Of a stretch of DNA of 43,731 nucleotides, positions 1-43,731 are shown one piece after another (position 1 is the stretch's first letter; every line of letters starts with the position of its first letter). The position numbers and the translations under genes were made by a program. The stretch is from a virus (lineage: Duplodnaviria; Caudoviricetes), in IMG/VR virus record IMGVR_UViG_3300012200_000004, positions 1-43,731 of that record. One strand, written 5' to 3'. The notes beneath the pieces were generated by a model that was not told where the DNA came from, made no database searches, and saw only the letters and a program-made list of their open reading frames with translations.

Positions 1-123
1 ACGGCCAAGCTCGCCAAGGCCAAGACCGACCTTCTGAACACCACGAAGATCAAGGCTAAGAACGCCTTGAAGGCCGACATCACCGATCTCCAGAACAAGA
101 TAGCCCGGGCCAAGCAGTTGCTG
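1..123. repeat. 123-bp direct terminal repeat (identical to 43609-43731); circular assembly overlap
   Basis: Exact match of both window ends; tape-measure frame is continuous across the junction. Confidence 0.95.
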
Positions 124-606
124 GCCGACCAGTCGCGCCGAAAGTCGAAGTCGGCCATCCGGGCGGACATCAGTCAGCTCGAAAGGCAGATCGCTGCGGC
201 CAAGCGGGACCTGAACAACCTGAACGGCAAGACGGTCACGACCTACGTGGTCAACTACACCCAGCAGCGCAACGCTGGGTACGCCGGAAACAGCGCTACC
301 GGTGGCCGGGCGCGGGGCGGCATCATAGGGTACGCCCAAGGAGGGCTTGTACGGGCCTCTGCGGCGGCTCGCAGCGTCCTGGTGGGGGAGGAGGGCCCGG
401 AGCTCGTGAACCTGCCCCCAGGCGCCCGCGTGAACACCGCCGGGGCTACCCGCGGAATGATGGGCCAGGGCAACGGTCCGGCGAACGTCACCCTGACGAT
501 CCGCAGCGGCGGAGGCAAGGTTGATAACATGCTGGTCGAAATCCTCCGCCACGCCGTCCGTGTCCGCGGAGGGAACGTCCAGTTCGCAGTGATGGGTAAG
601 GGGTAA
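1..606 (+). CDS. tape measure protein, C-terminal part (continues from 42301 across the junction)
   Basis: Same frame as 42301 via the terminal overlap; coiled-coil region then A-x-GG...VGEEGPELV motif typical of TMP C-termini. Confidence 0.85.
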   Translation, partial: TAKLAKAKTDLLNTTKIKAKNALKADITDLQNKIARAKQLLADQSRRKSKSAIRADISQLERQIAAAKRDLNNLNGKTVTTYVVNYTQQRNAGYAGNSATGGRARGGIIGYAQGGLVRASAAARSVLVGEEGPELVNLPPGARVNTAGATRGMMGQGNGPANVTLTIRSGGGKVDNMLVEILRHAVRVRGGNVQFAVMGKG

Positions 607-608
607 CC

Positions 609-3600
609 GTGGCTTTCCCGCAGAGCGCACTTCCGCTCAAGGTCCACATGAAGTTCGACGGAACCAACTGGACCGACGTCTCCGGAGATGTGTACTACGC
701 CGACCAGATCAGCATCACGGCTGGAGCCGGAGACGAAGGCGCCCGGGTCGACACGTCGACGTGCCGGTTCACGCTGGACAACACGACGGCCAACTACACG
801 CCGGACAATCCGACGGGCGCCTACTACCCGAACATCGGCCGGAACACCCCGGTGCGGGTTTCGGCGCTCACCGGAACGACGGCTCTGTTCATCACGGGCA
901 CCAACGACGGAAAGGCTTCGACGCCGGACGCCGCCGCTCTGGACATCCTGGGCGATATCGACGTCCGGCTGGAGGCCGAAATCTGGAACTGGACGAAGGC
1001 CGCCGGGCAGGCATCGTTCGGGCGCACCGAGCTTATCGGCAAGCACACCACGACAGGCAACAAGTCGTGGCTTCTGGCGACCCAGGACGGGGCGCTGTAC
1101 TTCGAATGGTCGTCCGATGGCACGAACACCCTGTCGGCGCAGACCGCTTTCCCTCTGAAGATTTCCAGCTCCACCGGCCGGATGGCGGTCCGCGCCACTC
1201 TGGACGTCGATAACGGCGCTTCGGGCCGGACGGTGACTTTCTACCGGTCGACGTCCATAACCGGCGACTGGGAGCAGATCGGAACGTCGATCGTCCAGGC
1301 CGGTACGACTTCTATCTTCAACTCGACTTCTTCGCTGGCTATCGGCGACGCCACCGGATTCTTCTACGAGACGCCGCTCGGCCGCATCTTCAAGGCCGAG
1401 GTCCGCAACGGAATCAACGGCACGGTAGTCGCCAACCCGGACTTCACGATCCAGGCCGAGGGTGCCACGTCGTTCAACGACGCTACGGGCAAGACGTGGA
1501 CGACCCAGAACTCGGCGGAAATCACCCAGCGGAAGATCCGGTTCGTCGGCGAGGTTTCGTCCTGGACGCCCAGGGTCCAGCAGAAGTCCCGCCGGTATGT
1601 CGACGTCGAAGCCGGTGGGGTGATGCGCCGCCTGGGCGCTACCGATATCGTCCTGAAGTCGGCGCTCGACCGAGACATCACGCAGACCACCGGCGCCCGC
1701 TCGAACGTCATAGCCTACTGGCCTATGGAGGACGGGCCCGACGCCGACGGATTCGCTTCCGGGCTGCCTACCGGTACGTCGACACTTCTCACCGCTTCAG
1801 GTATCGACAAGGCCTCGTATGCCGACTATGCAGCGTCAGGACCTATCCCCACCTTCACCAACGGGGTCTCCCGCGGCTTCGTCCCGACCTACAGTTCGAC
1901 CGGATACATCTCGGTCCGCTGGTTCGCGGCCGTGCCCTCCACCGGTACGGCCGGAACCCGGACGCTCATGTACCTGACGACCAACGGGACGGCGGCTTCG
2001 TGGCGCGTCCAGGTCGATACCGGGGGCAGCCTGATCATCTCGGCTTACGACAGCAACGACCTGTCGATCTACAACTCGGGCGCCGTCGGGTTTGCCGTCA
2101 ACGGGACTCAGCGGATGATGGAGTTCACGCTGGCCACGTCCGGCGCGGATATCAACTACGGGCTCAACCTGGCCGTCCTGGAAACCGCGACGATCAACAA
2201 CGTGAACTACAACACCGCTAGCGGCACCGTTACCGGCGTCACGGTGGGCGCCGCCCAGCAGGTCCACATGGGCTCCCTGGCCGACCTTGCCGGTACGGCC
2301 CTCGGTCAGGTGTCCGTAGCCATCCAGCCGAACTCCTACAGCAACTCCAACGGGTCGCTAGTGAACTGGAAGGGCGAGCCCGCCGGTGAGCGGCTTGCCC
2401 GCATGCAGACCGAGACAGGTTATGTCATCTCCTCGGCCGGGCGTTCGTACTGGGCGCAGGGAGGCCAGGGTGAAACTGACCTGTTGACCCTGCTCCGGGA
2501 TATCGCGACCACGGAGACGGGGATCCTCTGCGAGAACCGGGACGTGATCGGCTTCCATTACCGGGCGCCGGATTCGCTGACCAATCAGACGCCTACCATG
2601 ACAATCCCGTTCACCGGCGACATCCTGGTCGAGCCGTTCGGGCCCGACTATGACGACCTGAAGATCGTGAACGCGTTCACCGCCAACCGGAAGGATGGCG
2701 GATCGGCAACCCTGACCCAGACGACCGGGCGCATGCAGATCGCCAACCCGCCCACCGGCGTGGGGCGGTACGAGGGATCCGACCAGTTCAACCTATTCGC
2801 CGACACGCAGACGATCGACGCCGCCGGTTTCCGGCTGAACATCGGGACTTATGCCGGATCCCGGTTCTCCCGGATGACGGTCCTGCTACAGAAGAACGCC
2901 GCCCAGACCGAAGCTGCCTGCCGCACCTATGTGGGCGACATCATCAAGGTGACCGGCCTGCCCTCCTGGGCGTGCCCGGACAGCACCATCCTCCTGAAGG
3001 TCGAAGGCTACACGGAGACGATCAACCAGTTCCAGTGGCAGATCGACTACACGCTCAGTCCGGCCGGACCATGGGAAGGTGCGGTCACCACGCTCGACAC
3101 GGCAACCGGAACGACGGCTTACGACGCCAGGCAGTGGACGAGCGTCGACACCGACGGATCCACGCTGTCCGCAGCTCTCTCGTCGGGCGCGACCAGCGTG
3201 GGAATCCTGACGGCGATCGCCTCCAACCCATGGACGTCCAAGCAGGGCGACTCCCCGTACAACCTGACGTGCGCCGGAGAGGTGATGCGAATCGAATCAC
3301 CCTCGGCCCTGACGATCCCGAACAGCTTCTTCGACACCAGCGCGGCCAACTGGTCGGGCACGAACGCATCGGTCTCCTGGGTGGCCACACCGACCGCTCC
3401 GCACCCGTCGGCTACCGGTTCGCTGCTCGTCACCCCCAACGGGGTGTCCGCTTCCGGTGGCGCTAGTTCCGCGAAGTCGGGTGTCGGCACGATCAACGTC
3501 GGCGGCCAGTACACGACCTCGATGTGGGTCTACTCGCCCGGCGGCTGGTCGGATCTTCGGCCCTCTGTCGACTGGTACGACTCCTCGGGGGTGTTCGTCA

Positions 3601-4496
3601 GCTCTAGCATCGGCGTGGCCACGGTTGTGGCTGCCGCCCAGTGGACGTATATCGAGCAGACCTTCACGGCCCCCGCGCTGGCCTCCCAGGCAGTGATGGG
3701 CCCCCGCTTCGGGGGCACTCCGACCTCTTCGAATATCTACTACGTGTGGGGCGCCCGAGTGTGCAACACAAAGGCCTCGGCCGTTTTCGACCAGTTCGGA
3801 CGGACCCTGACCGACACCTGGGGTACTACGGACACAGTCCAGACCTGGACGAATACCGGCGGGGTCGCCGCGGACTACGACGTGCTGTCCGGATATGGGC
3901 GCCATATCAACCCGGCCACGTCGGTCGGTCACCATTCGGTGGTCACGTCGCCCAGCGCTTCGTTCGACATCTACTGCGACATCGCGGTAGCGGCTCTGTC
4001 TACCGGCGCGTCCCAGTTCTGCGGAGTTCTCGCTCGGTACACCTCGATCGACAACCTGTATGAGGCCCGGGTCGAATTCACGACGACCAACACGATCCTG
4101 CTATCCGTCCGCAAGCGAGTTACCGCGGTGGAAACCCAGATCGCCACGTTTACTACCCAGCTCACGAACGTGGCCGCCCAATTCGTCCGGGTGCGCTTCC
4201 AGGGCGACGGCTCGAACCTGAAGGCCAAGATCTGGCTTCCGACGGCCAGCCTGACTGAGCCCAATCCCTGGTCGATCGAGACGACGGATTCGGCCCTGGT
4301 GGCGGCCGGTAGCATCGGAGTGAAGTCGGTCCGCGGCGCCGGTAACACCAACGTGAACGCCGATAGCCGGTTCGAGAACTTCGAGCTGGTCAACCCTCAG
4401 TCCTTCACTGCGACCCGGTCCTTCAACGGTGTCGTCAAAGCCCAGTCCTCGGGGGCCGCGATCTCGCTGACCACCCCGGCTATCGTAGGAGTCTGA
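609..4496 (+). CDS. large minor tail / tail-tip protein with LamG/ConA-like and carbohydrate-binding-like domains
   Basis: 1295 aa, T/S/G-rich beta protein directly after TMP; IAYWPMED LamG-like motif; NSFFD...W CBM4/9-like segment. Confidence 0.75.
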   Translation: MAFPQSALPLKVHMKFDGTNWTDVSGDVYYADQISITAGAGDEGARVDTSTCRFTLDNTTANYTPDNPTGAYYPNIGRNTPVRVSALTGTTALFITGTNDGKASTPDAAALDILGDIDVRLEAEIWNWTKAAGQASFGRTELIGKHTTTGNKSWLLATQDGALYFEWSSDGTNTLSAQTAFPLKISSSTGRMAVRATLDVDNGASGRTVTFYRSTSITGDWEQIGTSIVQAGTTSIFNSTSSLAIGDATGFFYETPLGRIFKAEVRNGINGTVVANPDFTIQAEGATSFNDATGKTWTTQNSAEITQRKIRFVGEVSSWTPRVQQKSRRYVDVEAGGVMRRLGATDIVLKSALDRDITQTTGARSNVIAYWPMEDGPDADGFASGLPTGTSTLLTASGIDKASYADYAASGPIPTFTNGVSRGFVPTYSSTGYISVRWFAAVPSTGTAGTRTLMYLTTNGTAASWRVQVDTGGSLIISAYDSNDLSIYNSGAVGFAVNGTQRMMEFTLATSGADINYGLNLAVLETATINNVNYNTASGTVTGVTVGAAQQVHMGSLADLAGTALGQVSVAIQPNSYSNSNGSLVNWKGEPAGERLARMQTETGYVISSAGRSYWAQGGQGETDLLTLLRDIATTETGILCENRDVIGFHYRAPDSLTNQTPTMTIPFTGDILVEPFGPDYDDLKIVNAFTANRKDGGSATLTQTTGRMQIANPPTGVGRYEGSDQFNLFADTQTIDAAGFRLNIGTYAGSRFSRMTVLLQKNAAQTEAACRTYVGDIIKVTGLPSWACPDSTILLKVEGYTETINQFQWQIDYTLSPAGPWEGAVTTLDTATGTTAYDARQWTSVDTDGSTLSAALSSGATSVGILTAIASNPWTSKQGDSPYNLTCAGEVMRIESPSALTIPNSFFDTSAANWSGTNASVSWVATPTAPHPSATGSLLVTPNGVSASGGASSAKSGVGTINVGGQYTTSMWVYSPGGWSDLRPSVDWYDSSGVFVSSSIGVATVVAAAQWTYIEQTFTAPALASQAVMGPRFGGTPTSSNIYYVWGARVCNTKASAVFDQFGRTLTDTWGTTDTVQTWTNTGGVAADYDVLSGYGRHINPATSVGHHSVVTSPSASFDIYCDIAVAALSTGASQFCGVLARYTSIDNLYEARVEFTTTNTILLSVRKRVTAVETQIATFTTQLTNVAAQFVRVRFQGDGSNLKAKIWLPTASLTEPNPWSIETTDSALVAAGSIGVKSVRGAGNTNVNADSRFENFELVNPQSFTATRSFNGVVKAQSSGAAISLTTPAIVGV

Positions 4497-4497
4497 A

Positions 4498-5013
4498 ATG
4501 CCCCAGTTCCCCACTATCTACGCAGGTCAGAGGATCACGTCCAGCCTACTCACCTCGATGGAAACGTTGCAGGCCACGAAGCTGTCGTCTACCTCGCGAG
4601 CCTCGACGACCACCAACACCGACGACCCGGACCTGACGCTGAGCCTTCCGGCGAACTCGTCGTACATCGTCGACGGCTTGATTCTCTTCGCGGCGGACCC
4701 GGCGGCCGACCTGAAGATCGGGTACACGGTTCCGGTGAGCGGCACATTTACCTGGTCTATGTTCGGCCAGCCGTCGACTACCACGACAACGTCGGGCACG
4801 GTCATCACCGACGGCCAGTCCGCGGGATCTACGGGCTTCATGCTTGGCGGCGTGACCAGCAACGCGAAGGTCATGACCGCCCAGATGAAGGGATTCCTGA
4901 CGCTGGGCTCCACGGCCGGAGCGTTCACTTTCCAGTGGTCGCAGGGAACGTCCAACGCCCTGGCCACATCCGTCCAGGCCGGTAGCTACCTCCTCCTGCA
5001 CCGGGTCGCCTGA
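4498..5013 (+). CDS. minor tail / tail fibre-like protein
   Basis: Last gene of the tail block; N-terminal 'AGQRITSSLL' pattern of actinophage tail proteins; beta-rich. Confidence 0.6.
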   Translation: MPQFPTIYAGQRITSSLLTSMETLQATKLSSTSRASTTTNTDDPDLTLSLPANSSYIVDGLILFAADPAADLKIGYTVPVSGTFTWSMFGQPSTTTTTSGTVITDGQSAGSTGFMLGGVTSNAKVMTAQMKGFLTLGSTAGAFTFQWSQGTSNALATSVQAGSYLLLHRVA

Positions 5014-5057
5014 TACGATCCCCGTGGGATGGAAGTTCCGGTGCCTCGGGACGGCGA

Positions 5058-5092
5058 GAAGCCCCTCACTGCTAGGGCCAGTGAGGGGCTTC
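5058..5092. terminator. bidirectional hairpin terminator between convergent blocks
   Basis: 14-bp perfect stem GAAGCCCCTCACTG/CAGTGAGGGGCTTC. Confidence 0.8.
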
Positions 5093-5109
5093 GTTCTTGT
5101 CTAGTGGGG

Positions 5110-5616
5110 CTAGACTTGATCCTCGTACAACCGGTACAGGTCCCCGGGGGTGACATCCCCAGGCCAGCGGCCGTCCGCGAAGAGCTGCCAGCCACCGGCT
5201 TCGGCCGCGAAGTCCGCGAGCTGACTGCAGATCATGTGATGGGTTGCCCCCACATAGTCCCGCAGGCGCCCGGACGGTAGGTGCAGCCGGAGGGCCGCGA
5301 TAGACAGGTAGTCGACGAAGCTGTACGGCGTACCGACCAGGTTCAGGGCCGCTCGGGCGACCCGCTCCCGGTGCTCGTCGGGGCAGCGGAGGTAGACCGC
5401 CTCGTGGTAGTTCGAGACGTGGACAGCTCCGCCCGGCATGGCTTCGACGATCGTCTCGTCAGAGGACGCCGTTCCAGCTTCGGTGACGACCACAAACGCA
5501 TGCTCATAGTCCTTGAAGCCGTCCCCGTTCAGCCACTGGCCGAAGCGGATGGCCTTGCCGACCACGCCGCTGATCTGGGTGAGGCCGATGTCGCCCGGCC
5601 GAGGCTGGTAGCTCAT
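5110..5616 (-). CDS. permuted papain-like (NlpC/P60, YiiX/YebB-type) cysteine amidase
   Basis: PGDI start, YEHA (His), G-T-PY, ICSQL (Cys): His-before-Cys permuted order. Confidence 0.75.
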   Translation of the reverse strand: MSYQPRPGDIGLTQISGVVGKAIRFGQWLNGDGFKDYEHAFVVVTEAGTASSDETIVEAMPGGAVHVSNYHEAVYLRCPDEHRERVARAALNLVGTPYSFVDYLSIAALRLHLPSGRLRDYVGATHHMICSQLADFAAEAGGWQLFADGRWPGDVTPGDLYRLYEDQV

Positions 5617-5732
5617 CGTCCCCGCCCGTTTCCGCTGCCGCTGAAGATGAGAAGCAGGGCGACGATGATCAGGATGATCCCGCCTCCGCCACTGATGGAC
5701 CTGCTGGTGTCTGCCGCGAACTCGATCATCAT
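5613..5732 (-). CDS. small membrane protein (38-39 aa)
   Basis: Manually translated; GIILIIVALLLIF segment; start/stop overlaps with both neighbours. Confidence 0.6.
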   Translation of the reverse strand: MMIEFAADTSRSISGGGGIILIIVALLLIFSGSGNGRGR

Positions 5733-6043
5733 GAACCTTCCAGTTCTACCCGGGCCCTCAGGGCGTTGAGCTTCGAGTCGAGGTAGGCCTGAGGGTCCTC
5801 GACCCAGTCATACAGAGCGACCATAGCCGTGATGATCACGTCGGTCAGTTCGTGGGCGATGTCCATCTCGGACTTGTTCCGGCCCTTGCGCTTGTTGCCG
5901 CCCGAGTAGCCGATGAAGGCCTCCATGACCTCACCAACTTCCTCGGACAGTTTCATCAGTCGCAGGGCATCTCCGCCGTCGACGACCGAGTAATCGTCCT
6001 GGTAGTCGCGGATCTTCCGGTGGATGTGGCTGTACGTGCTCAC
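5729..6043 (-). CDS. MazG-like nucleotide pyrophosphohydrolase
   Basis: KLSEEVGEV...ELTDVII MazG EExxE/ExxD motif. Confidence 0.85.
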   Translation of the reverse strand: MSTYSHIHRKIRDYQDDYSVVDGGDALRLMKLSEEVGEVMEAFIGYSGGNKRKGRNKSEMDIAHELTDVIITAMVALYDWVEDPQAYLDSKLNALRARVELEGS

Positions 6044-6465
6044 GCGCCTTCCTCCAGGACTTCGTTGATGAACTCGTCGATCAGGTCGTCGAAGTGCTCT
6101 TCGCCCAGCCGGATGACGGTGTTGGCATCGTTGAGGAACGCGATGACCCTCTCCGCGGGGAGAGCCAGATCGGCGTGGCCCGAGGCGTTCCGCAGGCAGA
6201 CAACGACCCGCATGAGGGATCCCGAGGCGAAGTACTTGAACTTGACGTCGCCCTGACCAACCGGGGTCACCGAGGTCACGCCGCGGGTCAGAAGCTCGCG
6301 CGAGAACACCCAGACGACATCCTCCTGGGCGCCGTCAGCCCTGATGACCATCTGAACGGCGATCGGGTCGTACTCCTCGTCGAACGTCAGGGTGATATTG
6401 GTCGGGATCTGGCACTTCTGCTCGCCAACCTTGAGGAGCGTGCCCTGAAACTCGTGGCTGATCAT
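6040..6465 (-). CDS. ssgA: SsgA-like (SALP) sporulation/cell-division protein
   Basis: DP-x-AV, W-x-F-x-RELL-x-x-G, P-x-G-x-GDV, FL...GEE: SALP signature motifs. Confidence 0.85.
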   Translation of the reverse strand: MISHEFQGTLLKVGEQKCQIPTNITLTFDEEYDPIAVQMVIRADGAQEDVVWVFSRELLTRGVTSVTPVGQGDVKFKYFASGSLMRVVVCLRNASGHADLALPAERVIAFLNDANTVIRLGEEHFDDLIDEFINEVLEEGA

Positions 6466-7334
6466 CAGCCCTCCTTGTGTTGCTGAATGCGGTACGCGGA
6501 CTCGATGGTGCGTTGGATCTCGAAGTCTCCCAGGCCAGCCTCAGCGGCTGCCGGGCCGAGAACGTCCTGGGCGACCTGGAGCGAGGCTTTGTCGCTGTAC
6601 ATAGCCCTGGCCGCCCATAGCAGGGCGTTGTTCCTGTTGCCCTCCCCGGCGTTACGGACCGAGTCGACCAGACCCGACCAGGAGATAGCTCCGGGCTGCA
6701 TCAGCCCCTTGGGCCGACTGATGCGGGGCTGCTGGGGCTTCTCGGCGACCAGAAGGCGAATCCACTGCGGGGGGAGGCCGGGCATCAGGTGGTGGTTGTC
6801 ACCGACGTACGATCCGTCGCCGACCTGTGACCCCTCGCCGAGGACGTAGCCGCCGTACTGGCCGCCGTTACCGCGGACGTCGACAATGCCCTTGACGGGT
6901 GAGGCCTGGGAGATCTTCGGCCAGTGGGCGGGCCAACGGTAGTAGAGGTGGAGGCCGCCGGACCGGGTGCGGACGCTGTAGACCGCCAGGTCAGAGGGGC
7001 TGTCGCCACCCAGCTTGTACGCCATCTCGTCGAACACCTCCTCGCCGTCGACCCGCGGGCCGTAGGCGTCGTGCAGGTGCGCCCACTCGGTGCCGCGCAG
7101 CTTCCAGTCCTCTTTGGCGACATCCAGATCGACGACCAGGAGCTGGGACGGCTTGCAGGCGACGCCGATATTGGCCTTCGGGTCGACCCTGGTCCAGAAG
7201 TAGACGATGGCGTTGATGTCGTTGGTGGCATTCTGCCCCCACTGCCCGGCGGAAGCGTGGGGGATCTTCTGGCCTGCGGCGACGGGGAAGATGTGGAACC
7301 CCCGAGCCTGAGCGTCCAGGGCCGCTTTCAGCAT
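6465..7334 (-). CDS. bifunctional DNA primase/polymerase (Prim-Pol) with C-terminal PriCT-like domain
   Basis: GFHIFPV, NIG, VVDLD, TRSGGLHLYY, DVRG..GYV, GxRN; start reset to ATG at 7334 (TGATG coupling). Confidence 0.9.
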   Translation of the reverse strand: MLKAALDAQARGFHIFPVAAGQKIPHASAGQWGQNATNDINAIVYFWTRVDPKANIGVACKPSQLLVVDLDVAKEDWKLRGTEWAHLHDAYGPRVDGEEVFDEMAYKLGGDSPSDLAVYSVRTRSGGLHLYYRWPAHWPKISQASPVKGIVDVRGNGGQYGGYVLGEGSQVGDGSYVGDNHHLMPGLPPQWIRLLVAEKPQQPRISRPKGLMQPGAISWSGLVDSVRNAGEGNRNNALLWAARAMYSDKASLQVAQDVLGPAAAEAGLGDFEIQRTIESAYRIQQHKEG

Positions 7335-7513
7335 CAGCCGATCACCAGCAACTCTCCAGTAGTGACGCACTGCCAGCACCGTAGGCCGTTCGGATTCTCG
7401 TGGTCGTCCTTGAACGAGTAGAGCTTGCCGTCGAACGGATAACAGGGCTTGAAGTAGTCGACCCGAGCGTTCTCGTCGAGTTCTTCGAGCCACTTGACCG
7501 CTTCGGGATTCAC
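7334..7513 (-). CDS. hypothetical protein (59 aa)
   Basis: GTG start overlaps upstream stop; stop overlaps Prim-Pol start. Confidence 0.6.
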   Translation of the reverse strand: MNPEAVKWLEELDENARVDYFKPCYPFDGKLYSFKDDHENPNGLRCWQCVTTGELLVIG

Positions 7514-7680
7514 CCTTCCTCCCCGAACGGGTCGTAGTCCCACCGACTGTCTCCGTCGACCGAAGCCTCCGGGTACCGCTCGGACCGAAAGCGCTCCGCG
7601 ATCGCGCATTCCAGCGGATCCGTCTCGCTTGCGGCGTCAGAGACGAAATCCCCCATGACGCGCTGCCTGCGCTCCTTCAT
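7510..7680 (-). CDS. hypothetical acidic protein (56 aa) directly after pup
   Basis: Manually translated MKERRQRVMGDF...DYDPFGEEG; fills the gap with GTGA coupling. Confidence 0.6.
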   Translation of the reverse strand: MKERRQRVMGDFVSDAASETDPLECAIAERFRSERYPEASVDGDSRWDYDPFGEEG

Positions 7681-7683
7681 GGC

Positions 7684-7911
7684 CTATTCACCGCCCTGCT
7701 GCACGTAATTCTGGACGAATTCCTGGGCGTTCTCTTCGAGGAGGTCGTCGATGTCGGCGAGAAGTTGCTCGTCCAGCACGTCGTCGATGTTCGCGAGGGT
7801 TTCCTCGGTGGAGTCGGCCAGCTCCTGGTTTACCGGCGCGGCCTTTGTCTCCTCGACCTCTTCGGTACGAGTGGCGGCCTTCTGCTTCTGGACCTGCTCC
7901 TGCTTTGCCAT
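7684..7911 (-). CDS. pup: prokaryotic ubiquitin-like protein Pup homologue (75 aa)
   Basis: Acidic, disordered-looking N-terminus; IDDLLEENAQEFVQNYVQQGGE C-terminus matches the Pup consensus; GGAGG RBS 4 nt before ATG. Confidence 0.92.
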   Translation of the reverse strand: MAKQEQVQKQKAATRTEEVEETKAAPVNQELADSTEETLANIDDVLDEQLLADIDDLLEENAQEFVQNYVQQGGE

Positions 7912-7930
7912 ATTACCTCCCGGTAACAAA

Positions 7931-7977
7931 GAGGGGAGCCCCTCAGGTAATATGTACTTACCCGAGGGGCTCCCCGC
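7931..7977 (-). promoter_or_regulatory. conserved long intergenic hairpin (copy 1; also a probable terminator after the endolysin)
   Basis: GGGGAGCCCCTCGGGTAA...TTACCTGAGGGGCTCCCC then TCTTTGTT; related to 24156-24202 and 25886-25929. Confidence 0.7.
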
Positions 7978-7985
7978 TAAACCTG

Positions 7986-9458
7986 TCAGCTTTCGAGACG
8001 GTGCGCCAGAACGTCGGCGACCTTCGCGGCCAGGGCGTCCAGGTCGATCCCGCCCACCTGGATGGCGGCGACAGCGGCCTTGATGGCAGCGGCGTCGACC
8101 TTCACGGCGTCGGCAGCCTGAGCTGCCTCACGGGCCTGGAGGTAGGTCGCCTTCAGGTAGGACGTCGCCGTCCAGAACTTGTTGGTGTCGGTCGCGTCAT
8201 CAGGCGACGGGATAATGCCGTCGGTGCTGAAGATGGCGCGGATGTCGTCGGCGGAAAGTGCCACGTCTGCTCCTGTAGCGAGTTGGATGATGCGGGCGAA
8301 GTCCAGGTTGCCCGGGTCCCCGTGAAGGTTCTCGGGGACGTGCTGGTGACCCAAGTGGCCGTTATAGGCCAGCCAGGCCGTGTTGGACAGACGGACACCG
8401 TTCGCTGTGCCAGCCGATCCGGGGTACGCCTTCCAGGTGACCGTGGACTTGATCGGTACCTGGTGCTTGCTTTCGAGCCAGTTGACGAACTTCGCGACTT
8501 CGGCCAGCGCCCAGTCCGGAGCTTCCGGCCAGTAGATGAACTGACCCCTGTATCCGGCGGCATTCCAGTTGTCCCGAGTGCCCGGGTCGCACGTCCCCAC
8601 TAGTTCTACCTGGGCGACGTTAAGCGTGTTCGTCTCGACGCCGCCCGGCAGGTTCACCAGGGCGCGCGACGACTTGTCGATGTCGAAGTGCTGGTACCAC
8701 TTGACAGTTCGGGTCTTCGTGTCGGCCACCGCGGTGAGGGTCGGCGCCTCAGCCCCGCCGGAGTAGGTCGGCAGGACTCGCGTCTCCGTGGTGTGCCAGA
8801 CGAGCGTGTTGACGTTCATCTGCGAGCCGGGGTAGGCGTCGCCGTACCAGTGACTCAGATCGGCCCCCGGATACTTCTGCGGAGCTATCGCAGGAGCCGG
8901 TGTGGACGCTGCGCCCGCCCAGGCCTTCATGTCTGCCAGGGACGCGAAGTCGGCGACGTCGCTATCAAGCGGGCTGTCCGTGTACTGCTGGACGACCCAC
9001 TTGTCAGTGACGCGCGCCTTGCCCGGAGTGGTGTAGTCCGCGATCCACAGGCCGTCTCCGGCGTAGCTCGTGGTATCTACACTCTTCCAGAACGACGTGT
9101 TGCAGTAGAGGCCTACCTTGTGGCCGGTTGCCTTGGACTTGCACAACCGGATCCATTGGTCCTTCTCGGCGGTCGAGGGGTGGGTTCCACCCGTTGACTC
9201 CCAGTCGAACCAAAGGTGATCGCCAGGCTTGGCGTTGGCGTGCGCGAGGAAATAGTCGACCTGCGCAGTTACATTTCCGGCATGGCCGAAGTGGTAGAAC
9301 CCGACCGACAGTCCGTGCTGACGCGCCCAGGCGGTCTGGGCGGCGAGCCGGGGGTTGACGTACCCCGTCCCCTCGGTCGCCTTGATGATCGCGAAGCTCT
9401 TGCCCGCGACCGGGAACTGCTCGGCCTGGTAAGCCGAAACGTCGACGCCGTAGATCAC
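7986..9458 (-). CDS. endolysin: GH25 muramidase + amidase-2-like domain + helical C-terminus
   Basis: GVDVS, IKATEG, GFYHF, DWE, LWIADY (GH25); WHTTE, QVE, GHQHVPEN-x-HGDPG (Zn amidase). Confidence 0.88.
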   Translation of the reverse strand: MIYGVDVSAYQAEQFPVAGKSFAIIKATEGTGYVNPRLAAQTAWARQHGLSVGFYHFGHAGNVTAQVDYFLAHANAKPGDHLWFDWESTGGTHPSTAEKDQWIRLCKSKATGHKVGLYCNTSFWKSVDTTSYAGDGLWIADYTTPGKARVTDKWVVQQYTDSPLDSDVADFASLADMKAWAGAASTPAPAIAPQKYPGADLSHWYGDAYPGSQMNVNTLVWHTTETRVLPTYSGGAEAPTLTAVADTKTRTVKWYQHFDIDKSSRALVNLPGGVETNTLNVAQVELVGTCDPGTRDNWNAAGYRGQFIYWPEAPDWALAEVAKFVNWLESKHQVPIKSTVTWKAYPGSAGTANGVRLSNTAWLAYNGHLGHQHVPENLHGDPGNLDFARIIQLATGADVALSADDIRAIFSTDGIIPSPDDATDTNKFWTATSYLKATYLQAREAAQAADAVKVDAAAIKAAVAAIQVGGIDLDALAAKVADVLAHRLES

Positions 9459-9607
9459 CGCCCGCTCCTTTGCGCCCGCACCGCGCGGACAGCCTGGACG
9501 GGCCTAGCCATACGGCCGTTCTGGACTCGCTGACCACTGGGCTGCGGCGAGTTGGCCGTCCCCGGTCGCGCTCCGGGCTTACGGGCCTTCTCGTTGAAAT
9601 TAGCCAT
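9455..9607 (-). CDS. small basic hypothetical protein (50 aa)
   Basis: ATG at 9607 coupled to upstream stop, GGAGG RBS; stop overlaps lysin start. Confidence 0.5.
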   Translation of the reverse strand: MANFNEKARKPGARPGTANSPQPSGQRVQNGRMARPVQAVRAVRAQRSGR

Positions 9608-9978
9608 CAGCCCTCCTTCCCTTCCTCGATTTCGATGCACTTCTGCAGATAGTGCAACGCCTTCTTGAGATCTTGCACGGCGGGACCCTTGTCGCCTGCT
9701 CGGAGCAGGTACTTCAGGGTGTTCGCCCGCCACGGGTCAAGATTGTACTCTTCCCAGATGTCCCACGGCTGGATCTTGTGGATGCGGTAATGGTCGCCAC
9801 CAACCTGGCCATGGCGGACGCCCAGCACCTCCTTGGAGATGTCGGTCAGGCTGATGCGGGCGTCCCCCTTGCGGCCGTATCGCAGGCGCCAGGCATCCCC
9901 GCTGGGGTCAGATCCCTGATGCCTGCACTCCTTGGCGTGCCCCCAGAAGCAGGGGTCCTCTTCAGGCTTCTTAGCCAC
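9607..9978 (-). CDS. DUF3310 (SaV-like) protein
   Basis: QVGGDHY..IQPWD...N-x-LKYL-x-RAG-x-KG...DLKKA-x-HYL. Confidence 0.85.
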   Translation of the reverse strand: MAKKPEEDPCFWGHAKECRHQGSDPSGDAWRLRYGRKGDARISLTDISKEVLGVRHGQVGGDHYRIHKIQPWDIWEEYNLDPWRANTLKYLLRAGDKGPAVQDLKKALHYLQKCIEIEEGKEG

Positions 9979-10135
9979 GCTCGACCTCGCTCACGATGAC
10001 CGCGTCGCCCGAAATGAGAGCGACCACGTCGGCCCACTTCATGCCGTTGGCGTGGAGCAAGTAGTAGGCGCCGGGGCTGGCCTGACGCTTCTGGGCGTCC
10101 TCGATGATGCTGGCGATTGACTCCCCGAGGTTCAC
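9971..10135 (-). CDS. hypothetical protein (54 aa)
   Basis: Manually translated; GGAGG RBS; coupled to neighbours. Confidence 0.55.
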   Translation of the reverse strand: MNLGESIASIIEDAQKRQASPGAYYLLHANGMKWADVVALISGDAVIVSEVERG

Positions 10136-10257
10136 CGGTTCCTCCACTCGAAGCGGATCTTCTGGTTGGCGCCCAGGACCATGATTCGGATCCGCGGGTT
10201 GACCTGGGTGGGCTGGGACGCGGCCTTCTTCTTGACCGCACCCTTCTTCGGTGCCAT
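10132..10257 (-). CDS. small Lys-rich protein (41 aa)
   Basis: MAPKKGAVKKKAAS...FEWRNR; TGATG/GTGA coupling. Confidence 0.55.
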   Translation of the reverse strand: MAPKKGAVKKKAASQPTQVNPRIRIMVLGANQKIRFEWRNR

Positions 10258-10400
10258 CAGTGTCCTACCTTTCCGCTGCCATTGCAGCGCTTACAGGGAT
10301 CCGACACCCAGTGAGTGCCGGTAGTGCCATCAGATCGAGGGAACGTGCCGTACCGGAACACCCGGCCAGTCCCCGAACAGTCTCTACAGTCTCGGGTCAT
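10257..10400 (-). CDS. DnaJ-type zinc-finger microprotein (47 aa)
   Basis: CRDCSGTG...CKRCNGSG (2x CxxCxGxG). Confidence 0.7.
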   Translation of the reverse strand: MTRDCRDCSGTGRVFRYGTFPRSDGTTGTHWVSDPCKRCNGSGKVGH

Positions 10401-10546
10401 CGCCAGACCTTACCGGCGCCGCCACAGCCAGGGCAGGTAACCGCGCGGTCGACCAGCACGTATTCCTTGGCCTGGTGATCCCAGACCTGGACGGGCTTGA
10501 CGACCTGCCCGCAACCGGCGCACTCACTGCACTGAACTTCCTTCAT
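10397..10546 (-). CDS. DnaJ-type zinc-finger microprotein (49 aa)
   Basis: CSECAGCG...CPGCGGAG (2x CxxCxGxG). Confidence 0.7.
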   Translation of the reverse strand: MKEVQCSECAGCGQVVKPVQVWDHQAKEYVLVDRAVTCPGCGGAGKVWR

Positions 10547-10781
10547 TCCGTGATCCATGCCGGTAGCACCTCCCCCTGTCGACGACTACGCCCAGCACCT
10601 GATGGTGCCCGGCTTCGGGTTTCACCCCACACGTACATGAGGCCCCGTAACCGACCGAGTCCGCCCAGTTGACCTTCTCTCGGGCGGACTCGGCGATCTC
10701 CCGGCCACGCTCCGGTGTGATAGCGCAGCACATCATGCCGCAGTCACACCGGAGATGACCGGCCTGACACTTCTTAGCCAC
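10524..10781 (-). CDS. Cys-rich hypothetical protein
   Basis: 85-aa ORF filling the operon gap. Confidence 0.45.
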   Translation of the reverse strand: MAKKCQAGHLRCDCGMMCCAITPERGREIAESAREKVNWADSVGYGASCTCGVKPEAGHHQVLGVVVDRGRCYRHGSRNEGSSVQ

Positions 10782-10953
10782 GGACCATGCCGATGACGAG
10801 CAGGGCGATCAGGGCGACATAGGCGACGACGCAAACCGCAGCCTGCTTCGGGGTGGTGACCGTCTTACGCTCCTTGCCGATCGACGTGACGGTAGCGACG
10901 ATGGCCAGGGTATAGATGCCGATCAGGAAGGATGCCAGGACGGTGGGAATCAT
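10774..10953 (-). CDS. small membrane protein, 2 TM (59 aa)
   Basis: Manually translated; two hydrophobic stretches; AGGAG RBS. Confidence 0.65.
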   Translation of the reverse strand: MIPTVLASFLIGIYTLAIVATVTSIGKERKTVTTPKQAAVCVVAYVALIALLVIGMVRG

Positions 10954-10967
10954 CTTTTCTCCTAGGG

Positions 10968-11906
10968 CTAGTACTTGTAGCAGGCGACACCCGTGGTGTA
11001 GATGTCAACCGAGGACCCCTTGGCCGCGTAACCGCCGCCGAGGGCCGATTCGTTTTGCAGGACCCAATCGGCGGCGTCCGGGAAGTCGGCGTTGACCGTC
11101 TTCTTCAGGATTCCGTCGATGTAGAACCGCAGACGCCCGGGAACGATCTCCTGGGAGTAGGTGTGCCATCCGGTCCACGCCGCGTTGGGCAGCAGGTCCC
11201 CCGCGGACTCGCTGAATCCGTGGGTGAAAACCGAGATGGGGTCCGACTTGAAGTTGCCGCCCGCTTCGGGGAAGTCGACTTCGTTGGGGGTGTACCGCAG
11301 GTGGGCCATCTTGAAACCGTCGACGGCCACCGATGACACCCGGGTCCGCTCGGTGAACTTCCCGTAGCGCAGGTTCATGCACTTCAGGGGCACCGGGGCG
11401 GAGACGTGATTCGAGCCGCCAGCCGCGGGGCGGAACATGTGGACCTTGAGCTGGCCGTCACCGGACGCGGTCCTGATGACCGACGTGGTGTCCTCGGGGC
11501 GGTAGTAGCCACCGAACGTCCGCCCACCATTACCGTCGGCGCCGGATGTCGCGGTGTCCGCCCAGCCTGAAGGATAGGCGCCCAGAGAGCCGTAGTATCG
11601 GGTCCCTGAGAGTCCAGCGCATTTGAAGTCGCCGTCTCCGGCGCAGTTCTTGAACCGGCCGAGCGGGACCTGCTGGGCGTTGAACGACTCGCTGTAGAGC
11701 TGCCTGAACGGCCCGCAGTCGCCGACCGGGGTGGAGTCGTTGATGGTATGGCAGGCATCCTGAGAGGGGGTGGCCGCGAACGCCCGAGGGGATAGGGCGA
11801 CACCGGTGCCGAGCAGGGCGCCGACCAGGAAAGCTGATACGCACTGCCGCCGTCGGCCGTTTGGGCTGGGCGGCTCGGGTGTCGGGGGGTGACCTTCGCT
11901 ACTCAT
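10968..11906 (-). CDS. secreted GH16/ConA-like glycoside hydrolase
   Basis: Signal-peptide-like N-terminus (RRR, hydrophobic core, AFA); YGKF, EVDFPE (ExDxxE), WHTY..E, FYIDG. Confidence 0.75.
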   Translation of the reverse strand: MSSEGHPPTPEPPSPNGRRRQCVSAFLVGALLGTGVALSPRAFAATPSQDACHTINDSTPVGDCGPFRQLYSESFNAQQVPLGRFKNCAGDGDFKCAGLSGTRYYGSLGAYPSGWADTATSGADGNGGRTFGGYYRPEDTTSVIRTASGDGQLKVHMFRPAAGGSNHVSAPVPLKCMNLRYGKFTERTRVSSVAVDGFKMAHLRYTPNEVDFPEAGGNFKSDPISVFTHGFSESAGDLLPNAAWTGWHTYSQEIVPGRLRFYIDGILKKTVNADFPDAADWVLQNESALGGGYAAKGSSVDIYTTGVACYKY

Positions 11907-11921
11907 GGTTACTCCAGTCGA

Positions 11922-11963
11922 GTTGACTATGACCTAGACGAGTATGACCAGGTCACAGTCAAC
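11922..11963. promoter_or_regulatory. imperfect inverted repeat upstream of the GH16-like gene
   Basis: GTTGACT-A-TGACCT...AGGTCA-C-AGTCAAC with internal TATGACC direct repeat. Confidence 0.45.
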
Positions 11964-11974
11964 CTTAGGCCTGT

Positions 11975-12739
11975 CTAGGGCTTGTAGACGCGCCCATCGT
12001 AGGTAAACCGGCACGACGGTGTCATCATGACGAGCTGGTCGTAAGTCTGGCGTCCGTCGACCACGAACAAGCCGAAAGCCTTCTGCCAGTTGGGCGCCGC
12101 GGACTTGATATAGGTCGCGGACGCCTCGAGCATTCCGTTACCGACCTCCATGCCGGTGATCCGGCGACGCGAGCCCTGCATGCCGATCGTGGTCGAAACC
12201 GAACCGGCGCGGTGCGTGTGCCCGCAGACCACCGACTCGCCCCAACGGTTCGCCAGGCCGAAAGCCGTACGGCCAGACACCTGATTGAGGCCGCCTTCGT
12301 CGCCGTGCGCTGCGATCCATCCGGGTGCCATCTTGAACGGCTTGGCGCGGAGGATGTTCTTCTTGCCCTTGATCTCGAAGAGGCGGGACAGGTTCCACTC
12401 GGAGTCGTCCCCGCCCAGTGCGGGCGCGTATTTGTCGATGTAGTCCTCGACGCGCCGATCGTGGTTGCCGACCTTGACCCAGTCGAACTCGAACAGCCGG
12501 ATGATCTCGCGGGTGGCCTTGACGTCTCGCCAGAAAGTTCCGGCGAATTCCCCGGCGCCGCTCTTGTTCCAGCGCCCGACCTGGGGCTGGTCCATCAGGT
12601 CGCCGATCTGGCCGACTTCCACGGTGTCGAAGTTCTTCGACTTCCGCATCTCATCGACGAACTTCTTCATCACCCGGATGTACTTCGGGTCCTGAAACGG
12701 GACTTGAAGATCTGCCAGGACGATGATCAGCTTGCTCAT
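11975..12739 (-). CDS. calcineurin-like metallophosphoesterase
   Basis: DLQ, GDLMD, GNHD, HGD, GHTHR motifs; start reset to ATG after GGAGG. Confidence 0.9.
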   Translation of the reverse strand: MSKLIIVLADLQVPFQDPKYIRVMKKFVDEMRKSKNFDTVEVGQIGDLMDQPQVGRWNKSGAGEFAGTFWRDVKATREIIRLFEFDWVKVGNHDRRVEDYIDKYAPALGGDDSEWNLSRLFEIKGKKNILRAKPFKMAPGWIAAHGDEGGLNQVSGRTAFGLANRWGESVVCGHTHRAGSVSTTIGMQGSRRRITGMEVGNGMLEASATYIKSAAPNWQKAFGLFVVDGRQTYDQLVMMTPSCRFTYDGRVYKP

Positions 12740-12845
12740 GCGGATGTCCTCCGAGGTGTAGGGCGTGGCCCAAGAGTGTCCAGCTCCCACAAGGATTAGT
12801 GGAGAGGGCCACGCCCTAGTTTATGGGGTACTAACGTGGGAGGAG

Positions 12846-12917
12846 CTCCCTCACCTGGATTCGAACCAGGAACCTACGGATTAACAGTCCGTTGCGCTGC
12901 CGTTGCGCCATGAGGGA
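12846..12917 (-). tRNA. tRNA-Asn(GTT), CCA not encoded
   Basis: Full cloverleaf: TCCCTCA/TGAGGGA acceptor, ACGGA-CTGTTAA-TCCGT, CCTGG-TTCGAAT-CCAGG, G73. Confidence 0.95.
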
Positions 12918-12921
12918 TTGA

Positions 12922-12951
12922 AGGTCCACCCCGATTAGTGGGCGGGGTGGA
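12922..12951 (-). terminator. GC-rich hairpin between the SSB-like gene and tRNA-Asn
   Basis: GGTCCACCCCG...CGGGGTGGACC inverted repeat. Confidence 0.5.
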
Positions 12952-12961
12952 CCCGGCCTTA

Positions 12962-13573
12962 CTAGCGGCCGACGACCGCCCAGATGCCCTCAGCGGCCTC
13001 CTGAGTGGTACCCGGGGGAAGGTTCACGCCCTTCGCGGCGAGAGCGGCCACCAGGCCGGGGTCAACGACCGGGGCAGCGGCAGGGGCACCCCAGGCCGGG
13101 GCCGCCGGAGCGGAAGCCTGGCCACCCCAGGCGGGCGCTGCCGGTGTAGCCGGAGCGTTCCAGGCGGGCGCGGTAGGAGGGGTCTGCACCTGCGGCTGGG
13201 CGAACTGGTTCCGCGGATTGGCGGCCAGGTAGGCCTCGGCCTTCGCGACGTCCTCCGCGGTGTGCGGGGACAGGAGCCACGGCGGGTTGCCCTTGGTGTT
13301 CTGGCCCTGGCCGAGGCGCCCGAGAACCATGCCATCGGGGACTGCAGTCTTGAGCTGGGTGACGAGAGCGGTGGCGAAGATCAGGGCGTTGTCGAGGATG
13401 CGGCCGTTCTCCAGGTTCACAACCCGGGTCGACACCGCGTCGGACTCGCCGTGGGCGGTGGTGATGCCCTGCTTGAACTCGGTCGGGAAGAAGAGCAGAA
13501 GCGCGCCGTTGTGCTCCGCGGCAACGAACTTGTCCTCGGGGTTGGCGATCGCGGGCTGCTGGAACTGGGACAT
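12962..13573 (-). CDS. putative ssDNA-binding / recombination-associated protein with Pro-Ala-Trp repeat tail
   Basis: Beta-rich N-domain, low-complexity tail with 3x APAW; lies downstream of the Cas4-like nuclease. Confidence 0.45.
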   Translation of the reverse strand: MSQFQQPAIANPEDKFVAAEHNGALLLFFPTEFKQGITTAHGESDAVSTRVVNLENGRILDNALIFATALVTQLKTAVPDGMVLGRLGQGQNTKGNPPWLLSPHTAEDVAKAEAYLAANPRNQFAQPQVQTPPTAPAWNAPATPAAPAWGGQASAPAAPAWGAPAAAPVVDPGLVAALAAKGVNLPPGTTQEAAEGIWAVVGR

Positions 13574-13658
13574 GTGGACCTCTCGTAGGTTAGGGCTTGA
13601 TCCTACTTGGCGGCAGTGACGCCGCCTCACAGGAGTTATGTACCCGGATTCCCCGGGG

Positions 13659-13814
13659 TTATACCTTCTTCAGGAAGAATTTCTTCCCGGATCCTTCGTT
13701 GATCTTGATCAGGTAGAGCCGGATCTTGTAGACCGAGGCCCTGGTCAGATGGACGTCCGAGCACGGCTTGTGCTTCTCGCCGTCCCGTTCCTGCACGGTC
13801 ACTTGCCAGGGCAT
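13659..13814 (-). CDS. hypothetical protein (51 aa)
   Basis: Manually translated MPWQVTVQ...FFLKKV; abuts upstream stop. Confidence 0.55.
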   Translation of the reverse strand: MPWQVTVQERDGEKHKPCSDVHLTRASVYKIRLYLIKINEGSGKKFFLKKV

Positions 13815-13970
13815 CTACTTGCCCCCGGAAACTTCAGTGACCAACTCGCAATCAACACAGATGACCACCCAGTCGTCGGGAGCCATTTCCTGAACCGAAA
13901 ACCCGGGACCGATCGGCTCCCCGCACCAGGGGCAGGGACTTCCGGTCAGGGTGTCAATAAAACCGATCAT
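13815..13970 (-). CDS. zinc-finger microprotein (51 aa)
   Basis: CPWCG...CVDC; ATGA coupling. Confidence 0.6.
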   Translation of the reverse strand: MIGFIDTLTGSPCPWCGEPIGPGFSVQEMAPDDWVVICVDCELVTEVSGGK

Positions 13971-15415
13971 GCGCCTGGGCACCCTTTCTGCATCCCCGCA
14001 TCCTTCTTCAGGTGGAACGGGCAGTACCGGCAATCGTCGGCGACGTCGATCGTCGCTGCGATTTCCAGCTTCATCCGAGTGTCGCCGTTGAGCCTCGCGC
14101 CGATCCTCTCGACCCGATCCAACGCCGCTTGGGCGAACCTCCGGTCGTACTTCTCCGTCCAGACGTGCATCTCGTCCAAAGAGCTGCCAGCGCGCGGCAG
14201 ACCGACGATCGCGACCGACTTGACCCGCTCCCCCGACCTCTCCGCGCCGAGCCCGTAGACGTGCGCCTGGGTCCTGTACGTGGCCGACGGGCCCTCGGCC
14301 TTGAACTTCTTGAGCGAGTAGGCACCCATCACCTTCCAGTCAACGACCGTACCGTCACGGCGGTCGAGCAGGTCGGTAGTGCCGCGGGGCACGGTCGGCG
14401 AACCGGTGAACACCGGAAGCTCGACCGCATACCGCCCGGTACCGGCGTCAGCGAAGGTATAGATGTTCGCCATGCCCTCATGGGTACACGTCCCGACGAA
14501 AGCCGCCCAGCCATCCCCACCGGCGTTGACCGGGGGAATTCCCATCAGGGACATCGCCAGGCGACGATCACAAGGAGTGCCGATCTCACTCGGGCCGAGA
14601 GTCGTCTGAGCCGAGCGGTTGTCCGTCGACTTTCTGTTCGAGTACGAATAGAACGTTTCCTTGATCTTGGTCGCCAGTTCCTTGGCCAGGTCGCCCATCG
14701 GCTCGGCCCTGACCGTCTCGTATGCCGGGGGCTGAAGGAACACCAGGGTCGGCGGGATCCACTCCCCCGGCTGAAGGAACGGGCTGAACGGCTGAAGGAA
14801 CCGGCTGAACGTCACGCCGAGCGAGAAAGGACTTTCGTCGGGCGGCAGCTTGGGCGATTCCTTCGAGGTACTCGTCGACGCCGTCGAGGACTCCGTAGGA
14901 GCATCCTCCGTAATGTCCGAATCTACGGCTGGTAGCTGCACACTCTGGGCACCACATTCATCGCTCCCGGTTGAACCATTTGATGTATTCGAGGACTCCG
15001 GGGAGCTCGTCTCCGTGGATGCAGAAGAGTCGGCACTCGGTACAGAAAGGATCTCGTCCAGCGTCTTCACCTGCTCCGTCGCCAGCTCGACCTTCTCCGG
15101 CAGCTCCAGGTTCACCAGTCGAACTCCGCTCGTCTCGCATCGTTCGCCTTTCGTCTGATGGGGCTCGAAGTAGCCGAGCCGGGTCAGCTTGACCTTCCGG
15201 TCACACCGCGGGCAGGTAGCGAAGTCGACCCCTTCCTTCGGCACTCCGTCCTCTTTCCTGTCGGTCTCCGGACCGGCGTCCAACAGGTGCTGAGGGATCG
15301 GCTCGGAAGCGTTGACGCAACGGTCACCGGCCCCGTCGCTGTGCGTGCGGTACCGGTTGTTCGCCGTGGCCGTGACCACCTTCGAGCAGTCCGTGCACAG
15401 GTAGCGATCAGCCAT
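13967..15415 (-). CDS. Cas4-like PD-(D/E)XK exonuclease with N-terminal Zn-binding repeats and S/T-rich linker
   Basis: GPSEIG-x-x-C, GT-x-x-H, G-x-x-D, DWK, Q-x-x-x-Y, C-x-x-C-P...C. Confidence 0.88.
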   Translation of the reverse strand: MADRYLCTDCSKVVTATANNRYRTHSDGAGDRCVNASEPIPQHLLDAGPETDRKEDGVPKEGVDFATCPRCDRKVKLTRLGYFEPHQTKGERCETSGVRLVNLELPEKVELATEQVKTLDEILSVPSADSSASTETSSPESSNTSNGSTGSDECGAQSVQLPAVDSDITEDAPTESSTASTSTSKESPKLPPDESPFSLGVTFSRFLQPFSPFLQPGEWIPPTLVFLQPPAYETVRAEPMGDLAKELATKIKETFYSYSNRKSTDNRSAQTTLGPSEIGTPCDRRLAMSLMGIPPVNAGGDGWAAFVGTCTHEGMANIYTFADAGTGRYAVELPVFTGSPTVPRGTTDLLDRRDGTVVDWKVMGAYSLKKFKAEGPSATYRTQAHVYGLGAERSGERVKSVAIVGLPRAGSSLDEMHVWTEKYDRRFAQAALDRVERIGARLNGDTRMKLEIAATIDVADDCRYCPFHLKKDAGMQKGCPGA

Positions 15416-15569
15416 CTCTGCCCTCCCTCTCCGCCTCGACCTTCGCGAGCGCCGCGCGCAGGTTCACGGCATGACCCCCTTCGCCGTAAACAACGTCGTC
15501 GTCGCCGTAATACACCTCGTCGTACAGCACGGCGTGCAGGGCCTCAAGCTCCTCGTCAGTCAGATTCAT
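15408..15569 (-). CDS. hypothetical acidic protein (53 aa)
   Basis: Manually translated; AAGGAG RBS. Confidence 0.6.
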   Translation of the reverse strand: MNLTDEELEALHAVLYDEVYYGDDDVVYGEGGHAVNLRAALAKVEAEREGRDG

Positions 15570-16014
15570 CGCGGTTCTCCTTGTGGATTGCGATCAGCCC
15601 CAGCCGTGCGGCCGGAGGGTGCTCTAGAGTGTCCGCCGCCGCACGCAGCAGTTCCGGACTGTCGCGGAAATGCCCGAGGATCTTATTACAGGGCCCGCAA
15701 GCCAGCATCCTGACCAGGCCAGTCTTGTGGTCGTGGTCGACGGCCAGCCGCCTCGTGGCCCCAGTGGCCCGACGACAGATAGCACACTTGCCGCCCTGGA
15801 AGGTATACAGGGCCTCGTAGGCGCCCGCAGGAAGGCCGTAGACCTTCTGGTTGCGGTTCTCTGCGGCAGCCGCCTTCCGGCGCTTCTTCTCGGCCCGCCA
15901 ATGAGTAGCGCACCGCTTGCCGGAATCGGGTACGACCGGGCGGGGATTGCGCGGGGGGCCGGAATCAATCCCGACCTTCGCGATCCACTCGGCCGTACAG
16001 TCCTTGCAGATCAC
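15556..16014 (-). CDS. endonuclease VII-like nuclease (candidate resolvase)
   Basis: YGL...Y...QGGKCAIC...LAVDHDH-x-TG-x-VR-x-L-x-C-x-x-CN. Confidence 0.9.
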   Translation of the reverse strand: MICKDCTAEWIAKVGIDSGPPRNPRPVVPDSGKRCATHWRAEKKRRKAAAAENRNQKVYGLPAGAYEALYTFQGGKCAICRRATGATRRLAVDHDHKTGLVRMLACGPCNKILGHFRDSPELLRAAADTLEHPPAARLGLIAIHKENRDESD

Positions 16015-16265
16015 CACGTCGCGACCTCGGCCTTGATCTCCTGGAACCGCGGGTTGACGGCCAGCGCCGGGGTCAGGAACTCCTGAAGGAGAAGGCCACA
16101 GCGACCGCACAGCGCGGCATCGCGGCGAGAGCCCACGCCAGGCACGACCGCCCGGACGAACACCGTACCGATCATCGACGCGTCGGCCATCAGGAGGGTC
16201 TCGCACCGGTCGCATTCAGCTTCGCTGGCCAGAGCCTCGGCTCGCGCTTCGAGTTCGTCGTTCAT
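16011..16265 (-). CDS. zinc-finger hypothetical protein
   Basis: CDRC...CGRC; coupled to neighbours. Confidence 0.6.
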   Translation of the reverse strand: MNDELEARAEALASEAECDRCETLLMADASMIGTVFVRAVVPGVGSRRDAALCGRCGLLLQEFLTPALAVNPRFQEIKAEVATW

Positions 16266-17188
16266 GCCGTCTCGCTTTCGTAGAGCTCTTCGAACGTAAC
16301 GTCGAACTCGGACATCAGGCGTCCGGCCAGCGCGGGGCGGGGGGCGTACCGGCCACCCTCCCAGTGATGGATATGGCCCTTACCGAGCTCCAGCCTTCGC
16401 TCCAGTTGGCCTTGCGACCAGCCGCGCTTCTCCCTCAGGGCGCGAAGCCAGTCCCCGCGGAACCGGTAGCTTCCCGGCCCGGCGGCCTTGCATGGGGTGC
16501 ACACCGGGATCCGCTCACGCTTGTGGATCTGGAAGCCGAGCTCGGTTCCGCACGCACCAGTCCACTCGGGGATAGCGTCCGGGTCGTCGATCGTGTCGAG
16601 ATCCCAGACGTTCGACGGGGCATACCCCAGGTTGCGGGCCCGAGACTTCGACACGTTCACGCCGAACTGACTGACGCCGACATGCAGCGGGTTGACACCC
16701 GAAAGCTTGTCGTACATCACCTCGATCTGCCGGGCGGTCATGCCGGTGATGGACTTCACCTGGCCGCCACCCGACCGCTCACCGAGCAGGATGCGCTGCA
16801 ACCGCGGAGAGTTCCGCTTGTGGCCCATCTGCTCGCAGAGGAAGGTGTAGGGGTAGCCGTCGGCGCGAAGCCCCTGAAGGCGGCGCTGGGCCCCCAGGAA
16901 GGGGACGTGGCCCGACAGGTCGCTGTCGTCGAACTTCAGCTTGAGGATGTCCTCGAACGTGGACCGACGGATAGCGGGGGTATCGACCCGGCCGCCCAGC
17001 CTTGTCAGGTTGTCACGAGACATCCCAAGCTGGTCGGCCATCTGGGTGTACGACATGCCGCGGGCCGCGAAGCTGCGGACCTTGCTGGTCGCGTACCGGG
17101 TTTCCTTGCTGTCGTTCCTGAGAAGAGAGGGGCGACCGGTCTGGCGAAGATACTCCCAGGTCCGCTCCTGCTTGCGGGTACCGCTCAC
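16262..17188 (-). CDS. multi-HTH DNA-binding protein with C-terminal XRE-type HTH
   Basis: GMSYTQMADQLG; CGT..G...H.....C..C; LRALREKRGWSQGQL...WEGG..P. Confidence 0.75.
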   Translation of the reverse strand: MSGTRKQERTWEYLRQTGRPSLLRNDSKETRYATSKVRSFAARGMSYTQMADQLGMSRDNLTRLGGRVDTPAIRRSTFEDILKLKFDDSDLSGHVPFLGAQRRLQGLRADGYPYTFLCEQMGHKRNSPRLQRILLGERSGGGQVKSITGMTARQIEVMYDKLSGVNPLHVGVSQFGVNVSKSRARNLGYAPSNVWDLDTIDDPDAIPEWTGACGTELGFQIHKRERIPVCTPCKAAGPGSYRFRGDWLRALREKRGWSQGQLERRLELGKGHIHHWEGGRYAPRPALAGRLMSEFDVTFEELYESETA

Positions 17189-17196
17189 GGTTCTCC

Positions 17197-17382
17197 CTAG
17201 TGGGGGACGAAAGTCCAGTCGGCCAGGTCTATGGCCTGACGGATGTGCAGGTGGCTCATGCCCTTGTGGCGGTACACGACCACCCTGATATAGCCGTCGG
17301 CCACCGTGTCGACGGCTACGATCTCGACCGGGTTGCCGTGGGCGTTGAGGTACTGGTCGCCGGGGTAAAAGTCCTCATTCAT
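17197..17382 (-). CDS. hypothetical protein (DUF1653-like, weak)
   Basis: G..Y...G..V.IV......VVY pattern. Confidence 0.45.
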   Translation of the reverse strand: MNEDFYPGDQYLNAHGNPVEIVAVDTVADGYIRVVVYRHKGMSHLHIRQAIDLADWTFVPH

Positions 17383-17743
17383 TGCTCTCTCCGTATCCGG
17401 GAAGGTGCTGGACGTCGGCGGGGCGCTGCACGTACTGCTCGAGCAGGTTCACGGCTTCGTCGTCGTTAGCGTCGCGGAACAGCTCCTCGGCCTCGTAGTA
17501 GCCCAGGCCGAGGAGGTCGGCAGCGACGATCGCATATCCAGCGCGCTCGTACCCCTTGATGTCGAAGATCCACCGGATCGGCGCCCCCTCGGGGAGCTCG
17601 TTGTGGATCGCCCAACCGGCGACGCAGCGAACCGTGCCGCAGCCGTTCTCCCACACCATCTGGCTATGTGTTTCGGGGTGGGCTGCGATCTGGTCGAGTA
17701 CCTTCTTGCGGCGGGCGATGTAGACGGGGTCGGTCAGCGCCAT
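17375..17743 (-). CDS. phage hypothetical protein
   Basis: W...CGT-x-x-C-x-AGWA motif; AAGGAG RBS. Confidence 0.65.
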   Translation of the reverse strand: MALTDPVYIARRKKVLDQIAAHPETHSQMVWENGCGTVRCVAGWAIHNELPEGAPIRWIFDIKGYERAGYAIVAADLLGLGYYEAEELFRDANDDEAVNLLEQYVQRPADVQHLPGYGESNE

Positions 17744-17752
17744 GACGTCTCC

Positions 17753-17845
17753 TTACTCGGGGCGTTGTTCGCCGCAGTTGAGGCAAAGCAGGAACCAGAC
17801 GCCGTCTGCGTACATACGGACCCAGCAGTGACCGGGACAGGCCAT
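17753..17845 (-). CDS. Cys/His microprotein (30 aa)
   Basis: MACPGHCW...CLNCGEQRPE; AAAGGAG RBS. Confidence 0.55.
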   Translation of the reverse strand: MACPGHCWVRMYADGVWFLLCLNCGEQRPE

Positions 17846-17861
17846 GTCGGACTCCTTTCCG

Positions 17862-17933
17862 TGTCTCCTACAGGATTCGAACCTGTGCGCCCGGTACTTC
17901 ACACCGGCGCTCTGCCTACTGAGCTAAGGAGAC
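17862..17933 (-). tRNA. tRNA-Phe(GAA) with atypical anticodon loop, CCA not encoded
   Basis: GTCTCCT/AGGAGAC acceptor, CCGGT-GTGAAGT-ACCGG, ACAGG-TTCGAAT-CCTGT. Confidence 0.88.
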
Positions 17934-18097
17934 TGGGCCCCGGCGGACTGGGAGGGTGGTCTGCCTTCACCTTCCGGCCTGCCGGGGGTTGCGCTCACAA
18001 CTCAAGTATCCCCCCTGGTGTTCCCCCGAAACGGATAGTTGGCAAAGGAACGGCAAAACCCCCCGACCGGACGATCAGGAGGCTTTGACCTGGGGTT

Positions 18098-18196
18098 TTA
18101 CGGGTTGAGCATCTTACCGCACGCGACGCAGACCGAGGCGCCCGGAGGATTCGGGGCTCCGCACTCAGCGCAGTACGTCGGACCCGGAGTGCTCAC
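18098..18196 (-). CDS. zinc-ribbon microprotein (32 aa)
   Basis: YCAECGAPNPPGASVCVACG; GTGA coupling to holin stop. Confidence 0.65.
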   Translation of the reverse strand: MSTPGPTYCAECGAPNPPGASVCVACGKMLNP

Positions 18197-18381
18197 TTCG
18201 CGATGGTCGGCTTGGTCGGGTCGCCGATCTGCTTGACGACCACACCGTAAGCGGCGGCGACACCCGCGGCGACGGCACCGGACAGACCGGCCTTGGTCAG
18301 CTCGCCCGCCAGGAGGGCAGGGACGGCTGAGCCGAGGAAGGCGATGAAGACAAGCTCAAGAAGTCGCTTGGTGTACTGCAC
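18193..18381 (-). CDS. putative holin (r1t-like)
   Basis: 62 aa, two hydrophobic segments, KRLLE..F.AF and C-terminal G-x-P-x-x-P; AAGGAG RBS before GTG. Confidence 0.6.
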   Translation of the reverse strand: MQYTKRLLELVFIAFLGSAVPALLAGELTKAGLSGAVAAGVAAAYGVVVKQIGDPTKPTIAK

Positions 18382-18593
18382 TAGTTCTCCTTCGTGATGT
18401 GGATGAGGTACCAGGAGGCGAAGGCCGCCCATGTCCCGACGAACACCACCCTTCCTACGCGCGTGCGCGTGTGAAAGAGCCGACGGGTCGTCTCGGACAG
18501 TGTATCGCTGGCCTTGCCGTTGGCCAGAGCGTAGGCCTCGAAGCCGCTACCGGCGGCGATCAAGCCCGCCCACACAAGATCAGAAGTCTCCAC
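18381..18593 (-). CDS. small membrane protein, 2 TM
   Basis: VWAGLI...E..AL....DTLSE..R...W...W...H pattern. Confidence 0.65.
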   Translation of the reverse strand: METSDLVWAGLIAAGSGFEAYALANGKASDTLSETTRRLFHTRTRVGRVVFVGTWAAFASWYLIHITKEN

Positions 18594-18600
18594 GGTGCCC

Positions 18601-18692
18601 CCTCTCAGGATGTCCGGTTAGTGTAGCGGTTTGGGTGGTGACACCCGGGGTATGATGAAGGCATCACCCCACGTAACACGAAGGGAATACCC
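18601..18692. promoter_or_regulatory. divergent promoter region
   Basis: Strand switch; -10-like TATGAT (+, 18651-18656) and TACACT (-, 18620-18625); no clean -35. Confidence 0.55.
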
Positions 18693-18893
18693 ATGACGCT
18701 CGACACGAAGGCTGCTATCGCCAGCCTCTCGACCCCCGGCAAGCGGGTCCGAGTCAACGACGACCAGATCGTACTCAAGCTGCCCAAGACGGTAAAGGCC
18801 CTGGTCGAGGACATCGCCAAGGGCAAGGACGTCTCCGCGGCGGCCGTAGTCCGCGAGTCCCTGGCCGAGTACCTCGACAAGCGCGGGTACTAA
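18693..18893 (+). CDS. ribbon-helix-helix (CopG/Arc-like) DNA-binding protein
   Basis: QIVLKLP (ribbon) - KTVKALVEDIA - GKDVS - AAAVVRESLAEYL. Confidence 0.8.
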   Translation: MTLDTKAAIASLSTPGKRVRVNDDQIVLKLPKTVKALVEDIAKGKDVSAAAVVRESLAEYLDKRGY

Positions 18894-18950
18894 CGGCACC
18901 TCCCGAGGCATCACCACCCCATCCCCCGAGGTAACACGGAGGTATTACCC

Positions 18951-19205
18951 GTGACGATCCTTACTTTCTTCCAAGTCCGGTGCGACCCGTGTGAGCGATG
19001 GCTCGGATGTTCGCGCCCGGCGATCACCAACAGCAGCGACTCCCCGCACTTCCTCGACTTCACCTCGGCCTACAATGAGGCAGTCGCACGCGGCTGGTCC
19101 GCGTCCCCCCTGATCTGTCCGGACTGCGCGGCAGAGTGGCGAGAGAAGGTCCTCGATGAATCACAAGACGGCAGGGCTGTACGTGAATCTGGTGAAGGCG
19201 CTTAA
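18951..19205 (+). CDS. zinc-binding hypothetical protein
   Basis: CDPC...A...GW....CPDC; GGAGG RBS. Confidence 0.65.
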   Translation: MTILTFFQVRCDPCERWLGCSRPAITNSSDSPHFLDFTSAYNEAVARGWSASPLICPDCAAEWREKVLDESQDGRAVRESGEGA

Positions 19206-19326
19206 CGCCCTGGAGGAGAACGGGGAAGACGTCGGGGCGCTGGGCCTGATGGAGTACATCGAAGGTAACTCCGCCGCCGTCCGCTGGGATTCAGACCTGG
19301 AGGCGTGGCGTGTCGTCGAAGCCTGA
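19156..19326 (+). CDS. hypothetical protein (56 aa)
   Basis: Manually translated MNHKTAGLY...WRVVEA; fills gap. Confidence 0.5.
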   Translation: MNHKTAGLYVNLVKALNALEENGEDVGALGLMEYIEGNSAAVRWDSDLEAWRVVEA

Positions 19327-19501
19327 GAAAGCCCTCAGACGCCAGCTCCGCGAGCTGACGCCACTCGATACCGACTCGGTCATAGCGGACCGCATGACCT
19401 TGCTCAACGCCGCCGCAGCGTGGATGAAAGCCAACGGGCCGGGAGAGTACGACATCATGGACGTGTTGGCCGTGGCAGAGTTCATGGCCGGAACGGAGTG
19501 A
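19310..19501 (+). CDS. hypothetical protein
   Basis: 63 aa; GGAGG RBS. Confidence 0.6.
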   Translation: MSSKPEKALRRQLRELTPLDTDSVIADRMTLLNAAAAWMKANGPGEYDIMDVLAVAEFMAGTE

Positions 19502-19505
19502 AGTC

Positions 19506-19850
19506 GTGCAACGTGTCACTATCGGGGACCGGGCGGCGGACCGCCTGGCTTCCGTAGTCGGATCCTGGAAGTTTGTCATCGGCCAGGGAATCTTCCTCGC
19601 CGTGTGGTTTGTGCTCAACACCGTGGCTTGGTTCGCCCACTGGGATTCCTACCCGTTCGTCCTGGCCAACCTGTTCATGTCGGCCGAAGCGGCGTTCACC
19701 GGCCCGATCATCATGATGGCGTCCAACCGGGCGGCCGAGATGGACCGGTTGATCCTCAACCGTGACTACCTGGAAGACGTCGAGACCAACCGCCTCGTCG
19801 AACGCATCGCCGCCCACCTGGGAGTATCCCTTGAAGATCCCACGCCCTAG
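19506..19850 (+). CDS. DUF1003 family membrane protein
   Basis: GDR-x-AD...GSW-x-F...W...N...D-x-YPF...NL-x-x-S...P-I-I-M-M-x-x-N-R. Confidence 0.88.
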   Translation: MQRVTIGDRAADRLASVVGSWKFVIGQGIFLAVWFVLNTVAWFAHWDSYPFVLANLFMSAEAAFTGPIIMMASNRAAEMDRLILNRDYLEDVETNRLVERIAAHLGVSLEDPTP

Positions 19851-20208
19851 CTTCGACCCGGCCTTGGTCGACGAGATCGAAATGTATCTCGACCAGCACT
19901 ACCAGACGGAGATTATCGGGTCGTATACGAACGACGAGCTCGGTCTGACGGTCATCGTCGCCCGCGGGCAGGTAACCGTCCGCGGCACGACCCGCCCCAT
20001 GATCCAGGTCATCCAGGACGGCGGGGGCTTCAAGTACAACCACCCCAACCCGTGCCCCTCGTGCGACGACTGGGCACGAACCGCCCGCTGCGCCGACCAC
20101 TGGGAGACGACCTTCCAGGAGAATGAGGACGGACGCCCGGTCACGGCCGACGGTTTCCGGCCCCCGCGAGCGATCGCTGAAGCCTACGAACGGATGGGGC
20201 TGCTGTGA
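19831..20208 (+). CDS. hypothetical protein
   Basis: TTG start after GGAG; CPSC...C..H. Confidence 0.55.
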   Translation: MKIPRPSFDPALVDEIEMYLDQHYQTEIIGSYTNDELGLTVIVARGQVTVRGTTRPMIQVIQDGGGFKYNHPNPCPSCDDWARTARCADHWETTFQENEDGRPVTADGFRPPRAIAEAYERMGLL

Positions 20209-20525
20209 TCCTTTCGGAGTTCGGCGAAGGCTACTGCCGGGTCTGCCACTTCGTGGTGGGACTGGTCGAGGACGGGCGCCTGATCTTCCACGAGCGGGGA
20301 CGGCACTCCAACTCGATCGCCGCATGCGACGGTTCGGGGCGGAAGCCCTCCAAGGTGACGCCGTACGCTAGTAGGCTCGCGGCGTTCAAGACGAAAGCGC
20401 CGCTCGTCGCGTGCCCGGGGTGCGGGCATCAGGTAACCGTGGCGTCCTACCCGTCGGGCCCGCTCATCGCCCGACACATCGTACCCTTCGGGTCCCTGTG
20501 CCCCGGAAGCCACAAGAAGCCCTAG
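20205..20525 (+). CDS. protein with two CxxC...H...CxGS Zn-binding repeats
   Basis: CRVC..H..CDGS and CPGC..H..CPGS. Confidence 0.65.
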   Translation: MILSEFGEGYCRVCHFVVGLVEDGRLIFHERGRHSNSIAACDGSGRKPSKVTPYASRLAAFKTKAPLVACPGCGHQVTVASYPSGPLIARHIVPFGSLCPGSHKKP

Positions 20526-20540
20526 AGAGGCCAACGACCC

Positions 20541-22004
20541 GTGAAGCTGTACTCGCCGACCATAGACCGGGACGGTAACCCCGGGTCACAGCTCTCCCCT
20601 TTCCGGCCCGACGGTTGGGGGGAGCCTTTCCTGCCCCCGGAAGCTGAAGAGACGTTCAAGAACCAGCCGCTGAAGCAGGTTATCGACGAAGAGAAGCAGC
20701 GCCTTCGGATCCTCGACCAGGCACGCCGCGAGTTTCAGAACGAACAGCAGGAAGCGGAACTGTCCGGCGCCCTACCGGCCGACGCCGAAGCTTTCCGCGA
20801 CCTGAAGCTGAAGCCCCGGGTCAGCGAGATTCACGCCTTCGAGCAGTCGGTACGGACGCCCATCGTGCAGGGTCTGCTCTTCCGCAACACCCTCGCGTGG
20901 ATCGCTGGACCGTCCGGCACGTTCAAGTCGTTCGTCACCGCGGACCTGGCGTTCCGGTATGGATCGGACGGCATGGACTACCACGGGCGGCGCATGACCT
21001 CTGGGCGCACCCTCCTGGTCATCGCAGAGGGGGCCGGTTCGTACGCCGACCGCCGGGCAGCGTGGGAGAAGCAGCATGACCAGGAAGTCAAACAGGTCAT
21101 GATCTACCCGGCACCCCTCCAACTAGGCGACACCCTCAAGGAAATGCCCGCGCTCATCTCCTACCTCAAGGAGGAAGAGGGGGCGGGACGGGGATTCGGG
21201 CTTGTCGTGTTCGACACGCAGGCCATGTGTACTGTCGGCATCGACGAGAACACCTCGGAAGTCAACCTGGTTATCAACGTGCTGCACCGGATCCGAGAAG
21301 TTTCCGGCGCCTGCGTTCTCACCGTCCATCACTTCGGTAAAAAGGGTGGCGCCGGAATGCGCGGCTCGTCCATGCTTTACGCCGCAGCCGATACGGTTAT
21401 CGTGATCGACAAAGAAGTCGACGGAATGAAAGTCACCCTGTCGACCGGGGGCGAACACGGAAAGCAGAAGGATGCCGTAGCGGAAACGGATTTCCTGACC
21501 CTCGAACTAATTCCGCACGTGGTCGGCACGGACTATTTCGACGACCCGCTGACCTCCCTCGTGCCGGTTCCGGCCGAGGCTCACGACGTGCACGACGAAG
21601 CGGAGGACGTTCCGCTGTCACTCCCCGATGTGACCGAGAAGCAGATGACCTACCTGAAGCACCTGGCGTTCTTCGAGCACCGGGGGACGTCCCCGGCTGG
21701 CATGGCCGCGAGGATGAACGACGTGATCCACGAGAAGTTCACGAACGGCCCCCTGGTGCGGGGGAAGCTGGTCGAAATGGCGAAGAAGGTGCCCGCTCTG
21801 GCCGAGCAGCCGACGCCGAAGGGTGGCTGGTTCATCACTCCGGCGGGGGTTGCGGTCATCGCGCGAGAGGTCGCCCTGGGGGAGTCGTGGGTTGATCGGA
21901 GTGCGCCCAGGAGGAACCGCAACACCACCTCCGACCAAGATCGAACGATGGTTTTTCCGGAGGTTTTGCAGGGTACAACTAAACCTCCCAACGAAACCTC
22001 CTAA
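20541..22004 (+). CDS. AAA_25 / RepA-like replicative helicase
   Basis: Walker A GPSGTFKS, AEG, Walker B VVFDT, HHFGK, RGSS, KQKD. Confidence 0.88.
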   Translation: MKLYSPTIDRDGNPGSQLSPFRPDGWGEPFLPPEAEETFKNQPLKQVIDEEKQRLRILDQARREFQNEQQEAELSGALPADAEAFRDLKLKPRVSEIHAFEQSVRTPIVQGLLFRNTLAWIAGPSGTFKSFVTADLAFRYGSDGMDYHGRRMTSGRTLLVIAEGAGSYADRRAAWEKQHDQEVKQVMIYPAPLQLGDTLKEMPALISYLKEEEGAGRGFGLVVFDTQAMCTVGIDENTSEVNLVINVLHRIREVSGACVLTVHHFGKKGGAGMRGSSMLYAAADTVIVIDKEVDGMKVTLSTGGEHGKQKDAVAETDFLTLELIPHVVGTDYFDDPLTSLVPVPAEAHDVHDEAEDVPLSLPDVTEKQMTYLKHLAFFEHRGTSPAGMAARMNDVIHEKFTNGPLVRGKLVEMAKKVPALAEQPTPKGGWFITPAGVAVIAREVALGESWVDRSAPRRNRNTTSDQDRTMVFPEVLQGTTKPPNETS

Positions 22005-22110
22005 ACCTCGGCTAAACCTCTAGCGAAACCATCTCTGACCTGCACTAAAGGTTTGGCCCTAAAAACTAAACCTCTAGCGAAACCTCCTAAACCTCCCCAG
22101 CGCGCCCCGT
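21960..22110. repeat. AAACCTC iteron cluster; probable replication origin
   Basis: 7 exact direct copies plus inverted copies at the helicase 3' end, around a CTGACCTGC core, followed by a GC hairpin. Confidence 0.75.
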
Positions 22111-22154
22111 AGGGGCGCTGGGTTGGGGGTTTAGTGCGAGAGTGAAAGGAAGAA

Positions 22155-22649
22155 ATGATCAAGGTTGAACCCTGCCGAGGATGTGGACGGACCCTCTTCA
22201 CGGTGAAGGTGGCGAACCTGGACGTGCGGTGTGATCCGGAGAAGCTGGACGCCCAGGAAGCTGTAGCCGCGCTCCTCGCCGGACGTGAGCTGTGGAGCGT
22301 GGACGGAATGAACCTGAGCGGCGCCCGGCACGAGATCCTGGGCGGGCTCAACGGGCCGACGCCGCCTCACGTCGTCGGGACTCATCGCTGCGAAGCCGTA
22401 GGCGCCCGTCTGGCGGCTCCGCAGAAGGGGGGTGAGGCCGGGCCCCCAAAAGGCCCGTCCAGCCCGCCTGTGGCCCCTTCAGTAGCTTTCTTGGGGCACT
22501 CGACGGGGCCCTCTGGTGTCCCCAGTGCGGTGAAGCGCCGTTCTGACCCTCCCTGCGACCGCTGCGGGCGACCGTGCGAGCCTGGCACGTATGCGTCCGT
22601 GGAGTACGGCGACCTGGTTATCTGGGCGGAACACGGAGCCTGCCCGTAG
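22155..22649 (+). CDS. zinc-binding hypothetical protein
   Basis: CRGC...H-x-C, CDRC...H..C. Confidence 0.6.
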   Translation: MIKVEPCRGCGRTLFTVKVANLDVRCDPEKLDAQEAVAALLAGRELWSVDGMNLSGARHEILGGLNGPTPPHVVGTHRCEAVGARLAAPQKGGEAGPPKGPSSPPVAPSVAFLGHSTGPSGVPSAVKRRSDPPCDRCGRPCEPGTYASVEYGDLVIWAEHGACP

Positions 22650-22690
22650 ACGCACGAAAGCGGCCCCCCTCGGGGGGGTACAATTTACTC

Positions 22691-23077
22691 ATGGGTAAAT
22701 GGGTGCACCGGCTGACCGAGATTAACGAAGAGAGCCGCACCGGAGTCTGCGCGAACTGCGGACCGGTGCGGCTCAAGGCCGACAAGGGGCGGTGGAGATG
22801 TCGCGTGGCCGCGAGGATGAATCGCGGGAACACGGCGGCCAAGATCCGCAGGCCTCACGGGCTCACTCTTCTTGAGGCCGCGGAGTACCGGGCGGGGAAG
22901 TCCTGCGAGATCTGCGGCTCGACCGTCAGGCTGTGCGTAGATCACGACCACTCGACCGGCGTGATTCGAGGCGTGCTCTGCACGAAATGCAATGCCGGGC
23001 TGGGCATGTTCTTGGACGATCCGAAGCTGATGCTGTCCGCCGCGGACTACATATCAAAACGGGCCCTCACTGGATAA
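22691..23077 (+). CDS. endonuclease VII-like nuclease (second copy)
   Basis: CEICG...VDHDH-x-TG-x-IRG-x-LC-x-x-CN; start reset to ATG 22691. Confidence 0.88.
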   Translation: MGKWVHRLTEINEESRTGVCANCGPVRLKADKGRWRCRVAARMNRGNTAAKIRRPHGLTLLEAAEYRAGKSCEICGSTVRLCVDHDHSTGVIRGVLCTKCNAGLGMFLDDPKLMLSAADYISKRALTG

Positions 23078-23090
23078 GTGAGGGCCCGTT
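23058..23090. terminator. bidirectional hairpin terminator between convergent blocks
   Basis: 14-bp perfect stem AACGGGCCCTCACT/AGTGAGGGCCCGTT. Confidence 0.8.
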
Positions 23091-23107
23091 CAAGCGTGAG
23101 GTGAATT

Positions 23108-23278
23108 CTAATTCACCGGGGCTCCGCCATAACGCGCCTGGAGGTAGGCTTCAGCGTTCTCATCCACTTCCTGGGCGGACTCCTCGCAGTCGGGTGAACA
23201 GTAATTCACCTCGTCGAAACTGCCCGGGTTGTATTCCACCGGAGCGAATTCGTCGCCGCAGAAACCGCACCAATTCAC
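23108..23278 (-). CDS. TRASH/FCS-like zinc-finger microprotein (56 aa)
   Basis: CGFCGDEF...YCSPDC; AAGGAG RBS, GTGA coupling. Confidence 0.65.
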   Translation of the reverse strand: MNWCGFCGDEFAPVEYNPGSFDEVNYCSPDCEESAQEVDENAEAYLQARYGGAPVN

Positions 23279-23424
23279 GCCTTGCTCCTTCGGTGAACCC
23301 CGCGAGAGATATCCATAGCGATGGCCATCAGGACGTTATTTACGTGCTCCTCGGCCTCACCTACGGGTGCCTCGATCATCATCGACCGGAGGTACCGGAC
23401 TACCGCTTTGCGCTCTTCGTTCAC
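23275..23424 (-). CDS. hypothetical protein (49 aa)
   Basis: 3' part of the listed ORF with a coupled GTG start. Confidence 0.55.
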   Translation of the reverse strand: MNEERKAVVRYLRSMMIEAPVGEAEEHVNNVLMAIAMDISRGVHRRSKA

Positions 23425-23492
23425 ATTGGGCTCCGCATGATTGCACTCAGCACCAGGAAGGCGAGGACGGCGAACAGAATCAGGGCTTTCAT
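23421..23492 (-). CDS. 23-aa single-TM microprotein
   Basis: MKALILFAVLAFLVLSAIMRSPM; ATGA and GTGA overlaps on both sides. Confidence 0.55.
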   Translation of the reverse strand: MKALILFAVLAFLVLSAIMRSPM

Positions 23493-24127
23493 CGCAGGTT
23501 CTCCGGGATATAGACGTCCGACGGGTTGCGGTTGGCCTTCGTCGCCCATTCGGCGACGTACTGCACGGCGTGGGACGAGGGGAGCTTGTGGAGGGTAGAA
23601 GCGGGCACCACGTGGACCTCACCGGCCTTGTCGGCCACGACCACCAGGCCTCCCCGGGCGTCGACTGCCGGTACCCGGTCGAGCCCGGGGACGACCTTCG
23701 CGTCGAAGTTGGCATATCCCTTGGCGCCGATAACCCGGTGTGTGGCCTTGAACGGCTCCTCCTTCTTGACGGGGACGCGGATTTCCTTTGCGTTCGCGAT
23801 GTCCCACACCGCGATCTCCCCGCGGATCTGGCCGAGGGCGAGAGCGTCACGCAGAGTCGATACCCGGTCGGTGGCGTCGACGTAGACGCGTCCGGTCTCC
23901 GTGTCCTTCCACCATCCGATGTAGCGACTCTCGCTGCCGTCGACGAACAGAGCGATGTCGCGCAGTGCAGTGGAGTGGTTGGCATCGGTCACCGAGTCGA
24001 ACACCAGGGCTTCGGCCGCTCCGCCGACGTAGTAGCCGGTGGTCGGGAGGGGGTTGCCGGTGACGTCGATCGTCCCGTCAACGTCATGGACGATCGAGTT
24101 GAAGACCTGGATTGCGGCGGCGGTCAT
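23489..24127 (-). CDS. phage early hypothetical protein (212 aa)
   Basis: AGGAGG RBS; IG-x-W-x-D...VY-x-D...A...G.....AVWD motif. Confidence 0.7.
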   Translation of the reverse strand: MTAAAIQVFNSIVHDVDGTIDVTGNPLPTTGYYVGGAAEALVFDSVTDANHSTALRDIALFVDGSESRYIGWWKDTETGRVYVDATDRVSTLRDALALGQIRGEIAVWDIANAKEIRVPVKKEEPFKATHRVIGAKGYANFDAKVVPGLDRVPAVDARGGLVVVADKAGEVHVVPASTLHKLPSSHAVQYVAEWATKANRNPSDVYIPENLR

Positions 24128-24155
24128 GGTTCCTCCTGTGGTTGTCTGCGGAACT

Positions 24156-24202
24156 GGAGGGAACTCCCTCAAGGTAATACCTACCCTGAAGGGGCTCCCC
24201 TC
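24156..24202 (-). promoter_or_regulatory. conserved long intergenic hairpin (copy 2)
   Basis: GAGGGGAGCCCCTTCAGGGTAGGTATTACCTTGAGGGAGTTCCCTCC on the - strand. Confidence 0.7.
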
Positions 24203-24204
24203 AA

Positions 24205-24423
24205 TCACGCCGACGGGCGGAAGTTGTGCGAGCTGACGCCTCGGCCATTCACGATCTTGACGGCCGCGATGTTCTTCCGGTGCCCTGCGTGGTCGAAATG
24301 GGCTATGAACTTGTACTCGGCGCCATAGACGAACCGACGCCACGAGATCGAGTGGCCGGACTTCGGGCCCCACCCCTCGGCCTGGAAATCGTGCCGCTCC
24401 TTCTCGAACCTGCGACTGATCAC
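24205..24423 (-). CDS. basic hypothetical protein
   Basis: 72 aa; GGAGGAG RBS. Confidence 0.6.
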   Translation of the reverse strand: MISRRFEKERHDFQAEGWGPKSGHSISWRRFVYGAEYKFIAHFDHAGHRKNIAAVKIVNGRGVSSHNFRPSA

Positions 24424-24641
24424 ATCTCCTCCTCGTTCACGAAGTCGGCGGCGAACTTCGCCACCTGCGCGTGCGTCTTGGGGGTGCCCGTGATCAGGTC
24501 TTCGTTGCCGTACATCATCACCGGTCCGGCGTCGACGGTGACCGACCAGCGACCCTCGTAGGCCTTGCCTACCGTCCCGCCCCCGACCTTGTCGACCTGG
24601 ACTCGGAGCCCGTCGATCTCTTTGGTGTACTCAGCGCTCAT
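24420..24641 (-). CDS. hypothetical protein
   Basis: 73 aa; AGGAG RBS; K-x-GGGT-x-G-x-x-Y-x-G-x-W. Confidence 0.65.
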   Translation of the reverse strand: MSAEYTKEIDGLRVQVDKVGGGTVGKAYEGRWSVTVDAGPVMMYGNEDLITGTPKTHAQVAKFAADFVNEEEM

Positions 24642-24650
24642 GATCTGCTC

Positions 24651-24917
24651 CTAGAAGTCGAAAGTAACGGGGGAAACGCCGTTGGCCAGCCGGTACTCGC
24701 TGACGCACTTGAGGCAGTCCCGGCCGGTACGGTAGCCGTCCGAGTCCCTCCACCCCCCGGCGGGAACCGGGCCCCGGATCGTCTGTCCGCAGTACGAACG
24801 GAGCGTCTGGACGACGATGTCCCCCGAACTGGTCAGCGTCACCCCCCCCTTCAGGTGGGCGGTGTCGGACTTGTCGGTGACGCCGTAGGCGTTCGCTGTC
24901 AGGGTGATGGACCTCAT
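24651..24917 (-). CDS. zinc-binding hypothetical protein
   Basis: AH...YCG...CLKC. Confidence 0.6.
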   Translation of the reverse strand: MRSITLTANAYGVTDKSDTAHLKGGVTLTSSGDIVVQTLRSYCGQTIRGPVPAGGWRDSDGYRTGRDCLKCVSEYRLANGVSPVTFDF

Positions 24918-25858
24918 GATCGTCCTCTCGGGAGACCTCGAACCGCACTTCGCCAGATGGACGGAGCGCGAAGGATGGACATGTGATGCGCTAGGGCCTG
25001 GGCCTTCGGTGACGCCAGGATGTACTCGGTGACTTCGTCTTCCGTCATGTGCAGGAGCTGGGTCTCCTTCGCCCGACCGCCGTAGCAGGTCATCCCCCGA
25101 CCAGCCTCACTGGGGGCAGAGACCGGACGTCCGCAGTCGGCTGCCAGCCACTTCCACGCCTGAGGGGAGTAGCGGAGCAGGATCTTGGTACCGAAGGACT
25201 CGACGATCGGCGCCCCGCCCATGTCGCGGTAGGTGGCCAGGCTGGCCGCCCCGATAACGTGGATCTTGACCGCGCGCCCCATCAGGAGGACGTCCTTGAA
25301 GGCGTCGAACGAGCGGTAGTTCCCCTCCGGCAGGCGCTTGTCCAGGTCCTTCAGCTCCCGGATGGTCGAGTTCATCTCCTCGAACACCACCGCGATCCTC
25401 GGGCCGACCGGTGCATCCTCGACCGGACCCCGGAACTTCGAGACGATCGCGTTCCGGCGGTGGAGCTCCTTGCCGAGCTGGACGAGCGCGTTACCGATCT
25501 CCGCCGGAGATAGGGCCTGGGAGACGTTGGGCTTCAGGTCGCGGGCCCATCGGTGGCTGTGCTGCTTCCGGTCCAGGATGACCACCAAGCCACCCTGGGC
25601 GGCCACCTGGGCGGCCACCGACCGTGCGGTCACTGACTTGCCACCACCGGTCGACGCGTTCACCAGGATGTGCGGTGACTCCGAGTCCAGGTCGACCGTG
25701 ATCGGCTGGCCGGAACCGTCGACGCCAAGGAAGATCGTGGACTCGGGGACCTGGGCCATCATCTCCCGTGCCGACTCCAGGTCCAGCATGGCCGGAAAGC
25801 CGATCGACTGTTGCGGGGTACCGACACCGGTGTACGGGCCGGACGTGAAGTCGAACAT
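24914..25858 (-). CDS. FtsK/TraB-like P-loop ATPase (soluble, motor domain only)
   Basis: PHILV-x-ASTGGGKS, ILD-x-K, EL-x-RR, VVFEE, GRA-x-x-IH, GRG. Confidence 0.8.
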   Translation of the reverse strand: MFDFTSGPYTGVGTPQQSIGFPAMLDLESAREMMAQVPESTIFLGVDGSGQPITVDLDSESPHILVNASTGGGKSVTARSVAAQVAAQGGLVVILDRKQHSHRWARDLKPNVSQALSPAEIGNALVQLGKELHRRNAIVSKFRGPVEDAPVGPRIAVVFEEMNSTIRELKDLDKRLPEGNYRSFDAFKDVLLMGRAVKIHVIGAASLATYRDMGGAPIVESFGTKILLRYSPQAWKWLAADCGRPVSAPSEAGRGMTCYGGRAKETQLLHMTEDEVTEYILASPKAQALAHHMSILRAPSIWRSAVRGLPRGRS

Positions 25859-25885
25859 GGTCACTCCTTTCTGCGTTGAGAATCT

Positions 25886-25929
25886 GGAGGGAACCCCTCG
25901 GGTATTACCTACCCTGAGGGACTCCCCTC
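25886..25929 (-). promoter_or_regulatory. conserved long intergenic hairpin (copy 3)
   Basis: GAGGGGAGTCCCTCAGGGTAGGTAATACCCGAGGGGTTCCCTCC on the - strand. Confidence 0.7.
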
Positions 25930-25935
25930 AAACGC

Positions 25936-26250
25936 TCACCAGCCGCCGGTAACCCACATCGTGTCAGAGATCCGACCGCCCCACGGGGTCAGCCTCTCCC
26001 ACGACCAGCGGTAGGCCTTGTACCGGCCGTAGAAGTCCTTCGGGCCGAACCCTGTCACCGCAGTCGGTCGGTCCGTCTTGTAGGCCTTGTTGAACTCACT
26101 CACGGTCTTGAGGACCATGTTGAGGCTGGCCGGGTACGTGGTGGTCACGGCGAACGTGTTGGACCGACCCTGGCCAGGCTGACACACCTGGTCAGTCGAC
26201 GTGACCTGCTTGATCGTGAACCGCTCGACTGTCGCGTAACGCTCGGTCAC
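25936..26250 (-). CDS. hypothetical protein
   Basis: 104 aa; GTGA coupling. Confidence 0.6.
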   Translation of the reverse strand: MTERYATVERFTIKQVTSTDQVCQPGQGRSNTFAVTTTYPASLNMVLKTVSEFNKAYKTDRPTAVTGFGPKDFYGRYKAYRWSWERLTPWGGRISDTMWVTGGW

Positions 26251-26399
26251 TGCTGGCCCGCCTCTCCGTACTGGTGGTGGATCTCCTGGGCGAACGCTCC
26301 GCGCTCGATATCCTTCACGATCTCGACCTGGTGCACGTCCTCCTCGGACAGCTCGCGGGGCAGGGACTTGACGAACGCGTTGAACTCCTGGTCAGTCAT
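26247..26399 (-). CDS. hypothetical protein (50 aa)
   Basis: Manually translated MTDQEFNAFV...; GGAGG RBS. Confidence 0.6.
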   Translation of the reverse strand: MTDQEFNAFVKSLPRELSEEDVHQVEIVKDIERGAFAQEIHHQYGEAGQQ

Positions 26400-26464
26400 G
26401 ACGAGTGCTTCCTCCCGAGCGAGACGAGCAGGACGAACAGGACGATGAAGACGGGGCTGAGCAT
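26396..26464 (-). CDS. 22-aa single-TM microprotein
   Basis: MLSPVFIVLFVLLVSLGRKHSS; GGAAGGA RBS; ATGA coupling. Confidence 0.5.
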   Translation of the reverse strand: MLSPVFIVLFVLLVSLGRKHSS

Positions 26465-26501
26465 GATCTTGATCCTTCCAAGCTAGTGCAAGTATGATGA
26501 G

Positions 26502-26556
26502 TGCTCCGGCCGGGAATCGAACCCGGCACGATCAACGGTCCCACCAGGGACGGAGC
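26502..26556 (-). ncRNA. tRNA-like element lacking an anticodon arm
   Basis: GCTCCG/CGGAGC-A acceptor-like stem, GCCGGG-TTCGATT-CCCGGC T-arm, TCCC-TGGT-GGGA mini D-arm. Confidence 0.6.
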
Positions 26557-26569
26557 TACCATGATCACT

Positions 26570-26851
26570 TCAAGACTTCACGTACCGCATCAGGGCCGAT
26601 GCCGCAAGTTCGACTCCAAACCCCTCTCCGACCTTGCATCCTTCGGGGATGATCATGTAGCGGGGCTCTTCCAGCCACGCGGCGTACGGGAAGTCGAGGT
26701 CCACGGTGATCGCGTCACCGTCCATGAAGGCATAGAAGCTAGCGCCTTCCACCTGGTAGACGTAATGGAGCTCGTCCCGGTAGAACACGGTCTGCCCCAC
26801 GCGGGCGATGTGGGCGAGAACGGTCGGGTTGATGCTGACAGTGGTGCTCAT
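26570..26851 (-). CDS. hypothetical protein
   Basis: 93 aa; AAGGAG RBS. Confidence 0.65.
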   Translation of the reverse strand: MSTTVSINPTVLAHIARVGQTVFYRDELHYVYQVEGASFYAFMDGDAITVDLDFPYAAWLEEPRYMIIPEGCKVGEGFGVELAASALMRYVKS

Positions 26852-26923
26852 GGTCGATTCTCCTTGATCGGTAAGACCGTGACCCTCGGTAACCGGGGCT
26901 ACCGGGGATCATGGTCCGGCCGT

Positions 26924-27187
26924 TCAGTGCTGGCGAAGCGTCCGCTCGAACTGGACCGGGCACAGGTGGTTGATCCGGATGGCCGAAGCCAGGGTGATCA
27001 GGTCGTTGGCCTTGAGGCCTTCGACATGGCCGGGGAGGTAGGCGCCCAGACCCTTTGCATCTGCAACCCTGCGAACCTGACCAGTCGTCAGGTTGTAGGT
27101 GTCATGCTGACGGAGAGTGACACTGGCCTGGGCAACTCCGACCTTGGGGCCGGAGATCAGTTCGCGGGTGGTGGGGCTGGCCTTCAT
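26924..27187 (-). CDS. hypothetical protein, first gene of the leftward block
   Basis: 87 aa; GGGAGG RBS. Confidence 0.6.
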   Translation of the reverse strand: MKASPTTRELISGPKVGVAQASVTLRQHDTYNLTTGQVRRVADAKGLGAYLPGHVEGLKANDLITLASAIRINHLCPVQFERTLRQH

Positions 27188-27264
27188 GGTGTGCCTCCCT
27201 GGCGGGTGTTCCCTTGCGGTGTTCCCTTGCTGTAGTACCAGTGTAGGGCAGGACCATGATCAAT

Positions 27265-27492
27265 AGGGGGTGGGTATGGTAAAGGCCAGGCAAAGGATGC
27301 AGGTGGGTGGGTATGCGTGGGTGTGTGGTGATAGGCGTAGCTATGCCCTGCCATGGGTGGCTATGCCCTGCATGTGGTGGTGTGCCCTGCCTTGCCATGG
27401 TGTGTGTGGGTGTGCCCTGATATGTCCCCCATGCCCTGCCATGCCCCAGTGCGTGGTGGTGTGTGGGGGTGTGGGGTGCTATGCCTGCCATG
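27265..27492. repeat. G/T-skewed non-coding tract with phased TGCCCTG repeats; candidate packaging region
   Basis: 5 exact TGCCCTG copies plus variants at about 10-bp phase, directly upstream of TerS. Confidence 0.7.
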
Positions 27493-27617
27493 TCCGTATT
27501 TGCTGCTGCAAAGCGCGCTCAAGATCGCGGGCGGCCCCACGACGGTCCGATTTCTACTGGATGCTTCGAAAGTAAATGTAATCCCCGAGGGAATACCCGG
27601 GAGATGGGAGTGGAGTC

Positions 27618-28118
27618 ATGGCGGGTAAGGACGTAGTGGTGTCGAAGGACGGCGGGGGCACCGAGCTGGAGCGCAAGCTGTCTCCGGCCAGGTCGGACGG
27701 GCGCCCTGCGGGTAAGAACCATCTGGAACGGGGCTGGGTCAAGCACCGGCTGATCAGGGACTTCGCTCTGGGCGAGAAGACAGGGCAGGCCCTGGCCGTT
27801 CAGTACGGCGTCTCTCAGACGTCGATCTCAGCGTTCAAGAAGCGGCACTCGATGGAGATCGAGGAGGTCAGGAACAACCTGGCCGACGAGTACGCCGGTG
27901 TCTGGGTCGCCCAGAAGATCAACCGGATCCAGGAGTATCAGCAGGCCGCCGAGAAGATGGCGAACGGCACTTCCCCGCGGAACCAGGAAGTCCTAGTGTC
28001 GATCCTGAAGGCCGTGGCCGAGGAGCTCGGTCAGCTTCCGGCGCGCACCCAGGTCTCCGTGAACACCCAGCAGGTCACGTACCAGGTTGTCGGCATCGAT
28101 CCTTCGGAGTTGACGTGA
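27618..28118 (+). CDS. terS: terminase small subunit (putative)
   Basis: HTH (QALAVQYGVSQTSIS), helical core, position before TerL. Confidence 0.7.
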   Translation: MAGKDVVVSKDGGGTELERKLSPARSDGRPAGKNHLERGWVKHRLIRDFALGEKTGQALAVQYGVSQTSISAFKKRHSMEIEEVRNNLADEYAGVWVAQKINRIQEYQQAAEKMANGTSPRNQEVLVSILKAVAEELGQLPARTQVSVNTQQVTYQVVGIDPSELT

Positions 28119-28261
28119 TAGTCCGCATCACGCTCTGGGCGTGGAGGCGCTGGGTTTTCCCGGGGATCATCGGGTATTTCGTCCATGACAACGAGACCGG
28201 GAAGGTGACTGTGTTCACTCCCGGCGAGGTGGAGGTGTTGGTCCGTGAGCGACGTCGATGA
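28115..28261 (+). CDS. hypothetical protein (48 aa)
   Basis: Manually translated; GTGA coupling; bridges terS and terL. Confidence 0.45.
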   Translation: MIVRITLWAWRRWVFPGIIGYFVHDNETGKVTVFTPGEVEVLVRERRR

Positions 28262-29675
28262 CCTGGTGGGCGCTGCGGTTGCCCGTGGTGACGCCCAGCG
28301 TGCCGAGGCGCGCCGACAGGCCCGTCTGAATCCTCCGGGGTCGGTGCACCGCTATCAGCCGCACGGCACCTGCGTGGAGCTTTTTAAGTTCCGGGGCGAC
28401 GAGGTGCTGTTCGCCGGACCCGCGGGTACCGGGAAGTCTCGGGCCTGCCTCGAAAAGCTGCACATGATGGCCTTGTTGAATCCTGGGATGCGTGGGCTGA
28501 TCTGTCGTAAGACCCTTGCATCGTTGGGGTCGACGGCCCTGGTGACCTACGAACAGCATGTTGCGCCCGAGCATCTGGCGAACGGCGACGTCAAGTGGTT
28601 CGGCGGTTCCCCGAAGGAGGCCGCGTGCTACAAATACAAGAACGGCTCTGTGATCGTGGTCGGCGGCATGGACAAGTCCATGAAGATCATGTCATCGGAG
28701 TACGACATCGTCTACGTCCAGGAGGCCACCGAGCTCACCGAGTCCGACTGGGAGGCCATTACTACCCGGCTGCGTAACGGCAAGGTGTCATTCCAGCAGC
28801 TCATGGCTGACGCGAACCCCGACGTGCCCACTCACTGGCTGAAGATCCGGTGCGACAAGGGCAAGACCAAGATGATCCGCTCTCGCCACGAGGACAACCC
28901 GACTCTGTTCAACCCGGCTACCGGCGCCTTGACGGAATCCGGGCGATCGTACATGGGGAAGCTCGACGCCCTGACCGGCGTCCGGTTCAACCGGCTCCGC
29001 AAGGGGATTTGGTGCGCTGCCGAAGGCCTGGTCTACGAGGAGTACGATCCTCAGGTCCACCTGTACAAGCGGCTGCAGATCCCGCCCGTCTCCTGGACGC
29101 GGTACCTCACGGTCGACTTCGGCTACACCAACCCGATGGTCGTGCAGTTCTGGGCGGAGGACGAGGATGGGCGCCTCTACCTGTACAAAGAGCTGTACCG
29201 GACGAAGACCACGGTCGATGAGATGGCGCCGATCATCCTCCGCGAGATGGATCTGAGGCGCAATCCGAGGCCGCGGGCGATCATCTGCGACCACGATGCC
29301 GAAGGCCGTGCGGTCCTTCAGCGCGAACTCGGTATGTCGACCGTCCAGGCCAAGAAGTCGGTCGAGGACGGCATCCAGGCCGTGAAGCGCCGCCTCCGCA
29401 TCAACGAGGCTGACGGCCGCCCGCGTCTCTACCTGTGCGAGGATGCCCTGGTCGAACGAGACAAGGCCCTGTCGGACGTAAAGAAGCCGACCTGCAGCAT
29501 CGAAGAGATCGTCGGATACATCTGGGACCGCGGTACCGTCCAGGCTCAGAACAACGGCAAGCCCCCGAAGGAACATCCCGTGAAGGAGGACGACCATGGT
29601 ATGGACGCGCTTCGTTACATGGTTGCGCACCGCGACCTCAAGTCCCGTCCGCGTATCCGGACCATCGCGTACTAA
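28245..29675 (+). CDS. terL: terminase large subunit (PBSX/Terminase_3-like)
   Basis: GPAGTGKS, RKT, YVQEATE, ANP, VDFGY-x-NP, DDH-x-MDALRY. Confidence 0.95.
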   Translation: MSDVDDLVGAAVARGDAQRAEARRQARLNPPGSVHRYQPHGTCVELFKFRGDEVLFAGPAGTGKSRACLEKLHMMALLNPGMRGLICRKTLASLGSTALVTYEQHVAPEHLANGDVKWFGGSPKEAACYKYKNGSVIVVGGMDKSMKIMSSEYDIVYVQEATELTESDWEAITTRLRNGKVSFQQLMADANPDVPTHWLKIRCDKGKTKMIRSRHEDNPTLFNPATGALTESGRSYMGKLDALTGVRFNRLRKGIWCAAEGLVYEEYDPQVHLYKRLQIPPVSWTRYLTVDFGYTNPMVVQFWAEDEDGRLYLYKELYRTKTTVDEMAPIILREMDLRRNPRPRAIICDHDAEGRAVLQRELGMSTVQAKKSVEDGIQAVKRRLRINEADGRPRLYLCEDALVERDKALSDVKKPTCSIEEIVGYIWDRGTVQAQNNGKPPKEHPVKEDDHGMDALRYMVAHRDLKSRPRIRTIAY

Positions 29676-29922
29676 CGGCACCAAACCGCTCCCGAGGCGT
29701 GTACAGTACTGGAGGAGGACGCGGGAACGCAGGCAGCAAGCCTTCAGAACCTTCAAAATCACGGCTTCGAAAGCCTTGACTCTCGCGATCTCGGTCCTGG
29801 GCGCTATACTGATCTCGTTCGGCGTCTGGTCGATCTACGCCCCGGCTGGCTATATCGTCGGCGGGTTCATATGCTGGATGCTCCTCTGGAGCCACGAACA
29901 AGACAAGGGGGGGCGTGAGTGA
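29596..29922 (+). CDS. small membrane protein between terL and portal
   Basis: AAGGAGG RBS; two C-terminal TM segments (G-V-W-x-I-Y-x-P-A-G). Confidence 0.6.
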   Translation: MVWTRFVTWLRTATSSPVRVSGPSRTNGTKPLPRRVQYWRRTRERRQQAFRTFKITASKALTLAISVLGAILISFGVWSIYAPAGYIVGGFICWMLLWSHEQDKGGRE

Positions 29923-31295
29923 GCGTACTGGGGAATATCTCCGCCACGTTCCTGAACCGCTCACCCGTCCCGCTCGCGCCCAAGAGTACGCAGCGTGACG
30001 GCGTATTCAGCGCCCTGGGAGCCACGCGGCGCAACGTTGCTAGCGACATGAAGCGCGGGATGGAGCAGTACGGTGAGGTGTCGTCGGCTTTCGGCATCAT
30101 CTCCCGGCTGGCCGAGTCGACCGCGCAGGTCCGCTGGCATCTTTACCGCAAGCAGCAGGACGGGCGCCGCGTCTACCGCGAGCTCGAAACCCGTACCGAA
30201 GTCTTTCGGCATGCCGCTCTCGACTTGCTGAGCAATCCGAACCCGTGGATGGACCGCACCGAGTTCATGGAGACCCTTACCCAGCACTACGACTGCGCTG
30301 GTGAGTGCTGGTTCGTCTGTAGCTACGGGTCTATCCGGGCGGCTGGGCCTATCGAGCTGTGGCCGATGCGCCCGGACCGGGTCAAGATTGTCACCGACCC
30401 CTATGACGTCCTGTCCGGTTACGTCTACGTCGGGCCCGACGGCGAGAATGTCCCCCTCCGCAAGGAGGACGTGATCCAGATTCGGCGCCCTAACCCGCTG
30501 GACATGTACCGCGGACTGGGCCCGATGCAGGCGCTCACGCTCAAGCTGGACGCAAACCGCCTCGCCGCCGAGTACAACCGGAACTTCTTCCTGAACAGCG
30601 CCGAACCCGGCGGGATCATCGAGATCGAGGACCGCCTCGACGACGACGAGTTCCGCGAGCTGGAGCAGCGCTGGCGGGAGCAGCACCGAGGGGTGGCGAA
30701 CGCTCACCGGGTGGCAATCCTGGAGCAGGGCAAGTGGATCGACCGCAAGTACACCATGAAGGACATGGCCTTCGTTGAGCTCTCGGAAATGTCCCGAGAG
30801 GATATCCGCGAGGCGTTCGGCTACCCGAAGGGTATGACCGGCGCCACCGAGGACGTCAATAAGGCCGTGGCCGACGCCAACGAGCGGATGTTCGGGCGCT
30901 ACCTTCTCCGGCCCCGTCTGAACAAGTTCCGCTCTGCGTTTACCCATGCCCTCCTGCCGCTTTTCGGCGACACCGCCAAGGGGCTTGAGTTCGACTTCGA
31001 GGATCCGGTACCCGAGGACCGCGAAGCCGACTCCAGTGACCGGATCACCAAGGCTCAGGCCTTGAAGCTGATGATCGAAGCCGGTGCGGACTGGGACGGC
31101 GCCCTGGAGGTCGTGGGGCTTCCGCAGATTAAGCGTGACGAGGCCAAGGTGCAAATGGCCCAGGAGGCCCATCAGGCCGCCATGAAGCCTCCCGCCCCCG
31201 ATCAGGGGCGTCCGTCCCAGGATGGGGACCAGGGGATTCGTCCGAATCAACCACCCGCTAAGCCGAGCCCCATAAGGGAGGCGAACAACAAGTGA
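29919..31295 (+). CDS. portal protein (HK97 family)
   Basis: LL-x-NPNP, LWPMRPDRV, RG-x-GP, FF-x-N-x-A-x-PGG. Confidence 0.95.
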   Translation: MSVLGNISATFLNRSPVPLAPKSTQRDGVFSALGATRRNVASDMKRGMEQYGEVSSAFGIISRLAESTAQVRWHLYRKQQDGRRVYRELETRTEVFRHAALDLLSNPNPWMDRTEFMETLTQHYDCAGECWFVCSYGSIRAAGPIELWPMRPDRVKIVTDPYDVLSGYVYVGPDGENVPLRKEDVIQIRRPNPLDMYRGLGPMQALTLKLDANRLAAEYNRNFFLNSAEPGGIIEIEDRLDDDEFRELEQRWREQHRGVANAHRVAILEQGKWIDRKYTMKDMAFVELSEMSREDIREAFGYPKGMTGATEDVNKAVADANERMFGRYLLRPRLNKFRSAFTHALLPLFGDTAKGLEFDFEDPVPEDREADSSDRITKAQALKLMIEAGADWDGALEVVGLPQIKRDEAKVQMAQEAHQAAMKPPAPDQGRPSQDGDQGIRPNQPPAKPSPIREANNK

Positions 31296-32311
31296 AGGAC
31301 TACTGCGATTGGGACTTCCTGAACCGGGACTTTTCCCCCGAGGAGCGGAAGGGGCTGGCGAAGAAGGGTCATGCCCTGCCGGACGGTAGTTTCCCTATCG
31401 TGACCAAGGAGGATCTGGCGAACGCTATCCACGCGTTTGGTCGTGCCAGTGATCCCGCAGCCGCTAAGGCGCACATCATCAAGCGCGCTAAGGCGCTGGG
31501 CGCTGAGGACATGATTCCGGAGAACTGGGAGACCGGTAACGATCACGACGCCGACGACGACAATCGCAAGACGGGCAACTGGACCCCCACCCGTCCGAAG
31601 GCGCGAGTCTCGAAGGACTGGTACCGGATCGAGAACAAGTCCGGTGCCCCGAGCGAGGTCTACATTTACGATGAGATCGGCGGTTTCGGAGTCACATCCG
31701 GGACGTTCCTGAACGACATTCGCGGCCTTGAGGGCCCGGTGGCGCTCCACCTAAACTCCCCCGGCGGTGACGTGTTCGACGGTCTGGCTATCTACCAGGC
31801 CCTGAAGAACCGCACCGAGGAGACTACGGTCCACGTCGACGGCCTGGCTGCTTCTATCGCTTCGGTCATCGCTATGGGCGCCGACAAGGTCATCATGGCC
31901 CCCAAGGCGCAGCTTATGATCCACGAAGGCTTCACAGCCGCCGTGGGTGACGCCGCCGACATGCGCAAGCTCGCCGACCTTCTGGACCGGACCAGCGATA
32001 ACATCGCTTCGGTCTATACCGACAAGGCCGGTGGTACCGTCGACTTCTGGCGGAACCGAATGCGCGAAGAGACCTGGTACAGCGCCCAGGAGGCGCTCGA
32101 TGCAGGACTGGTCGACGAGGTGGAGGGTATGACGCGTCAGCGTGACTCCTTCGACCTGTCTATGTACAACCACGCTGGACGGGACAAGGCGCCCGCTCCG
32201 GTCATCAAGGACACGGCGCCCGTCGTGACACCGAAGGAAGACGAGTCCGAGTTCACCTGGGACTTTGCGGCCTTCAAGAGCTCCCTGAAGGAGGGAATCA
32301 CTCGTGCCTAA
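31292..32311 (+). CDS. ClpP-like head maturation protease with extra N-terminal helical domain
   Basis: IYDEIG, LNSPGG, DGLAASIAS, MIH, ETW..A.EA...GLVD. Confidence 0.92.
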   Translation: MKDYCDWDFLNRDFSPEERKGLAKKGHALPDGSFPIVTKEDLANAIHAFGRASDPAAAKAHIIKRAKALGAEDMIPENWETGNDHDADDDNRKTGNWTPTRPKARVSKDWYRIENKSGAPSEVYIYDEIGGFGVTSGTFLNDIRGLEGPVALHLNSPGGDVFDGLAIYQALKNRTEETTVHVDGLAASIASVIAMGADKVIMAPKAQLMIHEGFTAAVGDAADMRKLADLLDRTSDNIASVYTDKAGGTVDFWRNRMREETWYSAQEALDAGLVDEVEGMTRQRDSFDLSMYNHAGRDKAPAPVIKDTAPVVTPKEDESEFTWDFAAFKSSLKEGITRA

Positions 32312-33650
32312 GATCGCTATCCCCGCCGGGCAGGCGGAGCTCGAAGAGCTGCTTGCCGACGGTGCCAAGGTTCAGAACCTCATGCGTGAGGGTCAGTTCA
32401 CCGACGTCGTCAAGGCGTATGCCAAGCACGTCTCCGAGACCGACTCGGGTATCGCCGACCAGATCAAGATCGAGACGCAGAAGGTCCTCGCCGACTACCT
32501 GCGCGAGAACGAGCAGCACGGCGCCCTGAAGGCCCTTAAGGACGGCGGCGTCAGCGCTGTCGCCAAGTCGGGTCGTGACGCGTCGATCTACAACCGTAAC
32601 GCTGTCGGCGCCAAGCTCGACAACCAGTTCGGCTCGCTCGCCGAGTACATGAAGACCATCTGGCACAACACCTACCGTGACGAGGCGACCAACGCCAAGC
32701 TCACCGCTCTCCGCAACGCCGTGGCTTCCACGGTCGAGCCCGGCGGCGGCGGCTTCCTGGTTCCGGAGTCCTTCCGCTCCGAGCTGCTCCAGCTTTCGTT
32801 GGAGACCGGTGTCGTGCGTGGTCGTGCCCGGGTCATCCCGATGGAGACCTCTCGGGTCCTCATCCCGACCGTCGACTCGACCAGCCACACCACCAACGTC
32901 TTCGGTGGTGTCCAGGCCTTCTGGACCGAGGAGTCTGCGGCCATGACGGACGTCGGCGCCACCTTCGGGCGCGTCGCGCTCGAATCGTGGAAGCTGACCG
33001 CGTTCGCCAACGTGCCGAACGAGCTCATCCAGGACTCTGCGGTCTCCTTCGAGGCGTGGATGCGCGCTTCGTTCCCGCAGGCGCTGTCGTACTTCGAGGA
33101 CGACGCGTTCATCAAGGGCAACGGTGTGGGCCAGCCCCAGGGCTACCTCAACGCCAACTCCCTGGTCGTCCAGGCTGCCGAAACCGGCCAGCCGACCGCT
33201 ACCATCGTGTGGGAGAACATCGTCAAGATGTACTCGCGCATGCTGCCCCAGTCCCTCGCCACCGCGGTGTGGGTCGTCTCCCCCGACACCTTCCCCGAGC
33301 TGGCCACCATGGCGCTCTCGGTCGGTACCGGTGGTGGCCCCGTCTGGCTGAACAACGGTGTTGCGGGTCCGCCCATGAGCATCCTCGGCCGTCCGGTGAT
33401 CGTCTCCGAGAAGGTCAAGGCCCTTGGGTCGCAGGGTGACATCTCCTTCGTCGACTTCGGCTACTACCTGATCGGCGACCGTCAGGCCATGACGGTCGAG
33501 TCCAGCCCGCACTTCCGCTTCCAGAACGGTGAGACGAGCTACAAGTTCGTCACCCGTGTCGACGGCCGCCCGTGGCTGCAGTCGGCTCTGACTCCCCGTA
33601 CTGGTGGCGCCACGCTCTCCCCGTTCGTCACTCTGGCCGCCCGGCCGTAG
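32304..33650 (+). CDS. major capsid protein (HK97 fold)
   Basis: GGFLVPE, ELIQDS, G-x-G-x-x-QP-x-G, LGRPV, DF..Y, R-x-DG. Confidence 0.95.
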   Translation: MPKIAIPAGQAELEELLADGAKVQNLMREGQFTDVVKAYAKHVSETDSGIADQIKIETQKVLADYLRENEQHGALKALKDGGVSAVAKSGRDASIYNRNAVGAKLDNQFGSLAEYMKTIWHNTYRDEATNAKLTALRNAVASTVEPGGGGFLVPESFRSELLQLSLETGVVRGRARVIPMETSRVLIPTVDSTSHTTNVFGGVQAFWTEESAAMTDVGATFGRVALESWKLTAFANVPNELIQDSAVSFEAWMRASFPQALSYFEDDAFIKGNGVGQPQGYLNANSLVVQAAETGQPTATIVWENIVKMYSRMLPQSLATAVWVVSPDTFPELATMALSVGTGGGPVWLNNGVAGPPMSILGRPVIVSEKVKALGSQGDISFVDFGYYLIGDRQAMTVESSPHFRFQNGETSYKFVTRVDGRPWLQSALTPRTGGATLSPFVTLAARP

Positions 33651-33659
33651 TGGTAGTGC

Positions 33660-33693
33660 CCCGCCGGTAGGCCTTTAACTCCCTACCGGCGGG
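33660..33693 (+). terminator. hairpin after the major capsid gene
   Basis: CCCGCCGGTAGG...CCTACCGGCGGG. Confidence 0.65.
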
Positions 33694-33735
33694 CTATCAG
33701 CAGGGCATTGAAACCCCCTGCGGAAAGAAGGAATT

Positions 33736-34209
33736 ATGGCTTCTCAGAGCGGACTCGGTCGTGTGTTCAACACGGTCGCCACTGCTTCGGCCGTCGCAAT
33801 CCCCCTGTCCCGCGCTGCCGCGGTCAGCTACATCTTCGCTCAGCCGGGTACCGGTACAGCCACTCTGACGTTCACCCAGAACGACTCGACGGGCGTCAAG
33901 TCTCCCGTCGCGCTGAACGTCTGCACCGATGACTTCTCGACCGCCGGTGGTCCGGGTAAGGCTGGCGCGTTCTACGTCGGTCCCGACACTGGTGGCACGT
34001 GGACTCTCACGGCCGCTACTTCCGCCAACGTCCTCACCCTGGGCGGCGCTACCAACGACTCTGGCGTCTTCACCGTTCGTGGGGCTCAGCTCTCCGACGG
34101 CTACGACTCTGTGGTCGCTACGGCGTCCGCCGGTTCCTGCGTCGCGGTTCTCCATGACCTTGAAGTTCAGCGCAAGGGTGCCAACCTCAAGTCCACCCTC
34201 GTGGCGTAA
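33736..34209 (+). CDS. putative head decoration / virion protein
   Basis: Follows MCP; A/T/G-rich; codon usage resembles MCP. Confidence 0.6.
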   Translation: MASQSGLGRVFNTVATASAVAIPLSRAAAVSYIFAQPGTGTATLTFTQNDSTGVKSPVALNVCTDDFSTAGGPGKAGAFYVGPDTGGTWTLTAATSANVLTLGGATNDSGVFTVRGAQLSDGYDSVVATASAGSCVAVLHDLEVQRKGANLKSTLVA

Positions 34210-34221
34210 GGGGGCTGAACA

Positions 34222-34677
34222 ATGTCTGTCATCGTTCAGGGCGATCAGATTCGTGGAATCGAGTTTGGGTTCCGCGTCAAGAAGGCCGCACTTGCACTCT
34301 CGGCGGCCACCCTTCCCGCGTTCACCGTCGTGGGTGGAGAGGTGATCATCACCAGCCTCACGCTGAAGGTGACTACCTCCATCACCACCGATGGTGGAAC
34401 CGTCGCGGTGAACAACGTCCCTACGGCTGGTAACACCATGACGATCGTCACGGCCACCAACCTGGGAACCACGGACACTGTCGCCGGTTCTGTGGTTGGT
34501 CTTGATGCTGCGGCCACCGCTGCCCCCTCGTTCCTCGTGGGCGGGCGCGTCGACCTCCAGGCCGTCGTCACTACCGGCGTGATTAACGTCGTCGGTGCTG
34601 CCGCGGTGAACGGCGCGACCGATGTGGTCATCACGTATGTTCCGCTCACTAACGGCGCCTACATCGTGGCCGCCTGA
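34222..34677 (+). CDS. putative virion protein
   Basis: Beta-rich; C-terminal Y-x-PL-x-x-GA. Confidence 0.6.
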   Translation: MSVIVQGDQIRGIEFGFRVKKAALALSAATLPAFTVVGGEVIITSLTLKVTTSITTDGGTVAVNNVPTAGNTMTIVTATNLGTTDTVAGSVVGLDAAATAAPSFLVGGRVDLQAVVTTGVINVVGAAAVNGATDVVITYVPLTNGAYIVAA

Positions 34678-34690
34678 CTCAACTGAATTG

Positions 34691-34721
34691 GGGCCGTCGT
34701 CAGTGGGCGGCGGCCTCTTTT
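34691..34721 (+). terminator. intrinsic terminator
   Basis: GGGCCGTCGTC-AGTG-GGCGGCGGCCT followed by CTTTT. Confidence 0.65.
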
Positions 34722-34748
34722 CGTGTCCAGTACCGAGGAGGGCTGGTT

Positions 34749-35030
34749 ATGTCGTACATCAACAAGCAGACCGCCACCGTTACCAGTGTGGCTTCGAGTG
34801 CGTCCAGCGTGACGCTCTTCGCGGCGAACGCGGCGGCGGCCGGGCGGACCATCTTCAACGACTCGACGGCTGTGCTGTACGTGAAGTTCGGCACCACGGC
34901 TTCGACGTCGTCCTACACCGTTCAGATTGCCGCGAACGGCTACTACGAGATCGCCCGACCTCTGTTCGGTGGGCGCGTGGACGGCATCTGGGCCTCGGCG
35001 AACGGTAACGCACGCCTGACGGAGTGGTGA
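34749..35030 (+). CDS. putative small virion protein
   Basis: 93 aa, beta-rich; GAGGAGG RBS. Confidence 0.6.
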   Translation: MSYINKQTATVTSVASSASSVTLFAANAAAAGRTIFNDSTAVLYVKFGTTASTSSYTVQIAANGYYEIARPLFGGRVDGIWASANGNARLTEW

Positions 35031-35031
35031 C

Positions 35032-35361
35032 ATGCCTCTCTTCAATCCGGCTGGTGCGCAGAGCGGTGACTTTACGATCGCCAGCGGTGACCTGATCGCC
35101 GGGACTGTCGGCAAGGGCCTGAAGATCAAGGAGGGCGTCAATGCCCGTATGGGCGTAGCTACTCTCGTCACAGGCGCGGCCGTAGTTCCCACAACCGCTG
35201 TCACCGCGATCTCTCGCATCTTCCTGACCGGCGACGCCGATGGCGGCACGGTCGGCTTCCCGCGAGTCTCGGGGCGCATAGCCGGTACATCGTTCTCGAT
35301 CACATCCGGCAACGCGCTGGACACTTCTACAGTTGCGTGGCTCATAGTCGAGCCCGCATAG
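35032..35361 (+). CDS. putative small virion / fibre-like protein
   Basis: G-x-ATLV-x-G...S-x-I-F-L-T...SF-x-ITS...D-x-S-x-VAW. Confidence 0.6.
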   Translation: MPLFNPAGAQSGDFTIASGDLIAGTVGKGLKIKEGVNARMGVATLVTGAAVVPTTAVTAISRIFLTGDADGGTVGFPRVSGRIAGTSFSITSGNALDTSTVAWLIVEPA

Positions 35362-35371
35362 GGGAGAGACC

Positions 35372-35791
35372 ATGTCCGGGGCCATCCTGGTTTCGCCCAT
35401 CAAGGTGAAGCCGACCATCGTGAACTACCAGGTCACGTGGGTTTCTGACGCGTCCGGAAACGTGGGCGGGTCGACGTTCAACGCCAAGACGGGGACCATC
35501 CTGGGCGTGGAATTCGTGCCTGGGACTAGCATCACCCAGCCGACCGACCTGTACGACGTCGACTGCCTGGACGCTCTGGGGATCTCGGTGTTCGATAACG
35601 GCGCGGCCACCTCTATCGGCTCGAACCTGTCGAACACCCTAGCCTCCCATCACGTTCCACTGGTCGGCTTGGCGGGTACCACGATCTATCGTCGGTGGAT
35701 CCGTGGCGGACCACTGCAGGTCACCGTACAGAACGCCGGTAACACAACTTCCGGCGTCATCAACATCTACGTGGTGGACGGGATCATCTGA
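35372..35791 (+). CDS. putative small virion protein
   Basis: 139 aa, beta-rich. Confidence 0.55.
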   Translation: MSGAILVSPIKVKPTIVNYQVTWVSDASGNVGGSTFNAKTGTILGVEFVPGTSITQPTDLYDVDCLDALGISVFDNGAATSIGSNLSNTLASHHVPLVGLAGTTIYRRWIRGGPLQVTVQNAGNTTSGVINIYVVDGII

Positions 35792-36297
35792 TGGCCGTTA
35801 CGCACGTTACCGCGCAGTACATCTTCTCTCGGCAGCGCGAGGACTCGACGGTCGCCCTGAAGAACTTCGTTTCGATGTGGAACCCCGTCACCTCGGGCAA
35901 GACGATCGCGTTCGGCGGCTTGTTCGTTTCCTATATGGCGACTGTGGCCTCGCCCTCGTATCCGATGCGTGGCTACCGGATCACCGTCCAGCCGACGGGC
36001 GGAACGCTGGCCACCTCGTCCGAGATATGCGCGTTCGACAACAAGGTCTTCATGCCCGCTGCCGAGATCAGGTACGGCAACCCGACGATCTCCGGCGTGG
36101 ATGGGGCGTTCTTCAATAGTCCGCCCTGCCTGATACAGGGCCAGAACACGACCGGCGTTATCGAGCGTATCGAGCCACCGCCTGGCTTTAACCCCTTCCT
36201 GGTTCGCCCGGGTGAGGGAATCGTCATGCGGCAGGACCAGGGCGCCGCGGGGCACTTCTGGAACTTCTCTATCGCCTGGACGGAACTCAATGGCTAG
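35791..36297 (+). CDS. putative virion protein
   Basis: 168 aa; PGEGI...W-x-E C-terminal motif; TGATG coupling. Confidence 0.55.
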   Translation: MAVTHVTAQYIFSRQREDSTVALKNFVSMWNPVTSGKTIAFGGLFVSYMATVASPSYPMRGYRITVQPTGGTLATSSEICAFDNKVFMPAAEIRYGNPTISGVDGAFFNSPPCLIQGQNTTGVIERIEPPPGFNPFLVRPGEGIVMRQDQGAAGHFWNFSIAWTELNG

Positions 36298-36607
36298 CCC
36301 CACGGCTCAGACCTCACTCGATAACGCCAAGGGGGCGACCGTCGGGCTAGCTGTGGATTTCACTGTCGCGAAGAAGGATGTTTCGTGTGTGGTCTTCACA
36401 TCTGGTCTCGTTACGGGCGGCATTGTGAGCATCGAAGCGTCCCATGACTCCCTGAACTGGGTGCCTATGGGGTCGCTTGCGACCGCTGACGGCAGAGCGT
36501 CCAGCCTGGACTTTTCACGCGGTGCTTATCGCTACTGGCGAGCCTCTATCCTGGACCCCATCAAGGGTGGGGGGACGGTCTCCGCCACCTTCATGGAGGC
36601 CAACTAA
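36290..36607 (+). CDS. putative small virion protein
   Basis: IEAS-x-D-x-x-NW...RY-x-R beta-sandwich motif; start reset to ATG 36290. Confidence 0.55.
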   Translation: MASPTAQTSLDNAKGATVGLAVDFTVAKKDVSCVVFTSGLVTGGIVSIEASHDSLNWVPMGSLATADGRASSLDFSRGAYRYWRASILDPIKGGGTVSATFMEAN

Positions 36608-36829
36608 ATGGACCAGGGGCGGATCTTGGACAAGCTGGATTCCATCGAGGCTAGGGGTGTTGAGACCCTGGTCGCGGTGACCCAGCTTCAGGAGCAGATG
36701 AAGGAGGTGCCGGATCTCAAGGTCCGGGTTTCATCTCTCGAACGCTGGAAGTGGACAGCGCTGGGGGCCGCCATGGCTTCCGGGACGTCTCTGTTCGCTC
36801 AGATCTATACGAATATAAAGGGGACGTAA
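36608..36829 (+). CDS. coiled-coil protein with C-terminal TM (XhlA-like)
   Basis: RVSSLERWKW followed by a hydrophobic tail. Confidence 0.65.
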   Translation: MDQGRILDKLDSIEARGVETLVAVTQLQEQMKEVPDLKVRVSSLERWKWTALGAAMASGTSLFAQIYTNIKGT

Positions 36830-36831
36830 GT

Positions 36832-37035
36832 ATGGCGATGGGATGGAAGATCGTCGCAATGATCCAGGAGGCCCGAGATCTGGACGACCTGGACCGCACC
36901 ACTCAGCCGAGGTCGTGCCCGATCTGCTACACCCCTCTGCGGGAGGGTATCGACACCAACCTGTTCTGCCCGTGGGACGGCTTGCAGTACCCGCACGACG
37001 CCTACGCCTGGGGAGAATACCCGGGCGCCTACTGA
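36832..37035 (+). CDS. zinc-ribbon-like small protein
   Basis: CPIC..PL...FCPWDG. Confidence 0.6.
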   Translation: MAMGWKIVAMIQEARDLDDLDRTTQPRSCPICYTPLREGIDTNLFCPWDGLQYPHDAYAWGEYPGAY

Positions 37036-37127
37036 GGGGCTACACTGTCCCAAGGTCACAACTAAATATTTCCCCAACTTCCGAGGGTTCGATCCCCTCA
37101 CGATCCCCGAAAGCAAGGACGAGGTAG

Positions 37128-38192
37128 ATGGGTCGCGTCTTTTATACGACGCGCGAAGAGGTGATGGACGCCTTCGACGTGAAGTCGGCCGCCAACCGAT
37201 CCGCGCAGATTGACTCTGCCATCGCCAGCGCATCAGAAGACATCGATGGCTGGCTCAACAGGCATAAGCACGGGCTTGCCCCCCGGGACGCGATCCGCTA
37301 CTTCCGCTGGCCGCAGTTCAATTACAGCCTTGCGTGGCGGCTGTGGTTCGATGAGAACGAGCTGATCAGCTTCACCGACATCCTCGCCGGTAACACGCCG
37401 ATCACCGCGGTGTTCCTGGAGCCTGTCAACTCGGGGCCGCCTTTCACGCACATGGAGATCGACCTTTCGTCTCTCCAGGCGTTCACCAACGCGAACACCT
37501 TTCAGCGCGCCATCCGGATCACCGGCACCTGGGGCTACAGCAACGACCAGAAGCCTGCCGGAATCCTGGGCGCGTCCCTGAACGCCTCTCAGACGGCCGT
37601 AAACGTGTCGGACGCCTCCCTGGTAGGGGTAGGGCACGTTCTGACCGTAGACGGCGAGCGAATGGCCGTAACGGGCCGCTCCAGCCTCACCTCCGGAGTG
37701 AACCTCGGGACCGGACTCACCGCGGCCAAGAACAACCAGTCGATCGTGGGCATCTCCGCCGGATTCAACGTGGGTGAGATCCTACTGATCGACTCCGAGC
37801 GCATGCGGATCATCGACAACAACGGCGTCAACCTGACGGTCGAGCGGGCCGTAGACGGGTCCACGCTGGCCGCCCACTCCATCGGGGCGACGCTGTACAC
37901 CTTCCGCGCCCTGACCGTGGAGCGAGGCGCTCTCGGCACCACCGCGGTCACCCACAGCAACGGCGCGGCCGTCACGAAGTGGGTCGTCCCCGACCTGGTG
38001 CGCGACCTGTGCCGAGCCGAAGCCATCACCCGCCTGGAGCAGGAGTGGTCGGCCTATGGTGCCCGCGTGTATTCCGATGAAGCTGAGCGCGACTCCGCCG
38101 GTACGGACGTCGTCTCTGGTCGTGGCCTGACCGACATTCGCAAGGCCTGCGCCCGCCGCTACAAGCGGAAGTTCCGGAAGCGTGCAGTGTAA
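37128..38192 (+). CDS. head-to-tail adaptor with inserted beta-repeat domains
   Basis: YTTREEV...ID-x-AI-x-x-AS..ID, ITG-x-WGY; two D-x-ERM...TVER...T-x-A-x-x-H-x-x-GA repeats. Confidence 0.75.
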   Translation: MGRVFYTTREEVMDAFDVKSAANRSAQIDSAIASASEDIDGWLNRHKHGLAPRDAIRYFRWPQFNYSLAWRLWFDENELISFTDILAGNTPITAVFLEPVNSGPPFTHMEIDLSSLQAFTNANTFQRAIRITGTWGYSNDQKPAGILGASLNASQTAVNVSDASLVGVGHVLTVDGERMAVTGRSSLTSGVNLGTGLTAAKNNQSIVGISAGFNVGEILLIDSERMRIIDNNGVNLTVERAVDGSTLAAHSIGATLYTFRALTVERGALGTTAVTHSNGAAVTKWVVPDLVRDLCRAEAITRLEQEWSAYGARVYSDEAERDSAGTDVVSGRGLTDIRKACARRYKRKFRKRAV

Positions 38193-38193
38193 G

Positions 38194-38631
38194 ATGACTA
38201 CCGTGAAAACTTGCGCTAAGTGCAAGACGGAGAAGCCGAGCGAAGAGTTCGTCAGGGAGTCCAGGAAGCCTGACGGCCGGGGGTCCCGCTGCCTGAGGTG
38301 TGCCGCAGCGGCGCAGAAGGCGTACCACGAGAGTCCAGCCGGACGTGAGGCCATCAAGGCGCAGAGGATCGCCCGACGGGCCACACTGCGAGTTCTCGTG
38401 AATTCGCACAAGGATGTTCCGTGTGCAGACTGCGGAGGGAAGTTCCCGCTCATCTGCATGGACTTCGACCATCTAGGAAACGAGCCGAAGGAGGACGAGA
38501 TCTCGACCATGGTCCATCGCCTGACGTCCGAGAGGCGAATCCTCGCAGAGATCGCCAAGTGCGAAGTAGTCTGCTCGAACTGTCACAGGGTTCGCACCCT
38601 GGAGCGCGGGCAGCACGGAAGGGCGATCTGA
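38194..38631 (+). CDS. HNH endonuclease
   Basis: CAKC...F...C..C; CADCG...DFDH...KCEVVCSNCH. Confidence 0.88.
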   Translation: MTTVKTCAKCKTEKPSEEFVRESRKPDGRGSRCLRCAAAAQKAYHESPAGREAIKAQRIARRATLRVLVNSHKDVPCADCGGKFPLICMDFDHLGNEPKEDEISTMVHRLTSERRILAEIAKCEVVCSNCHRVRTLERGQHGRAI

Positions 38632-38632
38632 C

Positions 38633-38782
38633 ATGGACGGCGTATATACCCAGTGCTCCGAGCGCTCGCCCCTCACCGGGAAACAGTGTGTCCGGATCGC
38701 TGGCACGCATGATGAGCATCAGGACCAGCGGGCTCGCGACGCCTGCTGCCACCGGTGGTTCGACGATGGGGTGACTCGATGA
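38633..38782 (+). CDS. Cys/His microprotein (49 aa)
   Basis: Manually translated; C...C......H..H......W. Confidence 0.45.
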   Translation: MDGVYTQCSERSPLTGKQCVRIAGTHDEHQDQRARDACCHRWFDDGVTR

Positions 38783-38931
38783 GGATCACGATCGAGCATG
38801 AGGGCTATCGGATGGTGGTCGAGCCGGAGCAGATCGCCGAGTACTGGATGAGTACGCCTGCGGGCAACCTCTCCTTCGAGGGCAATCTGAACTCCGACTC
38901 GAAGTGGGAGAAGGTGCCGGATGGCGATTAA
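38779..38931 (+). CDS. hypothetical protein (50 aa)
   Basis: Manually translated MRITIEHEGY...; ATGA coupling. Confidence 0.5.
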   Translation: MRITIEHEGYRMVVEPEQIAEYWMSTPAGNLSFEGNLNSDSKWEKVPDGD

Positions 38932-39391
38932 CTCTCAGGCCATTATCGACGACCTGGCCTCTCACGCTATGGCGTCCGGATACTTCGACCGGGTCAACCA
39001 GCATGAGCCGAAGAACGCCCCCGGCCGCGGGCTGACGTGCGCGATGTGGGTGGACAGCATCCTGCCAGCCCGCGGAATGTCGGGCCTGTCCTCGACTACG
39101 GCCCGGGTGACGTTCAACGTCCGGATCTACTCGAACATGCTGCAAAACCCGCAGGACATGATCGACCCCAATATCATGATCGCCTCTGACGCTCTGTTCG
39201 AGGCATACTCCGGCGACTTCACGCTGGGCGGGGACGTTGCGTGGATAGACCTTCTGGGCGTCCAGTCCGGGCATGCCCGGCATCCTCTCGGCGCCCAGTC
39301 GGGATACATCAACATCGACAACAAGGTGTACCGGGTCATGACACTCACCGTCCCGGTTTTCGTCAATGACGCCTGGCCGCAAAGTGAATAG
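38921..39391 (+). CDS. tail terminator / completion protein (putative)
   Basis: Size and position; D-x-TLGG-x-V motif. Confidence 0.7.
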   Translation: MAINSQAIIDDLASHAMASGYFDRVNQHEPKNAPGRGLTCAMWVDSILPARGMSGLSSTTARVTFNVRIYSNMLQNPQDMIDPNIMIASDALFEAYSGDFTLGGDVAWIDLLGVQSGHARHPLGAQSGYINIDNKVYRVMTLTVPVFVNDAWPQSE

Positions 39392-39731
39392 CGAAGAGAA
39401 GGCCGCCTACATGCGCGAATGGCGGAAGAAGAACCCGGAGCGCGCCAAGATGATCGGTGACCGTAGCCGGGTACGCAATGCGAAGCGTAACTACGATGAC
39501 GCGCGAGCCAGGTTCAATGCCATCAAGGACGGGCCGTGCATGGATTGCGGCGTCTGGTATCCGCCGTACGTAATGCAGTGGGATCACAGGGACCCCGCCA
39601 CCAAAGAGTTCACCATAGGGGCCACCGCTAGGAAGGCCTGGGGCAAGGTTGTCGCCGAAGTCGCTAAGTGCGACCTAGTGTGCGCAAACTGTCACGCGAT
39701 CCGAACGCACGAGCGTCGGAAGGAGCAATAG
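39384..39731 (+). CDS. HNH endonuclease (second copy)
   Basis: CMDCG..YPP..MQWDH.DP..K...KCDLVCANCH; start uncertain (39366, 39384 or 39411). Confidence 0.85.
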   Translation: MNSEEKAAYMREWRKKNPERAKMIGDRSRVRNAKRNYDDARARFNAIKDGPCMDCGVWYPPYVMQWDHRDPATKEFTIGATARKAWGKVVAEVAKCDLVCANCHAIRTHERRKEQ

Positions 39732-39734
39732 GAC

Positions 39735-40490
39735 ATGGCAAAGCAGTCAGGGCTAGGCGATCAACTTTTCATCGGTGGCTACGACATCGGTGGTGACACC
39801 TCGGCTATCGGGTCGCTGGCGACCCCGCACACCACGCTGGATGTCACGGGGATCACGTCCTCGGCCAACGAGCGGATTTACGGCCTTCGTGACGCAACGG
39901 CCGAGTTCACCACGTTCTTCAACCCGGGGCCTGTCGGCGGTCCGCTGGCTGGGGAGCACCTCGCCCTGCGCGCCCTGCCGTACGCCGACACGCAGGTCAT
40001 GTACCTGCACGGCCAGGCCATCGGGAGCGACGCGTTCTGCATGACCGGGAAGCAGATCAACTACGACCCGAACCGCGGCACGGACGGCTCTCTCGCTTTC
40101 GGCGTGAACGCCCAGTCCAACGGGTTCGGCGCCGACTGGTCGGTTCAGCTCACCGCCGGTAAGCGGTCCGACACCACGGCCACGAACGGCGCGGCGCTGG
40201 ACACTCTGGCCGCTGCCGCTTTCGGTTTCCAGGCGCACCTCCAGGTGTTCTCGTTCACCGGGACTTCGGTGGTCATCAAGATTCAGGATTCGCCGGACAA
40301 CATCACCTTTACCGACGTCGTGGGCGGCACGTTCACCACGGTCTCGGCGGCGCCCACCTTTGAGCGGATTCAGTCGGCATCGGCCACCCTCTCGGTCGCC
40401 CGCTACCTCCGGGTCATCACAACGGGCACCTTCTCTCAGTGCACGTTCGTCGTGGCTATCAACAAGAATGAAGCTGCGAGGGTGCTGTGA
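39735..40490 (+). CDS. tail-tube-like protein with C-terminal extra beta domain
   Basis: Starts MAKQSGL; D-V-T-G-I...ER..GL-x-D tube motif; IQDS-x-DN...F...RYLR domain. Confidence 0.65.
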   Translation: MAKQSGLGDQLFIGGYDIGGDTSAIGSLATPHTTLDVTGITSSANERIYGLRDATAEFTTFFNPGPVGGPLAGEHLALRALPYADTQVMYLHGQAIGSDAFCMTGKQINYDPNRGTDGSLAFGVNAQSNGFGADWSVQLTAGKRSDTTATNGAALDTLAAAAFGFQAHLQVFSFTGTSVVIKIQDSPDNITFTDVVGGTFTTVSAAPTFERIQSASATLSVARYLRVITTGTFSQCTFVVAINKNEAARVL

Positions 40491-40912
40491 CCGGGCTCCC
40501 CGCAAGGGCGTATCAGACGTTTTCCATCCGGGCGCCGAAGGGTGCACACCGGGAGGCGACGTGCGAAGAAGTCGAATGCCCGCAGTATCTCCGCGGCTGG
40601 AAGATGAGCCTCGACCTGAATAGCGAGCTAGGTCAGAAGCAGGCGTACTACATCAAGCACAAATCCGGCCGGGCCTACACGGTGGAATCTCAGGTGAATG
40701 GCCTGGTGACCCTGCTATTCTCGGGCAATCAGGAATGCTTTACCGCCCACAAGGTCCGCACAGATCTCCCGGAAGTCTTCTCCGTAAGGGGCGGGGACGG
40801 CCGGGGAAACCCTCTCAGGACACCGACGAGGGTACACAAGAAAGCCGAATTCTGGGTCGAGGAATTCGCCCAGAATCAGGATCGGCTCAACACCCTCAAA
40901 GAAAGGGGATAG
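40487..40912 (+). CDS. hypothetical protein in the tail block
   Basis: 141 aa; ATCEEV-x-C...GW...CF-x-x-H. Confidence 0.65.
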   Translation: MTGLPARAYQTFSIRAPKGAHREATCEEVECPQYLRGWKMSLDLNSELGQKQAYYIKHKSGRAYTVESQVNGLVTLLFSGNQECFTAHKVRTDLPEVFSVRGGDGRGNPLRTPTRVHKKAEFWVEEFAQNQDRLNTLKERG

Positions 40913-40915
40913 CCC

Positions 40916-41326
40916 ATGGCCAAGCAGTCCGGTCTCGCATGGACCACCCTGTCGGTCGATGACAGCGGTGGCACTCCTCGCGACATCCGTAACGACATCA
41001 CCAACTTCGACTTCGCGACCCCGCGAGCCGTCCAGGACATCACGGGCATCGACAAGTCCGCTATCGAGCGCCTTCTGCTCCTGGCCGACTTCTCGTTCAC
41101 GCTCAACGGGGTTGCCAACTTCACGGCGACCACCTCGGCTCACGCCGTCCTGAAGACGGTCTCCTCGACGTCGGTCAGCCGGACCGTGTCGATCGTCGTG
41201 GCCGCTCAGACGCTCAACAACGAGTGCCTGATCACCGACTACCAGCTCACCCGCTCCAACTCCGGTGAACTGACCTGGCAGGCTCCCGGCGTTCTCGCCG
41301 ACGGTACTGTCCCCACCTGGTCGTAG
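40916..41326 (+). CDS. major tail tube protein (putative)
   Basis: Starts MAKQSGL; DITGID...ER..L.D; G-x-LTW...G-x-VPTW. Confidence 0.7.
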   Translation: MAKQSGLAWTTLSVDDSGGTPRDIRNDITNFDFATPRAVQDITGIDKSAIERLLLLADFSFTLNGVANFTATTSAHAVLKTVSSTSVSRTVSIVVAAQTLNNECLITDYQLTRSNSGELTWQAPGVLADGTVPTWS

Positions 41327-41328
41327 TC

Positions 41329-41739
41329 ATGGCTGACCTGGTCCGTATCGACATACACGAGCTTCTCAGCGGCGCCTTGCTGGCCGAGCATGGCGCTCGC
41401 GCCCGGCAGATCATGAACGAGGTGGTCGACGAGGCCGAGCATGCCGGTGCGGACTGGGCTCATGACAAGATCCTGGACATCTACCACGCAGACTTCCGGC
41501 GACCCACCGGATACTACGAATCGCACGTCTACGCGAGGAACACGTCCACCGGGCTCGAAATCGGTGACGGCGGGTACGCTGGTCCGGTCTACGGGCCCTG
41601 GCTCGAAGGCGTCGGCTCCCGCAATGTCACTACCCGGTTCCGCGGGTATCACGCTTTCCGTATCGTGACCTCGATGCTGGAGCGGAAGTTCGCGGACATA
41701 GCCGAGCACATCCTGGAACGCCGCACCCGAGATTTCTGA
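41329..41739 (+). CDS. HK97 gp10-like neck / tail completion protein
   Basis: TG-x-Y...VYGPWLEG...F-x-GYHAFR. Confidence 0.65.
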   Translation: MADLVRIDIHELLSGALLAEHGARARQIMNEVVDEAEHAGADWAHDKILDIYHADFRRPTGYYESHVYARNTSTGLEIGDGGYAGPVYGPWLEGVGSRNVTTRFRGYHAFRIVTSMLERKFADIAEHILERRTRDF

Positions 41740-41750
41740 GAGGAAACACC

Positions 41751-42125
41751 ATGGGCTACCGCAAGGTCCCGACGATCTACACCCTCGATCTGCCCCAGTA
41801 CGAGGGACTGTCCGTCCGCATGAAGTCGATCTCTTTCGGTAAGGTCCGCAAGCTGATCGCGGCCACCGAGACGGCCGATGACGGGAACTTCGACGAGCTG
41901 CTCGCCTCTATCGGTAACGGGATCGTCTCCTGGAACCTCGAAGATGAGAACGGCGCCGAAATCCCGGCCACCGAGGACGCCCTGAACGATCAGGACTTCG
42001 AGTTCGTTCTCGATATCGTCCAGGCGTGGCTCGGCTGCATGGTGGGCGTCTCCGAAGACCTGGGAAAAGGCTCAACGAATGGGTCGCAGTTCCCGGGGCA
42101 ACCCGTGACGATGGAAGCGTTGTAA
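41751..42125 (+). CDS. tail assembly chaperone (G)
   Basis: WNLED..G..IP; position before TMP; slippery site near the 3' end. Confidence 0.8.
   Translation: MGYRKVPTIYTLDLPQYEGLSVRMKSISFGKVRKLIAATETADDGNFDELLASIGNGIVSWNLEDENGAEIPATEDALNDQDFEFVLDIVQAWLGCMVGVSEDLGKGSTNGSQFPGQPVTMEAL
42062..42068 (+). promoter_or_regulatory. -1 programmed frameshift site G-GGA-AAA giving the G-T chaperone (ends 42313)
   Basis: XXXYYYZ heptamer in the correct phase; open -1 frame encodes LCDRFHCLPS. Confidence 0.85.
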
Positions 42126-42300
42126 GAATTCCGCCGGAGCTGGCCGAGGCTGATTTGATCCTCGGCCTTTGCGACAGGTTTCACTGCCTGCCGTCGGATC
42201 TCTATACGGAGGGTGCAGAAATCCTCCGCATGATCAAGATTCAGCAGTTGGGGCATCCCGAGAAATCGGAACCCCAGGAAGTAGAGGAGGAGGGAGAGGA

Positions 42301-43731
42301 ATGGCCCGCGTAAACCTGCTTATTACCGCCCGTGACATGACGGGCGAAGCTTTCCGGCGTATCGGTGAGCGCGCACGCCGCCTCGACCGAGACTTTACCC
42401 GCGTCGGCTCCAACGGTAACGCCGGTGAGGGCTTCTTCCGTGCTCTCGGCCGGGGCTTCCGGCGTATCGGGCCGGATCTTCGCCGTGGCTTCGCTGACGG
42501 ATTCCGGGGTGTCGGCACGCTCCTCCGTGACGGCCTCCGTGGGGGCGCCCAGGGGGCTATGGCCGCTATGCGGGGGATAGCCAACGGCGTCACCTCCGTC
42601 CTGAACTCGGCGTTCAACACCCAGATCCCCCCGGCCCTTGCGGGCGCTATCAGCGCAGCCGCTCCCCTGGTCGTGGCCGCCGTGGCGTTCATCGCTGGCC
42701 TGGTGGGCGCTACTATCGCCGGTGCCGTAACCCTGGCATTCGGCGGAGCGTTCGTCGCTCTGGGCGCTATGATCGCGGCCAAGTCGGTGCCGGTGAAGAA
42801 TGCCTGGAAGCGGGCGGCCGACGAGGTCAAGACTGCGTGGAAGGGTGCGGGTGACGCGCTTATCCCTGTGATCCTGCACGCTATCGGCTTGATGCGAAAG
42901 CTGTCCGACTCTTTCCTTCCGCACTTCAAGGAGGCCATGCGGGGAGCGGCCGGACCCCTTTCGGACTTCCTCGACAACGTCGCCAAGGGAATCAAGGACT
43001 TCGGCAAGCGTGCGTTCGCCCCCATGATGGACGGCTTCAACGCACTGCTCCTGGCGTTCGGCCCGCAGTTCGACTCCTTCATGCAGGGGCTGGGCGACTC
43101 CTTCGGGGCGCTTGGCCGGACCGTCGCCTCCCACTCCGGTGAGATCGCACTGGCTTTGCGGATGATCCTCGGGCTGATCACGACCATCGTGGATATCGTC
43201 AACTTCCTCGCCCAGCTCTGGGCGGGGACGCTTCGGGTCATCACCGCGGCGTTCGGTGACCTGATCGTGTTCGGTATCCGGCCCCTGTTCGACGCGATTA
43301 TGTTCCTGGCCACGAACGCCGTCCACGGGTTCGCGCTGGCCTTCGGATGGATTCCGGGCATCGGCGGGAAGATCAAGAAGGCGGACAAGGCCTTCAGCGA
43401 CTGGGCGAAGGGCACCAGCGAGCACCTCAACCGCATAGGCAACGCCGCCCGCGACTGGGGCAAGAAGATGGACGCGGCCAACCACAAGCGGACACTTCAG
43501 GTCAACATCTCGAAGTGGACGAACGACCTGGCCGCCGCAAAGAAGGACCTGAAGGACACGCTGTCCCAGAAGGCTCAGCAGAAGCTGAAGATGGAGATCA
43601 CGGACTGGACGGCCAAGCTCGCCAAGGCCAAGACCGACCTTCTGAACACCACGAAGATCAAGGCTAAGAACGCCTTGAAGGCCGACATCACCGATCTCCA
43701 GAACAAGATAGCCCGGGCCAAGCAGTTGCTG
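42301..43731 (+). CDS. tape measure protein, N-terminal part (637 aa in total across the junction)
   Basis: MARVNLLITARD start; Ala/Gly-rich helical with hydrophobic stretches; no stop before window end. Confidence 0.85.
   Translation, partial: MARVNLLITARDMTGEAFRRIGERARRLDRDFTRVGSNGNAGEGFFRALGRGFRRIGPDLRRGFADGFRGVGTLLRDGLRGGAQGAMAAMRGIANGVTSVLNSAFNTQIPPALAGAISAAAPLVVAAVAFIAGLVGATIAGAVTLAFGGAFVALGAMIAAKSVPVKNAWKRAADEVKTAWKGAGDALIPVILHAIGLMRKLSDSFLPHFKEAMRGAAGPLSDFLDNVAKGIKDFGKRAFAPMMDGFNALLLAFGPQFDSFMQGLGDSFGALGRTVASHSGEIALALRMILGLITTIVDIVNFLAQLWAGTLRVITAAFGDLIVFGIRPLFDAIMFLATNAVHGFALAFGWIPGIGGKIKKADKAFSDWAKGTSEHLNRIGNAARDWGKKMDAANHKRTLQVNISKWTNDLAAAKKDLKDTLSQKAQQKLKMEITDWTAKLAKAKTDLLNTTKIKAKNALKADITDLQNKIARAKQLL
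43609..43731. repeat. 123-bp direct terminal repeat (identical to 1-123)
   Basis: Exact match. Confidence 0.95.

What the first reader, a model, noticed from the sequence alone, without database searches (positions are those of the whole stretch)
7684..7911. Phage-encoded Pup (prokaryotic ubiquitin-like protein) with no phage ligase or proteasome
Seen: a 75-aa acidic ORF with a strong RBS ends IDDLLEENAQEFVQNYVQQGGE and heads a coupled operon. I recognise no pafA, dop, arc/mpa or prcAB anywhere in this apparently complete genome. Established: actinobacterial Pup is ligated by PafA through its C-terminal Glu to substrate lysines and delivers them to ARC/Mpa and the 20S proteasome. A GGE end needs no Dop deamidation, and chromosomal pup normally sits with dop, prcBA and pafA. 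Inference: the phage supplies a ligation-ready tag to the host machinery. It could redirect degradation (defence proteins, amino-acid recycling) or act as a decoy saturating PafA, Dop or ARC. I cannot confirm from here whether this has been described.
Basis: partly seen in the sequence, partly recalled or inferred. Interest (0 to 1): 0.92.

Follow-up and report, generated by a model that had tools for sequence, protein, structure and literature searches.

The report
Phage Pup tag with doubled helix
A soil virus, probably of Streptomyces bacteria, carries its own altered copy of Pup, the bacterial counterpart of ubiquitin, without any of the enzymes that use it, so it likely feeds this tag into the host's protein-destruction machinery, a form of host takeover that appears untested.

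Summary
Confirmed. The minus-strand ORF 7684-7911 is a 75-aa Pup (Pfam and NCBIfam above cut-off) ending GGE. It heads a coupled operon in a complete, Dagobah-like phage genome with no pafA, dop, arc or proteasome gene. Such orphan Pups recur: 68 IMG/VR contigs plus cultured Streptomyces phage Dagobah carry one, 0 of these 69 records has a Pup ligase, and 26 neighbourhood groups share no partner gene. The gene is accessory: a 95%-complete relative lacks it. This lineage is remodelled. It has a conserved second copy of the ARC/PafA-binding helix (0 of 72 cellular Pups), and it has lost the lysine on which free Pup tags itself (26 of 27). The GG[E/Q] end and the N-terminal tail are kept, and a model docks the C-terminal half on S. 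coelicolor PafA. Most likely the host PafA ligates it as a working degradation tag (0.5); a decoy or inhibitor is the main rival (0.33). Nothing shows expression or function. Dagobah's GenBank record already names the gene, but I found no paper on phage Pup. This scan noted phage Pup on two other genomes before. Dagobah with S. coelicolor makes it directly testable.

The parts
7684..7911 (-). pup gene, 75 aa, ends GGE
7687..7764 (-). Canonical Pup C-terminal part (residues 50-75): PafA/Dop/ARC-binding helices and GGE
   Evidence: Matches PDB Pup chains; forms the interface in the PafA model, residues 47-75
7768..7800 (-). Extra upstream copy of helix 1 (residues 38-48); I42, D43 and L46 invariant in 21 close homologues
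   Evidence: separate helix 29-45 in the AlphaFold2 model; 24 of 33 bases identical to the canonical copy
7916..7920 (-). Ribosome-binding site GGAGG, 4 nt before the ATG
7933..7975 (-). 18-pair hairpin with a U-rich tail between endolysin and pup; terminator-like, possibly also a phage promoter or operator element (inferred)
   Evidence: (z -7.2), conserved in 8 related phages with or without pup; similar elements at 24186, 25914 and 26903 on the minus strand
7986..9458 (-). Endolysin (GH25 domain plus a second lysin domain), upstream neighbour
7510..7680 (-). 56-aa ORF of unknown function, 3 nt after the pup stop; no tblastn match in the related loci tested
7334..7513 (-). 59-aa ORF of unknown function, 47% identical to the ORF after pup in L002
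6465..7334 (-). Bifunctional primase-polymerase (PF09250)
6040..6465 (-). SsgA-family protein (PF04686), pointing to a filamentous actinomycete host
5729..6043 (-). MazG-like protein (weak matches)
5110..5732 (-). 39-aa ORF and a 168-aa phrog_1128 protein, last genes of the operon
5058..5092 (.). Terminator-like hairpin at the end of the operon (scored on the + strand), facing the converging tail genes

Best explanation
The phage gene encodes a genuine but remodelled Pup that is likely made during infection, likely ligated to lysines by the host's PafA through its C-terminal glutamate, and would then hand tagged proteins to the host's ARC unfoldase and proteasome. Shown: family membership, orphan state, GGE end, operon position, the extra helix and the lost K61-equivalent. 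Predicted: binding to PafA through residues 47-75. Inferred: expression, ligation, and a net rise or redirection of host protein turnover (amino-acid supply, or removal of host repair or defence proteins). Also inferred: the extra helix strengthens ARC capture, and loss of the lysine stops an abundant tag from being spent on itself. With no shared phage adaptor, targets would be set by PafA's own broad specificity.
For: (1) The C-terminus is under tight constraint in hits not chosen by it: 26 of 26 proteins end GG[E/Q] and 62 of 63 viral loci do. In vitro Mpa binding excludes the last four residues (PMC3769308, passage), so this end points to the PafA/Dop active sites. (2) Residues equivalent to L39, L40, I43, D44, L47, E48, N50, A51, F54, V55, Y58, V59 and Q60 of mycobacterial Pup are all kept. 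(3) The N-terminal segment is kept and conserved (residues 4-11 at 0.71-0.95 in 21 homologues); it is the part threaded into the ARC/Mpa pore (PMC6476560). (4) Complex model with PAFA_STRCO: ipSAE 0.77, best of 3 controls 0.00; the mark was reached by 51 of 78 solved and 2 of 108 mismatched pairs; runs agree in at least 84% of contacts; partner pLDDT at least 54. (5) K61 is where free Pup forms di-Pup, and K-to-R variants still pupylated PanB (PMC4783102); this clade lacks it in 26 of 27 while 72 of 72 cellular Pups have K or R. (6) No own ligase: PF03136, PF12224 and PF04107 absent with ringing controls.
Against: No expression, ligation or phenotype data exist. The complex pass may come from memory of solved Pup-PafA and Pup-Dop structures (4BJR, 7OY3) and cannot tell a substrate from an inhibitor. 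The extra helix lies outside the modelled PafA interface, and its ARC binding was not modelled. Several positions depart from cellular Pup (D41-to-A in 25 of 27, R/K56 lost in 27 of 27), which could impair Dop or ARC handling. The host already makes Pup, and nothing here shows Pup is limiting. Untargeted pupylation could also hit phage proteins (24 window proteins hold 4.1% lysine; no comparison set). The gene is dispensable in relatives.
Confidence: 0.5

Rival explanations
1. Decoy or dominant-negative inhibitor. Abundant phage Pup occupies PafA, Dop or ARC, or forms conjugates that are poorly removed or degraded, and so lowers pupylation-dependent destruction of phage proteins. A variant: it drives PafA self-pupylation and loss.
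For: The same conserved surfaces serve a decoy. Free Pup binds Mpa about tenfold more weakly than conjugates and occupies one of three coiled coils (PMC6476560), so a conserved second helix is what a decoy would need to compete. A 2026 review proposes, as untested, that phage proteins are under pressure from the host Pup-proteasome system (PMC13696103). PafA poly-pupylates itself through N-terminal Pup lysines and is then degraded (PMC4783102); this Pup has K3, K9, K11 and K23.
Against: An ARC-only decoy would not need GG[E/Q]. A non-ligatable end would make a cleaner inhibitor, yet 88 of 89 hits not chosen by their end keep GG[E/Q] (26 of 26 plus 62 of 63). Most viral Pups lack the extra helix (8 of 47 have it). 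The threading tail is kept.
Confidence: 0.33
2. Non-degradative use. Host PafA puts the tag on a phage or host complex so that ARC takes it apart, as with ferritin in Corynebacterium.
For: Precedent for ARC-only disassembly (PMC12288473). Pup genes often sit among replication or packaging genes in viral contigs.
Against: No neighbour family is shared by more than 5 of 26 neighbourhood groups, and the shared ones that got a label are generic phage genes. The likely host genus has a proteasome (PMC13696103).
Confidence: 0.1
3. A neutral passenger, or a small acidic protein with a function unrelated to pupylation.
For: Accessory: absent from a 95%-complete relative and found in only 1 true phage among 50,697 INPHARED records.
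Against: Conservation tracks the Pup binding face: 0.84 in residues 50-75 and 0.81 in the extra copy, against 0.59 in residues 1-27. It is intact in 26 neighbourhood groups and has a strong RBS at the head of an operon.
Confidence: 0.07

Closest known systems
Actinobacterial Pup (PF05639, TIGR03687) of the Pup-proteasome system (arc/mpa, dop, pup, prcB, prcA, pafA)
   Same: HMM scores above cut-off; acidic; conserved C-terminal helices; GG[E/Q] end; N-terminal tail; modelled PafA binding by the C-terminal half.
   Different: Virus-encoded with no pathway gene in the genome, whereas cellular pup lies next to a PafA-family gene (PMC2588565; 42 of 52 well-flanked metagenome loci). 75 aa because helix 1 is doubled (0 of 72 cellular). 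K61-, R56- and D41-equivalents are replaced.
Streptomyces phage Dagobah HUN42_00036 (QMP84414.1, MT711977), annotated 'ubiquitin-like protein Pup'
   Same: Same slot (endolysin, hairpin, pup, small ORF, primase-polymerase, ssgA), GGE end, extra helix; 46% identity over residues 17-75. Major capsid proteins are 70% identical.
   Different: Annotation only: the genome paper's main text has no occurrence of Pup, ubiquitin or proteasome. Dagobah's extra helix is more diverged.
Other orphan Pups in IMG/VR viral contigs (68 contigs found here; scan notes e1-5659039 and e1-9799395)
   Same: Stand-alone pup, GG[E/Q] end, no ligase in the record.
   Different: Most are 57-67 aa with one helix copy and keep K or R at the K61 position (34 of 41); they lie in unrelated gene contexts at 38-70% G+C.

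Membership tests
Pup protein family (PF05639 / TIGR03687) | Score above the curated cut-offs | tested here: met
   55.2 against 27 bits; 42.9 against 41.45 bits, a narrow margin
Pup protein family (PF05639 / TIGR03687) | C-terminal Gly-Gly-Glu/Gln followed by stop | tested here: met
Pup protein family (PF05639 / TIGR03687) | Conserved hydrophobic and acidic face of the two C-terminal helices | tested here: met
   13 core positions match the cellular majority; D41, E42, E52, R56 and K61 equivalents differ
Pup protein family (PF05639 / TIGR03687) | Small, acidic, intrinsically disordered with an unstructured N-terminal tail | tested here: inconclusive
   75 aa (the review range is 60-70, PMC3511204; the excess is the duplication), net charge -15, pLDDT 51-59 over residues 1-30; disorder itself not measured
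Pup protein family (PF05639 / TIGR03687) | Conjugated to substrate lysines by PafA and removed by Dop | not testable with these tools
   Only a docking model with PAFA_STRCO, ipSAE 0.77 against 0.00, possibly from memory of solved complexes
Pup protein family (PF05639 / TIGR03687) | Binds ARC/Mpa coiled coils and triggers unfolding | not tested
   The single complex job went to PafA
Pup-proteasome gene locus | pup adjacent to dop or pafA | tested here: not met
   No PF03136 in the complete genome; neighbours are endolysin and primase-polymerase. Not filed as a Pup-proteasome locus.
Pup-proteasome gene locus | arc/mpa and, in most species, prcBA nearby | tested here: not met

The most novel reading that the evidence does not exclude
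Many unrelated phages have taken up Pup as a stand-alone effector to seize the host's ubiquitin-like system, and the Dagobah-like lineage has evolved a two-helix 'super-Pup' that cannot tag itself at the usual lysine and grips two ARC coiled coils at once, so that it outcompetes host Pup and decides which proteins the infected cell destroys. This would make pupylation a phage-host battleground like ubiquitin in eukaryotic virology.
Probability: 0.3. Interest if true: 0.92.

Novelty: new variant of a known kind. Interest (0 to 1): 0.74.

Why it matters
Pupylation is studied as a stress and nutrient system; the four reviews or surveys I searched have no occurrence of 'phage', and a 2026 review calls a phage link compelling but untested. 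A phage gene for the tag itself, kept intact in many unrelated viral contigs, is direct genomic evidence that phages interact with this pathway. One carrier, Dagobah, is cultured on S. coelicolor, so the question can be tested now. A natural Pup with a doubled binding helix and no K61 would also inform how ARC reads the tag and could serve degron or proximity-labelling tools.

Tried and rejected
Artefact or shadow ORF: rejected; GC3 0.82, RBS, HMM hits and homologues. Host fragment mis-called as phage: rejected; circular, complete, with terminase, portal, capsid and tail genes. MT835496.1, a second INPHARED hit, is a bacterial arc-dop-pup-pafA stretch and was dropped. L062 from genome contigs was a spurious match and was dropped. 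Own divergent ligase (lead from e1-5659039): no PF12224 or PF04107 with ringing controls; PF14395 gave no hit but rang in no control, so it is uninformative; the 312-aa unknown is a GH16-like glycosidase. A conserved adaptor next to pup: none across 26 groups. Recent capture from the host: not supported; the quick tree puts this Pup with other phage Pups and outside a starred group of 17 cellular Pups, but it has only 66 columns, the careful search did not finish and one origin is not excluded. E-ending as a phage speciality: not significant (p 0.08). Expression: no RNA holder listed; DNA contigs of four soil runs showed no variant letters and partial cover only. PHROGs has no family for it. 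tblastn of P0029 found nothing in phages or plasmids, not even Dagobah, so the INPHARED count is a lower bound. Lysine content had no comparison set and was not used as support.

Full report
Observation. The ORF at 7684-7911 lies on the minus strand and gives 75 residues ending QQGGE and a stop. GGAGG sits 4 nt before the ATG. It scores 55.2 bits on Pfam Pup (cut-off 27) and 42.9 on TIGR03687 (cut-off 41.45), and its seven significant PDB matches are all Pup chains. PHROGs has no family for it. Downstream, seven genes follow with a 3-nt gap and then start/stop overlaps: two small unknowns, a primase-polymerase, an SsgA-family protein, a MazG-like protein, a 39-aa ORF and a phrog_1128 protein. 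Upstream are an 18-pair hairpin with a U-rich tail and the endolysin.

The genome. The window is a complete virus record with terminal repeats and head and tail genes. It has no match to PF03136 (PafA and Dop), PF00227 or TIGR03689, and controls rang in each search. Amidoligase_2 and GCS2 are also absent. The nearest cultured phage is Streptomyces phage Dagobah (major capsid 70% identical), and SsgA fits a filamentous actinomycete host; the host itself is inferred. Dagobah carries a gene annotated 'ubiquitin-like protein Pup' in the same slot. It is the only true phage hit among 50,697 INPHARED records; the other hit is a bacterial fragment, and one query missed even Dagobah, so this is a lower bound.

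How widespread. A motif scan and two relative searches of IMG/VR gave 68 distinct contigs with a Pup gene. None of these 68 or Dagobah has PF03136 (0 of 50; 0 of 19); 10 of them are at least 90% complete. PF00227 was searched in 50 of the 69 records and found in none. As a control, the same motif in metagenome contigs gave 119 loci, a small part of about 12,000; 92 of 119 have dop, pafA, prc or arc alongside, against 0 of 111 (redundant) viral loci, and 42 of 52 among those with 800 bases or more on both sides. Caveats: most viral records are fragments, IMG/VR selects against host genes, and I did not verify each contig as viral. The flanks fall into 26 groups by shared genes; no family occurs in more than 5, and those that got a label are generic phage genes such as portal, terminase, dCMP deaminase, HNH and thymidylate synthase. 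So there is no conserved partner. Within the Dagobah-like group pup is accessory: of 9 primase relatives at 54% identity or more, 5 have pup nearby (these 5 seeded the search) and 4 do not. One of the 4 is 95% complete with no pup anywhere, and two keep the endolysin-hairpin-primase frame without it. The hairpin thus belongs to the slot, not to pup.

What is different about this Pup. (a) Helix 1 is doubled: residues 38-48 repeat residues 50-60, with 24 of 33 bases identical. Such a second copy occurs in 0 of 72 cellular Pups from verified loci, 0 of 119 profile hits, 8 of 47 viral Pups and 21 of 26 close homologues (the 26 have no genomic context). In 21 aligned homologues I42, D43 and L46 of the extra copy are invariant; they correspond to I43, D44 and L47, which are among the residues perturbed by Mpa (PMC3769308, passages). 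AlphaFold2 draws the extra copy as a separate helix, 29-45, before helix 48-71. (b) The lysine before GG (K61) is K or R in 72 of 72 cellular Pups and 34 of 41 viral ones; in the doubled clade it is lost in 26 of 27, and the R56 equivalent in 27 of 27. These sequences are related, so the counts are not independent. K61 is where free Pup forms di-Pup, and K-to-R variants still pupylated PanB (PMC4783102, passages); K-to-Q was not covered in the passages I saw. (c) What is kept: GG[E/Q] in 26 of 26 and 62 of 63 hits not chosen by their end, the core binding face, and residues 4-11 of the N-terminal tail. A quick tree (66 columns, careful search unfinished) puts this Pup with other phage Pups in a weak group (SH-aLRT 81) of 31 viral and 2 cellular rows; the viral label needs 12 changes against 37.7 shuffled, but well-supported branches do not exclude one origin.

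Mechanism. Established: PafA ligates Pup's terminal glutamate to lysines, Dop deamidates and removes it, ARC/Mpa binds Pup by coiled coils and threads its N-terminus (PMC12288473 parts 1-2 of 4; PMC8223512 section 4 part 1). The phage has none of these, so any Pup-like action must use the host's. A complex model with S. coelicolor PafA scored ipSAE 0.77 against 0.00 for the best of 3 controls, with residues 47-75 at the interface, at least 84% contact agreement and partner pLDDT at least 54; the mark was reached by 51 of 78 solved and 2 of 108 mismatched pairs. Like complexes are solved (PMC8599861, passages), so the pass shows likeness only. The invariant GG[E/Q] end is the best sign of active-site engagement, since in vitro Mpa binding leaves out the last four residues. 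With the threading tail also kept, I favour a ligated, working tag (0.5). Loss of K61 would keep an abundant tag from consuming itself, and the extra helix would improve ARC capture; both are inference. The decoy reading (0.33) fits the same features: free Pup binds Mpa about tenfold more weakly than conjugates and uses one of three coiled coils (PMC6476560, passages), so a second helix could turn it into a competitor. Sequence cannot separate the two. Non-degradative remodelling (0.1) and a passenger (0.07) are less likely. There is no expression evidence either way.

Prior knowledge. Nine literature searches (open-access PMC and bioRxiv only, listings read) returned no paper on a phage-encoded Pup. 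The Dagobah paper (PMC7650747, passages) has zero occurrences of Pup, ubiquitin or proteasome in its main text; its supplement could not be read and may list the domain. 'Phage' does not occur in PMC12288473, PMC8223512, PMC2588565 or PMC3511204. PMC13696103 (passages) raises phage adaptation to pupylation as untested. PMC13313380 and the CheckAMG preprint matched 'pup' only in unrelated words. Subscription papers were not searched. The gene name is public in GenBank and in JGI protein names. This scan noted phage Pup on two other genomes (e1-5659039, part of which later fell, and e1-9799395); these are unchecked notes and not support. They describe other phages, and the lines shown do not mention a doubled helix.

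Verdict. A real Pup-family member in an unusual setting and form: a new variant of a known kind. It is not a Pup-proteasome locus. Interest 0.74: function is unshown and the annotation exists, but the pattern is widespread, the lineage is specifically remodelled, and a cultured phage-host pair makes an open question testable.

Noticed in passing
window minus strand, cores at 7963, 24186, 25914, 26903: A family of G+C-rich hairpins with a shared GGTA...TACC core, each followed by an RBS and the first gene of a leftward operon, and conserved at the pup slot in 8 related phages. From memory this recalls the terminator-embedded lytic promoters of phiC31; not tested.
   Followed up: partly
P0004: A 63-aa near-copy of this Pup (84% identity) in which the two helix copies are collapsed into one; on a 695-base contig, so either a natural deletion between the repeats or an assembly artefact.
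   Followed up: no
window 6040-6465: SsgA-family sporulation/division protein in the pup operon, shared with Dagobah and four other relatives; a second host-derived regulator next to pup.
   Followed up: partly
window 10968-11906: 312-aa protein with a hydrophobic N-terminal stretch, like actinobacterial GH16 glycosidases.
   Followed up: partly
window 19506-19850 and 24914-25864: A DUF1003 membrane protein and an FtsK/HerA-like ATPase in the non-structural arm.
   Followed up: no
L119 4890-5084: A viral Pup-like ORF ending QGQ instead of GG[E/Q], the only such case in 63 loci; a candidate non-ligatable form.
   Followed up: no
L038, L014 (group of 9 contigs); L029 (296-kb record); L027 (163-kb record): Pup in large-phage contexts: directly upstream of a 486-490-aa ORF in low-G+C contigs (I read it from memory as a UvsW-like helicase; not tested), and in two complete genomes of 163 and 296 kb.
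   Followed up: no
L240 (MT835496.1 39627-47716): A GenBank record titled 'Bacteriophage sp.' that holds a bacterial arc-dop-pup-pafA stretch; probably a mislabelled chromosome fragment.
   Followed up: yes
L131, L144, L160, L169, L172, L176: Metagenome Pup loci with long flanks but no tblastn hit to the Dop, PafA, Prc or ARC queries; their context was not examined.
   Followed up: no
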